64,000 bases of DNA. Source: Escherichia phage vB_EcoM_G2285. Under the pieces are notes generated by a model. That model was not told where the DNA came from. It made no database searches and saw nothing but the letters and a program-made list of their open reading frames with translations. Shown one piece after another: positions 1-64,000 of the stretch; positions within the stretch are counted from its first letter, which is position 1, and the number at the start of each line of letters is the position of its first letter. Made by a program: the position numbers and the translations under genes. The stretch lies in sequence record MK327933.1. One strand, written 5' to 3'.

Positions 1-2214
1 TTATTTGGCCGCTTCCACGGCCTTCATGAATTTAACGATTTGAGCGACCTGTTCTTTGGAAAGAGTACCACGTCGTCCCATGTAGTCTGACACAATATGA
101 TAATTGGTTTCGAATTCAATAACCATTTTATCATCATTATCGTAAGCATTATCTTTAAGCTTATCGAAAATTTTAGCACACAATTCTAACTTCTTATTCA
201 GGTCTGTATTAGTAGCACCTGCGAATCGATTCCATCCCCAACGATTATTTACTGTTGAGAGTTTTGCAAAGTCTTTACTGATTTCTTTGTTCTTAGAGCT
301 AAAATACTTACTAAGGAAGTTAAGCTCTTCATTACGAGTAATATGATTCAAATAAGGCTGTGCTCTACGACTTGGTGATACATACTCATCATAATCCACT
401 TTATCGATTAGCGTAATATAGTCATTAATTGATTTTTCGAACAAGCATTCTACTTCACCAAGTTTACGAACTTTCTTAGCAATCTGTGGACGGACTACAG
501 TGAACTCTTTAATACCTGACAAATCAGCAATACGGGTCAAGAAATTAGAGTCATAGTTCAACCAACCTTTATCTGCGTCAAGACATTCAGCATTAGAACG
601 ATTACGAACTATGGCATAACCTTGGATTTCACCAGCTTCACTCGCTGGAATAAAAAGGTCTTCTGATACCCAAACATCGTTTTCATTCTTAAAGAACCGA
701 TGAGCACTCGGCGATTTAGGACGAGGCTCATTAGTCCGTTTCCTGACTTCAATCCATGGCTTAACGATTTGTAAAAGCTCTGAAGTCTTGTACATGTTAA
801 TGTTGTCGCCATCAAAGATAACTTTAAGGCGTTCCAGAAGTTTCATTGCATCTTCGTCTGTAGGGTCAACGAATAGTACACTTTTACCAAAACCGCGTGG
901 AACTTTACCAGTTAATTTAACCTCGTCTTTAGACATTTCAATTGAATTAAGAGCTCGCATTAATGGAACGCGTCCCTTAACGTCGTCAATAACAATTTCA
1001 ACATTTTTAATGTTAATGCCAATCAGACTGTTAATTGAAATGGTTGCCGTTGAGCTACCGCTTTCACGAATACGACGAAGACGAGGGGATTCAACGATAT
1101 CATATACAACGCCAAGGTTGCACCATTCAGGTCCCATTTTAAAACGTTTGTACAACTCAGAATAAGTTAGTTGTTCTTTAGAGTATTTCAGTGATTCAAT
1201 ATTAGAACCGGCTTTTTCCATGTATTTACGAGCGGTATAGCCAAGAGAATCAATTTCACGGAACACATGACGTGGGTATTTACAATCAATCCATTTCTTA
1301 GAATCTTCAGCGAACAATTTAGCATCGATTTCTGCAACGCGTTTATGGATATTTGCTACTGTACGTTTATCAAATGACAATGCTTCACGAGACGGGGCTA
1401 CATCTAGTTCACCCATAGGGAATTTAATATAAGCTGTAGTGCATCGTGTCATCATCCATGTTTGTTCTTTAATAACACTTCCGATTGGATATACAATACC
1501 ACCGTAAACAGCCATGATATTACCGCGTTCACCCCATGGAGCTTCCTTGGCTAAATAAACATCATCGAATTCCGGGAAGTATTTGATATCTTTAACACCA
1601 CGAACTTCTGCAATATCGCCGAGAGGACGCATAACATATGCAATTTCGGATGCAAACTTTTCAAAATCTTCCGGGTTAACCGGTACGACTACTTCTACAC
1701 CCGTACGGTCATCAGGACCCATCTTATCTACAAAGGTCGGCTTAATTTGTGGACCTGTGTCATCTTGGTAGATTACGTAACCACGAACTTCACCGTTGTG
1801 ATAAGATGTAAGGTTAAACGTATCGGTATATGCTAGTGGAGCTTTAGAGCCGAGTCCGAATCCACCAATGAAATCGTTACTCGATGTTTTAGTTGAAGCA
1901 AAATATGAGTTATAGATTCCTGGCTCTTCGTCATTACCTCGAATGGTGAAATCACTCATACCAGGACCAAAGTCTCGAACTACAAAACGTGGGTCTAAAC
2001 GACCTGGAGCCTGAACAATAAACTTATCAGTGCAACCATTAAGAATTTGTCCATCGATACAGTTTGTGATTAATTCGCGTACACAAGCCAATTCTTTGTT
2101 TGTATAAAGGTCATTAGACAAAATCTTATAAACTTTACTATTGCCTTGAATAGTGAATGCTGTGCTCTTACCGCCTGAACCAATAATCGTTTCTTTAGCC
2201 GTTTCAATAATCAT
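1..2214 (-). CDS. rIIA: rIIA protein (lysis inhibition / exclusion-sensitivity), complete
   Basis: 737 aa ORF; N-terminus MIIETAKETI..ELITN matches recalled T4 rIIA (GHKL-ATPase-like); stop codon at 1-3. Confidence 0.88.
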   Translation of the reverse strand: MIIETAKETIIGSGGKSTAFTIQGNSKVYKILSNDLYTNKELACVRELITNCIDGQILNGCTDKFIVQAPGRLDPRFVVRDFGPGMSDFTIRGNDEEPGIYNSYFASTKTSSNDFIGGFGLGSKAPLAYTDTFNLTSYHNGEVRGYVIYQDDTGPQIKPTFVDKMGPDDRTGVEVVVPVNPEDFEKFASEIAYVMRPLGDIAEVRGVKDIKYFPEFDDVYLAKEAPWGERGNIMAVYGGIVYPIGSVIKEQTWMMTRCTTAYIKFPMGELDVAPSREALSFDKRTVANIHKRVAEIDAKLFAEDSKKWIDCKYPRHVFREIDSLGYTARKYMEKAGSNIESLKYSKEQLTYSELYKRFKMGPEWCNLGVVYDIVESPRLRRIRESGSSTATISINSLIGINIKNVEIVIDDVKGRVPLMRALNSIEMSKDEVKLTGKVPRGFGKSVLFVDPTDEDAMKLLERLKVIFDGDNINMYKTSELLQIVKPWIEVRKRTNEPRPKSPSAHRFFKNENDVWVSEDLFIPASEAGEIQGYAIVRNRSNAECLDADKGWLNYDSNFLTRIADLSGIKEFTVVRPQIAKKVRKLGEVECLFEKSINDYITLIDKVDYDEYVSPSRRAQPYLNHITRNEELNFLSKYFSSKNKEISKDFAKLSTVNNRWGWNRFAGATNTDLNKKLELCAKIFDKLKDNAYDNDDKMVIEFETNYHIVSDYMGRRGTLSKEQVAQIVKFMKAVEAAK

Positions 2215-2226
2215 ATTTTTCTCTCA

Positions 2227-2427
2227 TCACAAGTTACGTTTAAAAATTTCTGCTACTTCAAGAAGTTCTTCTTTAGTAGCTGTATCGGTTTGTATTTTAT
2301 ATCGAATTTCTTTAAAGCGTTCTTTAAAGGACTCTGCTGACTCAATATCAAAAAATCTTTGGATAAGCCGGAATTCCCGGAGCACTGCTTTATCAAAAAG
2401 TTCCAAGTCCACGTTATATGTTCTCAT
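2227..2427 (-). CDS. small protein, positional equivalent of T4 rIIA.1
   Basis: 66 aa ORF immediately upstream of rIIA on same strand. Confidence 0.5.
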   Translation of the reverse strand: MRTYNVDLELFDKAVLREFRLIQRFFDIESAESFKERFKEIRYKIQTDTATKEELLEVAEIFKRNL

Positions 2428-2519
2428 AATATTCTCTTCAGTAGATTCCTAGGGCACTATTACTAAAGACCATATAATCTATCATCTTATGTGTAATAGT
2501 GCCTCAGGCTATTCAGGAT

Positions 2520-3620
2520 TTACGCTGTGAAGATTTTATCCCACATCGCAACAACTGCATCTCGATTATACTTCTTCCATACTGCTTCAGCACGTTTAAC
2601 TCGAGCTTCGTATGTGTCAGTGAATTCTAATACAGCTTTTGTGTAAAGCGCAACTACTTCTTTCTTAGGAGTAGAGGAATCAATTTCTACACGCACAGTA
2701 TCTGGGTCGTATTCGAATGTCGCATGAGGATAATCCTTAAAAACTAACTGGATTACAGGGACACCTTTAGAGATGGCTTCAATAGAACTATTCTCTACTG
2801 TACCTGTGTCAGGACACGTATTAATAAGTGCTTTAGCTGTTTTAAGACGTTCCATGATTTCACTGTGTGGAGCATCAATAATAACAGGATATTTAGCTGG
2901 TGGTGCCCATTTACTAGGACAATAACCAATACCATTTTCGCCTAGTGCTTTAATCGCTTCAAGAGCAACATCAGTACGACGCATTTTAGTGTCATAACGT
3001 TGTGCACTAATAATCAGATCAGTCGCCGGAAGAACTTCAGGTTTCTCATTCAAACAAATAACCGGATAATCTTCGGCTTCAAACAACGGATTTGCTCGCC
3101 AATAATCATAATCGATTTTGTCAGTCAGACCTGAAGTCATATAACAATATTTGCGTTCAAATTCACGGAAGGCTTTAGTAGGAGCATAACTCTTACCACC
3201 ATTCTTATGAATTTGAATAGTCTGGTCCCAAATTTGAACAATGCCGCGAGATACCGGTTCAAATGGTGTTGCCATAAAATTCTTATGAACTTTAGAGAGA
3301 CCTGCGTCTTTAATTGCCTGAACGGTTAGTTTAGTCGGTTCCATAGTAACAACAAAATCGTATTCATGGATGCCGGCTAGTTCAACAATCTTACGAGCCA
3401 TAGTATAACTCATACCTAGACTGAATTTAGTCAGATGACCAACAGGATGGTGTGTAACTTTCCAGTCACCAAACGTGTCATTATCAAAGCCGATATAATC
3501 AATATCAGCACCGATGGACACAAGATATTTCAACACATTTAAATGTACTGCTTCAAGACCACCTTGTACACGGTCAGGATTAAATGGGACCGCACGAGAT
3601 GGGATAAACATAACTTTCAT
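2520..3620 (-). CDS. GT-B (GT4-like) glycosyltransferase, candidate DNA sugar transferase
   Basis: 366 aa; C-terminal E-x7-E-type motif TVENSSIEAISKGVPVI typical of GT4 donor-binding domain; N-terminal MKVMFIP..GG..A Rossmann start. Confidence 0.65.
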   Translation of the reverse strand: MKVMFIPSRAVPFNPDRVQGGLEAVHLNVLKYLVSIGADIDYIGFDNDTFGDWKVTHHPVGHLTKFSLGMSYTMARKIVELAGIHEYDFVVTMEPTKLTVQAIKDAGLSKVHKNFMATPFEPVSRGIVQIWDQTIQIHKNGGKSYAPTKAFREFERKYCYMTSGLTDKIDYDYWRANPLFEAEDYPVICLNEKPEVLPATDLIISAQRYDTKMRRTDVALEAIKALGENGIGYCPSKWAPPAKYPVIIDAPHSEIMERLKTAKALINTCPDTGTVENSSIEAISKGVPVIQLVFKDYPHATFEYDPDTVRVEIDSSTPKKEVVALYTKAVLEFTDTYEARVKRAEAVWKKYNRDAVVAMWDKIFTA

Positions 3621-3634
3621 AATTAAGCCTTATT

Positions 3635-3663
3635 AAAATTAAAATGAAGCTCCCGAAGGAGCT
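3635..3663 (-). terminator. rho-independent terminator (stem AGCTCC / GGAGCT, TTCG loop, U-rich tail)
   Basis: perfect palindrome agctcccgaaggagct overlapping gp39 stop, followed on minus strand by TCATTTTAATTTT. Confidence 0.5.
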
Positions 3664-5483
3664 TAGGACATCCATTCTTTACGAAGTTCTGAATCATCAC
3701 CCAACAACATTTCAAAGAGTTCTTTCCAATTTTCAGGAAGTTTAACTACGTCGTACACAGGGTTCTGAATCATTTCACGATACTCTGACTTTTCAAGGGA
3801 GCCTAATCCCTTGATGTATCGAATACTATGCTTAGGCAGTGTATCTTTAACTTCTTCATACTCAGCTACAGTATAAAACCATTTTTGAGTTTTGCCAATT
3901 TGTGCAATAATTACAGGTGTTTTAACAAAGCGAATACGTCCTTGTTCAAACAATTCGGGCCAATTACTAAAGAAAGCAAGCAAAGACGGATAAATACTTC
4001 CAAGACCGTCATGATCGGCATCGGTCATAATTGCAATATTACGATAGTTCGTATTCTCTGCCTTTTCACCAAGAATAAGACCTGTGATAGCACAGATATC
4101 AAAGAGCTCTTTGTTCTTCATCATATCAGCATATGACATACCCCAGCTATTCATCACCTTACCGCGTAATGGGAATCCGCCGTGTAGTTCACGGTCACGA
4201 ACATCAATGAGATAACCAATTGCCGAATCACCTTCTGTTAAGAACAATGTCGTATCTGCATCTTTACCACATTGGTTAGCTTTAATATGCTTATGAACCT
4301 TAGCTTTAGTTGCCTTTTTAGCTGCTTTAGTTTCTGCAGCCTTTTCTGCCGCCAATTTACGAGCTAATGCGGCTTCAATTATAGGCATTAAAACTGCTTC
4401 AGAATTCAAAATATTTTTTGCCAATTTTTTGGTATCTAATTTAATATGCGTCCGAATTTCGCCATAAGGACTTGTTAAACGCTCTTTGGTTTGGGAATCA
4501 AAACGAAGGTTCTTCATTCCACGAACGAACATTAAGAGAGTGAGACATTCCTTGATGCGCGCTTTAGTCACGTCGATTTTATATTTGCGTTTAATAGCCG
4601 GAATTAATTCTTCGCAAATGTCGTCCATCACACATTCAATGTGATGACCACCATTTTTAGTATGGATGTTATTCACATAAGTTAAATGACGGAAGCCATC
4701 TGGTGACCGACTAATGGCAATAGAGCATCCGTCTTGTTCTTGAATGATGGTCTCTTCATCAAATTGTTTAGCAAACTTCTTAAAGTTACCTTGAATCTTT
4801 TTGCCATTAAATTTAAATTCAATACCAGGATAAACGACTGCCAATGTTTGGAGCCGGTCTATAGTAATATCTTGGTATATTTTTTCAAATTGATTCATTT
4901 CAAAATGAGAGAAATCAGGAATAAACTCGACCTTAGTCCCGTTGTTTTTAGACGGCTTAGATTTCCAAGAAATATTATCAGCATTATTAGAACAATTAAC
5001 TGTCAATTCATTTTTACCATCTGAAGTAGTGCCAACAAAAGAGACAGAAAAAATATTTGTTAATGAAGAACCGACACCGTTTTGTCCACCCGTAACACGT
5101 TCTTTGTCGTCACCAAAGTTGCCACCGGCTTTTGTACGTGTCCACGCCGCAACTGGTCCTGGAATTTCTTCTCCTTCAGGAGTAATAACTGTTTCTTGAG
5201 GAATACCTCGACCATTATCTTCAACAGTCACTTTATTAGAATTTAAATCAATACTAACGGAAATTTTATTAGCATATTTGAAATTGGTTCGAATAGCTTC
5301 GTCTACCGAGTTGTCAATAATTTCATCAATTAATTTGAGAACACCTGCAACATATTTAACCTTTTTAAATTCACCAAATAGGAAACGTTCTTGTTCTTCA
5401 TTGGCAACACTTCCAATATACATGCCAGGACGCTTCAAACAATGCTCTTTATCAGATAGCATTTCAATTTTATTATCAATCAT
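3663..5483 (-). CDS. 39: DNA topoisomerase II large subunit (gene 39 with gene 60 fused, GyrB-like ATPase)
   Basis: HCLKRPGMYIGS GyrB-type motif; ~606 aa continuous ORF; start set at ATG 5483 (track start 5498 is TTG). Confidence 0.85.
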   Translation of the reverse strand: MIDNKIEMLSDKEHCLKRPGMYIGSVANEEQERFLFGEFKKVKYVAGVLKLIDEIIDNSVDEAIRTNFKYANKISVSIDLNSNKVTVEDNGRGIPQETVITPEGEEIPGPVAAWTRTKAGGNFGDDKERVTGGQNGVGSSLTNIFSVSFVGTTSDGKNELTVNCSNNADNISWKSKPSKNNGTKVEFIPDFSHFEMNQFEKIYQDITIDRLQTLAVVYPGIEFKFNGKKIQGNFKKFAKQFDEETIIQEQDGCSIAISRSPDGFRHLTYVNNIHTKNGGHHIECVMDDICEELIPAIKRKYKIDVTKARIKECLTLLMFVRGMKNLRFDSQTKERLTSPYGEIRTHIKLDTKKLAKNILNSEAVLMPIIEAALARKLAAEKAAETKAAKKATKAKVHKHIKANQCGKDADTTLFLTEGDSAIGYLIDVRDRELHGGFPLRGKVMNSWGMSYADMMKNKELFDICAITGLILGEKAENTNYRNIAIMTDADHDGLGSIYPSLLAFFSNWPELFEQGRIRFVKTPVIIAQIGKTQKWFYTVAEYEEVKDTLPKHSIRYIKGLGSLEKSEYREMIQNPVYDVVKLPENWKELFEMLLGDDSELRKEWMS

Positions 5484-6159
5484 TAGATTTTCTCTCAAAT
5501 TGCATGACTATATTTTTGTATGAACCTTCCGGAAATCCACGTTTAATGCTTTCTTTAGCAAATTTCCCAACCTTTGGTTTATCCAATTCTAACCATAATT
5601 TATATAAAGCAGATTCATATTCCCATACAGGACTTTTACGATTTTTAAGCCCACACTTTATAAGCGCTTCCTTTGTATGTTTCTTATTATAAAATGGATT
5701 GTTTTTGCCACTCATTGCTTTAGAATGTTCCGGGCGCTTAATTCCATACATCGGATTAAGATTGCCTTTCTTGATAATGGATTGTAGTTCAATAGTTTCT
5801 TCAGAGTGATTGTGTCCATAAAATGGATTTAACTCTTTTGAAACATCCATACCAAAACACCCATCGACTGTGGCATAAGACATGTTGAAAAATTTTTCAG
5901 ATTTAACCACATTATGCAATTTCTGGTAATACAACTCACAAAACGTCGCTTCTTCCCGTGTATCAAATTCGCCAATAATACATGAATCAAATAAATGAGG
6001 ATTATCTTTTATCTCTTTATCATAAATTTGTTTATATTTTTTCGACTTTACCGTACCATGATAGTAATTGTTTGTATGTTTATCAAGATAAGTAGACCCT
6101 ATATAAAACGGTGGCAACTTATCGCCTGTGTATATTGTTAAGTATGTTATGTATTTCAT
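5476..6159 (-). CDS. GIY-YIG homing endonuclease (Seg-like)
   Basis: N-terminal YLTIYTGDKLPPFYIGST GIY-YIG motif; NPxYG (NUMOD-like) repeats; C-terminal DNA-binding region. Confidence 0.7.
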   Translation of the reverse strand: MKYITYLTIYTGDKLPPFYIGSTYLDKHTNNYYHGTVKSKKYKQIYDKEIKDNPHLFDSCIIGEFDTREEATFCELYYQKLHNVVKSEKFFNMSYATVDGCFGMDVSKELNPFYGHNHSEETIELQSIIKKGNLNPMYGIKRPEHSKAMSGKNNPFYNKKHTKEALIKCGLKNRKSPVWEYESALYKLWLELDKPKVGKFAKESIKRGFPEGSYKNIVMQFERKSND

Positions 6160-6180
6160 AAAGGTATTCTATCGTCCGAA

Positions 6181-6208
6181 ATCTAAAGCAAAAAGGGCCG
6201 AAGCCCTT
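6181..6208 (-). terminator. rho-independent terminator
   Basis: minus strand AAGGGC-TTCG-GCCCTT followed by TTTTGCTTT; overlaps stop of upstream ORF. Confidence 0.6.
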
Positions 6209-6632
6209 ATTTAAATTTAATTTTCTGAAGTGCATCAATTGCAGCTAAACGCCCTTGTTCACTTTTAACTGTAATGACCACATCGCCTGATATGATCACC
6301 GAGCCATCAACAAATTCTATAGAGCCTTTTTTGAAATCGACAGCTGTATCTGGTTCCTGAACTTCTTCAAAGAATTTAAATTCTGCACCATAAAGCAGAA
6401 TATCGCCTTGCATACTATGAATAGTTCGGCCATAATCGCCTACGGCTTCTACAGCAATCATCGAAACGCCGTAACCAATCATCTCTTCCACAATAAAATC
6501 TTTGGACAATAAAGTAGTATGCAGATTAGTATTAAGACGTTTACCAGTCGTATTAAGAATTCTCAAGAAATTATCTTCTTGTCCTTTGATAATACGATAT
6601 TTCTTACCAACTTCAAAACCTTTAAAAGCCAT
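6207..6632 (-). CDS. hypothetical protein
   Basis: 141 aa ORF in minus-strand gene train. Confidence 0.5.
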   Translation of the reverse strand: MAFKGFEVGKKYRIIKGQEDNFLRILNTTGKRLNTNLHTTLLSKDFIVEEMIGYGVSMIAVEAVGDYGRTIHSMQGDILLYGAEFKFFEEVQEPDTAVDFKKGSIEFVDGSVIISGDVVITVKSEQGRLAAIDALQKIKFK

Positions 6633-6634
6633 AA

Positions 6635-6814
6635 TTAACCCTTCTTAAGTAAGTCGTAAAAACCACCGTTCACATGTTTAGGAGCAGAAACCCGACGAGT
6701 AGACAGACGATGACATTCAGGGCAAACATCGTTTTCTCGTTCAGAAATCCTTTTAATTTTTTCATATTCATGGCCACAATCTTCAGATTGGCATTTATAG
6801 TCGTATAACGGCAT
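6635..6814 (-). CDS. zinc-ribbon protein (FmdB-like CxxC...CxxC), 59 aa, absent from ORF track
   Basis: hand translation [59 protein letters not shown]; two CxxC pairs. Confidence 0.6.
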   Translation of the reverse strand: MPLYDYKCQSEDCGHEYEKIKRISERENDVCPECHRLSTRRVSAPKHVNGGFYDLLKKG

Positions 6815-7227
6815 TATTGTTCCTTAAAGTGAGCTTTCAACATTTGATACAAAGACCATGCCTGGTCATTATTTTCGATAGTAATAGTCATCACAGGAAA
6901 TTCAGACAATTCGCCAAGTTCACCAGAATCTTGCTCTTCAGGCGCTTGATACGGATTTTCAACTTCGTCAAAGAATTCTGCTTCATTCGTGGAGAGCCAG
7001 ATAAAGTTTTCATCAAGGATATCACCGCCTGTTGCGTATCCAACCATGCCAGTAGATGTCACAATTTTAGTAGGACGACCAAGATGGTCAACATCTAATA
7101 CTTTAAATGGTTCCATGCCAAGACGTCGTGCATAAATCCCATTATCAGTGTGGTCTTTAATAAACTCTTCTTGGGCACGTTTATCTTTAAATTGGTACCA
7201 TGAGTTAACGCGGAATTTATTAGCCAT
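6814..7227 (-). CDS. hypothetical protein
   Basis: ORF; start chosen at ATG overlapping upstream stop (TAATG). Confidence 0.45.
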
Positions 7228-7454
7228 TAGTAAGTTTCCTTCCAATAAGTTGTACCGTTTTCAGTGATTTCACGGAAGATACCATAGATAGGCATTTCAT
7301 CGCCGAGTTTTTCGTAAACGTAAACCACTTCAGTGTAGCATAAAAATTCAGCCCAGTTTTTCTGTACAACAACTAAATCAGGATTAAACAGAACATCTTC
7401 AAACTCATCGATGTTTGAATCAGTAGTTACGTTTTTAATGATTTGACGTTTCAT
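7227..7454 (-). CDS. hypothetical protein
   Basis: start set at internal ATG with SD AGAGGAGAA; track N-terminal extension runs through the promoter. Confidence 0.45.
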
Positions 7455-7482
7455 AATATTCTCCTCTTGTTTTGATAGGTCT

Positions 7483-7511
7483 ATAGTATCATAGACCATA
7501 GTTGTTGTACA
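7483..7511 (-). promoter_or_regulatory. early-type promoter (-35 TGTACA, 17 bp, -10 TACTAT)
   Basis: minus strand TGTACA-N17-TACTAT then AGACCTATCAAAACAAGAGGAG..ATG. Confidence 0.45.
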
Positions 7512-8036
7512 TCATTTTAGCAAAATAAAATCAACTTGTTCAGCCAATGAACGTCTAAACATTAATTGACAACTTCCGAGGATGAAATCAGGTGCTTCAT
7601 AGACCGCGATGTAGTATCCTTTAGCTTTCAAGAGTTCAACATCCACCTGGTCATCAAACCATGCATAAACCGCGTCAACACTTTCAAATCCAAAATAGAA
7701 CCCTTGAGCCCAATCTTCGTTCAATTCAAATGTGTGCTCAATTCTATAGTATCTTAAGATATTTTGTTCAAGGAGTTTGTCTTCATTTACTGTAGGACGA
7801 TTAGGGACATTATAGTTGTCGCCGTGATGGTAGAAGTTACCTGAGATTATTCCATGTTTATCAAGGAACTCCCATGTTTCTTCAGAGTTGTCGGTGCCCG
7901 ACCAACCGTATGGCGAGCGAGGTTCTTTATTCCAAGAGGTTTCCCAAATTCTGACGGCTTTACCGTCTTCAATAGCAATTCCTGGTAATGATTCACGTTG
8001 AGTACAAAAACTACGTTCTACGCGGTAAACTAACAT
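7512..8036 (-). CDS. hypothetical protein
   Basis: 174 aa ORF with SD GAGGAGAA upstream. Confidence 0.5.
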   Translation of the reverse strand: MLVYRVERSFCTQRESLPGIAIEDGKAVRIWETSWNKEPRSPYGWSGTDNSEETWEFLDKHGIISGNFYHHGDNYNVPNRPTVNEDKLLEQNILRYYRIEHTFELNEDWAQGFYFGFESVDAVYAWFDDQVDVELLKAKGYYIAVYEAPDFILGSCQLMFRRSLAEQVDFILLK

Positions 8037-8062
8037 ATTATTCTCCTCTGGTTGATATGGTT

Positions 8063-8091
8063 ATAATATCAAAACCAGAGGAAAAGTAAAC
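8063..8091 (-). promoter_or_regulatory. early-type promoter (-35 GTTTAC, 17 bp, -10 TATTAT) inside palindrome
   Basis: minus GTTTAC-N17-TATTAT; arms CCTCTGGTT/AACCAGAGG flank the -10. Confidence 0.5.
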
Positions 8092-8095
8092 AACT

Positions 8096-8515
8096 TTATG
8101 CAAAAGATGCTGGACAATATTTTTTGATTTGGAACTCAGGAACTACCATGAACTGTCCAGCGAAAACGATGTTATAAAGCTTAACACCATCTTCTACCCA
8201 TTGGTCCGAAATAAAACCGGCAACTTGATTCGTTGTCCATGGAGACCCGTCAGTTGCAGCAGCAATAGTAAATTCATGGTCTTTTACAACTAAAACAGAC
8301 CTGCACAGTTTCCATTTGAACGCACGTTCTTCTGGCTCAATGAACTGGCTTTTAACGTAACCAATGTTACCATCGGCGTCACGAACTTTAACTTCGTTAC
8401 GTCCAAAAACCGGATCACTCACAGAAAGAACTTCAACCAACTTCCCAGCAACTTTAGAGCGAGAAGCATCCGATACGTGTACATAATCACCTGTAGAGAG
8501 ATTCACAATATTCAT
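8096..8515 (-). CDS. hypothetical protein, tandem paralog A
   Basis: 139 aa; shares GFISDQWVEDG.KLYNIVF block with next ORF. Confidence 0.55.
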   Translation of the reverse strand: MNIVNLSTGDYVHVSDASRSKVAGKLVEVLSVSDPVFGRNEVKVRDADGNIGYVKSQFIEPEERAFKWKLCRSVLVVKDHEFTIAAATDGSPWTTNQVAGFISDQWVEDGVKLYNIVFAGQFMVVPEFQIKKYCPASFA

Positions 8516-8524
8516 AATAATTCC

Positions 8525-8980
8525 TTAAGCTTTACGAGGAGACACATAGCGAGTGATTTCAGATTCTTTAACAACTCGGAAGTCACCTAAGAATACGATA
8601 TTGTATAACTTTTCACCATCTTCAACCCATTGGTCACTAATGAAGCCACACATGGTATCAGTTGTGCTTGGATAACCGTATTCATCGATGAAGTCAAATT
8701 CTTTATCAGTCTGGAATTCAACACCTTTACACAAGGCCCATTTGAACTGTACATTAGGTTCAGTAGAAGCAGATGGAGCGCTCACACGAGTTTCCAGGAA
8801 TTTAGGACTTACGTAAGCGTACTGAGTATCCTGACGTCCAAAACTAGGAATGATTCGAACTTTAACTTCTTTAATACGTCCCATGCCATTTGTGCGAAGT
8901 CCGACAACTTCAACCAGACGACCTGCGGCTTTAGACCGGGATGCAGTTGATACAAGAAGGATTTCACCAATAGTAATCAT
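8525..8980 (-). CDS. hypothetical protein, tandem paralog B
   Basis: paralog of 8096-8515; start set at internal ATG because track extension overlaps promoter -10. Confidence 0.55.
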   Translation of the reverse strand: MITIGEILLVSTASRSKAAGRLVEVVGLRTNGMGRIKEVKVRIIPSFGRQDTQYAYVSPKFLETRVSAPSASTEPNVQFKWALCKGVEFQTDKEFDFIDEYGYPSTTDTMCGFISDQWVEDGEKLYNIVFLGDFRVVKESEITRYVSPRKA

Positions 8981-9001
8981 ATTTTTTCTCTCTTTGTTTA
9001 A

Positions 9002-9031
9002 GTTGAATTCATTATACTCCATCCATCCTTG
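9002..9031 (-). promoter_or_regulatory. early-type promoter (-35 GTTTAC, -10 TATAAT with TGGAG extension)
   Basis: minus GTTTAC-N18-TATAAT; spacer holds palindrome CATCCAAGGATG. Confidence 0.5.
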
Positions 9032-9045
9032 GATGTAAACTGGTT

Positions 9046-9723
9046 TTATCGCTGTTTTACACTTAACGGGTCAGGATTCTCAGGGACATCTTCAAGGCCA
9101 AGCGCATAACGCTGAGCATATTTTAACATCAAAATATCTTTAGCACAATCATGAATACTATCATGGGCAACGAATCCTTTTAGCGTACCCATCGGTAATG
9201 GACATATACTTAATCCTCGTGTCAACGAGTAAGCTTCGATTGCCGTACGAATATCACGTTGAGCCCAGAATTTAACCGGTTCTAATTTATCAGTATCAAT
9301 ATCTGGTTCAAGAACACCTTCATCACGATAGAGGTCACGAATCAAATCGACCAAGATCGGGAAGTCAAAGCTCATACCACGGCACCACATCTGTGATTTC
9401 CATTGGTCAACTTTATTAGCTCGGCAATAATCTAAAAAGATTTTAATGCCTTCAAGCGTAGTGACATCGTCTTCAGACGGAGCCAAGTTTTTACGTGCTT
9501 CAGTCGATTGTTCTTTCCACCATTTCATAGTGGATTTAGCGAAAACTCGCTTCCCTTTCTGAGAAGCTAAATTAAATTTAATTCGCTTACCTCGTTGAAC
9601 AAGTTCTTCAAATGATTCAACAACTTCAGGGTCGGAATTATATGCAATAACCGCAAGGTCAATAACAGCCGCTTTTGATGTATTGCCGAATGTTTCAAAA
9701 TCTATAATAACATCAGTGCTCAT
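9046..9723 (-). CDS. dexA: exonuclease A
   Basis: 225 aa; MSTDVIIDFETFG..AVIDLAVIA..CRGMSFDFPILVDLIRD matches recalled T4 DexA. Confidence 0.88.
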   Translation of the reverse strand: MSTDVIIDFETFGNTSKAAVIDLAVIAYNSDPEVVESFEELVQRGKRIKFNLASQKGKRVFAKSTMKWWKEQSTEARKNLAPSEDDVTTLEGIKIFLDYCRANKVDQWKSQMWCRGMSFDFPILVDLIRDLYRDEGVLEPDIDTDKLEPVKFWAQRDIRTAIEAYSLTRGLSICPLPMGTLKGFVAHDSIHDCAKDILMLKYAQRYALGLEDVPENPDPLSVKQR

Positions 9724-9732
9724 AATTTTCTC

Positions 9733-11046
9733 TCAAATAAAATGGACGTCAAAACGACCACGAGTTGTGCCGACATATAGTAATTGTTTGGCTAATTCTG
9801 AATCGGCATAATGGATACACGGTGTATAAACAAAGGCCGTGTCAACAGACATACCCTGGGCCTTATGGAAGGTTGATACTGGTAATGCCTTCACCTTAGT
9901 GAACATACGTTTAGCATCCCAGAATTCGCTCCACGGGGCTTTACCACCTTTATTCCAGAATTTGTATGTTTCTGCGGTCTTAGCCAAAAACAAATTGAAT
10001 TTATAAAGCTCTTCTTCAGAAGAAATAACCTTTATATCCTCGCGGACGTATTCTTCATCATCCCCATATGTTTCTACTGTAAGATTCCAGTATCGTATCA
10101 TATATTCGCCTGAAACACCACGTGCTTTAACGAATGTAGACGTTTCTACAGCATCTCGAATACGAACGAATTGTCCGTTATTGAAAAGCATTTCAGTCAT
10201 ATTTTTGCCATCTAGCTTGTACGTCTTAGTAAACGGCTCTTGTAGAACAATGACTTCGTCTTTAATAAATGGTTTTTCTGTTTCAAGAAGTTTTCGGCGA
10301 ATAATTGAATTTAACTTGTCCACTGACTTATTTGTGAATGCCATCATTCGATTTTCGAAAAGGTCTTCAGGAGTTTTAACGACGTTAAAATAGTTCATCA
10401 TATACGATTTAAGGTCGGTATATCCGTGAACACCGTGTCCATCAACTACTTTATCGTAAATCCATTTGCCATTACGAATATCAGTCGCAACATCAATAAT
10501 TGGTGCATTGCTACGTTTAACTTCTGTAAGGTTGCATTGCACGAAGTCTTTGTGAGTGAAGAAAGGACTTAGATACGCAGTTGATTCGCCTGGGTCTACC
10601 GGACGAATCTGACATCGGTCGCCGATTCCAATTACTGTACACCATTTAGGGATACTAGCTAACATTATTTTAAAAAGAGAACGGTCGCACATTGACGCTT
10701 CATCAAATAACAGTACACGGCACAAGGCTAAGTCGGGAACCTTTTTCTGTTCAAACAATACGTTTTCTTCGTATGTAGTTGGGTTGATTTTAAGAATGCT
10801 ATGAATAGTCGATGCTTCTTGACCCGCAAGTTTGCTTAGAACCTTTTTAGCAGCATGTGTAGGGGCTGCTAAAATAATACCTGATTCTCCAGAAGAAATA
10901 AGGGCTTCAACGATGAATCTAGTAAGGGTTGTTTTACCTGTACCAGCAGGCCCATTAATAGTTACGTGTTGTTTCTTTTCTTTAATAGCGTTCATAACAA
11001 CGTTGAAGGCGTTTTTCTGGCCTTCAGTCAAATCATCAAATGTCAT
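9733..11046 (-). CDS. dda: Dda DNA helicase (SF1B)
   Basis: 437 aa; MTFDDLTEGQKNAFN..INGPAGTGKTT Walker A; near-colinear with recalled T4 Dda. Confidence 0.93.
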   Translation of the reverse strand: MTFDDLTEGQKNAFNVVMNAIKEKKQHVTINGPAGTGKTTLTRFIVEALISSGESGIILAAPTHAAKKVLSKLAGQEASTIHSILKINPTTYEENVLFEQKKVPDLALCRVLLFDEASMCDRSLFKIMLASIPKWCTVIGIGDRCQIRPVDPGESTAYLSPFFTHKDFVQCNLTEVKRSNAPIIDVATDIRNGKWIYDKVVDGHGVHGYTDLKSYMMNYFNVVKTPEDLFENRMMAFTNKSVDKLNSIIRRKLLETEKPFIKDEVIVLQEPFTKTYKLDGKNMTEMLFNNGQFVRIRDAVETSTFVKARGVSGEYMIRYWNLTVETYGDDEEYVREDIKVISSEEELYKFNLFLAKTAETYKFWNKGGKAPWSEFWDAKRMFTKVKALPVSTFHKAQGMSVDTAFVYTPCIHYADSELAKQLLYVGTTRGRFDVHFI

Positions 11047-11354
11047 CGTAAAGTCCCTGCAATTGGAATACTAACAATACGGCCTGTGTCCAGGATTCGT
11101 TGATACAATTTTTGCGTCTCCGCATCTAGTTTAACGTGTTTCATTTCAAGCTTATTAAACCAGAACTTACGCGGAGTTTCGACCATTCTTAGAACTCCCA
11201 TTTTTAAATCTGTTTTATACTGTGTTTTCAAAGTATCGAAAACTTTATCTGCAATATCCTTTCTAAAAAATACTGCAGGACGATGCTCATCAAGTGGAAC
11301 CGGGGCAGTAAATCCTTCCATATCTCGATAAACTATTGCATATACATAAACCAT
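11043..11354 (-). CDS. hypothetical protein (dda.1 position)
   Basis: 103 aa ORF overlapping dda start by 4 nt. Confidence 0.5.
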   Translation of the reverse strand: MVYVYAIVYRDMEGFTAPVPLDEHRPAVFFRKDIADKVFDTLKTQYKTDLKMGVLRMVETPRKFWFNKLEMKHVKLDAETQKLYQRILDTGRIVSIPIAGTLR

Positions 11355-11356
11355 AA

Positions 11357-12103
11357 TTAACCTTTAATCAGTTGGAATAATGATGCGCTAAGCGGTAAGC
11401 CACGTTTCAATTTTAATTTACCAATGAAACCAATCTTTTCAAAACGTTGCAGACCTTGGATAACTTTATCATATGTGTCGAAAAGCGATTCAGCGTCAGT
11501 TAATTTAGTTTTAGTTTTCCAGTCAGAGCCTTTAAGAAGAACGTTGAGTTTAGTAAGTTCATGGCCTTCTGCTTGATGTGAGCCATTAATGCGTGCTTTC
11601 AAAGCAACAATTCTAAGTTTAGATTCGTTAGATAAAGGTTGATTTTTCATCATGTTCGCCATATGCTTAACACGATTTTCACGTTTTGCTCGGATTTTTA
11701 AAATAGTACCATAAACATTTTTAATTTGAGCCCATTTCTTCTCGTCGAGATTAAGTTTCTCTACTTTACGGGCAGAAGGATTAGCGATACGTCTTGCAAT
11801 GGCATCACGTTTCTCAATAAGTTCTTCTAATGACAAATCAGAACGAGCCGTGTTATATTTTTTCTTAACTGGGATAACATTACCTTTAATGTAGCCGATA
11901 TCGTTATTAAAACGTTCTAAGGATAATTTCTCACCTTCAACAGAGTTATTAAAGGATTCACCTGAGTAAGCGCAGACCTTTTGATCAAGAATGTTTTTAA
12001 GGTAATTAAAGTCTAAGTTAAAATCCTTAGAGCGTCTCTTCGCAGAAGCTCTGGTGTGGTCAAGACGACGATTGATTTTGTTAATTTTATTATTTGATAA
12101 CAT
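11357..12103 (-). CDS. hypothetical protein, positional equivalent of T4 srd
   Basis: 248 aa basic protein between dda.1 and the ADP-ribosyltransferase gene; identity to Srd not verified. Confidence 0.4.
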   Translation of the reverse strand: MLSNNKINKINRRLDHTRASAKRRSKDFNLDFNYLKNILDQKVCAYSGESFNNSVEGEKLSLERFNNDIGYIKGNVIPVKKKYNTARSDLSLEELIEKRDAIARRIANPSARKVEKLNLDEKKWAQIKNVYGTILKIRAKRENRVKHMANMMKNQPLSNESKLRIVALKARINGSHQAEGHELTKLNVLLKGSDWKTKTKLTDAESLFDTYDKVIQGLQRFEKIGFIGKLKLKRGLPLSASLFQLIKG

Positions 12104-12255
12104 AATATTTTCCTCTGTCTTACGGACGTTAGGTCATTTAGCTGATAAGCTTATAATATCATGCCCTCAGGTAGTGTACACTCTTTTTTCATAAAATGCT
12201 TTAATTTTTTATGTGTTATAATGGTTCTGAGTTCCATCCGGTTATTCCAATTCAG

Positions 12256-12864
12256 TCAGTAACTGACAATAGACAGATTCCAGATTGTATAATTTCCATC
12301 TTGAATAATAGAATCTACACGCAGTGTAGTCCCTATAGGGAGCATAAATTCACATTCGTCAGATATAAGTCTAGCATTAGACCGTCTTGTCGCTTCAGGG
12401 AAAGCTCCATTGAACTCACAAGATGGCGCAGCCAGAATCATGTTAAGCATATGTTCACGGAAGTTGAAAGCAAATGGTGCATCTTTGATGCAGAACATAT
12501 TAAATGTTCCGTAAAAATTATACGAAGCAAAGTTACGTGCTACACCGAACACTGGACTGAAGCTCATTACTCTGTCAAATTTAATAATACTACCAATGCC
12601 TTTATCATCGAGTGTGGCCATAGTTTTCTTAGAGATTCCACGATACATTGTCTCAGGAACAGAAGACGACCAATTTCTACGAACAATTGCACTTAAATCT
12701 TGTTGGATGCTATCGGGCTTGTTTTCCATACACTGCCACAGTACACTTTGTTCAATGTCACTGAATTGCTCATCGATTTTGTACTGAAGCATATCTTGAT
12801 ATTCAGGGCATTGAGCACGACGAACCATTTCTTCAATTTCACACTCGTTATACGGCATAAACAT
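12256..12864 (-). CDS. ADP-ribosyltransferase (ModA/ModB-like, R-S-E class)
   Basis: 202 aa; YRG (Arg), SFS (STS-like) and ECEF (ExE-like) motifs in the expected order. Confidence 0.55.
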   Translation of the reverse strand: MFMPYNECEIEEMVRRAQCPEYQDMLQYKIDEQFSDIEQSVLWQCMENKPDSIQQDLSAIVRRNWSSSVPETMYRGISKKTMATLDDKGIGSIIKFDRVMSFSPVFGVARNFASYNFYGTFNMFCIKDAPFAFNFREHMLNMILAAPSCEFNGAFPEATRRSNARLISDECEFMLPIGTTLRVDSIIQDGNYTIWNLSIVSY

Positions 12865-12891
12865 TTAGGTTTCTCCTGTGGTTGATAAAAG

Positions 12892-12921
12892 TATAGTATC
12901 ATCGTCTGTAGAGTTTGTAAA
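12892..12921 (-). promoter_or_regulatory. early-type promoter (-35 GTTTAC, 18 bp, -10 TACTAT)
   Basis: minus GTTTAC-N18-TACTAT then ATCAACCACAGGAGAAACCTAAATG. Confidence 0.5.
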
Positions 12922-13274
12922 CTAAAAATTCAACATTTTTAAATGAATGATTTTGTATAATCGAGATAAAGGGGTCATATTCTAAGTCTTCAATTTCCAC
13001 AATCTCAAATCTAGAGATACCTGAGACCATGTACTCTTGTTCAAATTGACATGTCATGATAGAACCTCCATTTAAAGATAAGCCTATCATAACACGAGAG
13101 GAGGGAATGTAAACTACTTTTTAAGCTTTCCTACTAAAGGACCATCAGGACCAGGTTGTTCTAACATGAATAACGATGCTTTAAAAAGCAATGTCAACCC
13201 TTTCACCATTCGATACCATATCTCAAAGTCTTTTTCCTTGATTTCTAGTAAGAATTTCTCTTTAAATTTCTCTT

Positions 13275-13463
13275 TCATTTCCAAGGACTCCATGGTGGAG
13301 GGTCATCATAATAAGACGCTAGGTCTTTCAGGACTTCTAACGGTAAACTAAAGCCGTGTCGTTGTATAATACTATCTAGTTCATCAACAAGTTCACTACG
13401 ATGCACTTTAGGAGCCTCAACTTCAGGCTCGTCAAACATACTCATAAGGTCCATATTATTCAC
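13275..13463 (-). CDS. hypothetical small protein
   Basis: 62 aa ORF in tight minus-strand array. Confidence 0.4.
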   Translation of the reverse strand: MNNMDLMSMFDEPEVEAPKVHRSELVDELDSIIQRHGFSLPLEVLKDLASYYDDPPPWSPWK

Positions 13464-13920
13464 CTAAATAAAAACTAGGCTGCTCGGAGAATGTTTCTAG
13501 CGCTACACCTTTTGTCTTAAAAAATTTCCAAATAGCTCGTTGCAAATGGATTAAATCTGCTAATGATGTAATAAAGTATTTTTTGGCAAAATACTTATGG
13601 TCTCGCTTTTCAAACAAGTCTAAACGCTTTTCAGGATTCACATAAACGGCATTTTCCGTAGATTCATAACCTAAGTCCTTTATGCCTTCTTCAAGACTAA
13701 ACGGAGAATTTTTAGAATGAGTAATAGCTCCAACTCGCTCTACACGAATTTTGTAACCTTTAGGAATCTGCAATTTGCAGAATTCTTCTACGATATATTG
13801 CGGATTATTTAGACTTTTGTTAATGAGAATAGCTATTTCTAGTGGAGTCTTATCTTCTACTGGTATATGTTTAAATGACTTGGCTTCAAGCAAATACATT
13901 TTAAATAACATAGCATCCAT
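13456..13920 (-). CDS. hypothetical protein
   Basis: 154 aa ORF. Confidence 0.5.
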   Translation of the reverse strand: MDAMLFKMYLLEAKSFKHIPVEDKTPLEIAILINKSLNNPQYIVEEFCKLQIPKGYKIRVERVGAITHSKNSPFSLEEGIKDLGYESTENAVYVNPEKRLDLFEKRDHKYFAKKYFITSLADLIHLQRAIWKFFKTKGVALETFSEQPSFYLGE

Positions 13921-14126
13921 TATAATTTCCTCGATGGTTCACCCATATAAAGTTTTACAATACGTTCGCCTTCATCTTCGATGAGCTTTTCTTCATGTTT
14001 CTGGAATTCTTTAGCCATATTCTCTTCAAGAACATCCAGCCAATCTTCTGGACCGACACCATCATTCAAGCTTTTAAACCATTTTACTATTCTGTTCATT
14101 CGCAGCTCCCTGAGCTTGAACCACAA
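13920..14126 (-). CDS. hypothetical small protein
   Basis: 68 aa ORF, start overlaps downstream gene. Confidence 0.4.
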   Translation of the reverse strand: MWFKLRELRMNRIVKWFKSLNDGVGPEDWLDVLEENMAKEFQKHEEKLIEDEGERIVKLYMGEPSRKL

Positions 14127-14419
14127 TCAGAATAACTTGACCCAGAATCACCAGGCCAAGACGATACGTATGAATGATTATAACTTGAAGAGCTTGAAGC
14201 ATTCGCCTGGTTTGTTTTTAGACGAACAACTTCTTCCATCATTCCATCACCAATATATTCCCAACTTTTTTCATGTGTATCAGGAATAGGCATCATCCCT
14301 TCGCCTGGATTAACAGCAAACAACTTCTTCAGCATCGTAAGCATTAATTGTTCCTCGAACAAAACGAACACCACCATCATCCCAACGGATTTCGGCATTA
14401 AATTTGACGTCTTCACCAT
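14096..14419 (-). CDS. hypothetical protein (true start probably internal)
   Basis: 107 aa track ORF overlaps next ORF by 110 nt; Ser-rich C-terminus. Confidence 0.3.
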   Translation of the reverse strand: MVKTSNLMPKSVGMMVVFVLFEEQLMLTMLKKLFAVNPGEGMMPIPDTHEKSWEYIGDGMMEEVVRLKTNQANASSSSSYNHSYVSSWPGDSGSSYSDCGSSSGSCE

Positions 14420-14537
14420 CCATCATGAATGAGTGTACGACTACGTCATCATAATATCCAAGACCGTATTTCAACGAAACTTCTTGTGCAATCAAAGCGC
14501 CTAATGTGTTATTAGGTTTAATCCAACGATTTAACAT
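14310..14537 (-). CDS. hypothetical small protein
   Basis: 75 aa ORF. Confidence 0.4.
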   Translation of the reverse strand: MLNRWIKPNNTLGALIAQEVSLKYGLGYYDDVVVHSFMMDGEDVKFNAEIRWDDGGVRFVRGTINAYDAEEVVCC

Positions 14538-14600
14538 AATGTTCTCCTCTTGAGTAAGTAAGAATATCTTAACATAGTTTTTAGTGGATGTAAACTCTAG

Positions 14601-14630
14601 AAACGAAAAAAGGAATCCCGAAGGATTCCT
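14601..14630 (-). terminator. rho-independent terminator after soc
   Basis: minus AGGAATCC-TTCG-GGATTCCT followed by TTTTTCGTTT. Confidence 0.65.
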
Positions 14631-14638
14631 TAAATTAT

Positions 14639-14875
14639 TTAACCACTTACCGGTGTAGGGGTAAACATTGCAGCGTTCTTAGTTTTCCAGTCGGCGGCAT
14701 CAGTTACTACAGTAGTGTAAGCAGCTTTTTCAGATGGGAAAGTCTGATAATGAGCATCAGCAATCCGATGTTCGTTTGAATAAATCTCAAACGGTACAGA
14801 AACTTCCATACCTTTAACTTCTTTACCTTCACCCGCAGGATGCGTAAAGGTTTTGATGTTTACATAACCACCCAT
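14639..14875 (-). CDS. soc: small outer capsid protein
   Basis: 78 aa; GYVNIKTF..AHYQTFPSEKAAY matches recalled T4 Soc. Confidence 0.88.
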   Translation of the reverse strand: MGGYVNIKTFTHPAGEGKEVKGMEVSVPFEIYSNEHRIADAHYQTFPSEKAAYTTVVTDAADWKTKNAAMFTPTPVSG

Positions 14876-14906
14876 AATTAACTCCTTTGTTGTTTAATTA
14901 CAGGTG

Positions 14907-14914
14907 TATTTATA
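14907..14914 (-). promoter_or_regulatory. T4-type late promoter TATAAATA
   Basis: plus-strand tatttata about 35 nt upstream of soc start. Confidence 0.5.
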
Positions 14915-14920
14915 ACTTAA

Positions 14921-15442
14921 TCAGTAACCATTATCCTGGCGTTCAAAGTTGTGTTGGTTTTTCAAGTAATACAGTTTAAAGATTTCTTCAGCAGAAAGAC
15001 CTAGACCTTGGAACATATTCAGAACAAAGTGGAGGATATCAATCATCTCGAATTTAATTTCAAGCTGGTCTTCAGGGGACAGTTCATCGATACGACGATT
15101 ACGATATTCAGCATGTTGTGCTTTCCATGGCTTCCATACAGAGCTAGCGGCTTTTTCACCATTGCTCATACCACCAAGTGAAGTCAGCAGTTCACGGAAT
15201 TCATCATCAATATAATCTTTCTGATTACGCAACCAATCAACAACATCACCAGCAGTGGCCAATTCATCAGGATGTTTGTTATGTTCAGGCTTGTCATTTG
15301 CCAGACGAACCTGTAAAGATTTCTGCATATCAAGCATTACCTGCAGTGGGTCTTTATCTTCGTGAATCAGAGCATTAAAATAAGCTTCTTCTGCTTTATC
15401 AACACCAGAAATAAGTTGTGAACATTCGTTAAAGTGCGCCAT
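14921..15442 (-). CDS. 56: dCTP pyrophosphatase (dCTPase/dUTPase, MazG-like)
   Basis: MAHFNECSQ.. and C-terminal LYYLKNQHNFERQDNGY resemble T4 gp56. Confidence 0.8.
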   Translation of the reverse strand: MAHFNECSQLISGVDKAEEAYFNALIHEDKDPLQVMLDMQKSLQVRLANDKPEHNKHPDELATAGDVVDWLRNQKDYIDDEFRELLTSLGGMSNGEKAASSVWKPWKAQHAEYRNRRIDELSPEDQLEIKFEMIDILHFVLNMFQGLGLSAEEIFKLYYLKNQHNFERQDNGY

Positions 15443-15531
15443 TATTTTTCCTTTCAATTCAGTATAAGAGAGTTAATTCTAACATTAATTTTATAAAGCG
15501 TAATAAATAATAAGGTAACTAAGGAGATATT

Positions 15532-15729
15532 ATGTTTAAACTTCCATCGTTAATCAACGCTATTAAAGGCAATAAAAAGAAAACTGCTATCGCTGCAATA
15601 GTTGTAGGTGGCATTATTTCATGGAACTTCGGGATTGCACCATTGTTAGTTGCCCATGGTGTTATGGTTCCTTCTGTTCCATTGGATACTGTAGTTGACC
15701 TAGCTTTTGCTGTTATAGGGCTGGTCTAA
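15532..15729 (+). CDS. small hydrophobic membrane protein
   Basis: 65 aa plus-strand ORF with strong SD AAGGAGATATTATG; two hydrophobic segments. Confidence 0.45.
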   Translation: MFKLPSLINAIKGNKKKTAIAAIVVGGIISWNFGIAPLLVAHGVMVPSVPLDTVVDLAFAVIGLV

Positions 15730-16748
15730 ATTTTAGAATACTGAGATAATCTCATTTTAGCATGCAACCCACTTGAAATATTCTGTTTCATATATTCTAA
15801 AATTTCTTGTGGTGTTGCATTTTCTTTCATTACCATATCATTCACATCCTTTGATCTCCATGGAGCTCTATCCCAGAACATGACACGTTCGCCTGCATCA
15901 ACTAATCGCTTCATGCGAGCTATAGTATCCGGATGCCTAGGTTCATTATCCATTACCCATACCCGACGTTCTTTAAATGGTACCACATCTAAATCTATTG
16001 AGCCGCCTGTAATAGCGATTGCATTGGGTATGAATAAACTATCAATAGGGCCTTCCATTACCCAGACGTCTCCTTCCTTAACACGTTCAACACCATAAAT
16101 TTTTGTTGCAGACTCAAACGCTTTAATAGTGATATATTTCTGAGGAGCATCTTTACGAAGTGCACGTCCTTGGAATGACTCGGCCTTCCCGTCTTTATTA
16201 AAAATAGGAATCACTAAACGTGGTTCGGGAATCTCTTTCTTATACGTACCAGGTTGAATCTTGTTGACCAATTTGGGCCATTCTAATGTGAACCATAATC
16301 TGTTCCATGATTCTTTAGGAATGCATCGAGACTTAACATATTTCACAATAGGATGCTCTTCAGGCAGCTTGTCCAGACGAGAACAAGACGGCAAAGAATT
16401 TATAGTCTTTTTCTCTGGCTCCGGCTTGGCTTCAGGAACCTTTTCAATCTTTGGTTCCATTCTAGCTTTTTCTTTACGAACTTCCATTAGATATTCGCGA
16501 TAAAGCTCTTCATCATACTCTTTTAAGTATCCGGAAATTGTATTGTGGTATTGACAGTTATAGCAATGTACATTGCCAGGAGTACCGCCATAATACCATC
16601 CACGAGCTTTCATTGCATCTGTCTGGGAGTCGCCACAAACTGGACATCGAAATGTTAATTTAAATGTGCTTGAATTATTGATTTGTCTAAAACGAGGTAG
16701 GTGAGAAAACGCACGATAAGCAAATTCATTATCTATCCATTCAGCCAT
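15726..16748 (-). CDS. 61: DNA primase
   Basis: 340 aa; zinc ribbon CPVCGDS..CYNC and colinearity with recalled T4 gp61. Confidence 0.93.
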   Translation of the reverse strand: MAEWIDNEFAYRAFSHLPRFRQINNSSTFKLTFRCPVCGDSQTDAMKARGWYYGGTPGNVHCYNCQYHNTISGYLKEYDEELYREYLMEVRKEKARMEPKIEKVPEAKPEPEKKTINSLPSCSRLDKLPEEHPIVKYVKSRCIPKESWNRLWFTLEWPKLVNKIQPGTYKKEIPEPRLVIPIFNKDGKAESFQGRALRKDAPQKYITIKAFESATKIYGVERVKEGDVWVMEGPIDSLFIPNAIAITGGSIDLDVVPFKERRVWVMDNEPRHPDTIARMKRLVDAGERVMFWDRAPWRSKDVNDMVMKENATPQEILEYMKQNISSGLHAKMRLSQYSKI

Positions 16749-16787
16749 AGTATTCTCCAGAGGCCTTAAATTAATAAGGCCATCTTA

Positions 16788-17282
16788 TCACAACTTATTA
16801 ATATTTACTTTAATTCGCTTTCTTTTCTTGGAAGGAATTTGTTCTGGACCTTTATTTACAATTGCACCCGTAGTAGTTCCTGATGCAATAGCTTGAGGAC
16901 TGCCGTCTGAATCACCAGCAACCATATCCTCAAATAAAGGGAGTTCTTTAAATATTTCTTTCTGTTGTTCTTCCGTAATGTTATAGCGTGAAGCTACAGC
17001 ACTCCAGGCAGACATCATTGAGGCCATTCCATTAAGACCTGGAACAGTGCTCATCATTCGCTTCATTGAACGAACTGAAGCATGAAAAGGTGTATACGCA
17101 GCTTTCTCTTCGGGAGTAGAAGGACGTTTAAGAACACTCCCACGTTCATCGATGATTTTGGCTTCATACGCTTTCCATTCGGTAAAAGGTTTTTGCATTA
17201 GTCGAATAAACTTATATGCGTAAACAGAATCTATTGCAGTGTTAATAATACCCATAGGTACCTCCTGAGTATATTTAATCAA
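16788..17282 (-). CDS. hypothetical protein (61.1 position)
   Basis: 164 aa ORF. Confidence 0.5.
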   Translation of the reverse strand: MIKYTQEVPMGIINTAIDSVYAYKFIRLMQKPFTEWKAYEAKIIDERGSVLKRPSTPEEKAAYTPFHASVRSMKRMMSTVPGLNGMASMMSAWSAVASRYNITEEQQKEIFKELPLFEDMVAGDSDGSPQAIASGTTTGAIVNKGPEQIPSKKRKRIKVNINKL

Positions 17283-17472
17283 TTACAAAGATTGCTTTGT
17301 CACCATTTATATCTGTGACTTCATATGTAGTGCCTTCATACTGTGGAATATTCCAAATTACACCATCATTAGCTTTTACGCTAATATGGTATTGGTGTTT
17401 TGAAACAACTTCATAATCTTCAAAACTTGTAAAAACACTAATTTTAGAACCAGTGCAAATTGCAGTAGTCAT
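17275..17472 (-). CDS. hypothetical small protein
   Basis: 65 aa ORF. Confidence 0.45.
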   Translation of the reverse strand: MTTAICTGSKISVFTSFEDYEVVSKHQYHISVKANDGVIWNIPQYEGTTYEVTDINGDKAIFVID

Positions 17473-17473
17473 T

Positions 17474-18133
17474 TTAACCTCGATTCATAAATGCATTAAA
17501 TATTTGGTCATCAACAGAAATTTCTAATTCAACTTCAATTGCTTCAGCCTTTTCTTCAGGTGGTAATTCGTATCCACACACTACAATTTTTTCATCGATA
17601 TCAAAATATACAGAAGCAATACGATTAATGTTATTTTCAGTTAAGTCTAAATCAACATCAACATCTTTTTGACCTACACTTAAAGGATAACTAATACGGG
17701 TTATTTTATTATCTTTAACAAAGAGTCCACCAACATACTCTGTACTACGTTTGAAGTTTACACGTTTCCGAAATGAAAGATATGATGCATCTTTACCATG
17801 AGCCCTGCTCATAGGACATAATGAATAACTAGAATAAGAGATGTCAAATCCTACACCTTCAATATGAGCCAACGTGTCATGATTAAACCAATTATAATCA
17901 TATGCCAAATCCATTATATTGTAATATGTGAAAGGCACAGGATTAACATCATATGTTGTACCTTTAAAATCTGCCCAGGCAACGATTTCGTTATCTTTAA
18001 CAATTACAAAAATTACACCGAGATGGTATCCGTTATTATTTTCATTCGGCGTTATATTATAACATTGTGCATTAGGAAATTTACCATATTTAAATGGCGC
18101 ATTTTTGTGCATATAATAAATCATATTATTCAC
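17474..18133 (-). CDS. hypothetical protein
   Basis: 219 aa ORF. Confidence 0.5.
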   Translation of the reverse strand: MNNMIYYMHKNAPFKYGKFPNAQCYNITPNENNNGYHLGVIFVIVKDNEIVAWADFKGTTYDVNPVPFTYYNIMDLAYDYNWFNHDTLAHIEGVGFDISYSSYSLCPMSRAHGKDASYLSFRKRVNFKRSTEYVGGLFVKDNKITRISYPLSVGQKDVDVDLDLTENNINRIASVYFDIDEKIVVCGYELPPEEKAEAIEVELEISVDDQIFNAFMNRG

Positions 18134-18419
18134 CTGTGATTTCGGTTACGATATCTTTGTTATCGAAATTAGGGTCACAATACAAAACATAGTTGTACTG
18201 CATGATACCGCCAGACTTAAGTTGTTCAACAACTTTATTAACCATATTAGGACGGTCTCGTTTAGTGATGTTCATGATATCAGAGAAGATTTGTTGTTCA
18301 ACATCTTCTTGATTTGCAGTCATTGACCACTCACAGAGGTCTTTATCATAACCTGCCGTAACTGGAGCTGGTGCACATGATACTGCAAGTAAGATTGCTG
18401 CCAATGATAACTTTTTCAT
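18126..18419 (-). CDS. sp: Spackle periplasmic protein (lysozyme inhibitor, superinfection exclusion)
   Basis: 97 aa; signal peptide, GYDKDLCEWSMTA..GGIMQYNYVLYCD matches recalled T4 Sp. Confidence 0.85.
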   Translation of the reverse strand: MKKLSLAAILLAVSCAPAPVTAGYDKDLCEWSMTANQEDVEQQIFSDIMNITKRDRPNMVNKVVEQLKSGGIMQYNYVLYCDPNFDNKDIVTEITGE

Positions 18420-18448
18420 TTTAACTCCTTAGTTGATTTGATAGGACT

Positions 18449-18478
18449 ACTATACTATAGTCCATCTATAATGTAAAC
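18449..18478 (-). promoter_or_regulatory. early-type promoter (-35 GTTTAC, -10 TATAGT in palindrome GGACTA..TAGTCC)
   Basis: minus GTTTAC-N18-TATAGT then CAAATCAACTAAGGAGTTAAAATG. Confidence 0.5.
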
Positions 18479-18482
18479 AAGT

Positions 18483-18731
18483 TTATTCTTTTTCGCGAAT
18501 AATAATTACTTGTTGAGGCTGCTGAGCAGATTTCTTTTCGGCAACGATAGACCAAATTAAAGTTCCAATCCAACCAATCATCGTCCAGTTAAAGAGTAAA
18601 GATACAAAGAAGATTGCTGTTGTGCTTTTTGTGCCACGAATAAGTGTTATTACCCAAGGCAACATGTAAATGATGATTGAACCAATACCTGCGATTAAAA
18701 CTGCTACTGAACTAGCTACGAATAATTCCAT
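18483..18731 (-). CDS. superinfection-immunity-family membrane protein (Imm-like)
   Basis: 82 aa, two TM segments, PWVITLIRG..NWTMIGWIGTLIWSI pattern typical of Imm family. Confidence 0.5.
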   Translation of the reverse strand: MELFVASSVAVLIAGIGSIIIYMLPWVITLIRGTKSTTAIFFVSLLFNWTMIGWIGTLIWSIVAEKKSAQQPQQVIIIREKE

Positions 18732-18792
18732 GTTAATTTCCTCTTGATTTGTTATGTTTATAGTATCTTGTTTTAACTTTGGTGTAAACCAA

Positions 18793-19161
18793 TTAATTAA
18801 ATTTGTTTAAACGTTCAATACACTGGACGTAGTTATTCGCGATTTGTTTCTGGGTAGGCTCTTTACCAGTTGTTTCAACATAGCGAATGAATGCGATTTC
18901 AGTAGCCCGTAAGCAATGTTCTTTAACGCGTTGTTCTTTTGACAATGCTACAGTATCAGAGTCACGATAACGTTGAGCACGGGCATCAGCTTGAATCATT
19001 CGATTACCTACAGTAACCGGGTCTTCCACTTCAACTTTAGGTTGTTCATATTGTTTAACATTCGGATTGTAAATCAGTTGGCCAACATTATTAGGGATAA
19101 AGCCATGAGCACCACATCCGGTTAATCCAAATACCATTGCTAAAGCGATTAATTTTTTCAT
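18793..19161 (-). CDS. lipoprotein
   Basis: 122 aa; signal peptide with lipobox LTGC. Confidence 0.6.
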   Translation of the reverse strand: MKKLIALAMVFGLTGCGAHGFIPNNVGQLIYNPNVKQYEQPKVEVEDPVTVGNRMIQADARAQRYRDSDTVALSKEQRVKEHCLRATEIAFIRYVETTGKEPTQKQIANNYVQCIERLNKFN

Positions 19162-19232
19162 TTCAATTTCCTCTGTAGTTGATAGAAAGATAGTAACACA
19201 GTATGTGGGGCTTGTAAACAGTTATTTTAAAA

Positions 19233-19421
19233 TTATCGAAAATCTGCTTCGAAAACTTTCTCGTCATTAATAAATGCTTTAACTAATGCATTGTTCACTT
19301 CAGCAAGTTGTACCGTAACCCACTCGATTTCTTCGCGATCACCTGATAACATGATATCTTTAGTGAACATCTCACCGCTTTTAAACCAACCGATAAAAGT
19401 AACTTTAGTTAATTTGCTCAT
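19233..19421 (-). CDS. dmd: Dmd antitoxin (discriminator of mRNA degradation)
   Basis: MSKLTKVTFIGWFK..MFTKDI..YAEVNNALVKAFINDEKV matches recalled T4 Dmd; start set at internal ATG. Confidence 0.82.
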   Translation of the reverse strand: MSKLTKVTFIGWFKSGEMFTKDIMLSGDREEIEWVTVQLAEVNNALVKAFINDEKVFEADFR

Positions 19422-19735
19422 ATTTCCTCGCAAAATGCCCATTCAGCATGATAAACTGTAGCGCCTTTAGTATTATTCATTTGAACTACGTCTACCGGAG
19501 AAATTACTCGATAGAGACGTGGTTCACCTCCATAAGAGCGTGCTGCTCGTCCTGCATAAATCTTTGCTAAACCGATATCTTCAGTAAAGAATACACGATC
19601 CAAGTTTTTCTTACGTCCAGTTTCAGACAGAACTCCTGTTTCTTCAGGAGGACAAAGCATGTTTTCGATGTTAGCTGAACTACTTGAACCGTGATAAAAA
19701 ATCTTAAATTCTGCTTTACAATCGATGGTTTTCAT
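19418..19735 (-). CDS. Arr-like ADP-ribosyltransferase-fold protein (candidate)
   Basis: 105 aa; FYHGSSS.. (HG[ST] motif), VFFTED, YRVISP blocks align to recalled Arr rifampin ADP-ribosyltransferase. Confidence 0.45.
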   Translation of the reverse strand: MKTIDCKAEFKIFYHGSSSSANIENMLCPPEETGVLSETGRKKNLDRVFFTEDIGLAKIYAGRAARSYGGEPRLYRVISPVDVVQMNNTKGATVYHAEWAFCEEI

Positions 19736-19761
19736 TTTGTTCTCCAGTAGTTGATAGGTCT

Positions 19762-19790
19762 ATAATAACACAACTACTGGAGAAGTAAAC
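19762..19790 (-). promoter_or_regulatory. early-type promoter embedded in 14-bp-arm palindrome (arms 19740-19753 / 19771-19784)
   Basis: minus GTTTAC-N17-TATTAT; downstream arm CAACTACTGGAGAA contains the SD. Confidence 0.55.
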
Positions 19791-20165
19791 TTAAAAATGT
19801 AATTTAGATATATCTGCGTTGATTTCGTTTTGGTTTGCGTCATATGCAATTAAACGAACCGCTTTAGATGGGTCATTCAATGCATAGAAATGATGGAACA
19901 TTGCTCGAACGATATCACCATTTACGAGTTCTACCTGGATAGGAGAACCTTTTTCGAGTTGGAAATGTTCATAAGCTTTGATGGTTCGTAGATAATCAAG
20001 TTTTTGATTTCCAGCTCCAACTATTTGTACGATACGTTTGCCTGTGTTTTCCATACGAGATACAATAGATTTAGGAGCAAGAATAACGTAGGTTGCCAGC
20101 GGAGAAACTACTTCAACAGTTGTGTTTTCGGTGATTGCAGTAAAAATTGCTTGAGACATATTCAT
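19791..20165 (-). CDS. hypothetical protein
   Basis: 124 aa ORF between gp41 and dmd, not in the T4 backbone as recalled. Confidence 0.5.
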   Translation of the reverse strand: MNMSQAIFTAITENTTVEVVSPLATYVILAPKSIVSRMENTGKRIVQIVGAGNQKLDYLRTIKAYEHFQLEKGSPIQVELVNGDIVRAMFHHFYALNDPSKAVRLIAYDANQNEINADISKLHF

Positions 20166-20194
20166 AATGTTTTCCTCTTGGTTGGTGTAAGTAC

Positions 20195-20224
20195 ATCATA
20201 TCATGCCTAGAGGAAGATGTAAAC
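20195..20224 (-). promoter_or_regulatory. early-type promoter (-35 GTTTAC, 18 bp, -10 TATGAT)
   Basis: minus GTTTAC-N18-TATGAT then CAACCAAGAGGAAAACATTATG. Confidence 0.4.
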
Positions 20225-20230
20225 CCCGAA

Positions 20231-20250
20231 AGGAGACCGAAGTCTCCTTT
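20231..20250 (-). terminator. hairpin terminator after gene 41 (T-run stronger on plus strand)
   Basis: AGGAGAC-CGAA-GTCTCCT with TTTTT on plus strand; TTCGGGGTTT on minus. Confidence 0.45.
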
Positions 20251-20253
20251 TTA

Positions 20254-21696
20254 TTAAAATTTTAACTCGTTGGCTAAGCTATCTAGGTCAGCACGTGTTG
20301 CTTTGGCTTTACCTACGCGTTCCGTACGATTCATCTCTGCCTGACGCATCTGAGCACCTGCGTTTTCATTTACTGTGTTAGGTGTGTTCATGCCTTCTTG
20401 CTCAATCTCAACCCATTTCTGGTTGCCTTTACGTACACCCATCAGGAATTTATTCCACTTATTCTTATCACCATATCGTGATTTGATTTGTTTGATAAGT
20501 TGTTGTTCAGCTTGTGCAAGTTCTTCGGTTTCAATTACGGCCAACATGAAATCTGCCGTTGCTGGTAAACCTGCTGATTCTGCAATATCACTCATGTTCA
20601 TGTCTGAAGCATCCCATGCTGCACGTCCTACTTGAGCTGCAGTCCATAGAACTGTTTCAGATTCTACTGCTAATGCACGAAGTTCTTCTGCGATAGCTTT
20701 AACTAATGTGTAGCTATTTTCAGTGTAAACTCTGATACGACAAGACCCACAAATACCTAAGTAATCAACCATGATTACAGATGGTACAAAGTTCTTCTTA
20801 AGTTTTAACTCATTAAGCAATGCACGGAATGTATTAGCGTTAGCTCCGCCAGTAGGATACTGTTTAACTACTAAACGTCCTAATGTGGATTTTGAACGCC
20901 ATTTTTCCATCTTGGCTTTATATTCAGCATAAGATACGTTACCATCATCGATATCATCGAGTGATACGTCAAGCATGTTTGCATCTATACGCTTAGCACA
21001 AACTTCTTCAGCCATTTCCATGGAAATATAAAGAACGTTATGACCTGTTTGAAGATAATCTGCAGCAAGTGAACAAAGGCCTAAAGATTTACCGACGTTA
21101 ACACCAGCCATTAAAACGTTTAGTGTACCGGTTTCTGCGCCGCCTTTGGTGATTTTATTCAAAATGTTTAATTTGAACGGGACCTTACGTGCTTTATTTA
21201 GATAAGAAAGCCAGCGTGCTTCGTAGTCTTCCATCCAGTCGTGTCCAACATAACTATCGAACGAAATTGAAAGTGCTTGACGCATAATATCAGGAATAGC
21301 TCCTACGTCAGGCATTTTCTTGTTACGTTGTTCTGGAGGTAGTTCAGCATTAGACTGAATCTCAATGATTTTGGATGTAGCATTATACATCGCTTTTTGC
21401 TGGACATATTTCTCAGTTTCTTTAACCAACCACTCATGGTCTTCAGGAGTATCAGCCAATTTTTCAATTAGGTCTGAAGTTCCTTTATATTCGGCTTCAG
21501 TTAAAGAACTGTTATCTAAAGCCACCTTTAACGCATTGATAGATGGCATTGCATTATATTCGTTAACGTGGCTCTTTATAATTTTAAAGACATTTTTTGC
21601 CGGTCCACGCTCAAAATACTCAGAATCCATATAAGGCCAGACCTTAGAAAAATAAGCCTGGTCGTATACTAGATGAGACAAAATAATTTCTACCAC
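20254..21696 (-). CDS. 41: replicative DNA helicase (DnaB-like)
   Basis: 480 aa; MVEIILSHLVYDQAYFSKVWPYMDSEYF and near-colinear with recalled T4 gp41. Confidence 0.95.
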   Translation of the reverse strand: MVEIILSHLVYDQAYFSKVWPYMDSEYFERGPAKNVFKIIKSHVNEYNAMPSINALKVALDNSSLTEAEYKGTSDLIEKLADTPEDHEWLVKETEKYVQQKAMYNATSKIIEIQSNAELPPEQRNKKMPDVGAIPDIMRQALSISFDSYVGHDWMEDYEARWLSYLNKARKVPFKLNILNKITKGGAETGTLNVLMAGVNVGKSLGLCSLAADYLQTGHNVLYISMEMAEEVCAKRIDANMLDVSLDDIDDGNVSYAEYKAKMEKWRSKSTLGRLVVKQYPTGGANANTFRALLNELKLKKNFVPSVIMVDYLGICGSCRIRVYTENSYTLVKAIAEELRALAVESETVLWTAAQVGRAAWDASDMNMSDIAESAGLPATADFMLAVIETEELAQAEQQLIKQIKSRYGDKNKWNKFLMGVRKGNQKWVEIEQEGMNTPNTVNENAGAQMRQAEMNRTERVGKAKATRADLDSLANELKF

Positions 21697-21705
21697 GATA
21701 ACTCC

Positions 21706-22047
21706 TTAAAAGAATTTAAATTTTTTCTTGGTTCGTTCATTAAAAGCTTGTTGTACTTGCATTGTAACACATTTTTCAACGTGTGGTGCAAGTTCTGCTT
21801 TTCTGTCCTGGTCAAGAACTGCAAAGTCCATTACGATTTTACCATCATCCCAGTCTAGTTTTGTAATATAGACTATATGATGGGAACCGTCTTCAAGTGT
21901 AATCAGAATCTCTTGAATGACATTTTCCATTGCTGAACGGACAATTTTAAGAGATTCATTAAACACTCGTTCTTTGCGAATGTCCTCCCCTTCCGAAGAA
22001 GGGGAGTCATCAACGATTTCTAGATTTAAATCATCGAGATTATTCAT
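21706..22047 (-). CDS. 40: gp40-like protein (head vertex assembly chaperone position)
   Basis: about 113 aa between uvsX and gene 41; positional call. Confidence 0.5.
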   Translation of the reverse strand: MNNLDDLNLEIVDDSPSSEGEDIRKERVFNESLKIVRSAMENVIQEILITLEDGSHHIVYITKLDWDDGKIVMDFAVLDQDRKAELAPHVEKCVTMQVQQAFNERTKKKFKFF

Positions 22048-23212
22048 CGAAATCTTCCATTTCGTCAAGGTCGTTTTCTATATCTGCTGCAGACGGAGCA
22101 TCAGAAGTTTTAACCGGAACTTTAGTTGTTGCTTTGCAATTAATAAGGTCATTAACAGCGTCATCAACTTCTTTAATAGAAGAGATAGCACCTAGTTTAT
22201 ATTTAGTTTCAATTGCATCTCGGAAAGGTTTGTGTTTAAACAACGGCCCCCAGAATTCTACACAATCAGTAGCTTTAGCACGCCATGATTTTTCTTCACG
22301 AATCATTTCGCCTGTTTCTTCGTCAAGGAATTCACGAGCATACCACCCGGCTTTAGGCTTAACTACAAAACCAATTTCAGTTGCCATTTCTAACAAGCCG
22401 CTGAATGGGTCGATACCACCATCGAAATTAACCGTGATCGGGAAAGTAGATTTTTCTTTAACAGTACGAGATTTTTCTGCTTTCAACGTGAAGTCATAAC
22501 CGGTCAATTCTGTACCTTCTTTAACCTGACGTTTAGAGATAAAGAATACAGTGTTAGCAGAGTAAAGAATACCTGTACCACCACCCATAATCTCTTTAGG
22601 ATATAGTCCGCCGATTTCCATTGCGGTATGGTTAATTGCAACACACGGAATATCTTTAATAGTCAGATACGGGGTCACAATGCGGAACAGAGATTTAAGT
22701 GCCTTAGCACGAGACATATCACCTACAACTTTCTCGTTCAACGCATCTTCGGTTTCTTTCTTAGATGCAGTATTACCGATTGAATCGATAAAGATAATAA
22801 CTTTATCACCCCGTTCAATCGCGTCAAGCTGATTAGTCATATCAACTTTAAGTTGTTCGACGGATTGAATCGGAGTATGAACTACACGGTCTAAATCAAC
22901 ACCCATTGAACGAAAATAAGATTCTGAAGCACCGAATTCTGAGTCATAAAACAAACAGATTGCATCTTTATATTTCTTCATATATGCTGCAACCATAGTT
23001 AGTCCAAACAGTGTTTTAAAATGTTTAGAAGGTGCAGCAAAAATAGTTAAGCCTGATTGCAACCCGGCATTCAGTGCACCACCTAATGCAATATTCAACA
23101 TCGGAATACGAGTAGGGACTTCATCACGATTATTAAACAGCTTAGACTTAGTCAAGTCTGCAGTCATTTTAGAAGTAGAAGCTTTAATCAGACGAGATTT
23201 TAAATCAGACAT
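22040..23212 (-). CDS. uvsX: UvsX recombinase (RecA-like)
   Basis: 390 aa; MSDLKSRLIKASTSK.., GPSKHFKT Walker A; colinear with recalled T4 UvsX. Confidence 0.95.
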   Translation of the reverse strand: MSDLKSRLIKASTSKMTADLTKSKLFNNRDEVPTRIPMLNIALGGALNAGLQSGLTIFAAPSKHFKTLFGLTMVAAYMKKYKDAICLFYDSEFGASESYFRSMGVDLDRVVHTPIQSVEQLKVDMTNQLDAIERGDKVIIFIDSIGNTASKKETEDALNEKVVGDMSRAKALKSLFRIVTPYLTIKDIPCVAINHTAMEIGGLYPKEIMGGGTGILYSANTVFFISKRQVKEGTELTGYDFTLKAEKSRTVKEKSTFPITVNFDGGIDPFSGLLEMATEIGFVVKPKAGWYAREFLDEETGEMIREEKSWRAKATDCVEFWGPLFKHKPFRDAIETKYKLGAISSIKEVDDAVNDLINCKATTKVPVKTSDAPSAADIENDLDEMEDFDE

Positions 23213-23310
23213 TGTATTTTTCCATAGGCATCATTATATTTTACTCATGTTTAAAAGATAAGATGATTATATACTAAGGGTTATACAGCATTTAAAACTT
23301 TAAATGGCTC

Positions 23311-23859
23311 TTAACGAGCCCATTTGATGATTTCTGTAATCAAATCATTACGTTCGCTTGCATTAAATCCTATAACTTTGTTAGCACCATCATGATTAAG
23401 TAATTGATACGTTTGGATTTCGTTATGAATTGCAAACTCTTCAAAATATGAAATGACTGTATTAAAACCGAATGAAGACAAAGTAATAAGGTCGTCTTCA
23501 AAACTTTCAGTCATTTCGTTACGTGTTAAAATAATTGTGAACACATCATGGTTTTGGCAAAGACGAACATAATCCTGTTCATAAACGTCAAGAACCGAGT
23601 CCGCATCTTGTCGAATACGTCCATAAACCCAGTTACTAATATATCCACGGTCTAACAGATAAATCTTAGTAGGGTCTAAATAATTCAACATCGTTTCGAA
23701 ACAACCAACTTCATTTCGAGACTTAACATCGAAACGTCCATCAACTGTTCGTTTAGGGAAATCAATCTTTACATATCTTTCACTAATTTCCATTATGTCA
23801 TTAATGAAAGTTGTTTTACCAGCATTATCCGGGCCATCTACTAAAATAATTTTAGCCAT
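23311..23859 (-). CDS. P-loop nucleotide kinase-like protein (dNMP/thymidylate-kinase fold)
   Basis: 182 aa; Walker A VDGPDNAGKTT, downstream LLDRGY (DRY-like) motif. Confidence 0.5.
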   Translation of the reverse strand: MAKIILVDGPDNAGKTTFINDIMEISERYVKIDFPKRTVDGRFDVKSRNEVGCFETMLNYLDPTKIYLLDRGYISNWVYGRIRQDADSVLDVYEQDYVRLCQNHDVFTIILTRNEMTESFEDDLITLSSFGFNTVISYFEEFAIHNEIQTYQLLNHDGANKVIGFNASERNDLITEIIKWAR

Positions 23860-23860
23860 T

Positions 23861-24760
23861 TTATTCCTCGATTACGACATCTTCATATTTAGGTATATTA
23901 TACGGTGAAGAAATTAAAGCATTAAAGTAGATGAACTCACCAAGACCTGGATGGAATACTTCTTCAGGATTTTCGAAATATTGAATCTTCGGACGTCCTT
24001 TAAGAATTTGATAGTACTCAGTTTTAGTTGGTTTAAAAATTCGAATCAGCGCTTCTTCAGGATACTTATTTCTGTCGAAGCTATTATTTGGATCGGTTAT
24101 ATAAAGCGGTTGACCTAATTGAATTGCACATTCAACCACTTGTTCAAAACGATAGCATGGGTCACTAATTCGAAACGGATGAAAAATACCATCTAGATGA
24201 ATAGGAGCCAAATCACCTACAAGACGCTGCATGATGGAAGGACGTATAACTTTCTGCGTTACGATAATCTTATTACCATCGGCACCAGCGTTAACCAGCA
24301 CTTCTTTTTGACGTTCATTCAACACAGTAGTTTGAAGTGAACGATTAACCGACAACATGTCGGTTTTTAAGAATTCGTCAATATAAAAACGTGGTTTATT
24401 AGGGTCTGCCGTGATATTGAAATTGAATTCCACATCAAAAGCGCCGTCATATCCAGTGATATCTGTGATTAGAAAATCACAATCATAATAAGCAATTAAT
24501 GAATCAACCACAAATTCATTTTCAGACCAGAAATATTTACGAGTGTTATACGCGTTATCTTTATACCATAATGGAACAAACTTAAATTCCGGGAAAAGAC
24601 GTTCGCATTCTTTAATATCAGATGCATTACGTGGATATGTAATCACATCACCTGGATTAGCACGGTGCAAATGAAGTTGGAAGTTGCCATCCTTAAGGAT
24701 AGCATACTGTCCAGTTTCATAAGACCGCATACTCAAGATTGGTACGCGGAAAATAGCCAT
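23861..24760 (-). CDS. hypothetical protein in the position of T4 beta-glucosyltransferase
   Basis: 299 aa; tightly coupled to flanking genes; no recognised motif. Confidence 0.5.
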   Translation of the reverse strand: MAIFRVPILSMRSYETGQYAILKDGNFQLHLHRANPGDVITYPRNASDIKECERLFPEFKFVPLWYKDNAYNTRKYFWSENEFVVDSLIAYYDCDFLITDITGYDGAFDVEFNFNITADPNKPRFYIDEFLKTDMLSVNRSLQTTVLNERQKEVLVNAGADGNKIIVTQKVIRPSIMQRLVGDLAPIHLDGIFHPFRISDPCYRFEQVVECAIQLGQPLYITDPNNSFDRNKYPEEALIRIFKPTKTEYYQILKGRPKIQYFENPEEVFHPGLGEFIYFNALISSPYNIPKYEDVVIEE

Positions 24761-25476
24761 TAGTCAAGGAATCCTTTAACATAATCAAAATCACGTTCAA
24801 ACACATGGGCACTTACCATGGTATGAGTATAATCACCAACTTCTACACCACATTCGTTAGCGATATAATGAAGTAATTTTCCTTGGAGATAAAAATCCAA
24901 CTGCATAACAACAGCACAGTTCTGGGAACGCATATGACAGTGGGTATAAAGCTTACCATCACGAATATAATAAGTCACTGAGTCAGTACATGGATATTCA
25001 AGCGTTTCGTCCGAATCAAGCAAAGCCTGATCAGAACTTTCTAGAATTTGGAACACAACTCTTCGAGAGTTAGGCTTCTCTTTAAGTTCTTTTAGAAGAG
25101 CTGGTAATTGGGCCGCAATGCGAGGACCATAGAAAGTGTTGAAGTTTGCCGGCAAAACATCTGATTTTGGTTTAGAAATAAATTTAGCGACATTAGGATA
25201 TGCCTTAAACGCTTCTTCTGCGTTGGTACCACCAGAAATCATAAACTTCCAGAAGTCTTCGGCATATTCATAAGAGATGCGGTTAATACGTGGGTCGGTC
25301 ATTTTGAATGATGATGGAGTGTCAACAACTACTGTCATAGACCCAATTTCATTACAACGTCCAATACGAGAATCAGTTACGAATTCCGGGTTTTCTAAAA
25401 TTTCACGATTGACTGCTTTAAAGGCGGTTTGAAAATCTGCGGCTTTGATATATTTCATTGTGTTATGTTTTCCCAT
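24760..25476 (-). CDS. thymidylate-synthase-family pyrimidine hydroxymethylase (gp42-like, divergent)
   Basis: 238 aa; NSRR, YPCTDS (catalytic Cys), HMRSQN blocks of TS/dCMP-hydroxymethylase fold; N-terminal half unlike recalled T4 gp42. Confidence 0.6.
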   Translation of the reverse strand: MGKHNTMKYIKAADFQTAFKAVNREILENPEFVTDSRIGRCNEIGSMTVVVDTPSSFKMTDPRINRISYEYAEDFWKFMISGGTNAEEAFKAYPNVAKFISKPKSDVLPANFNTFYGPRIAAQLPALLKELKEKPNSRRVVFQILESSDQALLDSDETLEYPCTDSVTYYIRDGKLYTHCHMRSQNCAVVMQLDFYLQGKLLHYIANECGVEVGDYTHTMVSAHVFERDFDYVKGFLD

Positions 25477-25505
25477 GTTTACCTCAATACAATTTATTAT
25501 ATACT

Positions 25506-25530
25506 CAATTCATAAAGCTTATTTGAATTT
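25506..25530 (-). promoter_or_regulatory. middle-promoter-like element (MotA-box-like AAGCTTTA, 11 bp, -10 TATAAT)
   Basis: minus AAGCTTTA-TGAATTGAGTA-TATAAT then GAGGTAAACATGG. Confidence 0.4.
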
Positions 25531-25653
25531 CTTAGCGATGTTGATATAACGTAAAGCTTCAGCATCAATACTTCCAAGAACACTATGAAGAAATGCATCA
25601 GCGTAGTATTACAATTGAACAGGTTCTTTAATCACTTTAGCCGCTTTGGTTTT

Positions 25654-25677
25654 AAAAAGGCCCATCAGGGCCTTTTT
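25654..25677. terminator. bidirectional rho-independent terminator
   Basis: perfect palindrome AAAAAGGCCC-ATCA-GGGCCTTTTT, T-runs on both strands. Confidence 0.7.
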
Positions 25678-25754
25678 AAGAATTTGTTCGTTAGTGTTCA
25701 GTTTCGTAGTCAAAATCTCTTCATTAAGTTGGTGGTTAAAAGTTTTTCTAGAAA

Positions 25755-26915
25755 TCATTCCGGGTACCTCAAAGCGTCATCAGAGTTAGTTATATCAATA
25801 ATAGATATAGAGTTTTCTGCTAACCCGGTTTTAGATAATTGACGTTTATAATATCTTTCACAATATGTACACGTCGTCCCGCAGATTTCATTAGCACAAT
25901 CGAAATCTGGATGTCTGAACCACCTTTTTTCTAAAAAGCCATCTAACAAAGAGGTTTCAATATTTACTGTATGTGAAAACTCTGTCTCATTTTCAAGAGT
26001 GAAAATGGTCTCTAAAGGCTTCCACAGTTCTAACAAATTACCTTCAAACTTTTCAGAAGCATAAGCTTCAAGAACTTTCAAAATGTAGTCTGTGCTACCT
26101 GTACGTCCTGAAACTTTGAATTGAGTGATACCAATATCATTATAAAGTTTCAAATCTTGAGGACGAACAAAACGAGTTCTCAACCAGTTAAATGGATCTG
26201 TATCACGAGCTTTAATACAGTGCTGCATTGGATATCCATTTAAAGATTTGGCATCATCAGCTGTAACATCAGTACTATGGAAAATATAGCAAGAGTCACG
26301 ATAACTACAATGTGTTGTATACCCTTTACCAGCATTAGAACAGAACTCATTTACAAGAACTTCAAATATTATATTGTTCTTATTGCAAAACTCTGCTGCA
26401 CGCTTCAGGAAAGAAACTGAACGGTTCTTATGAATTCCACAGCAGACCTTTTTGATATTATATTGGTCATGCAAGTATTTGATTTGAGTTACAGCATCGA
26501 CATGTAGAATTGTTGAAACTTCAATCTCAATATCTTTATTGACTTCACGAACAATTTCCATAACAACAGGGTTAGCGATAGTAATACGCCATACGCCTAT
26601 TGACCAAAGATACTGAACATAATCCTGAATAGCTTTCTTCTTCCACTCAACTAGTTCTCTTTTTGAACCAGGATTTATCGTGTTGAGTGTATAGTTAAAG
26701 CAAATACCTAATTCGTTACAACGTTTAACGTAATCTTCTAACATCTTTTTGTCAACGTCAGGAAGCCTAAAATCAGGTCTGGCTGCTACAAAAGCCATTT
26801 CTCTTGTAGAGCCGTATACTTCGTTTATCAAGCTATTAGGATAAGTTTTATTGAGCTCTACGATTTTATCAAGAAGAGCTAAATCAAAATTCGTTCCGAT
26901 TTTAAAAGTATTCAT
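25755..26915 (-). CDS. Cys-rich enzyme of unknown function (weak peptidase-U32-like resemblance)
   Basis: 386 aa; C-terminal C-x4-C-x3-C-x2-C cluster plus VCCG, CSNAG, HCSYRDSC. Confidence 0.5.
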   Translation of the reverse strand: MNTFKIGTNFDLALLDKIVELNKTYPNSLINEVYGSTREMAFVAARPDFRLPDVDKKMLEDYVKRCNELGICFNYTLNTINPGSKRELVEWKKKAIQDYVQYLWSIGVWRITIANPVVMEIVREVNKDIEIEVSTILHVDAVTQIKYLHDQYNIKKVCCGIHKNRSVSFLKRAAEFCNKNNIIFEVLVNEFCSNAGKGYTTHCSYRDSCYIFHSTDVTADDAKSLNGYPMQHCIKARDTDPFNWLRTRFVRPQDLKLYNDIGITQFKVSGRTGSTDYILKVLEAYASEKFEGNLLELWKPLETIFTLENETEFSHTVNIETSLLDGFLEKRWFRHPDFDCANEICGTTCTYCERYYKRQLSKTGLAENSISIIDITNSDDALRYPE

Positions 26916-26972
26916 TTTTTTTGCATCTCACGTTAATTGACGCGATGGTTTTTGCAGGTCTTACTTAAATTA

Positions 26973-27374
26973 TTATAGATTCGGTTTATACGATTTAAAT
27001 GTTTCGAATTCGCCTTTATTCATAAGAGCTTTGAATTCGTCAGGACGCATAGCTTTGTCGTCGATAATCCAATCATATACTGGTTTATGTGTTAGCAAAT
27101 TATGGTACTTCAAACCAATGTTTTCCAAGTTCTGAATCAGACTTGGGAGAATGTCAATTGCTATACGACCAGGACCTACTGACTTCATACCGCGAGCAGT
27201 GTAAAGCGTTATGGTATGCCCTGCATCATACAGGGCATTAATGGCAGACACCATTTCGACGTCAGGTTTGAAGTTCACGTAATCACGATTGTTATTCCAC
27301 TCTGTTATACAATCATCGACATCAAAACAAAGATTAAGCATGTTTTCTACACGGTGCATTAGATTCGTTCCCAT
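26973..27374 (-). CDS. HAD-superfamily phosphatase
   Basis: 133 aa; motif I LCFDVDDCIT (DxDx[TV]) near N-terminus; alternative start 27359 overlaps upstream stop. Confidence 0.6.
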   Translation of the reverse strand: MGTNLMHRVENMLNLCFDVDDCITEWNNNRDYVNFKPDVEMVSAINALYDAGHTITLYTARGMKSVGPGRIAIDILPSLIQNLENIGLKYHNLLTHKPVYDWIIDDKAMRPDEFKALMNKGEFETFKSYKPNL

Positions 27375-29044
27375 TGATGAGTGATATCGCCACCGATTGG
27401 ACGATAGGAAACACCAGTTTCTTTATCAGTTAGTACCCATTTACCAGGATTTTTTGTAATCAGAGTAGCCGTTACAGGTTCTGCTACGTCATAACTAATA
27501 GAGCCGTCCTGAAGTACACGGCCCATATTACGTAATTGCTTAGTCAGAAGTTCCATACCTTTATAATATGCGGCTACCGCTTTAAGTGGATTATTCTTAA
27601 AATAACCACCTAATGCAATCCAGATAATTGCCACTGCCAAATGATGATACTCGTTAAATGAACTCATCTTTCCATATTTGTAAACTAATGGATTGATGTT
27701 AATAGTCACATTACAAGTTGTTTCATCAATAGTAAACTGGCCCCAGGTCGGATTAGCGTTGAATTCATCATAACCTGAAACAGCATAAAGCACTTTAGCT
27801 TCATCATACAATTTTGGCCCGTAAATCTTGGTTTCGCCAAAATATCCACGAGGGTCGATAAACTTGACTTCGCCGTTATCAGTAATCATAGTATTACTGA
27901 AGTTCGGGTCACCATGAATAACAGAGTACTGTCCCTGAGAACGGTTATGATAGCGAATAAGATGTTCTAAAGCTTGTTTCAGCATTGGCTTCAGACGTCC
28001 AATCTTAGTGTAGTTCACATGTGTGATTTTACCAAATGAATCAATCAATGGTTGAATGCTTTCACAACGATCAATAACTTTCGTATAGAATTCTTTAGTG
28101 AAATCACGACGAACAGTTTCAGGACTTACAAAATAAGTGTCTGTGCTGAATTTCAGTGCATCTAAAATTGCATCAACAATTTGTGGACGAGCAAGACTTG
28201 ATTTGGATTTAATATATTCAAATGCCGGCTTACCTTTAATGCGTTCCATTTCAAAGTTATTTTCATTAACAGAAACTAACTGAGGAACTGAATCTGATTT
28301 CACTTTAAGATACCATGAAATCTCATCTTTCTGAAGAGCTCGACCTTGTTCGGTTAATGCGAATTTAGTTACAGTTTCTTCACCAATTTCAACTGCATTA
28401 AAACTACGATTAAGTTCACGAACTTCATGGGCCTTTTCAAGTTTAGGCATATCACCAAGGTCGATGATATTCATAAGCTCTGATTTATTGAATGCGCCGC
28501 TGTAAAGGAATTCTACGAAATCACGTCCTTTGCAGTATTCATGAATTTCCTCATCAGTAGAACCCATGTAGAATTCCCAGTCTTTGAACTGATAAATTCC
28601 TACAACATTACCACCTGTTGAACCTACGTTAGTGATATTTTCACCGTCGAAATTATATCGACATTCGTCACCCTTAACATAGATTGCGTTAACATTCCAA
28701 GACCATGAACCAAAATCTGGAATAATATCACACCAGTTAACAATTACGTTATGGCCGTCTAAATCTTTGTGTAATTTAGCAAGAGCATAAGCAGAACCAT
28801 ACGCTTCATCAACTGTACGAATAGTCACATTGAACCCTTCTTGCTCACAATAAGCTCGAACAGTTTCAGCAAATTTTGAATGAACTACTACAATAATTTC
28901 ATCTGCGCCAAGGTCAGAATAAATTGTATACAAATTGCTCAGAATAGTGTCTTGTTTATAGTTAACAAGCACCTTGGGAATATGATGCGTTATTGGATAT
29001 AAACGAGTTGCCAGACCAGCACCAAGAATAACAGCTTTTTTCAT
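27359..29044 (-). CDS. bifunctional sugar-phosphate nucleotidyltransferase / APH-like kinase
   Basis: 561 aa; N-terminal ILGAGLATRL NTP-transferase motif; C-terminal VIHGDPNFSN..IDPRG kinase catalytic-loop-like motif. Confidence 0.6.
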   Translation of the reverse strand: MKKAVILGAGLATRLYPITHHIPKVLVNYKQDTILSNLYTIYSDLGADEIIVVVHSKFAETVRAYCEQEGFNVTIRTVDEAYGSAYALAKLHKDLDGHNVIVNWCDIIPDFGSWSWNVNAIYVKGDECRYNFDGENITNVGSTGGNVVGIYQFKDWEFYMGSTDEEIHEYCKGRDFVEFLYSGAFNKSELMNIIDLGDMPKLEKAHEVRELNRSFNAVEIGEETVTKFALTEQGRALQKDEISWYLKVKSDSVPQLVSVNENNFEMERIKGKPAFEYIKSKSSLARPQIVDAILDALKFSTDTYFVSPETVRRDFTKEFYTKVIDRCESIQPLIDSFGKITHVNYTKIGRLKPMLKQALEHLIRYHNRSQGQYSVIHGDPNFSNTMITDNGEVKFIDPRGYFGETKIYGPKLYDEAKVLYAVSGYDEFNANPTWGQFTIDETTCNVTININPLVYKYGKMSSFNEYHHLAVAIIWIALGGYFKNNPLKAVAAYYKGMELLTKQLRNMGRVLQDGSISYDVAEPVTATLITKNPGKWVLTDKETGVSYRPIGGDITHQWERI

Positions 29045-29085
29045 GTTGAAGTCCTCATTGGTAAGTAGGAGTATTGTACACTATT

Positions 29086-29229
29086 CTAGTTAAAGCATTC
29101 ATACTTTGCTTGTAGTCCAATCATAATCCATCCAATCACAAGTGTTGGAATCATTACCGGAGCCGTTAAGCTCCAGTAGATAGTCATGAAAAGCATCAAT
29201 AGTAAAAGTCCTATTGTTATTGCTTTCAT
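29086..29229 (-). CDS. 47 aa hydrophobic membrane peptide, absent from ORF track
   Basis: hand translation MKAITIGLLLLMLFMTIYWSLTAPVMIPTLVIGWIMIGLQAKYECFN; ATGA overlap with upstream stop. Confidence 0.4.
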   Translation of the reverse strand: MKAITIGLLLLMLFMTIYWSLTAPVMIPTLVIGWIMIGLQAKYECFN

Positions 29230-29861
29230 TGTTCGCCTCGTAACATGGCACCTAGTGCACCGCCTGGATGGAACTTAAGGAAGTCATTAGAGGTAAATCC
29301 ACGTTCAGACGAAAGGTTGATAGCAAACGTATCGATAAGCGCTAACAACAATGTAGTTGACATCGTCGGAGCTAAAGAGTTCTCGTCAACTTCTACCGCG
29401 ATACCGGTACAGAACGTATAATCAAAAAGAGCTTCGTATTCTTGTGGAATGTCTGGGTTACAATGCAACAGAATCTGTTTGACGTTCGGACGAATCATTT
29501 TAAGATGCTTAGCCACGCCTATCATTTCTTCAGTCTTACCAGAACGACTGATGTGAACTAATACATCATTAGGTGCAATAAATCCTGCATCACCGTGAGA
29601 ATAATGCCCAGTGTTCAAGTACATACTCGGGATACCGAGTGAAGCAAATGTCTCAGAAGCTTTAGTTGCGATATTAGCATTCTTACCAACACCTGTAATA
29701 ATTACTCGGCTTTCATAATTACTAAGTCCAGGGCGTCGAAGAGTTTCTAGAATAGCATTATAACGAGCAGGGTTTTGACTAATTACTTCGGCCATAGTGG
29801 CCAAAGAAGAAGCTTGTTTTATGATTGCGTCAATAGCGATAGTAATAGGAGTAGTTTTCAT
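29226..29861 (-). CDS. SIS-domain sugar-phosphate isomerase (arabinose-5-phosphate isomerase-like)
   Basis: 211 aa; ITGVGKNANIATK, HGDAGFI, ISRSGKTEE, APTMSTT, FHPGGALG match KdsD/GutQ SIS-domain blocks. Confidence 0.7.
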   Translation of the reverse strand: MKTTPITIAIDAIIKQASSLATMAEVISQNPARYNAILETLRRPGLSNYESRVIITGVGKNANIATKASETFASLGIPSMYLNTGHYSHGDAGFIAPNDVLVHISRSGKTEEMIGVAKHLKMIRPNVKQILLHCNPDIPQEYEALFDYTFCTGIAVEVDENSLAPTMSTTLLLALIDTFAINLSSERGFTSNDFLKFHPGGALGAMLRGEQ

Positions 29862-29901
29862 ATTTCTCTCATTTAATTAGTTTACCGTCCATGGCATTAT
29901 A

Positions 29902-30905
29902 TCAAAAATCGAACATATCGAACAGAGATGCTTTCTTCTCGTAATCGAGTTTCGCTGCTGATGTGAATCCTTCAAGTGGTTTAATAAATGTCTTCTCAAG
30001 GAGAACAGTGTAGTCCATCCAATGAAGTACATCGTCTTTAATTAAATCTGTGATTTCAGTACCAGAAGGCCATGCGATACATTTATCACCGAATGGGTTT
30101 CCTTCACGTAAAGGCAGAACATATACTTTTTCACCTTCTACAACTTGCGGTGCATCGATATTACCTTTGATAGCCCGGTTATACGTCAGAATTCCACGAA
30201 TATGGAACGGGCATTTAGGACCAGGGAATCCACCGACGTCATATTTAGCAATGTTATTCGCAGAAGATACCGACGCGATGCTAATATAATTCAATTGACG
30301 GAATTCTTTTTCAAACTCTTTAAAATATTCTTGTAATGATTCTTCGCCTTCCTGAAGCATACGACGAATACATTCCTTAAGAGCTTTCTGTACTGCTTTA
30401 GGAGTCGAAGATTTCTGAGTCTCTAGACCCATGATTTTAAGCTTAGGTTCAGCGTATCTGGTTCCTTCCATATCCCACACGTTTAATGCATAACGTTTCT
30501 TACCAGTCCAGAATCCACCAATACCTTTAGAACCAAGCGGAGGACCAGCAATAGCTTCTCGGTCCATGAACATCAAATGTTGTTTATTGTTCATGTATTC
30601 ACACATTTCACGGAAACCTCTATCAATAGCTGGTTCCATACGTTCACGTGCAAACTTATCTAAGAAGTCTACCCAATGGTTGGTATCACGGAATTTAGAT
30701 TCACCAACCTTATCAATAATTTTATCTGCAGATACGTAAATGGAGTCTGTATCACCATAAAGAACGAAAGCTTCACCTTCTGTACCACAAACTTCATTCA
30801 GATATTCATTAACTTTACGTTCAATCCACTGTAAAGCCATTTGACCAAATGTTGTGATTGCAGTAGCATTACGCAAATCGTAATAACGGAACCAAACGTT
30901 ACCCA
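29902..30905 (-). CDS. 43: DNA polymerase gp43, cistron B exon 2 (palm/thumb, YGDTDS)
   Basis: translation from GNVWFRYYDLRNATAIT through YGDTDS to ..FDMFDF matches recalled RB69/T4 gp43 C-terminus; 5' boundary set at inferred splice site. Confidence 0.85.
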
Positions 30906-31137
30906 CATTATGTTCGACTGAGGTCGTTAATCTCAGCCCGGAATTATATCCAGCTGCATGTCGCCATGCAGAGCAGACTATATCATCATCTTTATAGATG
31001 CTATGCGCTTCCACCCACTTGGGCGTACTCCTTTCGGATAGTCGTTGCACGTTCCTCATAGAGGCTTCGCTCAGGATTGTCTACTAGAGATGTCCCCTGA
31101 ATTCACATAGTTTAAAGTGCGCCGAGTTATTTGGTTA
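30906..31137 (-). ncRNA. group I intron (td/nrdD-like, ORF-less, 232 nt) in gene 43
   Basis: interrupts motif B codons (..LYGAL | GNVWF..); core elements CTCTAGTAGACAATCC and GATATAGTCTGCTCTGCATGGCGACATGCAGC; starts TAA after exon U, ends ..CATAATG. Confidence 0.75.
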
Positions 31138-31306
31138 ACGCACCATACAGACTATTAATAAGCAATTTACGGTTAATCTGAGCCGTATTACCTGCTACTT
31201 CAGCCAATTCGCAGTTTTTAAGATGTTGTTCTAAATCAGCTTTGCTTAAGGACTTGAGATAAGAAATTTCATCTTGTGAAAAGTCTTGAGTGTATGTTAA
31301 ATTCAT
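31138..31306 (-). CDS. 43: DNA polymerase gp43, cistron B exon 1 (motif B)
   Basis: ATG overlapping HEG stop (TAATG); encodes MNLTYTQDF..NTAQINRKLLINSLYGA, the polymerase K-x3-NSxYG region. Confidence 0.7.
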
Positions 31307-32127
31307 TATATTTTATTCCTACAGTTATCAAAGTGCCAACGTTTCATACCAGATAATATACCTTCTTTACCACAGTGCGGACACGTTGCTTTAATCTCTT
31401 TAGCTTTAGCCCAGTATTCTTTCTTAGAGTCTGAAAGGGCCTTATTATGGGCTTCCGAATTGGTTTTGCCTAATCTTGTTTTAACTATATTAGGATTCTC
31501 TGAAATTCTTTGCTTCATCCTAGAAGACTGTTTAGAACGTTGTTCTTTCGACCAGCCATCAGATAAAACTTTCTTTTGTTCTTCAGTTTTGGTTGTACCG
31601 AAGAGATGGGATTTATTTTTAGAATAGTATTCTTTGAGACCTATAGATTGTTTTAACGAAGTTTCAGCAGAATGCTTTGTTCCTATTTTATTTTTACTTG
31701 CTACAGCCCAATTGGCTGCTGCTATGGCTTTATACTTTTCAGGATTTTTGGCTATAGTGATTTTAATAGAATCTGAAACCTTTTTAGCAATCTCTTGGGA
31801 CTTCATAGGATTTGGTAGATTTAAAGAATTTACATAATCCCAACCGCCTTTACCACCAGGATTAAGATTATATGTATCATTTCTTTTTACAAAATCTTTA
31901 TCTACAATTTTAGCTTCAAGGGCATAAGCTTCATCTTCATTATCGAATACTTCCAAAATGGTCTTTTGGAGATTTTCTATACCGTATTTTTCAACGGCTG
32001 CTTTAACAACAGGTCCAGAACCGCGGTAAATATCGTTTTGATTAGACTCATCACACTTATGAACACCTACATAAATTTTACCATTAACGACATTAGTAAT
32101 TTGGTAAACAGTATAAACAGTTTTCAT
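31306..32127 (-). CDS. GIY-YIG homing endonuclease inserted within gene 43
   Basis: VYQITNVVNGKIYVGV GIY-YIG motif; C-terminal CPHCG..MKRWHFDNC zinc finger; start set at ATG with SD GGAGG. Confidence 0.75.
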   Translation of the reverse strand: MKTVYTVYQITNVVNGKIYVGVHKCDESNQNDIYRGSGPVVKAAVEKYGIENLQKTILEVFDNEDEAYALEAKIVDKDFVKRNDTYNLNPGGKGGWDYVNSLNLPNPMKSQEIAKKVSDSIKITIAKNPEKYKAIAAANWAVASKNKIGTKHSAETSLKQSIGLKEYYSKNKSHLFGTTKTEEQKKVLSDGWSKEQRSKQSSRMKQRISENPNIVKTRLGKTNSEAHNKALSDSKKEYWAKAKEIKATCPHCGKEGILSGMKRWHFDNCRNKI

Positions 32128-32153
32128 AATATCCTCCATTAGTTGATAAGACT

Positions 32154-32183
32154 ATAATACCACATCCTTGTGGTATTGTAAAC
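32154..32183 (-). promoter_or_regulatory. early-type promoter for the intragenic endonuclease
   Basis: minus GTTTAC-N18-TATTAT then AGTCTTATCAACTAATGGAGGATATTATG. Confidence 0.45.
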
Positions 32184-33703
32184 TATTTTGAAGCCAAAAT
32201 CTCTTTAATTATTTCAGCATTTCGCTGTGCAGCCAACATGTAGCGCTTATGTTCTTTACGCTGCAAGAATACCTTAGTGATTTCTGTTGGAATCACACCA
32301 TCACGGTCTTTATAATACATCATGCCGTTAGGAGAGCAACTGTACACATCTGAAGGACGTTCGGCGATTGCGTTAATATACTCATGCAGTGGAGCTACTT
32401 TAAACGTTCCTGCTATTGTTTCCGGGCTAATATTCACTTGGCGAATAATACTTGGATACAGAGATGTAAGGTCGAAACTCATTACATATTTGTATCGATT
32501 TGGAATAGGTTCCTTAACAAAAGCGCCAGGATAAGGTTGAACCGGGTGAGAACGACCTTGTGGAATCACCTTGTTCTGCTCTTTAAGGCTATTAAAAATA
32601 ATAGCATCCCATGTTTTAATTGGGCTAAACACAGATTGAATCTGTATCTTAGCATAATAACCCATGTCCAAGCTCAAGTTGATGAACTGACGCTTAGCAT
32701 CAATTTGCAATACACGATACACGTCGATAATGTTATAAGAAATATATCGTTGGTGATTGCTTTCACGAAGCTTAGAAATAGGGCCGTCATATTTCAGTTT
32801 ACCAACGTTCAATTCAAATTCTGAAATGTAATCCAGAGAATATGACGGTTGATTGGTAAAAGAGAATTTTTTGTAAAGGTCAATGTAATCAAGAACAGAG
32901 ATACCGAACAATGTAATGATTTCACGAGAACCATACATGTTTTCGATAACTTTAACACGAGTTTTACGATGTGGTGACAACCGTTTTGCTGTGGATTCGC
33001 CAAAAATATTCTTGATTCGGTTATACACATATGGAATATCAAATGACTCAACGTTCCATCCAGTCAAAATGACAGGAGTTTTCTGTTGCCAGAAGTTGAG
33101 ATATTCCATCAACAATTCTTTTTCGTTATCGAACGGCATATAAATGATTTTATCGATAATTTCAGATGGAACTTCATCACCGCCTTGTTCTTGAAGCTTA
33201 GCAGCGATTTCAATAGACCATTCTTCTACATTACCATACGGAGAATTCAATAGATCAAATACATAGAACCTGTCGTCAATTGAGTCATAATGGGTGATAG
33301 CATCAATCGGATGTTTTGCTTGTGACGGCTCAGGGAACCCATCCGGAGATGTTACTTCGATGTCGAAGTTAGCCACACGAATTTTTGTATGGTCGTATTT
33401 GATTTCATAGTTATAAGTGTCAGACAAATACGCCAATTTGAAATCGTCCATGCCAAGTGCTTCAAGTCCGATATCTTCCATGCGTTTAATCCATTGGGAG
33501 GCATCACGCATATTAGCGAACAGCTTACGAGTACACGGCTTACCGTAGATATCGAAATATTTCGTAGCCTGACTTTCTGGACAATGAGCAAACAGTGATG
33601 GTTTATATTCTACTTCACGAGTACGTTCACGGCCATTAGAATCGATGTAACGTTCAAAAATTGAATCACCAATCTGTTCAACCGTTAAGTAAAATTCTTT
33701 CAT
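32183..33703 (-). CDS. 43: DNA polymerase gp43, cistron A (N-terminal and 3'-5' exonuclease domains, motif A)
   Basis: 506 aa; MKEFYLTVEQIGDSIFERYID..FDIEV..YNIIDV..DLTSLYPSII matches recalled RB69 gp43 N-terminal half; ends at in-frame stop. Confidence 0.9.
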   Translation of the reverse strand: MKEFYLTVEQIGDSIFERYIDSNGRERTREVEYKPSLFAHCPESQATKYFDIYGKPCTRKLFANMRDASQWIKRMEDIGLEALGMDDFKLAYLSDTYNYEIKYDHTKIRVANFDIEVTSPDGFPEPSQAKHPIDAITHYDSIDDRFYVFDLLNSPYGNVEEWSIEIAAKLQEQGGDEVPSEIIDKIIYMPFDNEKELLMEYLNFWQQKTPVILTGWNVESFDIPYVYNRIKNIFGESTAKRLSPHRKTRVKVIENMYGSREIITLFGISVLDYIDLYKKFSFTNQPSYSLDYISEFELNVGKLKYDGPISKLRESNHQRYISYNIIDVYRVLQIDAKRQFINLSLDMGYYAKIQIQSVFSPIKTWDAIIFNSLKEQNKVIPQGRSHPVQPYPGAFVKEPIPNRYKYVMSFDLTSLYPSIIRQVNISPETIAGTFKVAPLHEYINAIAERPSDVYSCSPNGMMYYKDRDGVIPTEITKVFLQRKEHKRYMLAAQRNAEIIKEILASK

Positions 33704-33715
33704 TTAATTTCCTTT

Positions 33716-33731
33716 AGACGAGTTATTGTCT
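33716..33731 (-). promoter_or_regulatory. gene 43 translational operator-like hairpin
   Basis: minus AGAC-AAUAACUC-GUCU 15 nt upstream of ATG; loop matches the recalled T4 gp43 operator loop. Confidence 0.45.
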
Positions 33732-33762
33732 TTTGTTTGTTGATGAACTTATTATACTCCAA

Positions 33763-33780
33763 ATGGGACCGAAGTCCCAT
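33763..33780 (-). terminator. hairpin after regA (ATGGGAC-TTCG-GTCCCAT), followed by TGGAGTATAAT promoter-like -10
   Basis: perfect 7-bp stem with TTCG loop; weak U-tail. Confidence 0.4.
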
Positions 33781-33784
33781 TGCT

Positions 33785-34153
33785 TTAATTACCAATTGTA
33801 TATTTTGCTTTCAAAGTCCAGTCATCTTTCTGTTTAAAAGAGATAACACGGAAGTTATTAGTCAGGCCAAACAGATCTTCACGAGCAGAGTCTTCAATAA
33901 CAATCAAGCCCCAGTCTTCAAGCAACTGAGCAATCGAATCACGTCGCTGATAGTCTTCACCATCAATATCAACCTGACGTCCGTCCATACGCAACATTTC
34001 TTTAAAGTGGACGATGTAGTATTTACCTTGCTTTTGGAGGATATGACAGGACTGATAAAGAACTTTATCCTTGTTATTAGCGATGCCCATACGGGTCAAA
34101 GTCTCTTTGACTTTCAGAAAATCTTCAGGGTTCTTCAATTTAATTTCAATCAT
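33785..34153 (-). CDS. regA: RegA translational repressor
   Basis: MIEIKLKNPEDFLKVKETLTRMGIANNKDKVLYQSCHILQK matches recalled T4 RegA. Confidence 0.9.
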   Translation of the reverse strand: MIEIKLKNPEDFLKVKETLTRMGIANNKDKVLYQSCHILQKQGKYYIVHFKEMLRMDGRQVDIDGEDYQRRDSIAQLLEDWGLIVIEDSAREDLFGLTNNFRVISFKQKDDWTLKAKYTIGN

Positions 34154-34155
34154 TT

Positions 34156-34719
34156 TTACCATTCCAATGCTAATTTTTTAAATTGTTTTTGTTCTTTCAC
34201 ATTTTTTGTAACTTCTTTGAGAAACTCATCAGTGACCATGGCCTTCAGTTCTTTAAGGACTATTGGCAACTTGTTATTTTTTTCAAGGAGCCGCTTATAC
34301 TCGGTAGCATCATTCATGTTGATTGTGTAATGTTTCATCAACAGTTTGATAACTAGTAACTCTGAAGTGTCTTCGACTAGTTTAGCCCATTTAGAGAATC
34401 GACGACCACGCGGAATTGCTGCCATCATATAGTTGAAGTGCGCTTCATCACTTAATTCAGAACCGACTAAGTTCATCATGTAAACAGCTGGCATACATTC
34501 TGGGAACTGGGATAATGAGTTCTCAACCATAAATTTTGAGTAGTCGACCTGAGCAATTGACATAGATTTCTTTTCATTAATAGCATTAATGATTTTAAAG
34601 AATTCATTCTCAGGTTTTTCTTTAAACATATCAGCACATTTTTGAATCGCATCAGCATCATTAGACTTCCATGCAATTTGGTGCTCGTTAAGTTGGACGT
34701 CATCATCAAATAAGTTCAT
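34156..34719 (-). CDS. 62: clamp loader small subunit
   Basis: 187 aa; position and length match T4 gp62. Confidence 0.8.
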
Positions 34720-34720
34720 A

Positions 34721-35683
34721 TTATTTCCAAGTCAGTTCGCAGGTCAGTTGAAGAAGCATATACATAACATGTAATTCAATATTACTTGCTAATCCATGAA
34801 ACTTATTATTTTCGCCTGCAATTTCATAAAGCGAAATAATACTTTTACCTGGTGCAACTTTGTCATAACACTCAGAAACTAATTTATCGATGAACCATGA
34901 ATAATCAGCGGCATATTTTGGAGCTAACGCACGAAGCTGTTTGATATCTTTATTTTTCATTGCTTCTATGACATCATCTACCGTGCCACGATCATTGGTT
35001 ACAATCGACAAAATACCTGCATCAAGAACACCTTTAGACGAGTACTGGTCTAATTGACCAATTGTACGTCGAAAGTCCGGGAAGTTCTTTTTAACCAGAG
35101 CTGCAACAACTTTCATATCAGCGATTTCGATATTTTCGTTCTTACAGATTTCAACCATGCGATGAATCATTTTCTTCATCATTGAGATTTTATCTTCTTC
35201 GGTTGGACGTCCGAATTCGATAACTCGACAACGACTACGTAACGGTTCGATAATTCCATCGATGTTGTTGGCAGTAATAATAATAGAACAGTTACTAGAG
35301 AATTCTTCCATGAATGTACGAAGGTGACGTTGTGATTCAGCGAGGCCACTACGGTCAAATTCATCAATAACAATAACTTTAGGCTTGCCTTCCATTGAGA
35401 CTGAACGAGCGAATGCAGTTAATGGGCCACGCACAAAATCAATCTTACAATCAGAACCGTTGACGAACATCATTTCGGCATTGATATCATTACATAATGC
35501 TTTTGCTACGGTTGTTTTACCTGTACCAGGAGAAGGAGAGTGTAAAATAATATGAGGAAGTTTTCCTTTAGATACTAAAGACTTGAATGTTTCATGGTCA
35601 TACGCAGGCAGAATACATTCGTCAATGGAAGAAGGACGATATTTCTGTTCTAGAATGTGTTCTTTGGAATTGATAGTAATCAT
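34721..35683 (-). CDS. 44: clamp loader large subunit (AAA+)
   Basis: 320 aa; Walker [11 protein letters not shown], Walker B VIVIDEFD. Confidence 0.92.
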
Positions 35684-35758
35684 GTAATTTTCCTCATTAT
35701 CATTAAACTGGAGGATTTCTCCTCCATAATCGTATCACAATAAACGTAAAGCTTTGAC

Positions 35759-36445
35759 TTAGAAGTCGTGAGTAGAATCGGCTTCCATCGCAATAACATA
35801 ACTTACTTGAGAGCTTTCAAACTTAGCTGCAACTTTATCACCAGCTCCCCACAACATTACTTTATAGTTACCTGGCTGGATTTTCATATTAGCCATATTG
35901 ATTACGAAGTTAAAGTTGTTAGAACCATCATAATCGGTAAGAGTCAAAGAATACTTAGGACGAGTTAGTCCGGAATCTTCAACTTTATTATAGCCATTGA
36001 TAACAATTTTACCATCTTTATTTGTAATAGCAATTGTATCAATCTGAAGACCACGTGAAACTCGAAGCAATTGTTGAAGGTCTTCGGCTTTAATTTCAGT
36101 AATCACAGAAGCCACTGGGAATTGAATTGGCTTATTAGGAAAAACAATGGTGCTCTTGTCAGCGGCAGGCCAATAAACTGTGGAACGTGTATCTGCAATT
36201 TTAATATTACCATCAGTGTGCATTGAAATTTCAGCATCGTCAGACACTAGACTCAAAATGCTTAAGAAGCTATTCAAATCATAAAGTGCTACGTCAAAAT
36301 CAATTTCATCAGAGATATTTGCTTCCGCATAAGTGGTGCCATTAACTGCACGAGTCATAATAAATTTACCTTGACTCAGCAGAATGCCAGAGTTAATAGA
36401 AGCGAAGTTTTTCAGAATATTTACGGTTTCACGGCTAAGTTTCAT
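35759..36445 (-). CDS. 45: sliding clamp
   Basis: 228 aa; MKLSRETVNILKNFASINSGILLSQGKFIMTRAVNGTTYAEANISD matches recalled T4 gp45. Confidence 0.93.
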   Translation of the reverse strand: MKLSRETVNILKNFASINSGILLSQGKFIMTRAVNGTTYAEANISDEIDFDVALYDLNSFLSILSLVSDDAEISMHTDGNIKIADTRSTVYWPAADKSTIVFPNKPIQFPVASVITEIKAEDLQQLLRVSRGLQIDTIAITNKDGKIVINGYNKVEDSGLTRPKYSLTLTDYDGSNNFNFVINMANMKIQPGNYKVMLWGAGDKVAAKFESSQVSYVIAMEADSTHDF

Positions 36446-37340
36446 TTAGGTTTCCTATTAGCATAATAATTTGTCCAAGACCGGATAGCACCTTGGTATG
36501 ATTCATCATTAAAACCATGCTGAATTGCATGTTTTCTAAATGTAATATAACTTGGTTTTCCTAAAGCAATCCACAATTCCTTTAATTTTTGTTCATGAAA
36601 TATCCATGTACCTCTAGCTTTAGATTTTCTGAATTTATCCTTAAATTCTTTGGTTGCATTTCTTTTCGAAGCTGCGATAGAGGCCTTTGCTCTATTTTCA
36701 GGTTTAGACCAATACAATGTTTTAGATATTTTTATTTTATCTTTAACATTAGGAGAATTCATTATATCTTTAAATTTTAAAGCAAAATCTCTATCGCTAA
36801 ACATTTTTTAGAACGAATAGAAACTTTCTCTCTTCGTTCTTTGGTCCAATATGTTTTTTGAAATTCTCTAATTGCGTTTAAATGATTCTCCGACAATTTG
36901 CAATTTTTTCTAACACCGACGTAATCTTCATTTATTTCGTTTTTAGAAAGTTTTACTATTTTGCCTGTTTTTAAATTTTTATACGGTGCGTATCCTTTAG
37001 CTGATATTCTAGACTTCTCGTTAGCATAAGCCTTATTAAAATATTTTTCATTTGAAACGGCTTTAACATTGAGTTGGAATAGTCTTTCTATTCTTCTAGG
37101 GTCTAATGTGGTTTCGCCTAAAATTTTTACAGAATATTCGCCTTGGTCTATTAATCTGTTATATAAAGGAGAATACGAGGAATTAACACTACCGGTATAT
37201 ATTTTACCGGTAGAATCTTCAATAATATCCTTTCCATTAAAATGACACGAAACTTTAGAACCTATATAATAACACGGGTATTCATTTTTAATCTCACGAT
37301 TATAAAAGGTTATAAGATATATTAAATTCATAATTATCAA
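36442..37340 (-). pseudogene. Seg-like GIY-YIG homing endonuclease split into two overlapping ORFs (36777-37340 catalytic domain; 36442-36804 DNA-binding domain)
   Basis: N-terminal ORF has YLITFYNREIKNEYPCYYIGSK GIY-YIG motif; C-terminal ORF aligns to C-terminus of the 5476-6159 endonuclease (W..L..LW..L.KP..F.K..I..GF..SY); frames differ. Confidence 0.5.
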
Positions 37341-37753
37341 GCAGCAACCATTTGCTTTTTAATAGCTTCAGGCAGTGATTCAATATATTCTGGAATTTTA
37401 GAAGCAACAATTTCGCCAGCTGCAATTAGTTGTTCGTCGGCATCAACACAGTAAAAATCTTCAAGGCGTTCAGAACCGTCTTTATCAAGAACGATTTTAG
37501 CACCTGCTTCGATAGAATCTTTATAGTGCTTACGCATCAAATGAATCCACATATCAGACACATCGTTATCAATAAAACCATAAATCATGAAACGAGTTTC
37601 TTGTGGAAGAGATTGAAGCTTTTTAGCACTTGCGTCATCACAATGCAGGACCCATGCTTTACGAACACGATTATGGTTATGTGGGTTAGCGTCAGTACGG
37701 ATAGAAGTAACTTTCAGATCAGCAGCAGTGAAACCTTTAGCAGTAGTAAACAT
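37337..37753 (-). CDS. hypothetical protein
   Basis: 138 aa ORF. Confidence 0.5.
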   Translation of the reverse strand: MFTTAKGFTAADLKVTSIRTDANPHNHNRVRKAWVLHCDDASAKKLQSLPQETRFMIYGFIDNDVSDMWIHLMRKHYKDSIEAGAKIVLDKDGSERLEDFYCVDADEQLIAAGEIVASKIPEYIESLPEAIKKQMVAA

Positions 37754-37765
37754 ATTATTTCTCTC

Positions 37766-37957
37766 TTATTCGTAGAAGTCGGTAACTGTCCATGCGGAAT
37801 TGCGATTAGACATTATTTTATTATACTCATCTTTAAAAGCAGATTCGAGCATTTGTTCAGTAACAATATGTTCTTCACCTGAAAACGTATTGGTCAAAAC
37901 ATATTTTTTAATTTCAGGGACAACAAGAAGATGTTGACCAGTTGAATACTCCGCCAT
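37766..37957 (-). CDS. hypothetical small protein
   Basis: 63 aa ORF. Confidence 0.4.
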   Translation of the reverse strand: MAEYSTGQHLLVVPEIKKYVLTNTFSGEEHIVTEQMLESAFKDEYNKIMSNRNSAWTVTDFYE

Positions 37958-38034
37958 TATAAATCTCCGAGATTAAAGCAATATAAATAGGTTTATCAAT
38001 TTATCTGTTGCTGTATCAAATAAGGATTTAGTAA

Positions 38035-38751
38035 ATGAATTATAACTCAATATACGAAAAGCTTATCACCAATGCTAAATCAAGAAGTTTAGATGGTTAT
38101 ACAGAACGTCATCACATTATACCACAATGTTTAGGTGGAAGTGATGATGCTTTAAACTTAGTAGACTTAACACCGGAAGAACATTATTTGGCACATCAAC
38201 TGTTGGTAAAAATCCATCCAGATAATGCCTCTTTAATATATGCTGCTCGTATGATGACTATCTCATCTCCTAAAGCAGATAGAAGCAAAAACAAATTATT
38301 TGGATGGCTTCGACGTAAGAATCAAGAAGTTCAAAAGAACAAAGAATTCACTGCTGAAACTCGTAAGAAAATGTCCGAGTCGGCAAAAAATAAACCAAAG
38401 ATTACATGTCCACACTGCGGTTTAACCGGCACTGAAGGAAACATGAGACGTTGGCATTTTGATAACTGTAAACAAGGCCCTACGCCTAAAATAGTAAAAC
38501 TTGATCAAGAAACAAAGGATAAAATAATTAAAACCATGGCCACGAAAATTTGGAAAGAAGATTCTTGCCCGTTTTGTGGCTTAACTACTAAGTTATCGGC
38601 GTTAAAGCCGCATATAAAATTCTGTAAATCAAATCCTAACAGAAAGAAAAAAGAGGACAAGAAAATTAAATGTCCTCATTGCGATAAAATAGGGATCCCT
38701 GCTAATATGCGTCGTTGGCATTTTGATAACTGTAAACATAAGCCTCATTAA
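38035..38751 (+). CDS. HNH homing endonuclease (Mob-like) with three zinc-finger repeats
   Basis: ERHHIIPQCLGGSDDALNLVDLTPEEHYLAH HNH motif; three CPHCG/CPFCG..MRRWHFDNCK repeats; plus strand among minus genes. Confidence 0.8.
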   Translation: MNYNSIYEKLITNAKSRSLDGYTERHHIIPQCLGGSDDALNLVDLTPEEHYLAHQLLVKIHPDNASLIYAARMMTISSPKADRSKNKLFGWLRRKNQEVQKNKEFTAETRKKMSESAKNKPKITCPHCGLTGTEGNMRRWHFDNCKQGPTPKIVKLDQETKDKIIKTMATKIWKEDSCPFCGLTTKLSALKPHIKFCKSNPNRKKKEDKKIKCPHCDKIGIPANMRRWHFDNCKHKPH

Positions 38752-40436
38752 GAGGCTTTCATTACAGTAAATCGTCCAACTTTGCTCATTTGCAAATGCT
38801 GTCCATAAGCTTGTGGGTCATGGTCTCTGTGACTAATTATAAACACGTTTGCATCGGTTAGAGAGTTAAGAATTGTTGAAATAGCTTTAATACCTTCAGA
38901 ATCAGTCGCGGAATCCATGACTTCGTCCATAATTAATGTATTGATTCTAACACCAGAGACCTTTTCAGCAATATCTCGCCATGTAAACAACAACGCGATA
39001 TCAATACGTGCTTTTTCACCTTGACTAAATGAAGCATAACTGAACTCTTCACGGCCACGTGATTTTATAGATTCGTTGAATTCTTCGTCAATAGAAAACA
39101 CGTAATCAGCTTCCATGATTTTAAGATAATGGTTAATCTGCTTGTTGAACAGAGGCACATATTTTTTAATGATAGCACCTTTAATACCAGAATCTTTTAA
39201 CATATCTGTAATAATACCACGATGGTATTTTTCAAGAACGATATCTGATTTTGTTTTAATGATTTTATCAAGTTCTTTTTGAAGCAAAGCTATCTCATCG
39301 GCATGGTCGATAAATTCTGCTGAGGCTTGCTCTATTGCAGCTTTAACTTTCTTAGCTTTATCAATAGTGGCAATCATTGCTTGTTTCTTGGTACGAATAT
39401 CAGATGCAAGGTCCTGTTTAGTCTTAACATTAGCTCTATATTCGTCCACTAGGACACTCAGATTATCTCTGTGACATGTAAGTTGCTCGAATGAGTGATT
39501 ACATTCATGAAGCTTATCGGTAATCTTAGAGACAATAGGATCACCCTGGTGCAACTGTGATGCACAAGTAGGACATGTGCCACCGTCATGATACATCTTA
39601 ATAACTTTGTTATATGAGTCGATTTTAGATTTAATCAAGAATGCTTCTTGTCCTATCTTGTTGAATGCCTCAGTAGGGTCTTCGTCAAGAACGATATTAA
39701 GTAGACGCTCGTTAGCTTCTTCAATTTCTGCTTTTAATGAACGAGCTTCTTTGGCTAGGTCGTCATACATATTCTGTAGACGCGCTACATTATCACCAGA
39801 TAATTTCTTTTGACGTTCGATATTCTCGTTATAAATCTTAATTTGTTGGATAACACCATCTTTCTTGGCATCGAGAACTTGTCCCTGGGAATTAAGTTCT
39901 CGAACTTGAGACTTATTGATTTTATCCATTTCAGCGAGTGTGCCGACTTCTAAAAGGTCTTCGACAAGTTTTCTACGAGCAGGGGTGCTAAGAGCCATGA
40001 AAGGGGTATACCCTGCCGTCCCAAGCACAACGATCTGTTTAAAAGACGCGTATGACATTCCGATGCTACGTTCAAATTCTTCTTGGAAGTCACGACTGCT
40101 GGCAGATTCATCAAGACGAACACCGTCAACGGAGATTTCGAAAATATTGGGCTTTTGGCCACGTCTAATGAAGTATTTTTTATCATCGAATTCCATCCAA
40201 AGCTCAACTAAGAGCTCTTTCTTGTTCGTGCTATTAATGATTTGTCCTTTCTTAACATCACGAAATGGTTTACCGAAAAGTCCGAAAGTAATGGCTTCTA
40301 ACATCGTAGATTTACCACCGCCATTTTTACCTGTGATTAAGGTCTTTTGGACTTTATCTAATTGGATATCGATAAAATTTTGCCCAACAGACATTATATT
40401 TTTATAACGAACACGATTTAATTTAAATGTTTTCAT
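38748..40436 (-). CDS. 46: recombination endonuclease subunit (Rad50/SbcC-like)
   Basis: 562 aa; Walker A GKNGGGKST, coiled-coil middle, C-terminal D-loop region LIMDEVMDS. Confidence 0.9.
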   Translation of the reverse strand: MKTFKLNRVRYKNIMSVGQNFIDIQLDKVQKTLITGKNGGGKSTMLEAITFGLFGKPFRDVKKGQIINSTNKKELLVELWMEFDDKKYFIRRGQKPNIFEISVDGVRLDESASSRDFQEEFERSIGMSYASFKQIVVLGTAGYTPFMALSTPARRKLVEDLLEVGTLAEMDKINKSQVRELNSQGQVLDAKKDGVIQQIKIYNENIERQKKLSGDNVARLQNMYDDLAKEARSLKAEIEEANERLLNIVLDEDPTEAFNKIGQEAFLIKSKIDSYNKVIKMYHDGGTCPTCASQLHQGDPIVSKITDKLHECNHSFEQLTCHRDNLSVLVDEYRANVKTKQDLASDIRTKKQAMIATIDKAKKVKAAIEQASAEFIDHADEIALLQKELDKIIKTKSDIVLEKYHRGIITDMLKDSGIKGAIIKKYVPLFNKQINHYLKIMEADYVFSIDEEFNESIKSRGREEFSYASFSQGEKARIDIALLFTWRDIAEKVSGVRINTLIMDEVMDSATDSEGIKAISTILNSLTDANVFIISHRDHDPQAYGQHLQMSKVGRFTVMKAS

Positions 40437-40681
40437 ATGTATTCTCTTCGAATGAAGTCCTCTACATATTTTAACATGTCATCTCTATCAGCAAAATATT
40501 CATCTAGTTCTGCATACATAACAACACCTGGTGCGTACTCACAGGTAACATACATTGTTCCAAAGAAACGAGGAGTTGATTCCTCGTAATTCTCGGTCCA
40601 TTCAACAATACCAATATAACCGTCACCAATACTAAATTCATGACGATGGATTTCATAATCAGTCTTCGTCATTATACGCAT
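40433..40681 (-). CDS. hypothetical small protein
   Basis: 82 aa ORF. Confidence 0.45.
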   Translation of the reverse strand: MRIMTKTDYEIHRHEFSIGDGYIGIVEWTENYEESTPRFFGTMYVTCEYAPGVVMYAELDEYFADRDDMLKYVEDFIRREYI

Positions 40682-40916
40682 CCTCGATACACGCTTCAGC
40701 CATTTTAAGAATAGAACCAGGAGTATCGTTGTCCATTATATTAAAGCTAAATTCAATAGCCCAGTCGGTGCAGACATGAACTGCTTTAACTTCATTGCCT
40801 TCAACGCGTAATGGCTCAATCCAATACTTAATAGTGTTCTCGAATCCATCATCATCTTTAACGTCCATTTCAACTTCAAGCCTGAGTCCAGCATTGTTAA
40901 ATTCATCTAAAGTCAT
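40659..40916 (-). CDS. hypothetical small protein
   Basis: 85 aa acidic ORF. Confidence 0.45.
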   Translation of the reverse strand: MTLDEFNNAGLRLEVEMDVKDDDGFENTIKYWIEPLRVEGNEVKAVHVCTDWAIEFSFNIMDNDTPGSILKMAEACIEDAYNDED

Positions 40917-41932
40917 TGTGTTGCCTCAATATAAAGTTCGTTGGAATATTTGACCAGCGCTTCTCTGTCTTCGTCTGAGATATCTGGAATCGCGTCAATA
41001 TATTCTTTAATGATATCTTGAAGTGATTTAATCTCGATTTCCTGGTCGTCATCAGATTCAACACTGTTATCAACTTTAGAAACCATACGAAGAGAGTGAA
41101 CTACTTTTTCAAGTTCAGATTCAAACTTAGTCAACTCTGAATCAATTTCTGATACTATAACACGTACGGCTAGATTAGTATAATCAGAATAATTGATTTT
41201 GCCTTTAAACGGATAAGTGATTCGTCGATGCCATGTTGTTTCGTTAGGAATAAATTCCATACGTTCAACATCAGTGTCAAATACCCAGAATCCGCGCGGG
41301 TCGTTCTCATCACCTGCAGTAAGGGTCCACGGTGTCCCAATATATTTGACGTTAGCAGCTTCAGAGATTGTGTGGAAGTGGCCGGACCAGACTTGTTTAT
41401 AGGTCTTTAAGAAATCAGGTTCAAGCCCATGAGACTTCATTCCTTTATAGAAATAAAAGCCATTCAGTTCCCAGTGCCCAACACAATACGCTGCGGAAGA
41501 AGTCTTGATGTGCTCTAAGATTTCACCTGTATTTTCTTCACACATCCATGGAACGATATCAATCAGACATCCGTCAAAATCTACAGTAGTTGGATGTTCA
41601 TAAATAGTAAAGTTTTCAAATTGAGTTAACAATTCAGAAACAGTGTTAGGTGTTATTGTATTCTTAAACGCCATGTCATGGTTTCCTATCGTGACATGAA
41701 CGTGAATGCCTGCTTTAGAAATCATACCAACGATTTCACGATTGAATTCCATTGTACGATGTGTTATTGCTTTACGGACGTCAAACCAATCGCCGTACTG
41801 AATCCAAGTTTTAATCCCGTGTTTCTTAGAGTATTCAATTGCTTGACGAATACCATCACGTTGAATATCTTGAACCCATGGGTCGTCTTGTTTGACTCCG
41901 ATATGGAAGTCGCCTAAGTGCAAAATTTTCAT
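40913..41932 (-). CDS. 47: recombination endonuclease subunit (Mre11/SbcD-like)
   Basis: 339 aa; MKILHLGDFHIG phosphoesterase motif I, GNHD motif. Confidence 0.92.
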   Translation of the reverse strand: MKILHLGDFHIGVKQDDPWVQDIQRDGIRQAIEYSKKHGIKTWIQYGDWFDVRKAITHRTMEFNREIVGMISKAGIHVHVTIGNHDMAFKNTITPNTVSELLTQFENFTIYEHPTTVDFDGCLIDIVPWMCEENTGEILEHIKTSSAAYCVGHWELNGFYFYKGMKSHGLEPDFLKTYKQVWSGHFHTISEAANVKYIGTPWTLTAGDENDPRGFWVFDTDVERMEFIPNETTWHRRITYPFKGKINYSDYTNLAVRVIVSEIDSELTKFESELEKVVHSLRMVSKVDNSVESDDDQEIEIKSLQDIIKEYIDAIPDISDEDREALVKYSNELYIEATQ

Positions 41933-41974
41933 ATTATTTCCTCATTAGTTAATTCATTCTATCATCCGTTTATA

Positions 41975-42002
41975 AAGCAAAAAAGGAACTCCGAAGAGTT
42001 CC
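41975..42002 (-). terminator. rho-independent terminator
   Basis: minus GGAACTC-TTCG-GAGTTCC followed by TTTTTTGCTT. Confidence 0.7.
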
Positions 42003-42175
42003 TATCCACATAGTACACCGTACAGAGGCTCATTTGAACTTTTAAATCGAATGGGCTTGTATGTAATAGTTCCTTCGGCTTTAGCTTTATCATAAGACTC
42101 TTTAAAACGTCTCATTCTTTCTGCTTTGCCTTTACGGATTTTATCGAAATTTTCAGAAGTCGGGATGTTCGTCAT
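42002..42175 (-). CDS. 57 aa basic protein, absent from ORF track
   Basis: hand translation MTNIPTSENFDKIRKGKAERMRRFKESYDKAKAEGTITYKPIRFKSSNEPLYGVLCG. Confidence 0.4.
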   Translation of the reverse strand: MTNIPTSENFDKIRKGKAERMRRFKESYDKAKAEGTITYKPIRFKSSNEPLYGVLCG

Positions 42176-42214
42176 GCATAAGCACCTCTCAGAAAATACC
42201 TAAATCGATTTCTC

Positions 42215-42436
42215 TCATCGTTTCCACCATTTCTTAACTTGAAATGAATCGACCCACACGAGTTGTTTTGGGTCTGCCTTTACAATAGGCGGACAAATTT
42301 CTGTAATAGAACCGTCGTGATATTCCTTTTCAGAAATTTTAACACAAAGAGGACCTCCCAATTTAAGGGTGAACCCGGCGTTCAGCTTCAGACGTTTAAA
42401 CTTTGTTTGAACTAGCGCCATTAATGATGTCCTCAA
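42215..42436 (-). CDS. hypothetical small protein
   Basis: 73 aa ORF in the slot where T4 has alpha-glucosyltransferase. Confidence 0.4.
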   Translation of the reverse strand: MRTSLMALVQTKFKRLKLNAGFTLKLGGPLCVKISEKEYHDGSITEICPPIVKADPKQLVWVDSFQVKKWWKR

Positions 42437-42719
42437 TAGCCTGACGAGTAGTAACCCACTGGATTTTAATTAACTTGTCATTGTATGGTTGTCGTAGAAT
42501 ATCCCGAGATTTCTTAATAGCATATTCGTAAGCTTCGAAGTTGTTTTGAATTGCTGCTTCTTGAGCATGAGCATAAAGACGGTTTAGTTCAAAACGATTC
42601 TTTTTAAGAATCTTTTCGGATTTTTTACGTGCTTCAGCTTCATTTTTCTTTTGGATTTCTTGTAGCATTTTAGCTACTGCATCTTCTGCTTCTTTATTTT
42701 CAATAATCTCGGTAGTCAT
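42396..42719 (-). CDS. hypothetical protein
   Basis: 107 aa ORF. Confidence 0.45.
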   Translation of the reverse strand: MTTEIIENKEAEDAVAKMLQEIQKKNEAEARKKSEKILKKNRFELNRLYAHAQEAAIQNNFEAYEYAIKKSRDILRQPYNDKLIKIQWVTTRQAIEDIINGASSNKV

Positions 42720-42720
42720 A

Positions 42721-42936
42721 TTATCTCATTAAATTAAAATAAAAACGTCCATCCTCTTCAATACAGAACTCATACTCAACCGGAGTCCCATTTATCGAAA
42801 ATGACACGTCATGTGGGTTCAAAGGGTCGATGTCAAAATTAATTTTAAATTCACGACCCAACAGTTTTACCAAATAAGGGATTGCTTCGTCAAAAGGTTC
42901 TTCTAAGTAGTTAGAGATGTCAATTGTCATCCTCAT
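42721..42936 (-). CDS. hypothetical small protein
   Basis: start set at internal Met to avoid overlap with gp55. Confidence 0.4.
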
Positions 42937-43495
42937 ATAAAAAATCCAAACTAGGCGAATCGCTAACAACTTCCTTCTTTTCAGCCCCAGGAGCTTTATA
43001 AGCGGATTCTTCATAATGCGTCATTTTATCGTAGATGTCTTGAATAAACGTTTCATCTACCAACGCTACCATATCATCGTCATGACTGTCGTAGACATTA
43101 TGAACGAAGTAACTATATTTCTTTGCAACTTCCTTACGTTCTTTTTTGATACGTTGGACAAAAGCATTAAAACAAGCTCGAGTTATGTATGCATGTGGGT
43201 TATTGTACTTAGTTTCGTCGAAATTATGAAGTCCCTTAATAGAGGCTTCAATCCCATCTGCAATCATCTCCTGCTTCCAAGACTGGGTATATCCTGAAAA
43301 GTTGAAACGTTTGGACAGGCCTTCGGCGATAAGCATAATTGCTAAACCGATGGTATCATTCTGACGAATAATTTTGTTTGGGTCTTTATTATTTAAGAGC
43401 TCCTTTTTCCACTCGATTATGGCGGCGAGAAGCTCTTTATTATTCACATAGTTATTTTTAGGTTTTTGTTCAGTCATAAGTACCTCTTGGCTCAA
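42920..43495 (-). CDS. 55: late-transcription sigma factor
   Basis: [43 protein letters not shown] matches recalled T4 gp55. Confidence 0.92.
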
Positions 43496-43632
43496 TTCAT
43501 AGGTCTATTATATCATAATATTTAGAGACCTATCTTAAAGCACGAGATACTATCAAAGATACGTGACTTTCATAAAGTTGTCGACTTAAAATTCGCCCGG
43601 CTTTTCTTCAGTTATACTGATTCGAGTTAATT

Positions 43633-43860
43633 TCATTCTAGTTCCTTTGCTGCTTCAAGAGCAGCATCCAACGAATCAAATTGGTCAACGAAATCAATAT
43701 TCAACGCATCGTCAACCGTAGCATATAACCACCATTGTTTGAATTCGTATTCTAGAATAAATCCAGGACCTTCAATCTGAGGAAGACCTAGACTATTTGT
43801 ACCAACTTCGTAACCAGCTAGACGCAGGTCATTAATCAAAGTTTCTGTTAATACGCTCAT
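43633..43860 (-). CDS. hypothetical small protein
   Basis: 75 aa acidic ORF. Confidence 0.45.
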   Translation of the reverse strand: MSVLTETLINDLRLAGYEVGTNSLGLPQIEGPGFILEYEFKQWWLYATVDDALNIDFVDQFDSLDAALEAAKELE

Positions 43861-44189
43861 TTTACCGCCTTAACAATTTTAAGGTCAACGAATTTTTTCT
43901 TACGTTGATTTTTCATACGACGGATAGTCTTTTCAGAGATTTCATGTTTCTGATAAGCTTTAGATTCAACACCAAATGCAGCAACGTCAAATTCAGAAAG
44001 AATATATTGTACTAGAATTTCACGAATAGAATTACGTCCAATTTTCTGGTCGTGTTTTTGCATGATTTCATAAAGACGGAATTCCCACGCATCAAGAACT
44101 TGAGGAGTAACAATATTGCCAGATTCCAGAAGAGCAACAACTTTATCGAAAGCGAAAGAATTAACTACGTTTTTGATTTTAGTAGACAT
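43857..44189 (-). CDS. hypothetical protein
   Basis: start set at ATG with SD GAGGAAAA. Confidence 0.45.
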   Translation of the reverse strand: MSTKIKNVVNSFAFDKVVALLESGNIVTPQVLDAWEFRLYEIMQKHDQKIGRNSIREILVQYILSEFDVAAFGVESKAYQKHEISEKTIRRMKNQRKKKFVDLKIVKAVK

Positions 44190-44258
44190 ATTATTTTCCT
44201 CGGTTATTTTATTATCCAATGAGAGCATTATACTCTGCTCTCAAGAGTTTGTAAATCG

Positions 44259-44471
44259 TTATCCGAACTTTTTAGCGCCTTTCCAGCCTTCGTACATAAC
44301 TGCACAAGTCAGTAGTACAGCGTGCTGGCATTCTTTGTATTTGTAAATCCAGAACCAGCGTAAGAAGTCTTCATCCTCAACGCCGTTGAGTTTCATATTG
44401 GCAAAGAATTCGGCACGTTCTTCACGAAGCTTTTGCGATAACATAGATTCAGGATTCATTTTGTGTTCCAC
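44259..44471 (-). CDS. hypothetical small protein
   Basis: 70 aa ORF. Confidence 0.4.
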   Translation of the reverse strand: MEHKMNPESMLSQKLREERAEFFANMKLNGVEDEDFLRWFWIYKYKECQHAVLLTCAVMYEGWKGAKKFG

Positions 44472-44683
44472 ACCCCATTTTCATCGATGAACTTAATCCA
44501 GTCATTTACAGACCATTTAGTTGTATCGCCCTTTGGATTAACATTTAAAGTATATAATCCCTGCTTAAAAAGCATTCGTTTGATATTCATAATTTCCTCA
44601 ACTGTAACGATAACATTCGTTAGCTTTACGTTTGGCTTCAGTATGAGAAGTATTATAATCATACTCTTCTTTACTGTAAACAT
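44456..44683 (-). CDS. hypothetical small protein
   Basis: 75 aa ORF. Confidence 0.4.
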   Translation of the reverse strand: MFTVKKSMIIILLILKPNVKLTNVIVTVEEIMNIKRMLFKQGLYTLNVNPKGDTTKWSVNDWIKFIDENGVWNTK

Positions 44684-44918
44684 CTTTTTTCAACTTACGA
44701 ACTTCTTTGCGGAGTTGTCGATTCATTTCATTCTTGACTTCAGAATCAACGCCTTTCATACGTTTCCATTTATCTGAGCGGAAAATGTTTTCAACCATGT
44801 CTTTGTGGCTAACACCGTCAGGAGCTTTACGTTTACCAAAATAGTCATAATCACGAACTTTCAAATCTTTACGACGATACGTTTTACCCATAGCTACCTC
44901 AGAGGTTGATTGATACAA
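44598..44918 (-). CDS. hypothetical basic protein (start probably internal)
   Basis: 106 aa track ORF overlaps previous ORF. Confidence 0.35.
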   Translation of the reverse strand: MYQSTSEVAMGKTYRRKDLKVRDYDYFGKRKAPDGVSHKDMVENIFRSDKWKRMKGVDSEVKNEMNRQLRKEVRKLKKDVYSKEEYDYNTSHTEAKRKANECYRYS

Positions 44919-45309
44919 CGCGTTTGATAAAATTCACTTCACTTACTGAAAGGTCTTTAAGACCGATTGATTCTAAACGCTGAATAAAAGTCAACATTGG
45001 GATATAGTCCCAATGTGTTTTAGACGTTTGATAAGTACGGACGCCATTAGCAATTTCAACGTTCAAATCGGAAATGGTAATGAATATCGGACGTTCGTTA
45101 TTTACATTAAGAGATAGAACAACTTTCTTCGAATTCAGACTAATCATTTTGTTTTCCTCTGTAGTAGATGATGCTAATCTTAACATATCTATCGAGGATG
45201 TAAACTGTTTTATGAAAATATTTTTGATTTGAGAGGGGCACAAGGAGATAGTGAAGTGAAGATTCCAATGGATTATATTAGAAATGAGATAAAGAAGACC
45301 AGGCGGCAC
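44899..45309 (-). CDS. hypothetical protein
   Basis: 136 aa ORF. Confidence 0.45.
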   Translation of the reverse strand: MPPGLLYLISNIIHWNLHFTISLCPSQIKNIFIKQFTSSIDMLRLASSTTEENKMISLNSKKVVLSLNVNNERPIFITISDLNVEIANGVRTYQTSKTHWDYIPMLTFIQRLESIGLKDLSVSEVNFIKRVVSINL

Positions 45310-45313
45310 CTGG

Positions 45314-45622
45314 TCAATCTTCTATGATATCAGAGTCATATCCTAATGAAATCAAGGACTTTTTAAACTCTGCAATATTCTTTTGTTTCTTATCATTTAA
45401 AAATATGACAGGATAACGAATATTAAGTGAAGTGAATCCAGCACGTTTAGCAAGAGATACGATTAAAGGACGGTCATATTCAATCTTACCATTATTAGTG
45501 AGGACTTTATAAAATGTATAAGGAGCATTGAGCTCCTTTAAAAGTTTTGTAACAGTATAACATCCTGGACAACGTCCAACTTCTTCAGGGATGCCATAGA
45601 TTTCAATCTTGTTGTGTTCCAC
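45314..45622 (-). CDS. nrdH: glutaredoxin-like protein NrdH
   Basis: 102 aa; CPGC redox motif near N-terminus; adjacent to nrdG/nrdD. Confidence 0.75.
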   Translation of the reverse strand: MEHNKIEIYGIPEEVGRCPGCYTVTKLLKELNAPYTFYKVLTNNGKIEYDRPLIVSLAKRAGFTSLNIRYPVIFLNDKKQKNIAEFKKSLISLGYDSDIIED

Positions 45623-45624
45623 AA

Positions 45625-45837
45625 TTATTCCTTGCCAAGAACAGAATTCAGTTTATTAGTAATTTTGTCCAAACGTTCATTGAATTCGCTGGAGGATAAA
45701 CCCTTTTCCGGAGAAATTAAACTAATCACGAAAAATACAACAGTAAAAGGAATAAGAAAAATAGCTCCAACTGCCATAAACAAAAAGAACGTTACAGTTG
45801 TAAGAAAATCAGCTAAACCTTTACGAAATTTATACAT
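45625..45837 (-). CDS. small membrane protein
   Basis: 70 aa, two hydrophobic segments. Confidence 0.45.
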   Translation of the reverse strand: MYKFRKGLADFLTTVTFFLFMAVGAIFLIPFTVVFFVISLISPEKGLSSSEFNERLDKITNKLNSVLGKE

Positions 45838-45947
45838 ATTTACCCTTAATTAACTAAGCATTGATAAGCACTAAACTATATTGCGAATAAAATTCTGGAC
45901 CAAAACGAAAAATCATATCATTTATAGTATCCATAATGTAATTCAAT

Positions 45948-46418
45948 TTAATCATGTTTCCACACCCCATTGGTATTTAACCAAAGTCGCTGATTATCTG
46001 ATCCTCGCCACAGCTTTTTAGTCGGAAGATTTTTCTCATACTTCCCATCAATAATAACATCAACATATTTAAGCATTTCTAGCTGTTTAATATCTTCAAA
46101 CTTATATCCTGTCCACAACCAAATGCTTTTATTGGGATAAAGATTTTTTACTGTTTGAACAATGCAATGAATAACATCTCGGTTATCAGGATAGAGAGGG
46201 TCACCTCCGGTTATAGTCAATCCTTCTATATAATCATTATTCAAACATTCAATTAATTGTTCTAGTGTTTCACCAGTGAATGGAATACCATTTCTAGCAT
46301 TCCATGTTGATTTATTATAACACCCTTCACATTTATGCAAACAACCTGTAACGAAAAGAACGACCCTGCAACCAGGGCCATTCACAAAATCGCAAGGATA
46401 AAATCTATCATAATTCAT
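45948..46418 (-). CDS. nrdG: anaerobic ribonucleotide reductase activating protein (radical SAM)
   Basis: 156 aa; C-x3-C-x2-C motif TGCLHKCEGCYN. Confidence 0.88.
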   Translation of the reverse strand: MNYDRFYPCDFVNGPGCRVVLFVTGCLHKCEGCYNKSTWNARNGIPFTGETLEQLIECLNNDYIEGLTITGGDPLYPDNRDVIHCIVQTVKNLYPNKSIWLWTGYKFEDIKQLEMLKYVDVIIDGKYEKNLPTKKLWRGSDNQRLWLNTNGVWKHD

Positions 46419-47694
46419 TGGTGTTTAACCCTATGCATTATTTCTTTATTTTTACCGAGATTAAATCCGCGTTCGTTCGGATTTCCCAAATAACCGCATG
46501 TTCTTCTTATGGTGTTCATCTTTTTAGGATCAGTTTCTCCGCAAACTGAACAAACAAATCCGTTTTCAGTAGGAGTCATTTCATGGGTACTTCCGCATGT
46601 AAAACATTTATCTACTGGCATATTAACACCAAAATAATCTAAATGTTGTGCAGCATAATCCCATACGGCCTCAAGACCTTTTAAGTTATTTTTCATATCA
46701 GGAAGTTCAACATAAGAAATGTGGCCACCTGTCGCAATGAAATGATATGGTGCTTCACGAGAAATCTTTTCAAACGGAGTAATATTTTCTTCTACTGAAA
46801 CATGGAAACTATTAGTGTACCAGCCTTTATCAGTGACATCCTTTACACTTCCATATTTTTCTGTATCAAGTTTACAGAAGCGATAACAAAGGTTTTCAGC
46901 AGGAGTCGAATATAAACTAAAAGCAAACCCAGTTCTTTCAGTCCACTGTTTAAGATGAGCATTCATTTTAGTTAAAATTTCCTGTCCAATATCACGACCG
47001 ACAAGAATATTCAATTCATGAATACCAATGTATCCTAGGGACACTGAACTTCTACCGTTTTTAAATAACTCAATTATGTCGTCATCAGGTTTAAGACGAA
47101 CCCCGAATGCACCTTCTTGGTAAAGAATAGGAGCAACAGTCGCTTTAACTCCTTTTAAGGAACTAATTCTACACATCAAAGCTTCAAAACACAAATCCAT
47201 TCGTTCATTGAATAATTCAACAAATTTCTGTTCATTGAACTGTGTTCCAATATAAGAATCTAACGCGATGCGAGGAAGATTCAATGTTACAACACCAAGA
47301 TTATTACGTCCATCAAGAATTTCATTACCAGTCGAATCTTTCCATACGCTCAAGAAACTACGGCAGCCCATTGGAGAAACTGGAACTGAAGAACCGGTAA
47401 TAGCTTTATTATTCTTAACCGAAATAATGTCAGGATACATTCTTTTGCTTGCACATTCTAACGCAAGTTGTTTAATATCATAGTTCGGATCATCTTTATA
47501 AAGATTAACACCTTCTTCAACAAACATAACAAGCTTAGGGAAAATAGGAGTTATCCCATCACGACCAAGACCTTTAATCCGATTTTTCAGAATTGCTTTC
47601 TGAATCATTCGTTCAGTCCAGTCAGTTCCAGTACCAAATGTAATTGTTACAAAAGGCGTTTGTCCATTTGAACTGAAAAGTGTATTTACTTCAT
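46415..47694 (-). CDS. nrdD: anaerobic ribonucleotide reductase NrdD, exon 2
   Basis: glycyl radical motif RRTCGYLG and C-terminal zinc ribbon; 5' boundary at inferred 3' splice site so the join reads ..AYE-YEVNTLF.. Confidence 0.85.
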
Positions 47695-47720
47695 CATTAT
47701 ATTCAGCATGAGTCGCAAAT

Positions 47721-48491
47721 TCATGCTCGTTTATATGAAACAACAAAATTTGGATAGTCCATAGATATGCAACGTTCTTTTATAGTGCTAGGATGAAAAT
47801 TTAGCGCTTTAGCTGCTTCTATATAAGACGTATACTTAATACCGTCAACAACCACATATTCAGGAACTTTATGAATAGTAGTCTTAATACTCAAAACAAG
47901 AGGATGAGTTTCGACTTCACTTTCAGTGCAATTTAAATATTCCGCTGCTTTTTTAAAACTTCTAAAAGTTTTATTTTTAAGCTTTATCGATACTTGTTTT
48001 TTACTTTTTCGACTATTGATATTATTTTGCACATGTTCCTTAGATCTTCCGTTTTTAGCATAATATTCAGCTACAGAAGATTTTATATTGTTTTTATGAG
48101 ATTCGGATAACACTTTACCCTTATGAGCATCTCTTAATTTTTGAATATGTTCTTCAGTATCCGGATGCTTATAAAACTTTTTACCGCCTATGGATTTATT
48201 TAAACATTTTTTGCTATAAAAATATTTACGTATGACCTCTTCTTCATGTTTTAATGCATCTTTATAACTATCAAATGTTTTTAAAATTATCCATTTAGTA
48301 GGTGTATCAGTTTTTAAGCGTTCATTTATATACTTAGATGACGTTGTGTAAGTTTTCCAGTTTGTGGGCTTGTTTTTAATTGTTCTAAATTTTTTATAAC
48401 CGATATAAATGTCGCCATTAGAAAACTTAACTAAGTATGTAAATGCGTCTTTATCTTTTATTTTAGTACAACGTCTTTTTATCCATTTCAT
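47721..48491 (-). CDS. intron-encoded GIY-YIG homing endonuclease (I-TevII-like)
   Basis: 256 aa; YLVKFSNGDIYIGYKK GIY-YIG motif; lies in 3' part of the nrdD intron. Confidence 0.8.
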   Translation of the reverse strand: MKWIKRRCTKIKDKDAFTYLVKFSNGDIYIGYKKFRTIKNKPTNWKTYTTSSKYINERLKTDTPTKWIILKTFDSYKDALKHEEEVIRKYFYSKKCLNKSIGGKKFYKHPDTEEHIQKLRDAHKGKVLSESHKNNIKSSVAEYYAKNGRSKEHVQNNINSRKSKKQVSIKLKNKTFRSFKKAAEYLNCTESEVETHPLVLSIKTTIHKVPEYVVVDGIKYTSYIEAAKALNFHPSTIKERCISMDYPNFVVSYKRA

Positions 48492-48520
48492 TGTTTCACC
48501 TCGTATTCATAAGATAATCT

Positions 48521-48528
48521 TATTTATA
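48521..48528 (-). promoter_or_regulatory. T4-type late promoter TATAAATA inside intron
   Basis: about 30 nt upstream of endonuclease start, followed by SD GAGGTG. Confidence 0.5.
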
Positions 48529-48739
48529 CAAGATGACTGCTGCATGTCGCCATGCAGATTAGACTATATCTTCATCTTTCGATGCCGGCCGTTTCGAATA
48601 GCATTAGCTTCTATTCTACACCGCTACATTCATCACGGTTAGTCGTTAGGCATTTAGTTCAAAAGAACATTTAGCACGGGATTGTCTACTAGAGAGGTTC
48701 CCCGTTTAGACCGGTTTTACATGAGCCTGAATTAAATTA

Positions 48740-49277
48740 ACTCATACGCCTGGAATGCATCGTATACGTCTTTTTCTGTTTTAGATTGAGCATAATTCAA
48801 CGCATCAGCGATTTGCCATTTTTCTGCATCTTCAATATGTTTAGCATATGTGCGTTTAACATAAGGAGAAAGTACTTTATCTACATTCGCAAATGTAGTT
48901 CCGCCATACTGGTGTGAAGCAACTTGCGCGGTAATTTGTGCCATAATTGCAGTAGCAACACCGATTGATTTAGGAGTTTCAATCTGTGCATTACCTAGCT
49001 TAAATCCGTTTTCAAGCATTCCTTTTAAATCTACTAAACAACAATTAGTAAATGGAAGAGCAGGGGAATAATCAATATCGTGCACGTGAATAATTCCGCT
49101 TTCATGCGCTTTCATAATAAAAGACGGGACTATATTTTTGGCAATGTGTTTAGACACAATACCAGCCATAAGGTCCCGTTGAGTTGGAAAAACACGAGAA
49201 TCTTTATTAGCATTCTCGTTTAAAAGGTCTTTATTAGTTTTATGAATCAATCCTTCAATTTCTTTTTCAATTGTCAT
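48740..49277 (-). CDS. nrdD: anaerobic ribonucleotide reductase NrdD, exon 1
   Basis: MTIEKEIEGLIHKTNKDLL.. matches recalled T4 NrdD N-terminus; exon1+exon2 = 605 codons. Confidence 0.85.
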
Positions 49278-49747
49278 TTTAAACTCTTTCTAAGCTGCTT
49301 CTTAAATGAAGCTATTAACTGTGTTTTGGTGTCAGATTCATTATATTCAAATCCTCTTTGAAGCATCTCAGCCATCATTTCCTCTTTTCCTAAACGAGAA
49401 AATTCCTTTGATTTATCTCCAACAAAATTAGGATGGATATTATTATCAGAATAATCTTGTTTCAAATAAGCAAGAAGAGATTCAAGCCATTCGAGGTAGT
49501 CGACATCACGACCTTTAAGACCAGAACGGTTGAACTTATGCTTCATTTGACCTTCTGCTGCGTTGCACAGATTACAGAGTAATCCACGAACTCTACCGGC
49601 TTTTGGCCCGTTTAATTCATGGTCGTGGTCAAGATGGTTACCTTGAACATCAGGGTCTAATTCACGGTGGCAAATAGGACACTTACCGTTCTGTGCATCA
49701 TAAAATTTTTGTTTTTCTTCTTTATATTTTGCGCCTGATAATAACAT
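49274..49747 (-). CDS. 49: endonuclease VII (Holliday junction resolvase)
   Basis: 157 aa; near-colinear with recalled T4 gp49 incl. CPICHRELDPDVQGNHLDHDHELNGPKAGRVRGLLCNLCN. Confidence 0.93.
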   Translation of the reverse strand: MLLSGAKYKEEKQKFYDAQNGKCPICHRELDPDVQGNHLDHDHELNGPKAGRVRGLLCNLCNAAEGQMKHKFNRSGLKGRDVDYLEWLESLLAYLKQDYSDNNIHPNFVGDKSKEFSRLGKEEMMAEMLQRGFEYNESDTKTQLIASFKKQLRKSLK

Positions 49748-49786
49748 GATAAACCCTTACCTTAAATAGATAAGGGTATTTATAAT

Positions 49787-49966
49787 TTAGTAAACGTTAT
49801 AAAAGTCTCGATGAAAACGTTTATATTGGCGAATCATTTTCTTAGTAGGACGTGTTACTGAAATAATTGAAGTAGCCATAGTCGGATTGTTTGGAGCACC
49901 AGTCATAACAAATTTCCAGGTCTTCTCCCCGTTTTTTCTTTCAGTATAAATCGTTTCTGTTCTCAT
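49787..49966 (-). CDS. 59 aa protein, absent from ORF track
   Basis: hand translation MRTETIYTERKNGEKTWKFVMTGAPNNPTMATSIISVTRPTKKMIRQYKRFHRDFYNVY. Confidence 0.35.
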   Translation of the reverse strand: MRTETIYTERKNGEKTWKFVMTGAPNNPTMATSIISVTRPTKKMIRQYKRFHRDFYNVY

Positions 49967-49975
49967 AATAAGCCT

Positions 49976-50407
49976 TTAACTTAAACATCTTTCTAAATAT
50001 TCGATGTATTCCGCTGCAGCTTGCATCAGATTACCTTCATAACCGTCATTATTTTCTTGACCAGCTAATTTAGCTAAAGCATAAGAAATACGTTCACCTT
50101 CGAATTCGCCAAGTCCACCATCACAAACTACTTGGTCAATTTCTTCGAGTTCATCTATTGAATGGGATTCCCAGAAGCACCAAAGAGAAGTATCACGGTC
50201 ATAGATGCAAAGTTTCTCACCTGTGTTCAACATCACTTCGATAATGCCATGGTCGCCATACCCATCTTCGGTAGTAGTACCAATTACCTTGATGATTGTA
50301 TCTTTCTTTAATTCAGGAAACTTATCTTGGAGTTCTTCATCTTCTTTAACAATCTTGAACCATTTACCGCGAGTTTCAGAAATATTCATAACCATACTCC
50401 ATATCAA
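49976..50407 (-). CDS. hypothetical protein (pin/49.x position)
   Basis: 143 aa acidic ORF. Confidence 0.45.
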   Translation of the reverse strand: MIWSMVMNISETRGKWFKIVKEDEELQDKFPELKKDTIIKVIGTTTEDGYGDHGIIEVMLNTGEKLCIYDRDTSLWCFWESHSIDELEEIDQVVCDGGLGEFEGERISYALAKLAGQENNDGYEGNLMQAAAEYIEYLERCLS

Positions 50408-50508
50408 TTAATTCATTTATTGAAGGTTCATCATAACATGGTTCTTCGTCGTTGTAAACTGTTTCGACGTCTGGCTCAACAGTCTCCCATCGAGCCGAAT
50501 ACCATGGT

Positions 50509-50844
50509 TTAACCGCGGAACTTATTGAGCTCTTCATAATCAATCCAGGATTCTAGTCTGGATGGCAAAGCAGATTCAATGTTCCACAGAAGATCTTCGA
50601 TGGCTTGTAGGCGATTATATTCTTCAACAGTAATAGTAACCATTGTTTCAGGCTTTTTAACCATCATGTCATTCATCAGAATGTACAGGTCTTCACAAAC
50701 AGCCAGGTCGTCCCATGTCCATATTTCAGCATCTCGAACCAATGAAGTCGGAATCGAATTTAAAACTTCAAGCTTAGTAGGAGCGTCAGGGCCGAGAAGA
50801 GTTGCTACAAATTTATATGCTTTGGCGAAATCAATATCGTTCAT
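50509..50844 (-). CDS. hypothetical protein
   Basis: 111 aa ORF. Confidence 0.45.
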   Translation of the reverse strand: MNDIDFAKAYKFVATLLGPDAPTKLEVLNSIPTSLVRDAEIWTWDDLAVCEDLYILMNDMMVKKPETMVTITVEEYNRLQAIEDLLWNIESALPSRLESWIDYEELNKFRG

Positions 50845-51104
50845 TTAAAATATTCTCGCAGTTGGTCAAATCCGCCAATGTGACTTCCGTCAGGAGCAAA
50901 CACTTGAGGCATAGTCAATCCGACTTGCGATTCACGTCCAAGCTTAACAAGAAGCTCAGTAATTTTCTCATCATCGAACACACCTTTTTCCGGCATAACA
51001 TTAATGAATTCGAATGGTTGTTTCTTAACAGTCAGCAATCGTTTCGCATTATCACAATAAATGCATTTATGAATAGTAGAGTCATACCCATACACTTTAA
51101 ACAT
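50841..51104 (-). CDS. nrdC: thioredoxin NrdC
   Basis: MFKVYGYDSTIHKCIYCDNAKRLL.. matches recalled T4 NrdC; CxxC redox motif. Confidence 0.9.
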   Translation of the reverse strand: MFKVYGYDSTIHKCIYCDNAKRLLTVKKQPFEFINVMPEKGVFDDEKITELLVKLGRESQVGLTMPQVFAPDGSHIGGFDQLREYFK

Positions 51105-51510
51105 TATTTTTCCTTTCATCGATTAAATATGCAATGCCAAATACAATACATGTAATAAAACCTGTGATACAGATAGAAACCAACAACACTGTACCAAAGA
51201 ACCAAATCAAGTTATCTTTAGTAGTTTGTTTGATATCCATCTCACGAATTTCTATAGCTATCGTATCACCTTTATTCAGAAGCGTATAAAACGATGGCGA
51301 TACACGCCTGTCAAAAACTCGTCCTTGTTCATCTTTATAGACTGCAATAAATTCTAATTTAGAATATTTTCCTGTAGATTGACCTGAGATTAATTCCACT
51401 ACCTCCACAGGAATTACTTTAGTTTCCATGTAAGTATTCTGGCTGCTCCAAATGAATGGAATAATGGCAAAAACTAAAGCTGTGATAAAACAACGAAGGC
51501 TATATCTCAT
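51097..51510 (-). CDS. membrane protein
   Basis: 137 aa, N- and C-terminal TM segments. Confidence 0.5.
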   Translation of the reverse strand: MRYSLRCFITALVFAIIPFIWSSQNTYMETKVIPVEVVELISGQSTGKYSKLEFIAVYKDEQGRVFDRRVSPSFYTLLNKGDTIAIEIREMDIKQTTKDNLIWFFGTVLLVSICITGFITCIVFGIAYLIDERKNNV

Positions 51511-51785
51511 TATAATGTTCTCTCAAATTTGTGGAAGCATTTACGGCATTTCAATTTCAGGTTATCAGTGGTCCAGTTAACCAGTTGGACTTGGATAGTT
51601 CCACATTCCGGACATGGATGTTTTGCTGCCGATTTGGCAGCATTTTCACGTCGTTCAACCATTTTCATGATTTCGTTCCATGCCGGAGGAACGAACTCTT
51701 CTTCACCGTGGATTTTATCTTGCTGAACAAATTCAATCTTTGAACTATCGTCAATAAACTTAACCAAGCGGTGATTAGTGCTCAT
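51510..51785 (-). CDS. zinc-ribbon protein
   Basis: C-terminal CPECG..CRKC; start set at internal Met. Confidence 0.45.
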   Translation of the reverse strand: MSTNHRLVKFIDDSSKIEFVQQDKIHGEEEFVPPAWNEIMKMVERRENAAKSAAKHPCPECGTIQVQLVNWTTDNLKLKCRKCFHKFERTL

Positions 51786-51814
51786 ATCAATATCCTCTAA
51801 AAGACGTAGTTTCA

Positions 51815-52765
51815 TTATAAAACCTCAATGGCATTTCGTAAACCATCCGCTTTCGCATTCAGAGCTTTTAACGATTTAGTTTGTTCTGCAATCTGGGCTT
51901 CGACTTCTTTCAGACGAGATTTGAGATATTCGCGTTCTTCTCTTAAGTTATCAACTTTTTCTGCTTTAGGTTCTTTAATAGGCTTAGGTTTATACGTATT
52001 AGGGTTCTTCAGTTTAATTTGAATGCGTGAACTGTATAACATTGAACCATTATCTTCGGTTTCATCATACATTTCTACTACATCCATAGTCTGTAACATC
52101 GTACAAAGTTTATAAGACAGCGAACGAACGGTTTTGTTGTGCTTATTAATTTCTTCGGCTTTCATGATACCGAGATTACGTGAGTAATAATAAGGAACCT
52201 GGATATCAATTGACAATGATGCGTTACCATTACCGGTTGGTTTGAATACTGCAGTAACCCAATCTTTAACATGAACTTTATTTGTACGACCGTCGCCGCC
52301 TGTGAATAATTTACGTGAATGTTTAAAAAGCATGTTCACTTGGTTATTGAATTCACAAGCAAATTTATCAGCAAATTTAGTTTCAGGAATGGTAGATAAC
52401 CAATCAGCCAAATGGGTCTTTTTAACATCGTTAATAATAGTAAATTCAACTAAATCAGTTTTAGATGTCACAGATTTAATAAAGCTCGGCTTCATAAAGT
52501 TTTTAATGTTATCGCGAGCTACAGTAGAAGATAATAAACGAGAACGTTTGAACCATTGAAGCAGCGTCCCTAATGAATGAGAATACGCATTCTGTGTATC
52601 TTTACAGATATGATTTTCTTGACCTGTGTATGTACAAAAATCGCGAAGAATACCACTTACTACATCTCGGTGTGGAATATCAAATCCTAGTGCACCAGCA
52701 GCGCGCTGAGCATGAACGTTAGCGATAAGACCGGCAAAGTATTCAATGTAATGTGAACGTGTCAT
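51815..52765 (-). CDS. hypothetical protein with C-terminal coiled coil
   Basis: 316 aa ORF. Confidence 0.5.
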   Translation of the reverse strand: MTRSHYIEYFAGLIANVHAQRAAGALGFDIPHRDVVSGILRDFCTYTGQENHICKDTQNAYSHSLGTLLQWFKRSRLLSSTVARDNIKNFMKPSFIKSVTSKTDLVEFTIINDVKKTHLADWLSTIPETKFADKFACEFNNQVNMLFKHSRKLFTGGDGRTNKVHVKDWVTAVFKPTGNGNASLSIDIQVPYYYSRNLGIMKAEEINKHNKTVRSLSYKLCTMLQTMDVVEMYDETEDNGSMLYSSRIQIKLKNPNTYKPKPIKEPKAEKVDNLREEREYLKSRLKEVEAQIAEQTKSLKALNAKADGLRNAIEVL

Positions 52766-52793
52766 AATATTTTCCTCTCGTTAAGATAGGTTC

Positions 52794-52822
52794 ATTATAC
52801 TCCAACCATCCTTGGTTGTACA
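52794..52822 (-). promoter_or_regulatory. early-type promoter (-35 TGTACA, 17 bp, TGGAG-TATAAT)
   Basis: minus TGTACA-ACCAAGGATGGTTGGAG-TATAAT. Confidence 0.45.
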
Positions 52823-53818
52823 TCATTCCTTAAGAAGTTTTACTACCTGAATAAGATTAGCTCGTTCTGTTTTATTTTTACCATTTAAGCCTGCTAATCG
52901 TGAGATTTCATCGTCAGTCTGTTGAATAGTTACATTAAGTTCGTTAATCAAAGCTTCAAAGTATTTGATTTGCTCAGCATGTTTTGATTCAAATTTCTGA
53001 ACCGGAATAACGTCTTGGTTTAGTTCATCAATAAGGTCTTTAAGAGCATCTTCTTGGTTGATATCATATTCAACTTCTTTTATTTCTTCAACGAGCTCGT
53101 CTTTATATCTAACGTCTTTTAGTCCTGGTGCTGGTCCTGAAATCTCTTCTTTAAGAGTACAAACATATCCAATACGGTATCCAATGCCGTCTCGCTTGAT
53201 ATCAACTTCGTCGATAAATCCACAATGTTTAAGACCAGAGCCGATTAGGTTAAAATATCCTTGACGTCGTCCTTCAAACGTTACACGAACTACTAAGACA
53301 GTTTTGCCACCAACCTTTTGAAGCTCACATTTATAAAAGTCCGTTGAACCTGAATAACGTGGGTGAGTTTTAAAGTTCATCTGACGATCTAGGCCCATTT
53401 GTAAACGTGCTGTTACGGCCAGAAAACGTGTTTGGTTCTCGTTAAGATGAGCAACAATCCGTTTCAAAGGCATTTTACACTGTTCACGACCGAACAAATC
53501 AGTACGTCCTAGATTACGCAGGATATTGTTAGAGTTAATCATCGACAGAACGTTAAGTTTATTCAGCGCGCTGAAGATTCCATCAGCCATTGATTTTCCA
53601 TAACCTTTACACGCTTTAATAAGTGCTCGCGGCAGATTAGTATAGATTTCAGACGGCATATGAAAATCAAATTTACTAGTCAGTAATTGATGAACTTGGA
53701 TAGCAATTTGCTCATAATTAAGTGCTCTGCGATCGTTATGGTCTTTAAACCACACTTTAATCTGTGAAGCACATAAACCGTTAATTTCATGTTTTACCGC
53801 ATCAGATGTAATGCTCAT
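52823..53818 (-). CDS. hypothetical protein with C-terminal coiled coil
   Basis: 331 aa ORF. Confidence 0.5.
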   Translation of the reverse strand: MSITSDAVKHEINGLCASQIKVWFKDHNDRRALNYEQIAIQVHQLLTSKFDFHMPSEIYTNLPRALIKACKGYGKSMADGIFSALNKLNVLSMINSNNILRNLGRTDLFGREQCKMPLKRIVAHLNENQTRFLAVTARLQMGLDRQMNFKTHPRYSGSTDFYKCELQKVGGKTVLVVRVTFEGRRQGYFNLIGSGLKHCGFIDEVDIKRDGIGYRIGYVCTLKEEISGPAPGLKDVRYKDELVEEIKEVEYDINQEDALKDLIDELNQDVIPVQKFESKHAEQIKYFEALINELNVTIQQTDDEISRLAGLNGKNKTERANLIQVVKLLKE

Positions 53819-53880
53819 AACTATTTCCTCAGATTGAATTGGAACTCAAAACCATTATAACCCGTCCTTGGGTAAAGCGT

Positions 53881-54408
53881 TTATGCGTGAACCGTCTTTA
53901 AACGTTCTTCAAATTTCCGAAGAGTACTAATACGTTCTGCTTTCTGTTTTGTATAGTTTGCAATACGTTCTGAAGTGAGAGCGTATCGTTCGTTTACTGT
54001 TTCTTTCATGAAGTCAGGGATTTCACGAGAAGCTTTAATTTCATCAAACTTATCGAGTACTGCCTGGTCTTCAGCGATTAAATTTTCGTACATCTCGATA
54101 TCTTTCTTGATAAACTCGATATCTTCCTGGGTTACTTTGGATAAACGAGATGCTTTATCCTTTTTGTACTGCTCGTTAGTTTCACGAGACCAGAATAATG
54201 TACGTTTTTTGTTAGTGTTTTTGTAGACTTCCACAATTCCAACCGAATCGATGATAACAATCCAATTCCAGCGAGATTTGAAAATCTGACCTCCGTCCAC
54301 GGTAATCTCGTTACCATAAGCAATGTCATTAAAGAACTTACTTTGTGCTTCAGATTTAAATTTACCGTCGTTATAATTTACCAGGTTGAAAATATCTTTA
54401 GCGTTCAT
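53881..54408 (-). CDS. hypothetical protein
   Basis: 175 aa; SD GGAGGTAAAAC before ATG. Confidence 0.5.
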   Translation of the reverse strand: MNAKDIFNLVNYNDGKFKSEAQSKFFNDIAYGNEITVDGGQIFKSRWNWIVIIDSVGIVEVYKNTNKKRTLFWSRETNEQYKKDKASRLSKVTQEDIEFIKKDIEMYENLIAEDQAVLDKFDEIKASREIPDFMKETVNERYALTSERIANYTKQKAERISTLRKFEERLKTVHA

Positions 54409-54435
54409 GTTTTACCTCCAGTAGTTGATAGGTCT

Positions 54436-54464
54436 ATAATAACATAACCATAGACCTTGTAAAC
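54436..54464 (-). promoter_or_regulatory. early-type promoter (-35 GTTTAC, 17 bp, -10 TATTAT)
   Basis: minus GTTTAC-N17-TATTAT-AGACCTATCAACTACTGGAGG. Confidence 0.5.
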
Positions 54465-54466
54465 AA

Positions 54467-54754
54467 CTAAAAGAAACTTTTTTCGGTATTTTTTCCACTG
54501 AACCAAACAGACTTCGGGATTTTTTGTAATTTTTCAGATTTAAGTTTCTCTTCCTGTTCTTTCTTATATACACCCTTGTCGTACTGGAGCATCTCTATGG
54601 CATTCTTTTGCAAACGATCTAAGGTAATTAAGGCTTTAGTTTTTCCTTTCAAGGAAGAGTCCTGGCGAACCTCCTCGCTATATTGCATCGTAGAACTAAC
54701 CATACGATGAGCATAGAGTTCGACTGCGGCTTTAATTTTTTGCATAAAATCCAT
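54467..54754 (-). CDS. hypothetical small protein
   Basis: 95 aa ORF. Confidence 0.4.
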   Translation of the reverse strand: MDFMQKIKAAVELYAHRMVSSTMQYSEEVRQDSSLKGKTKALITLDRLQKNAIEMLQYDKGVYKKEQEEKLKSEKLQKIPKSVWFSGKNTEKSFF

Positions 54755-54892
54755 AACATATCCTCTTTGATTTGTACATCATTATTTTTAAATATTTCTA
54801 TGCCCTCAGTAGGTTCCTGGTGTCCTTATTTGAGGTAAGCCATATGATTATTCATCTTTATGGCTTTTGTTACCTCAGAACTTCCTATAAGC

Positions 54893-55873
54893 TTATTTCA
54901 GTAAAGTTACTTCAGAGATTTCCTCCCAACCATCTTTGTCAGTTGAAATAAAATCTGCTACATAAAGAGCCGTACGTAATGATACATTGCGAAGACGAGA
55001 TACGTTAGCCTTCATCCAGGACAATGCTTTGTACGTTTCTGCATCAGTCAGACCACGTTTCTGCATCATGTCAGTAGATAATATTACATCTTCAACTCGA
55101 ACCATAATCTCTTCATTAGAGTGTACTCCAAGGTCGAGATACACTGAACGAGATACTAAAGCTTGAAGGTGAGGAGCAAGTTTCGAACCACGTTCTAACT
55201 CTTTATCGATATCAACGTTTGTAATGAAAACGATAGTACCTTCAAACTCAAATTCTTTATCGATACCCTTATCATCAAGATAAGATGATGCAGTGCTCCA
55301 GCAAACTTTGCGTTTATCACCGGTATCTAATGCTGCTTTAAGAAGGTTCAAGATGTCCATATCTGAGAATACGTCAACGTCGTCGATTAAGAGAACGCTG
55401 TCTGCATCACGGTTGAGCCAAAGTTGTTCGTAAAGGCCAATACCAGAGATTTTACCATTAATGCTTTTGTATTTGATGAAACCATTATCATTAGCATTAT
55501 TAAGTGCTTTATCCAGAGAATACGTCTTACCAATACCGGCTGCACCTGAAATAATGAGTGAACGAATTTTGCCATCGATAATGCCATTCGTCATCATGTT
55601 CATTACTTTAAAGCGTTTGTTGATACGAGTTTTCATATCTTCAGTGCTTTCAACAACTGCAACTGGTGATGTCTCAACTCCTTCCATTACGATGTCTGAT
55701 TTGAAGACCCATACTCCACGTTCAGAACCATCAATCATAACGAAAATTTTACCATCACCTAAGTGGGAACATTCAGGATTAAGCTTTGCCGGGAACCAGG
55801 TCTTTGTGGCAACATAAGAACCAGAGATTTCGTTATTACGATAGATACCTTTTTTGATTTGAACATTGAACAT
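54893..55873 (-). CDS. P-loop ATPase
   Basis: Walker A GAAGIGKTYS and Walker B VLLIDDVD; start set at ATG with SD GGAG. Confidence 0.55.
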   Translation of the reverse strand: MFNVQIKKGIYRNNEISGSYVATKTWFPAKLNPECSHLGDGKIFVMIDGSERGVWVFKSDIVMEGVETSPVAVVESTEDMKTRINKRFKVMNMMTNGIIDGKIRSLIISGAAGIGKTYSLDKALNNANDNGFIKYKSINGKISGIGLYEQLWLNRDADSVLLIDDVDVFSDMDILNLLKAALDTGDKRKVCWSTASSYLDDKGIDKEFEFEGTIVFITNVDIDKELERGSKLAPHLQALVSRSVYLDLGVHSNEEIMVRVEDVILSTDMMQKRGLTDAETYKALSWMKANVSRLRNVSLRTALYVADFISTDKDGWEEISEVTLLK

Positions 55874-55911
55874 TTTATTCTCCAATTTACTCATTTCGTT
55901 TCGATAGGTCT

Positions 55912-55940
55912 ATAGTATCATATCCTAAAAGCATGTACAC
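55912..55940 (-). promoter_or_regulatory. early-type promoter (-35 TGTACA, 17 bp, -10 TACTAT)
   Basis: minus TGTACA-N17-TACTAT-AGACCTATC. Confidence 0.45.
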
Positions 55941-55992
55941 TACTTTTTTAAAAATATTTTAACCCCCTAAAGGGACCCGAAGGTCCCCACAT

Positions 55993-56259
55993 TTACTTAT
56001 CGCACTTAGCAACATAATTAGGCATATCACAGAATACGGAGCGAGTAACTACTCGGCCCTTTGACCATGCTTCAGTTGCTTGTCCGGCCGTGCTATTAAT
56101 ATAGCTTGATCTAATGTTCTCAATACCCTGAGAATGTGATGCATTTACCGAACCGTTAGAAGGCCCAGAAGACTGGTTACCACCAGCTCCTGCGCCCGTG
56201 GTAGCACCAACAGAGAATGCCATCATTACTGCGAATAAACCAATTACTAATTTTTTCAT
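55993..56259 (-). CDS. secreted small protein
   Basis: 88 aa with signal peptide MKKLVIGLFAVMMAFSVGA. Confidence 0.5.
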   Translation of the reverse strand: MKKLVIGLFAVMMAFSVGATTGAGAGGNQSSGPSNGSVNASHSQGIENIRSSYINSTAGQATEAWSKGRVVTRSVFCDMPNYVAKCDK

Positions 56260-56286
56260 ATTTACCTCAAGTTAATGGTTATTTAT

Positions 56287-57276
56287 CTATTTATAGTAAG
56301 AATTATGATTTTCGAGATAGACTTGCTCAAGGAAGTCGTCCCAGAAACTCATATCTACTTTTTGTTGCATACCGTTCTTAGCGGCTTGTTCTGACGCATG
56401 TTCAACTTGGTCAACGATATCTTCTAGGAATTCTTGTACAGTTTTAAATGTATGTTTACCAAGCTTAACATCGAGAATAAATGGAGCATCCTGAAGTGGG
56501 TAAACCAGGTCGCCGGTTTTGTAAATTTCCAATAGTTGAAGTCCACCACGACATGCATGACTCAATGCTTTCCAGTCAATACCTTCGTTGGCTTCGGCCT
56601 TACGAGCACGTTCACCATAGTTCTCTTCCAGTTTAACCAGGATGGCATTGAACTCTTTATTGGTTAACGTGTCTTGGAATTTACGGTCTAACAGATTATA
56701 GAATGTTTGCTTACCTGTTTTCTCGTTTTCGGTTTCAACCCACGAAGCAAATTCACCTACAGGCAGAACATTCTTCATATGTGATAAACGAATTACTGCA
56801 CCATTATCAAAGTATTGTCCCCATTCATTAGAACGTTTAAGGGCTTGACGAAGAACAGCCAGTCGAGAACCCTTGACACCGTATTTAGAAGCTTGCTTAC
56901 GGACATACCCTAAATAAGATTTCATGTTAGTGGTATAGAAACGAGACCTGTTATCTTGAATATACTTCCATACATCAGGCAAATCAGATTTAACTACTAG
57001 ACTTGGTGGAGTGTGAAGCATATCTAATGCGACGGTTTCACCATCCGCAGCTAGTTTAAAGAAATATTTGAGACTATACAACTCATGGTCTACGTCGTCT
57101 TTTGTGTTCTTAGAAGATGTGTTATTCGTGTTCTTGCTCATGTGTTCTTTAACGTTACCGGTCAAGATATCACGAGCATGAGGGACATAAATTTCTTTAA
57201 AATCGACATCAGATTCAGGAGTAGACGTTCCATAAAGGTGGCTACCAAAGTAGCTTTTCATAATTGTTTTCATCAT
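56287..57276 (-). CDS. pol-beta-superfamily nucleotidyltransferase, function unknown
   Basis: 329 aa; FGSHLYGTSTPESDVDF = GS-x10-DxD minimal NTase signature. Confidence 0.55.
   Translation of the reverse strand: MMKTIMKSYFGSHLYGTSTPESDVDFKEIYVPHARDILTGNVKEHMSKNTNNTSSKNTKDDVDHELYSLKYFFKLAADGETVALDMLHTPPSLVVKSDLPDVWKYIQDNRSRFYTTNMKSYLGYVRKQASKYGVKGSRLAVLRQALKRSNEWGQYFDNGAVIRLSHMKNVLPVGEFASWVETENEKTGKQTFYNLLDRKFQDTLTNKEFNAILVKLEENYGERARKAEANEGIDWKALSHACRGGLQLLEIYKTGDLVYPLQDAPFILDVKLGKHTFKTVQEFLEDIVDQVEHASEQAAKNGMQQKVDMSFWDDFLEQVYLENHNSYYK
56288..56295 (-). promoter_or_regulatory. T4-type late promoter TATAAATA
   Basis: about 30 nt upstream of the secreted-protein ORF. Confidence 0.45.
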
Positions 57277-57746
57277 TTAGCCTTATATTCAAGAGTAAGA
57301 CAGACTTTTTCTTTACGAGCTTTAAGGTATTCACCTATTAATGATTTCTTACGTTCAATAGGCTCAAGTCCATTTTTAATTCGTTCTTGGTTTTGCGCAA
57401 TGAGCTCAATTTCTTTATAATATTTTCTGTCGTTATATTTGTCTAACAACCAAGACGGACCAATTACTAACCCGGTAGCAATAAAAGCCATGACTGCTAC
57501 AATTAAAATGCCTACACCAATTGAGGCTGGAACTAATGTCCATAGACTGCTAAAAACAAAGAATTTAGTTAAAATTTCCTGGCCAACGATTGTGACTGCT
57601 GCTAAAATCGCAAATCCAATAATTGAAACAGCCAATACCGGGATTAACGTTTTCCAAAAATAAGCACACAACGTTTTCGGACGATTCCATGTACTATTGA
57701 ACGCGGCATAAATTTTAAAGTGCCAAGAGTTTTCATTGATAATCAT
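57273..57746 (-). CDS. membrane protein
   Basis: 157 aa, multiple TM segments. Confidence 0.5.
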   Translation of the reverse strand: MIINENSWHFKIYAAFNSTWNRPKTLCAYFWKTLIPVLAVSIIGFAILAAVTIVGQEILTKFFVFSSLWTLVPASIGVGILIVAVMAFIATGLVIGPSWLLDKYNDRKYYKEIELIAQNQERIKNGLEPIERKKSLIGEYLKARKEKVCLTLEYKAK

Positions 57747-57755
57747 AATAATTCC

Positions 57756-58286
57756 TTATTTCAAAGTTGGGATAATAGAATCGAGATAAGCTTTAAGAGC
57801 AACTGCCTCATCTTTGTCTAATGTAATGATATGTTGACGAAGGTCATCAATTTGGCGAATAACTACGACATCACCATCTTCATAAGAAGGATTAACGCCT
57901 AGGACTGTTGTATAGTCAGGGCGGTCCTGATTTGTAATAAAAGCATTACGGCATTTAGCCCATTGAAGTTTGGCCTTTTTGGCTGTTTCAGATTCCATTA
58001 ATTCTTTCACCTTAGTGACGAATGTTTTCCAATTATTAATAGAAAAACATTCATCTTCGGTTTCGATATTAACCCCACTATAAAGTCCGTGATAAAAACG
58101 AACTTGAAGGTCTTCATCAATGTTAATTACAGATGCATGACCGGGTGGATTGAGTTTCAAAATCTTGTCTAGTTCCATAGGAAGAATAGTAGCAGCATCA
58201 TCTTCTTGTGTCAGAACATACACATAACCACGTTTTTCGATACATAAATCACCGAACAACTCGGTTGTTTCAATTACAGTTTTCAT
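57756..58286 (-). CDS. hypothetical protein
   Basis: start set at first ATG (track start is TTG). Confidence 0.5.
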   Translation of the reverse strand: MKTVIETTELFGDLCIEKRGYVYVLTQEDDAATILPMELDKILKLNPPGHASVINIDEDLQVRFYHGLYSGVNIETEDECFSINNWKTFVTKVKELMESETAKKAKLQWAKCRNAFITNQDRPDYTTVLGVNPSYEDGDVVVIRQIDDLRQHIITLDKDEAVALKAYLDSIIPTLK

Positions 58287-58287
58287 A

Positions 58288-58467
58288 TTATTCACCAATT
58301 AAAGTTTCAACAAAATTCACCAAAGCATTCTGGCACGCATCAACCTGATTTTCATAAAAGTCTCCGGTATCATTTACCGCATGGTAAGCTACATCATTCA
58401 AATCTGAATCGGCTTCACGTAAGTCACGGATAAGGTCCATCAATTTTTCAGCTTGTTCACGGGTCAT
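58288..58467 (-). CDS. 59 aa acidic protein, absent from ORF track
   Basis: hand translation MTREQAEKLMDLIRDLREADSDLNDVAYHAVNDTGDFYENQVDACQNALVNFVETLIGE. Confidence 0.35.
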   Translation of the reverse strand: MTREQAEKLMDLIRDLREADSDLNDVAYHAVNDTGDFYENQVDACQNALVNFVETLIGE

Positions 58468-58602
58468 TTTACCATACTCGCTTCAATAAGATTCATTACA
58501 CCATTTACCATGTTATAGGTAAACATCGGATAATTGTATTGTACTACAACATAAGCGATAAGCAAAAGTTTCATTTTGTTCTCCATTTGTTTTGGTAGGA
58601 CT

Positions 58603-58632
58603 ACTATAACATAATCCTACCAAGTTGTAAAC
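58603..58632 (-). promoter_or_regulatory. early-type promoter (-35 GTTTAC, -10 TATAGT in palindrome TTGGTAGGA..TCCTACCAA)
   Basis: minus GTTTAC-N18-TATAGT. Confidence 0.45.
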
Positions 58633-58865
58633 TACCGATTGTGTTTTAAATGTTGATAAAGTTCTTCAACTTGTTTAGGGTCCAAAACAATTAAGTCATT
58701 TTCTTGACGAAGATAAATCCATCCCTTATCCCCAGGGCCATTTTTACAAAACATCACCACCATATCATCATCTTCAGCGCTTTCAGGTAAAAGTTCAAGT
58801 ACACCGTCTTCAGATTTTCCAGTATAATCGTAAAGCATAATATCCTCACATAATCTCGTTAACAT
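58632..58865 (-). CDS. hypothetical small protein
   Basis: 77 aa ORF. Confidence 0.45.
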   Translation of the reverse strand: MLTRLCEDIMLYDYTGKSEDGVLELLPESAEDDDMVVMFCKNGPGDKGWIYLRQENDLIVLDPKQVEELYQHLKHNR

Positions 58866-59025
58866 ACATTTGCAATTCGGTGTGGGCTTCGGCCATCTTT
58901 TTCATAGCTCTGTTAATGTCGATGTCTCCATCTTCGCAACCATGAGCATTTTCCCAATCAGATACCGCATTAGCGTACTCTTCAATCAAAAACATCAACT
59001 TAGAAATTTTTTCTTTACGTGACAT
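58846..59025 (-). CDS. hypothetical small protein
   Basis: start set at ATG after SD AGAGGAGAA. Confidence 0.4.
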   Translation of the reverse strand: MSRKEKISKLMFLIEEYANAVSDWENAHGCEDGDIDINRAMKKMAEAHTELQMYVNEIM

Positions 59026-59052
59026 AACGTTCTCCTCTAGTAAGTAAGGTTT

Positions 59053-59081
59053 ACTATAACACAACCTGAGGAGAAGTAAAC
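59053..59081 (-). promoter_or_regulatory. early-type promoter (-35 GTTTAC, 17 bp, -10 TATAGT)
   Basis: minus GTTTAC-N17-TATAGT then ..CTAGAGGAGAACGTTATG. Confidence 0.45.
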
Positions 59082-59126
59082 TGCTAAATGCAAAAAAGCC
59101 CCAACCGTAAGGAAGGGGCTAGTAAA

Positions 59127-59429
59127 TTAGATAGATGTAGGCTCTAATTTTATTTTCATGAACTCGGCAAATTGTCTGGCAGTTTTTATGCCTTGTTCAT
59201 GACATTCAAATGCATCATCACAGGGGCTATTTTTGTAATGCTTTGCCATATACTTATAGAATTTTTCAGAATTCTCGACATTTTGAATTTCAAACAAAGT
59301 ATATACGTTTTTAATCCCTGATTCCATAAAGTTATCAAAATATGGGTCGATATATGCAGTACCAACGATAGGAGTTGTTGCTGCAAAAAACCCCAGCATC
59401 GCCATGACAGCTATCGCTCTTAAGGCCAT
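59127..59429 (-). CDS. rI: lysis inhibition regulator RI
   Basis: 100 aa; MALRAIAVMAMLG.. signal-anchor, DPYFDNFMESGIKNVYTLFE.., KNSPCDDAFEC match recalled T4 RI. Confidence 0.85.
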   Translation of the reverse strand: MALRAIAVMAMLGFFAATTPIVGTAYIDPYFDNFMESGIKNVYTLFEIQNVENSEKFYKYMAKHYKNSPCDDAFECHEQGIKTARQFAEFMKIKLEPTSI

Positions 59430-59441
59430 ATAGGCCTCCTG

Positions 59442-59675
59442 TTAATTTTGGCCAGTATTTATTTTTCGCCTTTGGACGGCCTTAACATCTGTGAGGTATT
59501 TTTCCAGCTTGCGCTTGCGTGTATAATCAGCTTTAGAACCAGTTTGACGGATATCCTCGTTTAAATGAGAAATAGAATGTCCTAATTCTCTTCGGATTTC
59601 ATCTAATTGGGTTACAGTAAGATTACGAAGTTGTCTTTCGTTTAATTGCTGCATATATACCTCTTGGTTAGACAT
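59442..59675 (-). CDS. hypothetical small protein
   Basis: 77 aa ORF. Confidence 0.45.
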
Positions 59676-59681
59676 TAGTAT

Positions 59682-60263
59682 TTATAACAACCCTGTCAAA
59701 TCATTCCAATGCTTCCGGCATAATGACACATATCTATCAGTATCACCAATTTCAATTTGACTGCCATCTGTAATTGGAAGTCCGTCTTCCGTGACTCTAG
59801 CTACCATTGTGGCCTTTTTACCGCAATGACAGACACCTTTAAGTTCAACAAGCTTATCGGCAATAGCCATTAATGCTTGAGAACCTTCAAATAGATTACC
59901 TTTAAAATCTGTTCGTAGTCCATATGCCATTACCGGCACATTGTATACGTCAACAATACGACTAAGTTGATACACCTTTTCAGTAGTTAAGAACTGAGCT
60001 TCGTCAACAAATACGCAGTGAATATCCTTTTGTGCTGCAGCCCATTTATAAAATTCAAAGATATCCATGTCTTTTGTAATTATATTGGCGTCCTGACGAA
60101 TACCAATACGAGAGACTATTTCACCTTTTGAATCGCGAGTATCAATAGCCGGTTTAAGAACTAATACACCCATGCCACGTTCTTTATAGTTATGTGCGGC
60201 AGTAAGTAATGAAGCAGACTTACCAGCGTTCATAGCGGCATAGGTAAAAATTAAACTAGCCAT
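59682..60263 (-). CDS. tk: thymidine kinase
   Basis: 193 aa; Walker A AAMNAGKS, VDEAQF, C-terminal zinc ribbon CHCG..C. Confidence 0.92.
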   Translation of the reverse strand: MASLIFTYAAMNAGKSASLLTAAHNYKERGMGVLVLKPAIDTRDSKGEIVSRIGIRQDANIITKDMDIFEFYKWAAAQKDIHCVFVDEAQFLTTEKVYQLSRIVDVYNVPVMAYGLRTDFKGNLFEGSQALMAIADKLVELKGVCHCGKKATMVARVTEDGLPITDGSQIEIGDTDRYVSLCRKHWNDLTGLL

Positions 60264-60272
60264 AAGAGTCCC

Positions 60273-60455
60273 TTATAGTGAATTCACGTAGTCAATGAGT
60301 TCTTGTTCTTTCCTGTCAAATGATTCCAACAATGCTTGATATTCTTCGACCGTCAAAGGAGCATATTCATCATACGCATTGGTGGCTGCTTGTTCATCTA
60401 ATAGGTCATGGATAAGTTCGAACAGTTTAGCTTTCTCTTCTTTAGTTAATTTCAT
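60273..60455 (-). CDS. hypothetical small protein
   Basis: 60 aa acidic ORF. Confidence 0.4.
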   Translation of the reverse strand: MKLTKEEKAKLFELIHDLLDEQAATNAYDEYAPLTVEEYQALLESFDRKEQELIDYVNSL

Positions 60456-60946
60456 TTAGGTTCCCAATCAACAATCACAATTTCTAGTTTAGTGGAATAC
60501 GTATCTAAAATCTCTTCGATGACATCCCAGTTTCCACCACCAATACCTGCACCAATTCTTGGCATATAAATTACAGGCTTTGTTATCTTATTCTTTCCGA
60601 ATTCATTTAATTCTATTATACAATTCATTAAAGCATAGTACTCAAAATTAGGTCCCGGCTCAAACTGCGTATAAAGATTAAAGCAATAAGCTTTATGGGT
60701 CTTAAAATATTTTTCATAAACCGAATAAGTCCCGAGTTTAGACTCGTCTCCGAATTCGGTTTGAAGTTTATCGGCTTCTAAAATTTTTGGATAAGCCTTT
60801 GCTAATTGACCTGCCACACCGGCGCCCATTGTATGAAAACAATTACACCCATGAGCTATATTATTACCTTTAGAAAACAGGGCGACAATATCGCCCTTGA
60901 TATAGTTTTTAATCACTTGCTGCAAGTCCTCTAGTATAAGAGTCAA
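60452..60946 (-). CDS. macro-like / Rossmann-type nucleotide-processing domain protein
   Basis: 164 aa; HGCNCFHTMGAGVAGQLAKA and PRIGAGIGGG glycine-rich loops resembling macro (or LOG/SLOG) domains. Confidence 0.45.
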   Translation of the reverse strand: MTLILEDLQQVIKNYIKGDIVALFSKGNNIAHGCNCFHTMGAGVAGQLAKAYPKILEADKLQTEFGDESKLGTYSVYEKYFKTHKAYCFNLYTQFEPGPNFEYYALMNCIIELNEFGKNKITKPVIYMPRIGAGIGGGNWDVIEEILDTYSTKLEIVIVDWEPK

Positions 60947-61256
60947 CTAGACGGTCCACCATAGAATTGCATGCTGCCTTATCTTTAGGTTCCGCCACCG
61001 AGCATTCTAATATTTGCCATTTTTTATAGTATCTTTTAATTAAGGTAGACGCCTTGAACCTACTAGACGCCCCATCTTTTTCTCCGTCTTTATACGCATA
61101 TAACAATTTTTGTGAAAAATCTACTTTACACTCTTGACTTTTACCGCAATAATCAGACGCTGTTCTGTTTGTATACTCCGTTACATCGGTATATGTAGTA
61201 TTAGCAAGAGCATTAAATGAAACCAAGCCAACTATTAAAGCCAACATTTTGGTCAT
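60909..61256 (-). CDS. secreted protein (vs position)
   Basis: 115 aa with signal peptide. Confidence 0.45.
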   Translation of the reverse strand: MTKMLALIVGLVSFNALANTTYTDVTEYTNRTASDYCGKSQECKVDFSQKLLYAYKDGEKDGASSRFKASTLIKRYYKKWQILECSVAEPKDKAACNSMVDRLVDSYTRGLAASD

Positions 61257-61795
61257 TCTTTTATTTCCAGTAGTTTATTTGATTTAAGGTAATTAGCCTT
61301 TTCTAGGACTTCAGAAGCATATTTACTTCCAGCACTTGTCTTCCATCCCGCATTATATGAGGATATAGCTTTTCTTATATCCCCGTTATGTATATTTAAC
61401 CAATAAGAAAATTCGATATAAGCCCATCTGGCTGAATTAGACCGCTTAGATAGCATTTTCTTAATTTGGGCATCAGTCATATTATAACCAAGCTGGTTAA
61501 TTCTTGCCCTCATTGTTGGTAGATAATTTTGGAACATTCCATACGCATGGTGACCTTTCTTATCTTTAAGATTAATACCGGCAGATGATTCCTGCCATAG
61601 TATTGCGGCCATTATGTATCCAAGTCCTTTCTTATGCATATTTTCATGCGTTTTAAATTTTCCATCCTTAGAAAACTGTTCCCCAAACTGATAAGCATAA
61701 TTCAAGTTATCGAGTTGGACATTACTAAAAGTATGCTCGGAGCTATGTGCTGATAACGAAAGAGCAAATAGACCAGCGAGTAGTGCTTTTCTCAT
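61253..61795 (-). CDS. lytic transglycosylase-like protein
   Basis: 180 aa; signal peptide; ILWQESSAG ... YGMFQ SLT-type catalytic Glu-Ser and GxMQ motifs. Confidence 0.6.
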   Translation of the reverse strand: MRKALLAGLFALSLSAHSSEHTFSNVQLDNLNYAYQFGEQFSKDGKFKTHENMHKKGLGYIMAAILWQESSAGINLKDKKGHHAYGMFQNYLPTMRARINQLGYNMTDAQIKKMLSKRSNSARWAYIEFSYWLNIHNGDIRKAISSYNAGWKTSAGSKYASEVLEKANYLKSNKLLEIKE

Positions 61796-61803
61796 GTTTA
61801 CCT

Positions 61804-62262
61804 CTAGATTTTAATCACTGCTTTAGAAGCTTTTCCTGGTAGTCGTTTACTGTTAATAATAGCCATTCTACATTGAAGAGTCTTCATTTTGAATGCTGGA
61901 TTTTCGCGACAAACTGTAAGTCCTAACCAAAGATTTCCATCAGTTATTTCTAAACGGCCCGGGCGATATTCGACACCTTCGACAAAATCTTCATCAACAT
62001 CTGGACGTGCCGGCATTGATAAAAATTCTGCAACTTCTTTAACATGATTTTTTACTTTATGAAATAATTCAAAAACGTAATTCTCATCTATTTCTCTCTG
62101 GATGGCACGATCTAAGAGATGTTGAGAATACTTGATATGAAAGCCTGGTAGTCCAAGAGACTTTGCAGCATCTTTTATACCGGCATTTATTTTGCGGAAC
62201 TCCGTTTCAAAGATTCGACGGAGTTTATTACGGCGGATAAAAACGTCTGAATTGATAGTCAT
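61804..62262 (-). CDS. regB: RegB site-specific endoribonuclease
   Basis: MTINSDVFIRRNKLRR..YSQHLLDRAIQREIDE..GVEYRPGRLEITDGNLWLG matches recalled T4 RegB. Confidence 0.92.
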   Translation of the reverse strand: MTINSDVFIRRNKLRRIFETEFRKINAGIKDAAKSLGLPGFHIKYSQHLLDRAIQREIDENYVFELFHKVKNHVKEVAEFLSMPARPDVDEDFVEGVEYRPGRLEITDGNLWLGLTVCRENPAFKMKTLQCRMAIINSKRLPGKASKAVIKI

Positions 62263-62290
62263 TTTGATTTCTCCTCTAGTTGACAGGTCT

Positions 62291-62319
62291 ATAGTAACAC
62301 AACTAGAGGAGAAGTAAAC
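62291..62319 (-). promoter_or_regulatory. early-type promoter embedded in 12-bp-arm palindrome (arms 62271-62282 / 62300-62311)
   Basis: minus GTTTAC-N17-TACTAT; downstream arm CAACTAGAGGAG contains the SD. Confidence 0.55.
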
Positions 62320-62323
62320 TACT

Positions 62324-62581
62324 TTATTGATAAAATGGAGTTAAAGCCCAAGATTCTTTAGATACCATATTGGCGAAATGCCTCATCTCTTCGATTTGGC
62401 GACGACGCTGGTCAGCATAGTCTTCTTCGCCTTCTTCCTTACAATCTTCAAGGTCTTCTTCAAGATACTTTAAGTATTCACTACAAATTTTGTTGACCTT
62501 TTCTTGAAAGTCCAATAACCCAGTAATAGTAGAAGCCATTAGTATTTTTCCTCGGGTCGAAATACCGCACGACATGCCCAC
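62324..62581 (-). CDS. hypothetical small protein
   Basis: 85 aa ORF. Confidence 0.4.
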   Translation of the reverse strand: MGMSCGISTRGKILMASTITGLLDFQEKVNKICSEYLKYLEEDLEDCKEEGEEDYADQRRRQIEEMRHFANMVSKESWALTPFYQ

Positions 62582-62973
62582 ATGCTGGCTTCTTTTAGAT
62601 GTTGCTTAGCATACTTAAGAGCCTGCACTGCATCCATATCTTCTTTGGTTTGTTGCTCTGTTTCATTTTCTTTCAAGATATATGCTTCTTCAATCAGAGC
62701 ATCAAACAACAATCCAAGACGGACTTCAGCATCTTTAATAGCGTTCACTTTACCGATTTTATCATCGGTATGCGGCTTGTAGCCTTTGATGTCTTCAATC
62801 GACATAAGGAATTTCCTCATCTGTGGCAAGGTCATATTCGACCAATTGGATAGGCTCATTAATACCATATCCACGTACAGTGATATCAGTTGTCGGATAG
62901 TTTCCAGTAATATCACCCGTTCTAAATGCTTCAATGAATGATTGCTCGCCTGAGCAACTAAACCAGGCGGCAA
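62539..62973 (-). CDS. hypothetical protein (true start probably internal)
   Basis: 144 aa track ORF overlaps neighbours at both ends. Confidence 0.35.
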   Translation of the reverse strand: MPPGLVAQASNHSLKHLERVILLETIRQLISLYVDMVLMSLSNWSNMTLPQMRKFLMSIEDIKGYKPHTDDKIGKVNAIKDAEVRLGLLFDALIEEAYILKENETEQQTKEDMDAVQALKYAKQHLKEASMWACRAVFRPEEKY

Positions 62974-63019
62974 AACATTTTAAAACATCTTCAGACCCTT
63001 CTATAATCAATTTAGCCAT
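62795..63019 (-). CDS. hypothetical small protein
   Basis: 74 aa ORF. Confidence 0.4.
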   Translation of the reverse strand: MAKLIIEGSEDVLKCFAAWFSCSGEQSFIEAFRTGDITGNYPTTDITVRGYGINEPIQLVEYDLATDEEIPYVD

Positions 63020-63381
63020 TATAGACTTTCAGTAAAGGTACGAGCGATAACGTCGCGCTGCTGTTCCGGAGTCAGAGAGTTAAAGCGAACTGCATAACCA
63101 GATACACGGATGGTCAGCTGCGGATATTTTTCCGGATGCTTAACTGCATCTTCCAGAGTTTCACGACGCAGAACGTTAACGTTCAGATGTTGACCACCTT
63201 CAATTTTAACTTTAGGTTGATGTTCAATTTCAATTTCACGGGCATTCAAACCGTAGAAAATTTCCGGGTCTACAATAGCGTCTTCTTTAAAAGTCTTAGA
63301 GACAATAATCCGGGCTTGAGTACCGTCTTCAAAATAAATAGTGCCTTTATGTGCACCTTCAAGAATTTGATATGCTTTCAT
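63019..63381 (-). CDS. GrcA/YfiD-like autonomous glycyl radical cofactor
   Basis: 120 aa; C-terminal [60 protein letters not shown] with RVSGY glycyl-radical motif. Confidence 0.7.
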
Positions 63382-63387
63382 ATAACC

Positions 63388-63696
63388 TCAATTAGAAAAT
63401 AAATTTATCCAAGTTTTTTCTTTAATCAAAAATGGGTCGGAATTAAACGCCATTAAACTTTGAGTGATTAATCCCTTAAATGGCCCATCAATAAATTCCA
63501 TTTTGAAATGCGGAATACTAGTCATCAACCGTGCATTAGGAGCAGTACAAAGAACCTGCTGCCCTGCGAACGGACCTTTAGTCAAACGATATCGTTTAGG
63601 TTTAAAATGGTAAATCTCATAATTTTCTACAAGAGCCCTTTTATTGCATACTGGGCTGTTATAACAATACTCAAAAACTTCAATAGTGGTCATCAT
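63388..63696 (-). CDS. hypothetical protein
   Basis: start set at ATG overlapping upstream stop. Confidence 0.4.
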   Translation of the reverse strand: MMTTIEVFEYCYNSPVCNKRALVENYEIYHFKPKRYRLTKGPFAGQQVLCTAPNARLMTSIPHFKMEFIDGPFKGLITQSLMAFNSDPFLIKEKTWINLFSN

Positions 63697-64000
63697 TGCA
63701 TTCCAATCACAAAAAATTGAGGACGAGCAATACCGCCGATGCAATATTTGCTTTTGCAGCAGTGCTGTACTGATTTAATATGGACATTGTAAATCTTATC
63801 CATATCAGGAGCTTTAATAGGCTCGTCAATTATATACAGAATACGAGAAAGCGTTAATCCACGGAATTTAGAACCTTCATTGCCAATAAAACTACGAACA
63901 GAATCAGTAAATAAACGGAATCGAATATCATCGCTAGAATAACGAGAAAATTCTTTTTTAATGTTGCCAACAGAAATTTTAGCATAAGCTGAAGTATTAG
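63693..64000 (-). CDS. hypothetical protein, partial (N-terminus beyond window end)
   Basis: open frame running to the window edge, ending ..FFVIGMQ at TGA 63693-63695. Confidence 0.4.
   Translation of the reverse strand, partial: NTSAYAKISVGNIKKEFSRYSSDDIRFRLFTDSVRSFIGNEGSKFRGLTLSRILYIIDEPIKAPDMDKIYNVHIKSVQHCCKSKYCIGGIARPQFFVIGMQ

Follow-up and report, generated by a model that had tools for sequence, protein, structure and literature searches.

What a nucleotidyltransferase of the Pol-beta type does for a lytic phage is the question raised by an open reading frame in the nrdC-tk region of Escherichia phage vB_EcoM_G2285 (MK327933.1), of which a stretch of 64,000 nucleotides, called the window below, was analysed. 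An earlier note on this DNA had recognised the enzyme type from a GS-x(9-13)-DxD signature, had described a helical region of about 250 residues behind it, and had left the function open, with a mimic of anti-defence signalling as its leading idea. The reading frame and its location were correctly drawn: it runs from 56287 to 57276 on the minus strand, and nrdC, tk, rI and the endonuclease VII gene are found in the region by Pfam. Over the 3.6 kb around the gene, the DNA shares 97.9% identity with Escherichia coli O157 typing phage 3 (Mosigvirus, Straboviridae), and the window is a Mosigvirus (T4-like) genome. The features of the region are as follows.

49274-49747, minus strand: endonuclease VII (Pfam)
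50841-51119, minus strand: nrdC, glutaredoxin type (Pfam)
54893-55873, minus strand: P-loop ATPase NrdC.10 (weak AAA_22/AAA_16 matches; PHROG 1250)
56287..57276, minus strand: full ORF (329 aa) for the NrdC.11-type nucleotidyltransferase (ORF list, PF10127, PHROG 388)
56287-56289, minus strand: stop codon of the NrdC.11-type ORF
57273-57271, minus strand: alternative start ATG of the NrdC.11-type ORF, one codon inside the 57276 start
59127-59429, minus strand: rI antiholin (Pfam)
59682-60263, minus strand: thymidine kinase (Pfam)

Because all genes of the nrdC-tk region here lie on the minus strand, the P-loop ATPase that had been placed upstream of the transferase is present but lies downstream of it in the direction of transcription, with an ORF of 88 aa between the two. 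The neighbours of the transferase in the window are a membrane protein, a y05I-like factor, this 88-aa ORF and the ATPase. The transferase ORF, the N-terminus of which reads MMKTIMKSYFGSHLYGTSTPESDVDF, has two candidate start codons (57276 and 57273), both of which overlap the stop codon of the upstream membrane-protein ORF of 157 aa (ATGATGA); the second is the RefSeq start in the 97.9%-identical relative (987 nt). Scans around the gene gave 16 promoter-like sites (19.7 +/- 4.8 expected) and 7 terminator-like sites (3.5 +/- 1.8 expected, an excess of about 2 SD); neither number clearly exceeds chance, and no site is positioned to make nrdC.11 its own transcription unit. No tRNA genes were found in the 64,000 nucleotides of the window, and its sole Rfam match is an unrelated group I intron.

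The encoded protein is a member of the RlaP family of RNA-ligase-associated Pol-beta nucleotidyltransferases (PF10127; E=6e-13, 49.4 bits against a Pfam cut-off of 23), with a match that spans only profile positions 20-145 of 249, corresponding to residues 4-138 of the protein, and it agrees across its full length with PHROG 388, 'nucleotidyltransferase' (E=3e-126). The protein of phage CEV1 is 100% identical to it, the 'nucleotidyltransferase' of O157 typing phage 3 is 99.4% identical, the Tequatrovirus versions are about 79% identical, and those of JS98 and Aeromonas phage 25, which carry the annotation 'nrdC.11', are 53-70% identical. The window gene is the ortholog of T4 nrdC.11. T4 NrdC.11 (38.9 kDa, nrdC-mobD region, PHROG 388) occupies the same place between nrdC and tk and aligns over its full length; the Mosigvirus gene lacks an adjacent mobD and is separated from nrdC.10 by the 88-aa ORF, and there is no difference of substance. 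Orthologs of NrdC.11 are encoded in 1,542 phage records, and the family as a whole comprises 3,241 clusters at 50% identity (E<=1e-3), mostly of 310-350 aa. The gene is thus nothing unusual: it had been annotated and catalogued before and belongs to a named family. The statement that its function is open holds experimentally, but a specific prediction of that function was already available.

The signature itself, FGSHLYGTSTPESDVDF, occupies residues 10-26 of the transferase. Of the 91 window ORFs of at least 100 aa, 6 contain the pattern G[GS]x(9-13)Dx[DE], compared with 3.6 +/- 1.8 after shuffling of the ORFs, and so short a motif is by itself weak evidence and not diagnostic. That it is here a true catalytic signature follows from the PF10127 score, the PHROG 388 score and the conservation of its residues. 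Conservation was assessed in 72 diverse homologs (34-52% identity), which were taken from a 50%-clustered search because the first search gave near-identical phage proteins only. Residues G11, S12, D23 and D25 are invariant in this set, and D61, D63 and D85 are conserved in at least 90% of it. The elements of the putative active site, and the two domains to which the protein can be divided, are listed below.

57241..57249, minus strand: hG[GS] motif F10-G11-S12; G11 and S12 invariant, aligned with G30-S31 of canonical RlaP
57202..57210, minus strand: DxD metal-binding motif D23-V24-D25 (gat gtc gat), aligned with invariant D42/D44 of canonical RlaP
57088..57090, minus strand: D63, probable third catalytic carboxylate (hDh, strand 62-68), aligned with invariant D75 of canonical RlaP
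57022..57024, minus strand: D85, extra conserved acidic residue on helix 81-87, aligned with invariant E97 of canonical RlaP
56983..57276, minus strand: N-terminal core of the Pol-beta nucleotidyltransferase type, spanning roughly residues 1-98 (strands 3-10, 24-31, 45-49 and 62-68; helices 69-87)
56290..56982, minus strand: C-terminal domain, residues 99-329, with long helices and a beta-meander at 177-201 (model, conservation)

Since the counterparts of these residues in canonical RlaP are all invariant, the acidic triad survives proper alignment, and the call of a Pol-beta-type nucleotidyltransferase was right; neither a loss of the triad nor homology to a structural protein, the two findings that the earlier note had set against its own reading, occurs. 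Judged from sequence, D63 is likely to be the third metal ligand. It is very probable that the protein is an active enzyme of the Pol-beta/RlaP family.

The predicted structure is in accord with this assignment. The AlphaFold2 model, for which the 72-sequence alignment served as input, is confident (mean pLDDT 93.8, pTM 0.84). Its beta/alpha core extends to about residue 98; the helical C-terminal domain consists of long helices, with a long terminal one at 309-328, and a three-stranded beta-meander at 177-201. The helical region described from the sequence is therefore mostly helical in the model, which adds the meander to it. Within the C-terminal domain, the first 40 or so residues (99-138) alone lie inside the Pfam RlaP match, and conserved basic and aromatic residues occur at Y132, R138, R223, K236, H240, R243 and K271. 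Neither the single protein nor the 72-sequence profile found a sequence relative in the PDB copies searched, which do not include the recently reported structure of PfRlaP. Foldseek matched the model to kanamycin nucleotidyltransferase, to 3c18 and to HalB with E of about 3e-3 and TM-scores of at most about 0.37, so that even the closest folds among solved structures are those of remote Pol-beta nucleotidyltransferases; HalB (Hailong, PDB 9dbh) and kanamycin nucleotidyltransferase (PDB 1kny, 6un8) have, as the phage protein is predicted to have, a Pol-beta core followed by helices. A search of a viral fold library returned family members and remote viral nucleotidyltransferases only. The Pol-beta fold class is confirmed by the model, and the libraries searched gave no close structural template.

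The RlaP family takes its name from an association with RNA ligases, and its predicted task is the restoration of nucleotides ahead of ligation (PMC7824862; 10.64898/2025.12.29.696909). The RlaPs of P. fluorescens and P. aeruginosa, which are encoded in RtcB operons, were studied by Carruthers, Fatma and Huang (bioRxiv 10.64898/2025.12.29.696909). Both attach one or two NMPs (or dNMPs) to an RNA 3′-OH and leave DNA and protein unmodified. They prefer Mn2+ as the metal, act by preference on the 5′ half when offered a mimic of cleaved tRNA, and partially rescue aminoacylation of a tRNA that lacks one anticodon-loop nucleotide (10.64898/2025.12.29.696909). [quoted passage not shown] T4 NrdC.11 is mentioned in the same preprint as a family member of unknown function, and 5′-phosphate ligases, the type that T4 has, are considered there to be compatible with the 3′-OH product of RlaP (10.64898/2025.12.29.696909).

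When the phage protein was compared by profile-profile alignment (hhalign) with a set of 17 canonical, short RlaPs (about 255 aa), only residues 4-95 were aligned (probability 81%, E=1.2e-5). The two share the Pol-beta core with the hG[GS] motif, the DxD motif, the third Asp and an acidic residue on the next helix, and in the model of the phage protein, as in canonical RlaP, an N-terminal nucleotidyltransferase domain is followed by a C-terminal helical domain. The window protein is, however, about 75 residues longer, and its C-terminal domain, which hhalign leaves outside the alignment, has a beta-meander insert, unlike that of canonical RlaP. With an HMM built from the canonical RlaPs, the phage protein was missed at a threshold of E<=1. 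Because its C-terminal domain, by which the branch is defined, is mostly without detectable similarity and the canonical HMM misses it, NrdC.11 represents a long branch of the RlaP family (about 330 aa) that is distinct from canonical short RlaP, which agrees with the sequence-similarity network of the preprint, where NrdC.11 falls into cluster 5 and canonical RlaP into cluster 1a (10.64898/2025.12.29.696909).

The long branch is not confined to phages. A scan of species-representative genomes yielded 80 bacterial and archaeal loci with full-length relatives (33-52% identity), in which ORFs were called and the neighbours were clustered and annotated. Sufficient sequence downstream for a count of adjacent genes was present at 71 loci, and at 18 of these a full-length canonical RlaP (Pfam E=1e-77) lies directly downstream, that is, on the same strand with its start between -100 and +400 nt from the stop codon. 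RtcB is encoded within 5.5 kb in 10 of the 80 loci and Ro60/TROVE in 4, and at least one of canonical RlaP, RtcB and Ro60 is found in 28. When 140 operon-linked neighbours were run against Pfam without preselection of families, RlaP ranked first (15 proteins), followed by DEAD, HD_4 and AAA_33, the last being kinase-like (3 each), and then by RtcB, RtcA and RNase III (2 each). In cells, the long form is commonly a second, upstream partner of canonical RlaP and not a substitute for it. Fourteen key residues of the window protein are kept in the operon-linked long paralogs of cells, and the position of D63 is occupied by Asp in 24 of the 25 operon-linked cellular orthologs and by Glu in the remaining one; the active site of the phage branch is therefore also that of proteins which cells encode in RNA-repair operons. 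What this analysis adds is that long-branch cellular members with this shared active site occur in RtcB/RtcA/Ro60 operons, commonly just upstream of canonical RlaP. A text search of the 2025 RlaP preprint returned no mention of paired long and short genes (10.64898/2025.12.29.696909).

The repair by T4 Pnkp and Rnl1 of tRNA cut by PrrC is the textbook case of RNA repair as a phage counter-defence, and nucleases of the RloC type, which remove a nucleotide, have been proposed as the host's answer to it. Against this background, we suggest that NrdC.11 is an RlaP-family enzyme that refills damaged tRNA before it is sealed by the phage enzymes, a reading that we hold to be just on the probable side. 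A two-metal active site formed by D23, D25 and D63, aided by G11/S12 and D85, would transfer one or two nucleotides from NTPs, without a template, to the 3′-OH of a broken RNA. The main acceptor would be the 5′ half of a cleaved tRNA, and the refilled nucleotides would be those removed by wobble-excising (RloC-type) anticodon nucleases of the host. Pnkp and the 5′-phosphate ligases Rnl1 and Rnl2, which need a 3′-OH end, would then restore the tRNA to a functional state. How many nucleotides are added, and to which biological target, is what we infer here; an RNA substrate is suggested by homology to the two characterised Pseudomonas RlaPs, which have the catalytic core only in common with the phage protein. 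RNA 3′ ends are, with moderate confidence, the substrate, while a specific role against RloC is put forward tentatively and is rather less likely than not to be the true one. There is also a wider scheme, which we likewise consider less likely than not, in which the NrdC.11-type 'long RlaP' is the missing third step of tRNA repair in T4, refilling after RloC and before resealing by Pnkp/Rnl1, and in which the long and short RlaPs of bacteria and archaea may form an obligate two-enzyme fill-in pair. If refilling after RloC does occur, it would settle an old question, namely whether phage repair is really defeated by RloC; and if NrdC.11 restores the nucleotide, a further round would be added to this arms race and a function would be given to a gene present in more than 1,500 sequenced phages.

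The sealing enzymes that such a pathway needs, Rnl1, Pnkp and Rnl2, are encoded by NC_041863, a 98%-identical relative, and in jumbo phages the distribution of RlaP mirrors that of RNA ligases (PMC7824862). The gene order in Rheinheimera phage Barba19A also speaks for the proposal: its homolog is encoded two genes downstream of a CCA-adding enzyme that carries an HD domain. Several observations weigh against the proposal. The three genes in NC_041863 lie tens of kilobases from the transferase gene, and no linkage of the latter to pnk or to RNA ligase genes is seen in the phage. Homology to the characterised RlaPs, as seen by hhalign, covers only a core of about 95 residues; the Pfam match reaches residue 138, but the rest of the C-terminal domain, which would be expected to bind the substrate, is not detectably similar, so that substrate specificity may differ. 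No second, canonical RlaP was found in the window or in 153 kb of the closest relative; as a short partner is common in cells and absent in the phage, the long form may be insufficient alone or may do a different step. Untemplated addition, moreover, would give the correct base only part of the time. Finally, although Barba19A has a homolog, a search of this phage for T4-type ligase and kinase genes found none, which weakens an obligate link to a phage ligase. The neighbours of the homologs in Vibrio phage D482 and jumbo phage E9.1 are uninformative.

The gene order in Barba19A, together with the lack of a T4-type ligase or Pnkp in that phage and the missing linkage between transferase and ligase genes described above, would suit an enzyme that tails or maintains RNA 3′ ends without any ligation, for example by topping up the CCA ends of tRNAs or by tagging RNAs during infection. 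Class II CCA-adding enzymes and the poly(A) polymerase head (PF01743) are likewise template-independent Pol-beta enzymes that build or repair RNA 3′ ends, but the window protein has no PF01743 match, the C-terminal domains differ, and there is no sign of CCA specificity. Against tailing, the E. coli hosts already encode a CCA-adding enzyme of their own, and the cellular orthologs associate with sealing systems (RtcB, RtcA, Ro60). When total RNA is offered to bacterial RlaPs, full-length species of tRNA and rRNA size become labelled as well, as tailing would lead one to expect, but the characterised enzymes prefer the broken anticodon-loop end to the acceptor 3′ end of an annealed tRNA mimic (10.64898/2025.12.29.696909). 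We therefore regard tailing without ligation as improbable, though in pointing to RNA tailing or RNA modification among its candidate families the earlier note looked in the right direction. The same cannot be said of the other families that it had proposed for a profile search. A Cid1/TUTase or non-canonical poly(A) polymerase was rejected, as neither NTP_transf_2 nor a PAP-associated domain was found by Pfam at E<=0.1 and the Cid1 structure 4ep7 gave a Foldseek E of 0.27 with a TM-score of only 0.11. A CD-NTase was rejected for want of a PADLOC match at E<=0.1, of such a Pfam family, and of any cGAS/CD-NTase among the top structural matches. With it recedes the idea that the enzyme makes or mimics a signal nucleotide or oligonucleotide, in the manner of CD-NTases or HalB, and so interferes with immune signalling by the host; the likeness to HalB seen here is at the level of the fold, no evidence for CBASS or Thoeris mimicry was obtained here, and this function is most improbable.

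Little more can be said for a two-part module of the transferase and the neighbouring P-loop/AAA ATPase NrdC.10, at which the earlier note had hinted. The two are near neighbours on the same strand and both are widespread in T4-like phages (1,542 phage records with the transferase and 1,311 with NrdC.10), but the 88-aa ORF intervenes, a homolog of NrdC.10 is found in none of the 80 cellular transferase loci, no annotated ATPase adjoins the homolog in Barba19A, Vibrio phage D482 or jumbo phage E9.1, and the proximity can be explained by the conserved gene order among T4 relatives; such a module is accordingly judged to be quite improbable. The last candidates are the MNT-type antitoxins, protein-AMPylating enzymes and nucleotidyltransferases that act on small molecules such as aminoglycosides or lincosamides. 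A faint match of the N-terminal motif to MntA (E=0.065) and the position of kanamycin nucleotidyltransferase structures at the top of the Foldseek list (E~3e-3) would point towards them. The MntA match, however, reaches 13.1 bits where the cut-off is 60 and is confined to residues 9-26, no HEPN partner is encoded nearby, and the protein has 329 aa compared with about 100-140 aa for MNT, so that an MNT antitoxin was rejected; an aminoglycoside nucleotidyltransferase was rejected after the structural searches, in which TM-scores to the kanamycin enzyme were just 0.27-0.37. Bacterial RlaPs did not modify proteins (10.64898/2025.12.29.696909), which argues against AMPylation, and a function of any of these kinds is extremely unlikely.

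The nrdC.11-mobD.3 segment of T4 can be deleted, and the gene is dispensable on laboratory hosts (PMC9825161), as expected for an accessory gene of counter-defence. In one T4 record, the last 39 codons are all that remains of nrdC.11.

The transferase of the window belongs to the long, NrdC.11-type branch of RlaP. In bacterial and archaeal genomes, such a long RlaP is very frequently followed directly, on the same strand, by a canonical short RlaP. This arrangement is found in 18 of the 71 cellular loci for which downstream sequence is available (L010, L013, L018, L026, L029, L031, L038, L041, L048, L050, L052, L058, L062, L067, L072, L074, L081 and L084), and in most of these the match lies at about positions 8001-8950. 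The catalytic residues are retained in both members of the pairs. The arrangement suggests that the two enzymes work as a module. No mention of paired RlaP genes came up when the text of the 2025 RlaP preprint (bioRxiv 10.64898/2025.12.29.696909) was searched.

The transferase also has homologs in other phages. In Rheinheimera phage Barba19A (L002 6247-8900), an HD-domain CCA-adding enzyme is encoded two genes upstream of the homolog, and neither a T4-type RNA ligase nor a polynucleotide kinase was detectable in the 84.6-kb genome. In Vibrio phage D482, a small YspA/SLOG-family protein (L003 9348-9719; PF10686, E=3e-20) is encoded two genes downstream of the homolog and is followed by a Dda-like helicase; nucleotide binding is usual for SLOG domains. 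In the E. coli phages MT764208.1, MH560358.1 and OZ034687.1, the transferase match extends over only ~669 nt in two pieces (67-86% query coverage), which suggests a shortened version from which some of the central portion would be missing.

Three further ORFs of the window lie near the transferase and tk:

55993-56259 (-), 88-aa ORF between the transferase and the ATPase, PHROG 2243, unknown function
57756-58298 (-), T4 y05I-like putative transcription factor, PF24449 (E=5e-40) and PF24448 (E=2e-19)
60452-60946 (-), Macro-domain ORF immediately past tk, Pfam E=3e-6

The 88-aa product has a hydrophobic, signal-peptide-like N-terminus and a middle portion rich in Gly, Ser and Asn. The y05I-like ORF, in which both halves of the T4 factor are matched, is located two genes upstream of the transferase. 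The Macro-domain ORF is the counterpart of T4 tk.4, which is described as A1pp phosphatase-like (PMC1524935). Domains of the Macro type are also known from RNA-repair settings, and Barba19A encodes one too.

In many GenBank phage genomes, 'thioredoxin' is the label given to the NrdC.11 nucleotidyltransferase (56287-57276 in the window) and, in some cases, also to the NrdC.10 ATPase (54893-55873 in the window). This label, apparently inherited from the way the nrdC.10 and nrdC.11 loci are named, is an annotation error and has no biological meaning.

Elsewhere in the window, the family B DNA polymerase gene is split and harbors a complete group I intron (RF00028, 30954-31170, -; 83.6 bits against an Rfam cut-off of 50). 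In NC_041863, a 98%-identical relative, the polymerase is a single unbroken CDS of 2,712 nt. The polymerase parts and adjoining ORFs are as follows:

32183-33703 (-), polymerase N-terminal part, exonuclease and polymerase domains
31306-32139 (-), GIY-YIG/SegE-like endonuclease ORF, between the two polymerase parts
29902-31059 (-), polymerase C-terminal part
29226-29861 (-), SIS domain ORF
27359-29044 (-), sugar-nucleotidyltransferase domain ORF
25755-26915 (-), U32 peptidase domain ORF

The last three, which adjoin the polymerase (25755-29861, -), are annotated in NC_041863 as KpsF, GlmU and peptidase. They may belong to the DNA sugar-hypermodification pathway of Mosigvirus.

Follow-up and report, generated by a model that had tools for sequence, protein, structure and literature searches.

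Tk.4 of an RB69-like Mosigvirus phage, a glutamine-type macrodomain and probable anti-DarTG2 factor

The gene described here lies in a 64,000-nucleotide stretch of Escherichia phage vB_EcoM_G2285 (MK327933.1), hereafter the window, within a tightly packed gene array at 59.6-62.3 kb on the minus strand. The DNA of this region is 98.7-98.9% identical to that of RB69 and of RB69-like Mosigvirus phages such as 'moha', and by sequence the phage is itself an RB69-like Mosigvirus. Genes of the array were identified by Pfam and PHROG and, in the direction of transcription, read regB (61804-62262), vs.1 (61253-61795), vs (60909-61256), tk.4 (60452-60916), tk.2, which corresponds to DUF7438 (60273-60455), and tk (59682-60263), all on the minus strand. 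The original prediction had placed the macrodomain gene downstream of tk, which holds in plus-strand coordinates only; in the order of transcription tk.4 comes first and is upstream of tk. The gene shares 8 nt (GTGATTAA) with vs and 4 nt, ATGA, with tk.2, and these overlaps suggest translational coupling of tk.4 with both neighbors. A scan of positions 59400-62700 for promoter and terminator consensus sequences was uninformative, with 8 promoter-like sites found against 11.1 expected by chance. Apart from tk.4, neither the window nor the other parts of RB69 contain a macrodomain gene.

The maximal open reading frame at this position, 60452-60946 on the minus strand, opens with a TTG codon at 60946 and had been taken as the gene. 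The reading frame exists, but its 5' boundary was misplaced and the gene spans 60452-60916 on the minus strand, with its TGA stop codon at 60452-60454. RB69 Tk.4 is annotated as a 154-aa protein that begins 30 nt inside the maximal reading frame. When the window, RB69 and T4 were aligned, the ATG of T4 tk.4 fell exactly on the GTG at 60916, and a GAGGA Shine-Dalgarno sequence 10-11 nt before the GTG/ATG was conserved in all three. Furthermore, the frame of the putative 10-aa N-terminal extension is interrupted in T4 by a 1-nt indel shortly before the tk.4 start. Based on the RB69 annotation and these features of the alignment, we conclude that the GTG at 60916 is the true start of tk.4, giving a predicted protein of 154 aa that consists of a single macrodomain with no additional domain; the TTG at 60946 was ruled out on the same evidence. 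The upstream 30 nt (60917-60946, minus strand) lie outside tk.4; they belong to the 3' end of vs in another frame and hold the Shine-Dalgarno sequence.

The protein is identical to RB69 Tk.4 (AAP76015) at 152 of 154 positions (99%) and to T4 Tk.4 (NP_049723) at 128 of 153 (84%, no gaps, E 2e-102). The order vs, tk.4, tk.2, tk on one strand agrees in the window and in the RB69 and T4 maps, and the window protein clusters with T4 Tk.4 in a neighbor-joining tree without bootstrap support. Judged by this identity and gene order, the reading frame is the orthologue of T4 tk.4, also named adfM. The likeness to the T4 and RB69 proteins extends over the full length and includes size, position and the invariant motifs HGCNCF, NLYTQ and IGAGIG-x-GNW. 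The differences are small: the T4 gene starts with ATG and that of this phage with GTG, the second glycine-rich loop has GGG in this phage and GKG in T4 Tk.4, and the T4 locus contains tk.1 and tk.3, both of which are missing there in this phage and in RB69. In the RB69 and RB69-like records the gene is labelled 'tk.4', 'macro domain protein' or 'phosphatase', and the latter two names are used in many GenBank entries.

The gene as such is already known, since hundreds of T4-like genomes have an annotated tk.4 and the anti-defense role of the T4 orthologue has been named. In the HIDEN-SEQ preprint, a transposon screen identified tk.4 as the sole T4 gene significantly depleted on a host expressing DarTG2 (10.1101/2025.11.20.689424). 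A clean T4 tk.4 knockout was DarTG2-sensitive, and the gene was renamed adfM, for anti-DarT factor Macrodomain (10.1101/2025.11.20.689424). In the same study T4 tk.4 was dispensable in the absence of DarTG2 and mattered only in its presence, and the authors inferred, without an enzyme assay, that Tk.4 removes ADP-ribose from DNA. The phenotype is thus known from one preprint and from T4, not from the present phage (10.1101/2025.11.20.689424). Our literature search on Tk.4 biochemistry found functional data in that preprint only, and found no enzymatic assay of a Tk.4-clade protein on ADP-ribosylated DNA. In an earlier study all Tevenvirinae tested, in a panel that included RB69, were reported to be DarTG2-resistant, and neither AdfA nor AdfN accounted for the resistance (PMC11257639). 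A counter-defense against host ADP-ribosylating toxins had been among the roles suggested for the gene in this phage, and the sensitivity of the T4 knockout to DarTG2 supports that suggestion (10.1101/2025.11.20.689424).

The Pfam Macro family (PF01661) matched Tk.4 with 27.4 bits (curated cut-off 22; E 3.4e-6) over profile positions 2-117 of 118. A phmmer search of the PDB with the Tk.4 sequence recovered BT1257 (1.5e-10) and Poa1p (1.3e-8), with TARG1 and DarG at about 1e-3, and a profile of the Tk.4 family recovered BT1257 (4e-18), TARG1 (3.5e-16), SCO6735 (3e-15) and DarG (about 1e-12). Serine-hydrolase designs rank among the macrodomain-fold matches in these PDB sequence searches, the remaining significant matches being macrodomains. 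An AlphaFold2 model built from 65 homologues had a pLDDT of 95.2 and a pTM of 0.90. Foldseek with this model returned 147 PDB matches at E<=1e-3 (TM 0.68-0.81), the top 50 of which were macrodomains throughout; the best were TARG1, Poa1p and DarG (probability 1.00), BT1257 and SCO6735, and viral macrodomains ranked after these. By profile and by model, Tk.4 is a genuine macrodomain with a predicted three-layer alpha/beta/alpha fold. Profile search and structure prediction both return the macrodomain fold of the original prediction, and neither assigned an unrelated one.

Both glycine-rich motifs noticed originally are found in the translation where they had been placed. Loop 1, HGCNCFHTMGAG (residues 22-33; 60818-60853, minus strand), holds Asn25 and the first glycine-rich phosphate-binding loop. 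All 65 homologues have G23, N25 and G33, and nearly all have H22. Asn25 is the catalytic or positioning Asn found across macrodomains and aligns with N27 of SCO6735, N22 of DarG and N23 of PhiKZ gp104 (PMC9411070; PMC13309987). Loop 2, PRIGAGIGGGNW (residues 119-130; 60527-60562, minus strand), is the second, diphosphate-binding loop, in which P119, I121, G122, G124 and W130 are invariant in the same homologues. The predicted ADP-ribose-binding loops are present as N25-x5-G31-A-G33 and G122-A-G124-I-G-G-G128, with their residues invariant or nearly so. Between them lies the NLYTQ motif (residues 80-84; 60665-60679, minus strand), with N80, Y82, T83 and Q84 invariant among the 65 homologues. 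Profile alignments, which included BT1257, match Gln84 with the catalytic Lys found in TARG1 (K84) and in DarG (K80), and with Gln85 of SCO6735. The position of TARG1 Asp125 is a Gly in Tk.4, as aligned to the TARG1 segment GCGLDRLQW. Since Gln replaces the Lys and Gly the Asp, these alignments indicate that Tk.4 is not of the DarG type and cannot use the lysine chemistry of DarG and TARG1.

Parallels in active-site composition are offered by SCO6735 of Streptomyces coelicolor (PDB 5E3B) and BT1257 of Bacteroides (PDB 2FG1), which like Tk.4 are stand-alone, single, Gln-type ALC1-like macrodomains. All three share the H-x-C-N motif and a Gln at the catalytic-Lys position (Q84 in Tk.4, Q85 in SCO6735). 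SCO6735 removes DarT2 marks in vitro, cleaving off the ADP-ribose linked to thymidine in DNA, and it protects E. coli against DarT (PMC9411070). Both Q85 and N27 are required for removal of the modification: the Q85A mutant has no activity, and Q85 depends on N27 for its positioning (PMC9411070). As Tk.4 possesses both corresponding residues, N25 and Q84, it is plausible by analogy that it too hydrolyzes thymidine-linked ADP-ribose (dT-ADPr) independently of lysine. There are differences to be weighed. SCO6735 and BT1257 are only 23-31% identical to Tk.4 and stand in a cellular rather than a phage context, their I-G-Q is Y-T-Q in Tk.4, and Val25 of SCO6735 corresponds to Gly23 of Tk.4. In addition, BT1257 and SCO6735 have an insertion of about 6 residues after the Gln that Tk.4 lacks. 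The mobile loop of SCO6735, which exceeds that of DarG and TARG1 by about 5 residues, was proposed to clamp DNA (PMC9411070), and the insertion may be this loop. Tk.4 of the window is also mildly acidic (pI 5.9), without obvious basic character for DNA binding. However, PhiKZ AdfM is acidic as well (pI 5.05), though active on DNA, so pI is a non-discriminating proxy for DNA binding and a weak counter-argument.

The DarG macrodomain (PDB 5M31, 5M3I, 7OMU) and PhiKZ gp104 share with Tk.4 the superfamily and the proposed removal of dT-ADP-ribose. PhiKZ gp104, which is also named AdfM, has been shown biochemically to remove DarT2 marks in vitro (PMC13309987). Yet both DarG and gp104 have a catalytic Lys in an F-P-T-K motif (K80 in Taq DarG) where Tk.4 has the invariant Gln84, and their identity to Tk.4 is only about 19-22% (about 19% for gp104). 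The phage protein gp104 matches DarG of M. tuberculosis at E 9e-25 and the PADLOC DarG model with 133 bits, as against 32 bits for Tk.4, and the NCBIfam model antitoxin_DarG scores Tk.4 at 31 bits (cut-off 250). The matches of Tk.4 to these two DarG models are weak but significant and cover the macro part. Given the F-P-T-K motif of gp104, its DarG scores and its low identity to Tk.4, the alignments indicate that T4 Tk.4 and PhiKZ gp104 are members of different macrodomain clades, both called 'AdfM'. In true DarG, moreover, a C-terminal DarT-binding domain is present and darT lies next to the gene; both features are absent from Tk.4, and a tblastn search of the window with a DarT2 query gave no significant match (best E 0.55). 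Human TARG1, or OARD1 (PDB 4J5R), is the top Foldseek match of Tk.4 (E 1.4e-10) and belongs to the same ALC1-like class, and it cleaves dT-ADPr (PMC9411070). The TARG1 dyad K84/D125 is nevertheless replaced in Tk.4, as described above, and the two proteins are about 24% identical.

Taken together, we consider it probable that Tk.4 is a free-standing macrodomain ADP-ribosyl-glycohydrolase that serves as an SCO6735-like, anti-DarTG2 eraser. The protein would be made from the early/middle minus-strand array regB-vs.1-vs-tk.4-tk.2-tk. In an infected host with the DarTG2 toxin-antitoxin defense, the toxin DarT2 would use NAD+ to place ADP-ribose on thymidine of single-stranded phage DNA, and phage replication would be blocked as a consequence. 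Tk.4 would hold the ADP-ribose by its two glycine-rich loops (residues 25-33 and 119-128), with Asn25 fixing Gln84 against the distal ribose. We infer that it would then hydrolyze the thymidine-ribose bond and restore unmodified DNA, by the Gln-dependent, lysine-independent route of SCO6735 and not the Lys-dependent one that DarG and TARG1 follow. In effect, Tk.4 would be an 'orphan antitoxin' acting in place of DarG.

A different substrate is suggested by the closest biochemically characterized relative of Tk.4. Adpp, a Poa1p-like macrodomain encoded in NARP1 operons, dephosphorylates in vitro the ADP-ribose-1''-phosphate (ADPR-1''P) made by the aRES defense (10.64898/2026.01.28.702374). Tk.4 could accordingly be mainly an ADP-ribose-1''-phosphate phosphatase, like Adpp and Poa1p, which converts the ADPR-1''P from aRES RES-domain NADases to ADPR for the rebuilding of NAD+. 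We compared Tk.4 with Adpp sequences from Table S1 of that study (10.64898/2026.01.28.702374). The Adpp of Vibrio phage Gary (gp137) is 38% identical to Tk.4 of the window over 141 aa (E 1e-23), which makes it, and not a DNA glycohydrolase, the nearest biochemically characterized relative. As tblastn queries, Tk.4 and Adpp yield nearly identical sets of phage records (about 2,700-2,800), and they have in common the motifs H-x-[CA]-N-C-F, GD-x-x-KLG, N-x-Y-x-Q and IG-x-G-x-x-GG-x-W. One NARP1-associated macrodomain, that of Acinetobacter phage phiAbaA1, has HGCNCF/YTQ and falls inside the Tk.4 clade. Yeast Poa1p (PDB 6LFQ), which is among the top fold matches, has H-x-C-N-C like Tk.4. GenBank and PHROG name the family 'phosphatase', and the historical annotation of T4 Tk.4 as 'A1pp phosphatase' implies activity on ADPR-1''P.

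Several observations nonetheless make it unlikely that this is the main activity of Tk.4. Adpp is required for NARP1-AP to defeat aRES but acts only together with Adps and Namat (10.64898/2026.01.28.702374). With the Gary Adps and Namat as tblastn queries, neither the window nor RB69 63-167.5 kb gave a match at E<=0.1; genes for Adps and Namat are not among the RB69 annotations, and tk.4 is flanked by vs and tk.2. The Gary adpp gene, in contrast, lies inside an Adps-Adpp-Namat operon, and the demonstrated substrate of its product is a small molecule, not DNA. No Escherichia phage occurs among the NARP1-associated macrodomains tabulated in the Adpp study (10.64898/2026.01.28.702374), and most of those macrodomains fall in separate, neighboring HQ[CA]NCF / Y-G-Q clades of a neighbor-joining tree built without bootstrap. 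The Adpp sub-clade signature is HQ[CA]NCF ... N-x-Y-G-Q (HQCNCF/YGQ in Gary Adpp), whereas the window protein reads HGCNCF ... NLYTQ. Finally, the sole genetic phenotype known for tk.4, that of T4, is against DarTG2. Because Adpp needs Adps and Namat, and neither was detected in the window or the rest of RB69, we retain the AdfM role as primary. A phage-wide tblastn search for Namat matched 189 Escherichia phage records; among the matches listed, these were 85-150 kb genomes of other genera.

The two activities may not be exclusive. We propose, as a tentative possibility only, that the Tk.4/Adpp family consists of lysine-independent, Gln-type bifunctional enzymes capable of both dT-ADPr cleavage and ADPR-1''-phosphate dephosphorylation, and that T4 Tk.4 and the PhiKZ gp104 'AdfM' are independent recruitments with different chemistry. 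If this were so, one small gene would disarm two mechanistically different NAD+-consuming defenses, DarTG2 and aRES.

Alternatively, Tk.4 could be a non-catalytic or differently specific ADP-ribose module, such as a binder or sponge of ADPR-derived immune signals, an O-acetyl-ADP-ribose deacetylase, or an inhibitor that binds DarT2. In favor of such a role, binding of ADPR derivatives is common among macrodomains, Tk.4 lacks the classical Lys/Asp dyad, and SCO6735 without catalytic activity continues to inhibit DarT through interaction (PMC9411070). Many homologues are also named 'O-acetyl-ADP-ribose deacetylase' by JGI, but these automated names are inherited from YmdB-type annotation. That the Asn and Gln required for catalysis in SCO6735 are invariant in the 65 homologues of Tk.4, the most distant at about 38% identity, speaks for an enzyme, and the 154 aa of Tk.4 make up one macrodomain with no DarT-binding C-terminal domain. 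We therefore regard a role of this kind as highly improbable.

The original prediction had also offered a writer/eraser pair, with two candidate ADP-ribosyltransferases (ARTs) of the window, at 12256-12864 and 19418-19735, as the writers. Tk.4 would then be the eraser for the phage's Alt, for ModA or for the small Arr-like protein, and would reverse or tune the ADP-ribosylation of host proteins or RNA. Phage ARTs do exist: the reading frame at 12256-12864 is ModA, Alt occurs in RB69, and the RB69 record names RNA polymerase alpha as the target. The reading frame at 19418-19735 encodes 105 aa of the RB69ORF040c family. A PDB profile search by sequence gave nothing for this protein and the hint came from fold search only, in which its AlphaFold2 model best matched Arr, with weak matches to other ARTs; on this model it may well be a small ART and is plausible as a minimal one. 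The first candidate was thus correct and the second is plausible, but neither could be linked to tk.4. Arginine is the residue modified by Alt and Mod enzymes, which are R-S-E-type ARTs, and arginine-linked ADP-ribose is reversed by ARH/DraG-type enzymes. This linkage is not known to be cleaved by TARG1/ALC1-like macrodomains, the class to which Tk.4 belongs. Those macrodomains are documented on Asp/Glu esters and on thymidine-linked ADP-ribose, and protein substrates are indeed used by SCO6735 and TARG1 in addition to DNA (PMC9411070). However, no ART gene adjoins tk.4, the distance being about 41-48 kb, and modB has been lost in this phage while tk.4 is intact. Nor is there a conserved ART neighbor across the bacterial loci and many phage groups in which the family is found (below), and T4 can dispense with tk.4 when DarTG2 is absent (10.1101/2025.11.20.689424). 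We give this pairing hardly any credence. A LOG/SLOG fold (lysine-decarboxylase-like, nucleotide-processing) in place of a macrodomain, proposed from an impression of the glycine-rich loops and nothing else, is rejected: Pfam gave no LOG-family match at E<=1, the significant PDB sequence matches, serine-hydrolase designs apart, and the top 50 Foldseek matches of the AlphaFold2 model are macrodomains, and none of these searches found the Rossmann-like LOG fold with its PGGxGTxxE motif.

Tk.4, for which we favor an anti-DarTG2 eraser role, belongs to a widespread family. Members were found by tblastn in about 2,800 phage records from many host genera, and at least 471 loci of bacterial genomes encode homologues with 35-45% identity. 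In 80 bacterial loci the gene was stand-alone and chromosomal, with lineage-specific housekeeping genes as neighbors, and in this respect the bacterial homologues resemble SCO6735. No conserved toxin or partner gene was found beside the homologues in these 80 loci, and no DarT was detected there by phmmer with one P. aeruginosa DarT2 query, a search of limited sensitivity.

What is new here is that Tk.4 is by sequence of the Gln type and not the DarG type, that its closest characterized relative is Adpp, and that the NARP1 partner genes appear to be absent. As a Gln-type macrodomain nearest Adpp rather than a copy of DarG, Tk.4 has a substrate range that is the point of wider mechanistic interest. 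For annotation, the value of the finding is that a predicted anti-DarTG2 factor is intact in this phage. The phage also carries the RB69-type allele of AdfA (Arg164), which does not neutralize DarT1. Sensitivity to DarTG1 depends in addition on adfN (gene 30.3), a gene outside the window that carries a frameshift in RB69. Together, an intact tk.4 and the Arg164 allele of AdfA predict that this phage is resistant to DarTG2.

Two ADP-ribosyltransferase genes had been proposed in the window, and the first of these, at 12256-12864, proved to be modA, which encodes a Mod-type ADP-ribosyltransferase. At window 12865-13047, with the junction near 13039-13047, the adjacent modB gene is mostly deleted relative to RB69: RB69 positions 12940-13377 are absent, and a remnant of only about the last 125 nt of the gene is left. 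Because modB is mostly lost, modA is the sole Mod-type ADP-ribosyltransferase left at this mod locus.

The second candidate, a 105-residue ORF at 19418-19735 on the minus strand, is a homologue of RB69ORF040c and belongs to phrog_2110. The original prediction is plausible here. The ORF had no match in Pfam, NCBIfam or PADLOC. In a fold search, the AlphaFold2 model of the protein (pLDDT 85.9) came nearest to the rifampin ADP-ribosyltransferase Arr (9iaf; TM 0.59, E 0.039, probability 1.00). Weak matches to tankyrase, pertussis S1, PltA, PARP4 and ParT followed. The family comprises approximately 140 protein clusters at 90% identity, its named members come solely from T4-like and other large phages, and its invariant residues include H15-G16, Y60, R63 and E103. 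Judged from the predicted fold, the product may be a minimal ADP-ribosyltransferase.

The window also carries adfA (gene 61.2, anti-DarT1 factor A; 17474-18112, minus strand), in which residue 164 is Arg, the RB69-type allele. AdfA with Arg164 was reported to lack DarT1 binding and neutralisation, the active form having His164 (PMC11257639). Two further deletions relative to RB69 were found, one at approximately 14915 (RB69 15256-15446) and another at approximately 19240 (RB69 19771-19973), the latter removing gene 61.4.

The name AdfM was given independently to T4 Tk.4 and to PhiKZ gp104 in 2025-2026. These macrodomains are non-orthologous and differ in active-site type, T4 Tk.4 being Gln-type whereas PhiKZ gp104 is DarG-type with a Lys. 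Among the 80 bacterial loci surveyed (L004-L083), macrodomains carrying the HGCNCF/YTQ signature of Tk.4 are encoded by stand-alone genes, and no DarT was found near them with a single P. aeruginosa DarT2 as phmmer query. In eight Rhodobacteraceae-type loci a gene for a 397-aa protein lies on the same strand 55 bp downstream of the macrodomain gene, and by eye its product looked like an endonuclease/exonuclease/phosphatase-family protein. Four loci, with a representative from Bacteroidales, have a gene about 220 bp downstream whose product looked Nudix/NrtR-like, likewise judged by eye.

A consensus scan identified a terminator-like hairpin, AGGGCGATATTGTCGCCCT, at 60879-60897 on the minus strand, with a GC-rich stem of 8 bp followed by a T-rich tail. 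It falls within the tk.4 coding sequence, 19 nt in, and could affect translation initiation or else be due to chance. The product of vs.1 (61253-61795, minus strand) has a signal-peptide-like segment at its N-terminus. It scored 18.8 bits against the SLT lytic transglycosylase domain, below the cut-off of 21.3, and vs.1 is labelled an SLT transglycosylase in some GenBank records.

Follow-up and report, generated by a model that had tools for sequence, protein, structure and literature searches.

Mosaic structure of vs.6, a grcA-like gene of a Mosigvirus coliphage, and its probable overwriting by host DNA

How does a strictly lytic phage, which destroys the chromosome of its host, come to carry a patch of roughly 180 nt with 98-100% identity to a host gene? 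The question arises from vs.6 of Escherichia phage vB_EcoM_G2285 (MK327933.1), of which a stretch of 64,000 nt, here called the window, was analyzed. An original prediction made from the letters of the window had noted that the last 60 residues of the encoded protein resemble those of enterobacterial GrcA/YfiD while the N-terminal half is different, and had proposed a recent recombination with the 3' end of host grcA. We consider it about 85% probable that the gene encodes a phage GrcA/YfiD spare part for cleaved PflB and that it is a mosaic, the 3' end of which has been overwritten by host grcA more than once. The phage genera in which the patch occurs are older than the patch itself, the type of which changes with the host genus. 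The wider proposal that the 3' half of vs.6 in T-even-type phages is a standing conversion hot spot, repeatedly overwritten by grcA of the current enterobacterial host, is put forward with less assurance, the balance of the evidence tipping slightly in its favor.

Gene identity and locus context

The open reading frame list contains, on the minus strand, a 120-aa ORF with an ATG start (Table 1), and gene and function are already known in the form of the T4 ortholog Y06I. T4 Vs.6 (Y06I, NP_049730), which is likewise 120 aa long and encoded between vs.7 and vs.5, is identical to the window protein at 112 of 120 residues (93%). Seven of the eight substitutions are located in the N-terminal half, and residue 73 is R in the window protein and in the host as compared to H in T4. 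The gene order is that of T4, namely vs.8-vs.7-vs.6-vs.5-vs.4-regB, as derived from PHROG and Pfam matches of the neighbors (PHROG 2049, 1986 and 717 as well as the RegB and Acb2 Pfam domains), with the vs.4 homolog carrying the Acb2/Tad1 hairpin domain. Window positions 62300-64000 share 98-99% DNA identity with Escherichia phage JM10 and with numerous further Mosigvirus genomes, whose annotation of this ORF reads 'autonomous glycyl radical cofactor'; the flanks of vs.6 are only about 70% identical to T4 because the genus differs. The genes around vs.6 are packed tightly, and a scan for promoters and terminators of positions 62300-64000 returned 4 sites as compared to 4.8 expected from shuffled sequence, i.e., no excess.

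Table 1. Features of the vs.6 locus and the nrd genes in the window.
Feature	Position in window	Strand	Basis
vs.6 / Y06I ortholog CDS, 120 aa, phage-type autonomous glycyl radical cofactor (GrcA-like)	63019..63381	minus	ORF, Pfam, PHROG, T4 identity, gene order
GAGG ribosome-binding site, 4 nt 5' of ATG, overlapping the stop codon of the vs.7 homolog	63386..63389	minus	sequence and ORF table
Phage-lineage N-terminal half, gene nt 1-178, codons 1-59	63204..63381	minus	T4 identity, dS/dN, GC
Putative host-derived tract, gene nt 179-363; residues 61-120 = GrcA 68-127	63019..63203	minus	grcA identity, breakpoint
Glycyl-radical loop RVSGYAV, residues 92-98	63088..63108	minus	motif location
Radical glycine Gly95 codon	63097-63099	minus	within RVSGYAV loop
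nrdG, radical-SAM activase of anaerobic ribonucleotide reductase	45948..46418	minus	Pfam Fer4_12 2.3e-48, Radical_SAM
nrdD in two pieces (48732-49277 and 46415-47746) with a GIY-YIG ORF (47721-48491) between them	46415..49277	minus	Pfam

Gly_radical was the sole Pfam domain recognized in the window protein (residues 60-101, 2e-18), and PHROG 1209 matched it over the full length (residues 1-120, 9.1e-63). Among PDB entries, phmmer identified GrcA 6OWR as the best match (2e-42), followed by residues 696-759 of PFL 1H16 (3e-26). The protein is a stand-alone glycyl-radical protein without catalytic barrel, in accordance with the size (about 14 kDa) and domain content that define GrcA/YfiD (IPR011140). 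The NCBIfam GrcA equivalog model (TIGR04365) aligned to residues 18-120 only and gave 159.1 bits, as compared to a cut-off of 170 and to 233.9 bits for E. coli GrcA, the score falling below the cut-off because the N-terminal half is divergent. The window protein would thus be best filed as a member of a phage Vs.6 subfamily of GrcA-like proteins. When compared with E. coli GrcA/YfiD (P68066; NMR structure 6OWR), the identical stretch covers almost all of the structured domain (61-127), whereas the N-terminal half is seven residues shorter and only weakly similar. The C-terminal domain of PflB (1H16, 696-759) has the fold element and the RVSGYAV loop in common with the window protein; in sequence, however, the window domain is of the GrcA type, PflB having MNREMLLDAMEN and QQQDVITRTFTQSM instead, and PflB possesses a catalytic barrel which the window protein lacks.

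The divergence of the N-terminal half expected from the original prediction was found: its first 20 residues could not be aligned to GrcA, and from residue 21 onward the similarity is weak, with about one third of residues 21-60 being identical to GrcA 27-67 in the HMMER alignment (ARxIVxK, F.ED, RE). This part of the gene shares 89% nucleotide identity with T4 at a dS of 0.39-0.40 and a dN of about 0.05, which indicates that it evolves under purifying selection (dN/dS about 0.13). Its GC content (0.37 over gene nt 1-132) is the same as that of the rest of the phage, and an N-terminal motif ending in AR.IVSK recurs among T4-like, T5-like and jumbo phages. In YfiD, residues 1-60 are disordered and are needed for binding of cleaved PFL and for efficient installation of the radical (PMC8683613). 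Purifying selection and the recurrence of the motif across phages suggest that the N-terminal part may be a phage-specific version of this docking and activation function.

Identity of the 3' tract to Escherichia coli grcA

Residues 61-120 of the window protein are identical to residues 68-127 of GrcA (WP_000627804) at 60 of 60 positions in a global alignment, as had been supposed for the C-terminus. The similarity extends to the DNA: blastn with the whole gene matched grcA in every one of 5,426 complete E. coli genomes (91.3% identity over gene nt 133-363), and over the last 183 nt the identity to grcA was 97.8%, again in 5,426 of 5,426 genomes, so that the comparison with host genomes proposed along with the original prediction gave the expected outcome. 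Gene nt 181-363 agree with E. coli grcA at 179 of 183 positions; the four differences (gene nt 195, 282, 357 and 360) are all synonymous and replace C or G of the host by T or A in the phage. Identical codons amount to 56 of 60 as compared to 25.0 expected from the codon usage of the window (Poisson-binomial P = 1.7e-21). Moreover, window positions 63026-63177 constitute an exact match of 152 nt to grcA of Escherichia sp. MOD1-EC7003. A maximum chi-square scan located the breakpoint after gene nt 178 (chi-square 67.5, exceeded in 0 of 5,000 permutations), in line with the supposed recombination with the 3' end of host grcA. Past the stop codon no continued similarity to the E. coli locus was detected, and megablast of window positions 1-63018 and 63382-64000 against E. 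coli genomes returned no match. The identity to grcA is therefore higher than that of other phage genes in the window.

The two halves of the gene were also compared with respect to composition, for which the original prediction had named GC content and codon usage. The former discriminates, since the GC content of the tract is 0.47 as compared to 0.368 for the window, placing it in the top 0.4% of 183-nt windows. The latter does not: among 60-codon windows of the phage ORFs, the tract ranks only at the 19th percentile of relative synonymous codon usage, and codon usage was for this reason considered a poor discriminator and not relied on. T4 vs.6 shows the same mosaic, with 98.4% identity between its tract and E. 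coli grcA across 183 nt, and the dS of the tract to E. coli is 0.09 for the window and 0.05 for T4.

Such similarity could in principle be reached without any recent exchange, if vs.6 were an old phage gene in which extreme purifying selection and shared codon preferences maintain the likeness to grcA. In phages and hosts of very different kinds the 60 C-terminal residues are indeed almost unchanged, and the codons of E. coli grcA, being largely A/T-ending, fit phage usage, as reflected by the 19th percentile given above. However, Citrobacter phage Maroon and three IMG/VR loci carry the same 60 C-terminal residues, but their nucleotide identity to E. coli grcA is just 83-85% (dS about 1.4), and coliphage RB49 and T5-like coliphages reach 72-76%. 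Host species with identical residues likewise differ in their DNA, with dS ranging from 0.36 (E. coli as compared to Citrobacter) over about 1.0 (Salmonella) to 1.4 (Yersinia). Since the same residues are encoded elsewhere at far lower nucleotide identity, protein constraint is not the source of the identity of the tract. The number of identical codons and the exact run of 152 nt in common with an Escherichia allele equally speak against an origin without exchange, to which we assign next to no chance of being correct.

Comparisons among hosts give a similar dS for either part of grcA, N- or C-terminal, and the 3' end of E. coli grcA behaves normally in the host tree, which argues for the direction from host to phage; transfer from phage to host was ruled out on the same ground. 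An assembly artefact was ruled out as well, as hundreds of independently sequenced phage genomes, including that of T4, carry the same mosaic. Excess identity, a sharp breakpoint, incongruence between tract and flanks and a host-like base composition are all present at the locus. The 3' half of vs.6 is, to judge from these comparisons, a copy of E. coli grcA DNA that is nearly faithful base for base.

Age and recurrence of the tract

When the window was aligned with T4 over about 2.1 kb around the gene, the identities were 70% for vs.7, 89% for the N-terminal part of vs.6, 98.3% for the tract, 71% for the last 7 nt and 69% for vs.5. Synonymous differences amount to 11.5 of 37 sites in the N-terminal part and to 2 of 44 sites in the tract (Fisher p = 0.001). 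Since the flanks are about 70% but the tract is 98% identical between the genera, the tract is younger than the split of Mosigvirus and Tequatrovirus. In addition, two phage loci, one of Mosigvirus type (L096) and one of Tequatrovirus type (L098), are both identical to E. coli grcA at 175 of 175 positions (nt 179-353), whereas their N-terminal parts differ from each other at 13 of 37 synonymous sites (p = 9.5e-6 against the tract). Tract identity within Mosigvirus equals that between the genera, being 98.3% in each case. The notion of a recent acquisition, as put forward in the original prediction, holds for the tract but not for the gene: vs.6 as a whole is an old and widespread phage gene in which the tract alone is young. 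Nor is the event confined to the phage analyzed here.

The distribution among phages points in the same direction of a widespread tract. Of 1,510 phage records matching E. coli grcA, 486 do so at 95-99.5% over the last ~185 nt and a further 146 match a longer grcA stretch at 90-95%, those listed among the latter being coliphages, including close relatives of the window. Altogether, about 630 of the 1,510 records reach at least 90% identity to E. coli grcA; they are largely Escherichia and Shigella phages, and both Tequatrovirus and Mosigvirus are represented among the records listed at this level. The 3' end of the tract varies, falling at nt 284, 311, ~344, 353 or 356 or at the stop codon.

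A single capture before Tequatrovirus and Mosigvirus diverged, with purely vertical inheritance from their common ancestor, would account for the E. coli-type tract and the same 5' junction in all sampled members of both genera, and for the T at nt 357 in 8 of 9 phages sampled across both. Yet, at the dS of the N-terminal part (0.40), about 18 synonymous substitutions would then be expected between the tracts of the window and T4, as compared to the 2 observed (P for 2 or fewer = 4e-6). The complete agreement with E. coli over 175 positions in members of both genera and the equal tract variation within and between genera also conflict with vertical descent. Unusually slow synonymous evolution of the tract, for instance due to an RNA element, is disfavored by the host-host dS of 0.4-1.4 in this region. 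We therefore regard a single ancestral capture as very improbable.

Vertical descent aside, the coliphage data are compatible with two routes: the host may have converted each genus separately, or a single conversion may have been passed between the genera by phage-phage recombination. Tracts contain few informative sites (0-3 differences per phage), which is why separate conversions and one conversion spread between phages are inseparable in coliphages. T-even phages recombine freely, and the well-conserved N-terminal part (89%) could support exchange, so that one recent host-to-phage conversion followed by spread through Tequatrovirus and Mosigvirus during co-infection deserves consideration. 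On the other hand, the last 7 nt (71%) and the flanks (~70%) are genus-specific, and any exchange between phages would have had to stay within one and the same island of about 175 nt. Even close relatives differ in where the tract ends on its 3' side (nt 284, 311, 353, 356 and stop codon), and the Klebsiella-type tract described below needs at least one further event from host to phage. Spread from one conversion alone thus appears rather unlikely, repeated overwriting by host grcA being the reading we prefer.

The evidence for overwriting from a second host genus comes from Jiaodavirus. Six genomes of this genus (Klebsiella, Raoultella and 'Salmonella' phages) encode the same protein, with N-terminal parts 96-99% and tracts 89-98% identical. 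Phage 15882-3 has an exact run of 131 nt (gene nt 181-311) and phage PSE-D1 one of 104 nt (gene nt 181-284) in common with full-length host-type grcA on two metagenome contigs (L176 and L177). The tracts of these two phages are 96-96.6% identical to the Klebsiella-type contigs as compared to 87-89% to E. coli. The contigs have ung upstream of grcA, as in bacterial chromosomes, and the grcA genes of these putative Klebsiella contigs (L175-L178) are nearest to Klebsiella sp. grcA (91% nucleotide and 98% amino acid identity). Furthermore, the Jiaodavirus proteins display two Klebsiella-type residues (LLDAVEH for LEDAVKH), and their 5' junction is at codon 60/61, as in the coliphages. Comparison of Klebsiella phage Roth21 with species-representative genomes gave an ambiguous 89%, and 89.6% with metagenome hosts added; the exact runs of 104-131 nt appeared once metagenome host contigs and more Jiaodaviruses were included. 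The Klebsiella-type tract of Jiaodavirus therefore calls for at least one further independent host-to-phage event. Host conversion is not universal, since Slopekvirus (phiKp_26) and Pseudotevenvirus (Maroon) showed no exact host run longer than 35 nt; ENT3 did not exceed 82.5% identity to any host grcA. Repeated overwriting of the radical domain by grcA of the current host appears well supported by these sequence comparisons.

Following this, we propose that the C-terminal 61 codons are overwritten via homologous recombination, i.e., gene conversion, with grcA of the infected Escherichia host. Conversion would start where usable homology starts, at codon 60/61 and near the point at which the structured domain begins, and would end at the stop codon or just before it. 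As the breakpoints suggest, heteroduplex tracts may extend up to a heterology barrier formed by the divergent N-terminal part. T4 recombines in vivo with homologous cytosine-containing plasmid DNA, as used in insertion/substitution vectors.

Intragenic recombination between host and phage is already known for auxiliary metabolic genes. Zeidner et al. in 2005 and Sullivan et al. in 2006 reportedly described it for psbA and psbD of cyanophages, where, as in vs.6, a metabolic gene of a lytic phage swaps internal segments with the host copy and becomes a mosaic. Unlike the cyanophage case, vs.6 concerns a T-even phage with an enterobacterial host and a patch of about 175-185 nt with up to 100% identity, which moreover starts at a constant place, some seven codons into the structured domain, and agrees in type with the host genus. 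In the literature searched, no paper on the nucleotide identity between vs.6 and grcA, its recurrence or its matching to the host genus was found, and a recurrent, host-matching conversion at vs.6 appears undescribed there.

Proposed role during infection and use as a marker

According to the account given in PMC8683613, T4 Y06I, like YfiD, restores activity to O2-cleaved PFL in vitro after activation by PFL-AE (Wagner et al., 2001; pmid 11444864), and no spare part other than these two has been validated (PMC8683613). Residues 61-127 of YfiD/GrcA duplicate PFL 693-759 (PMC8683613). The repair of host PflB suggested in the original prediction thus has an in vitro precedent in the T4 ortholog, as far as that account goes, and by extrapolation from it the window protein would have the same activity.

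The prediction had further pointed out that the phage encodes the glycyl-radical enzyme NrdD and its activase, and the Pfam matches agree: nrdG is present, and the two nrdD pieces match positions 1-141 and 145-562 of the Pfam NRDD profile, in addition to Gly_radical. With both genes located about 15 kb away in the window, the vs.6 product could be regarded as a spare part for the phage's own NrdD, activated by NrdG, instead of one for host PflB, and an early comparative paper (PMC1524935), relying solely on the Pfam match, suggested that it takes part in nucleotide metabolism. The sequence of the radical domain speaks against this. Loop and domain are identical to those of GrcA and, beyond GrcA, closest to PFL 696-759; the loop of the window protein is the PFL-type RVSGYAV with Gly95, not the RNR-type RxCGYLG, whereas NrdD of the window carries the class III loop RRTCGYLG. 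PFL activase accepts the RVSGYAV loop and rejects the class III RNR loop RVCGYLG (review PMC13450708), and in the account cited above it is cleaved PFL that is complemented by T4 Y06I (via PMC8683613). Since the loop is PFL-type and that of NrdD differs, the protein is probably a spare part for host PflB, activated via host PflA, and service to NrdD is highly improbable.

For the proposed repair of PflB, the following sequence of events can be envisaged. Oxygen would cleave host PflB at its radical glycine, and the phage protein of 120 aa would supply a replacement for the C-terminal glycyl-radical domain. Host PflA would then install the radical on Gly95 of the RVSGYAV loop, by which the complex of phage protein and cleaved PflB would regain activity, and the output of acetyl-CoA and formate could be kept up during micro-aerobic infection. 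Formate is said to be the hydrogen donor of E. coli class III RNR, a result ascribed to Mulliez 1995. The formate produced may accordingly feed the anaerobic ribonucleotide reductase NrdD of the phage, and upkeep of PFL could in this way serve dNTP synthesis with energy as well as with reductant. In the literature searched, no study was found in which a benefit to the infecting phage had been tested in vivo.

Apart from the function of the protein, vs.6 would be a convenient natural marker of homologous recombination from host to phage. If repeated overwriting is correct, the tract would record the recent host genus of T-even phages, and recombination between a strictly lytic phage that degrades host DNA and the chromosome of its host could be measured directly from it. 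In practical terms, grcA has been proposed as a qPCR marker for Straboviridae (PMC12845203). PCR or read-mapping markers placed inside the tract of phage grcA might also pick up E. coli DNA; in addition, the tract can seed chimeric assemblies and false calls of host contamination.

Tract replacement in Klebsiella-infecting relatives

In the Jiaodavirus phages, Klebsiella-infecting relatives of the present phage, the C-terminal, host-grcA-derived tract of the GrcA-like spare-part gene vs.6 evolves through replacement and not through point mutation. Among six closely related Klebsiella-type phages (L085, L255-L259), the phage-lineage N-terminal part of the gene is 96-99% identical, and the identity of the tract in the same six loci, at 89-98%, lies below that of the N-terminal part. 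Exact runs of 104-131 nt are common to the Jiaodavirus loci and Klebsiella-type host grcA.

Divergent homologs and matches in bacterial records

Spare-part proteins of some phage lineages have a PflB-like (MNREMLLxAMExP...QQRDVISRTFTEAM) and not a GrcA-like C-terminal domain, and this module may derive from pflB, or be tuned to pflB, in hosts of other families. In three IMG/VR contigs (L121, L133, and L135), premature stops cut the vs.6 homologs short after 49 aa or 33 aa, and these may represent pseudogenes or sequencing frameshifts. Several further IMG/VR contigs labelled as viral contain either a host-type grcA, similar to that of Yersinia and with a complete host N-terminus, or long stretches of pflB; these might be host DNA within viral bins or transduced fragments.

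Comparison of the whole phage gene with complete E. coli genomes detected plasmid matches at 6 places in a few records, as well as five records in the band of 95-99% identity. Both kinds of match may be due to T4-like phage DNA deposited inside E. coli assemblies. In a 2026 paper, grcA was chosen as the conserved gene by which coliphages of the Straboviridae are to be detected in qPCR (PMC12845203); any primers that lay within the host-identical tract would also give a product from E. coli DNA.

nrdD, gene 43 and the vs.4 neighbour

From its arrangement, the split of nrdD in the window resembles an interruption by an intron or a homing endonuclease, such as is known in the nrdD of T4. Gene 43 appears to be split like nrdD, and the GIY-YIG match of the ORF lying between its pieces reached 23.7 bits, slightly below the Pfam cut-off. 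Two genes downstream of vs.6 lies a vs.4 homolog, which matches the Pfam hairpin domain of the Acb2/Tad1 family of anti-CBASS cyclic-nucleotide sponges.

Features of the window and comparison loci discussed in the text
Feature	Position or locus	Strand	Remark
Family B DNA polymerase (gene 43)	29902-33703	-	apparently split
Gene 43 piece	32183-33703	-	exonuclease domain and polymerase-domain start
Gene 43 polymerase fragment	29902-31059	-	
Second SegE-like GIY-YIG ORF	31306-32139		weak; between gene 43 pieces
nrdD, whole span	46415-49277	-	two pieces: 48732-49277 and 46415-47746
SegE-like GIY-YIG endonuclease ORF	47721-48491		between both nrdD pieces
vs.4 homolog	62539-62805	-	Pfam Acb2/Tad1 hairpin domain, 1.4e-17
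PflB-like C-terminal domain	L090 282-683		Providencia phage
PflB-like C-terminal domain	L091 320-688		T5-like
PflB-like C-terminal domain	L126		
Host-type grcA or pflB pieces	L123, L164-L173		IMG/VR contigs labelled 'viral'
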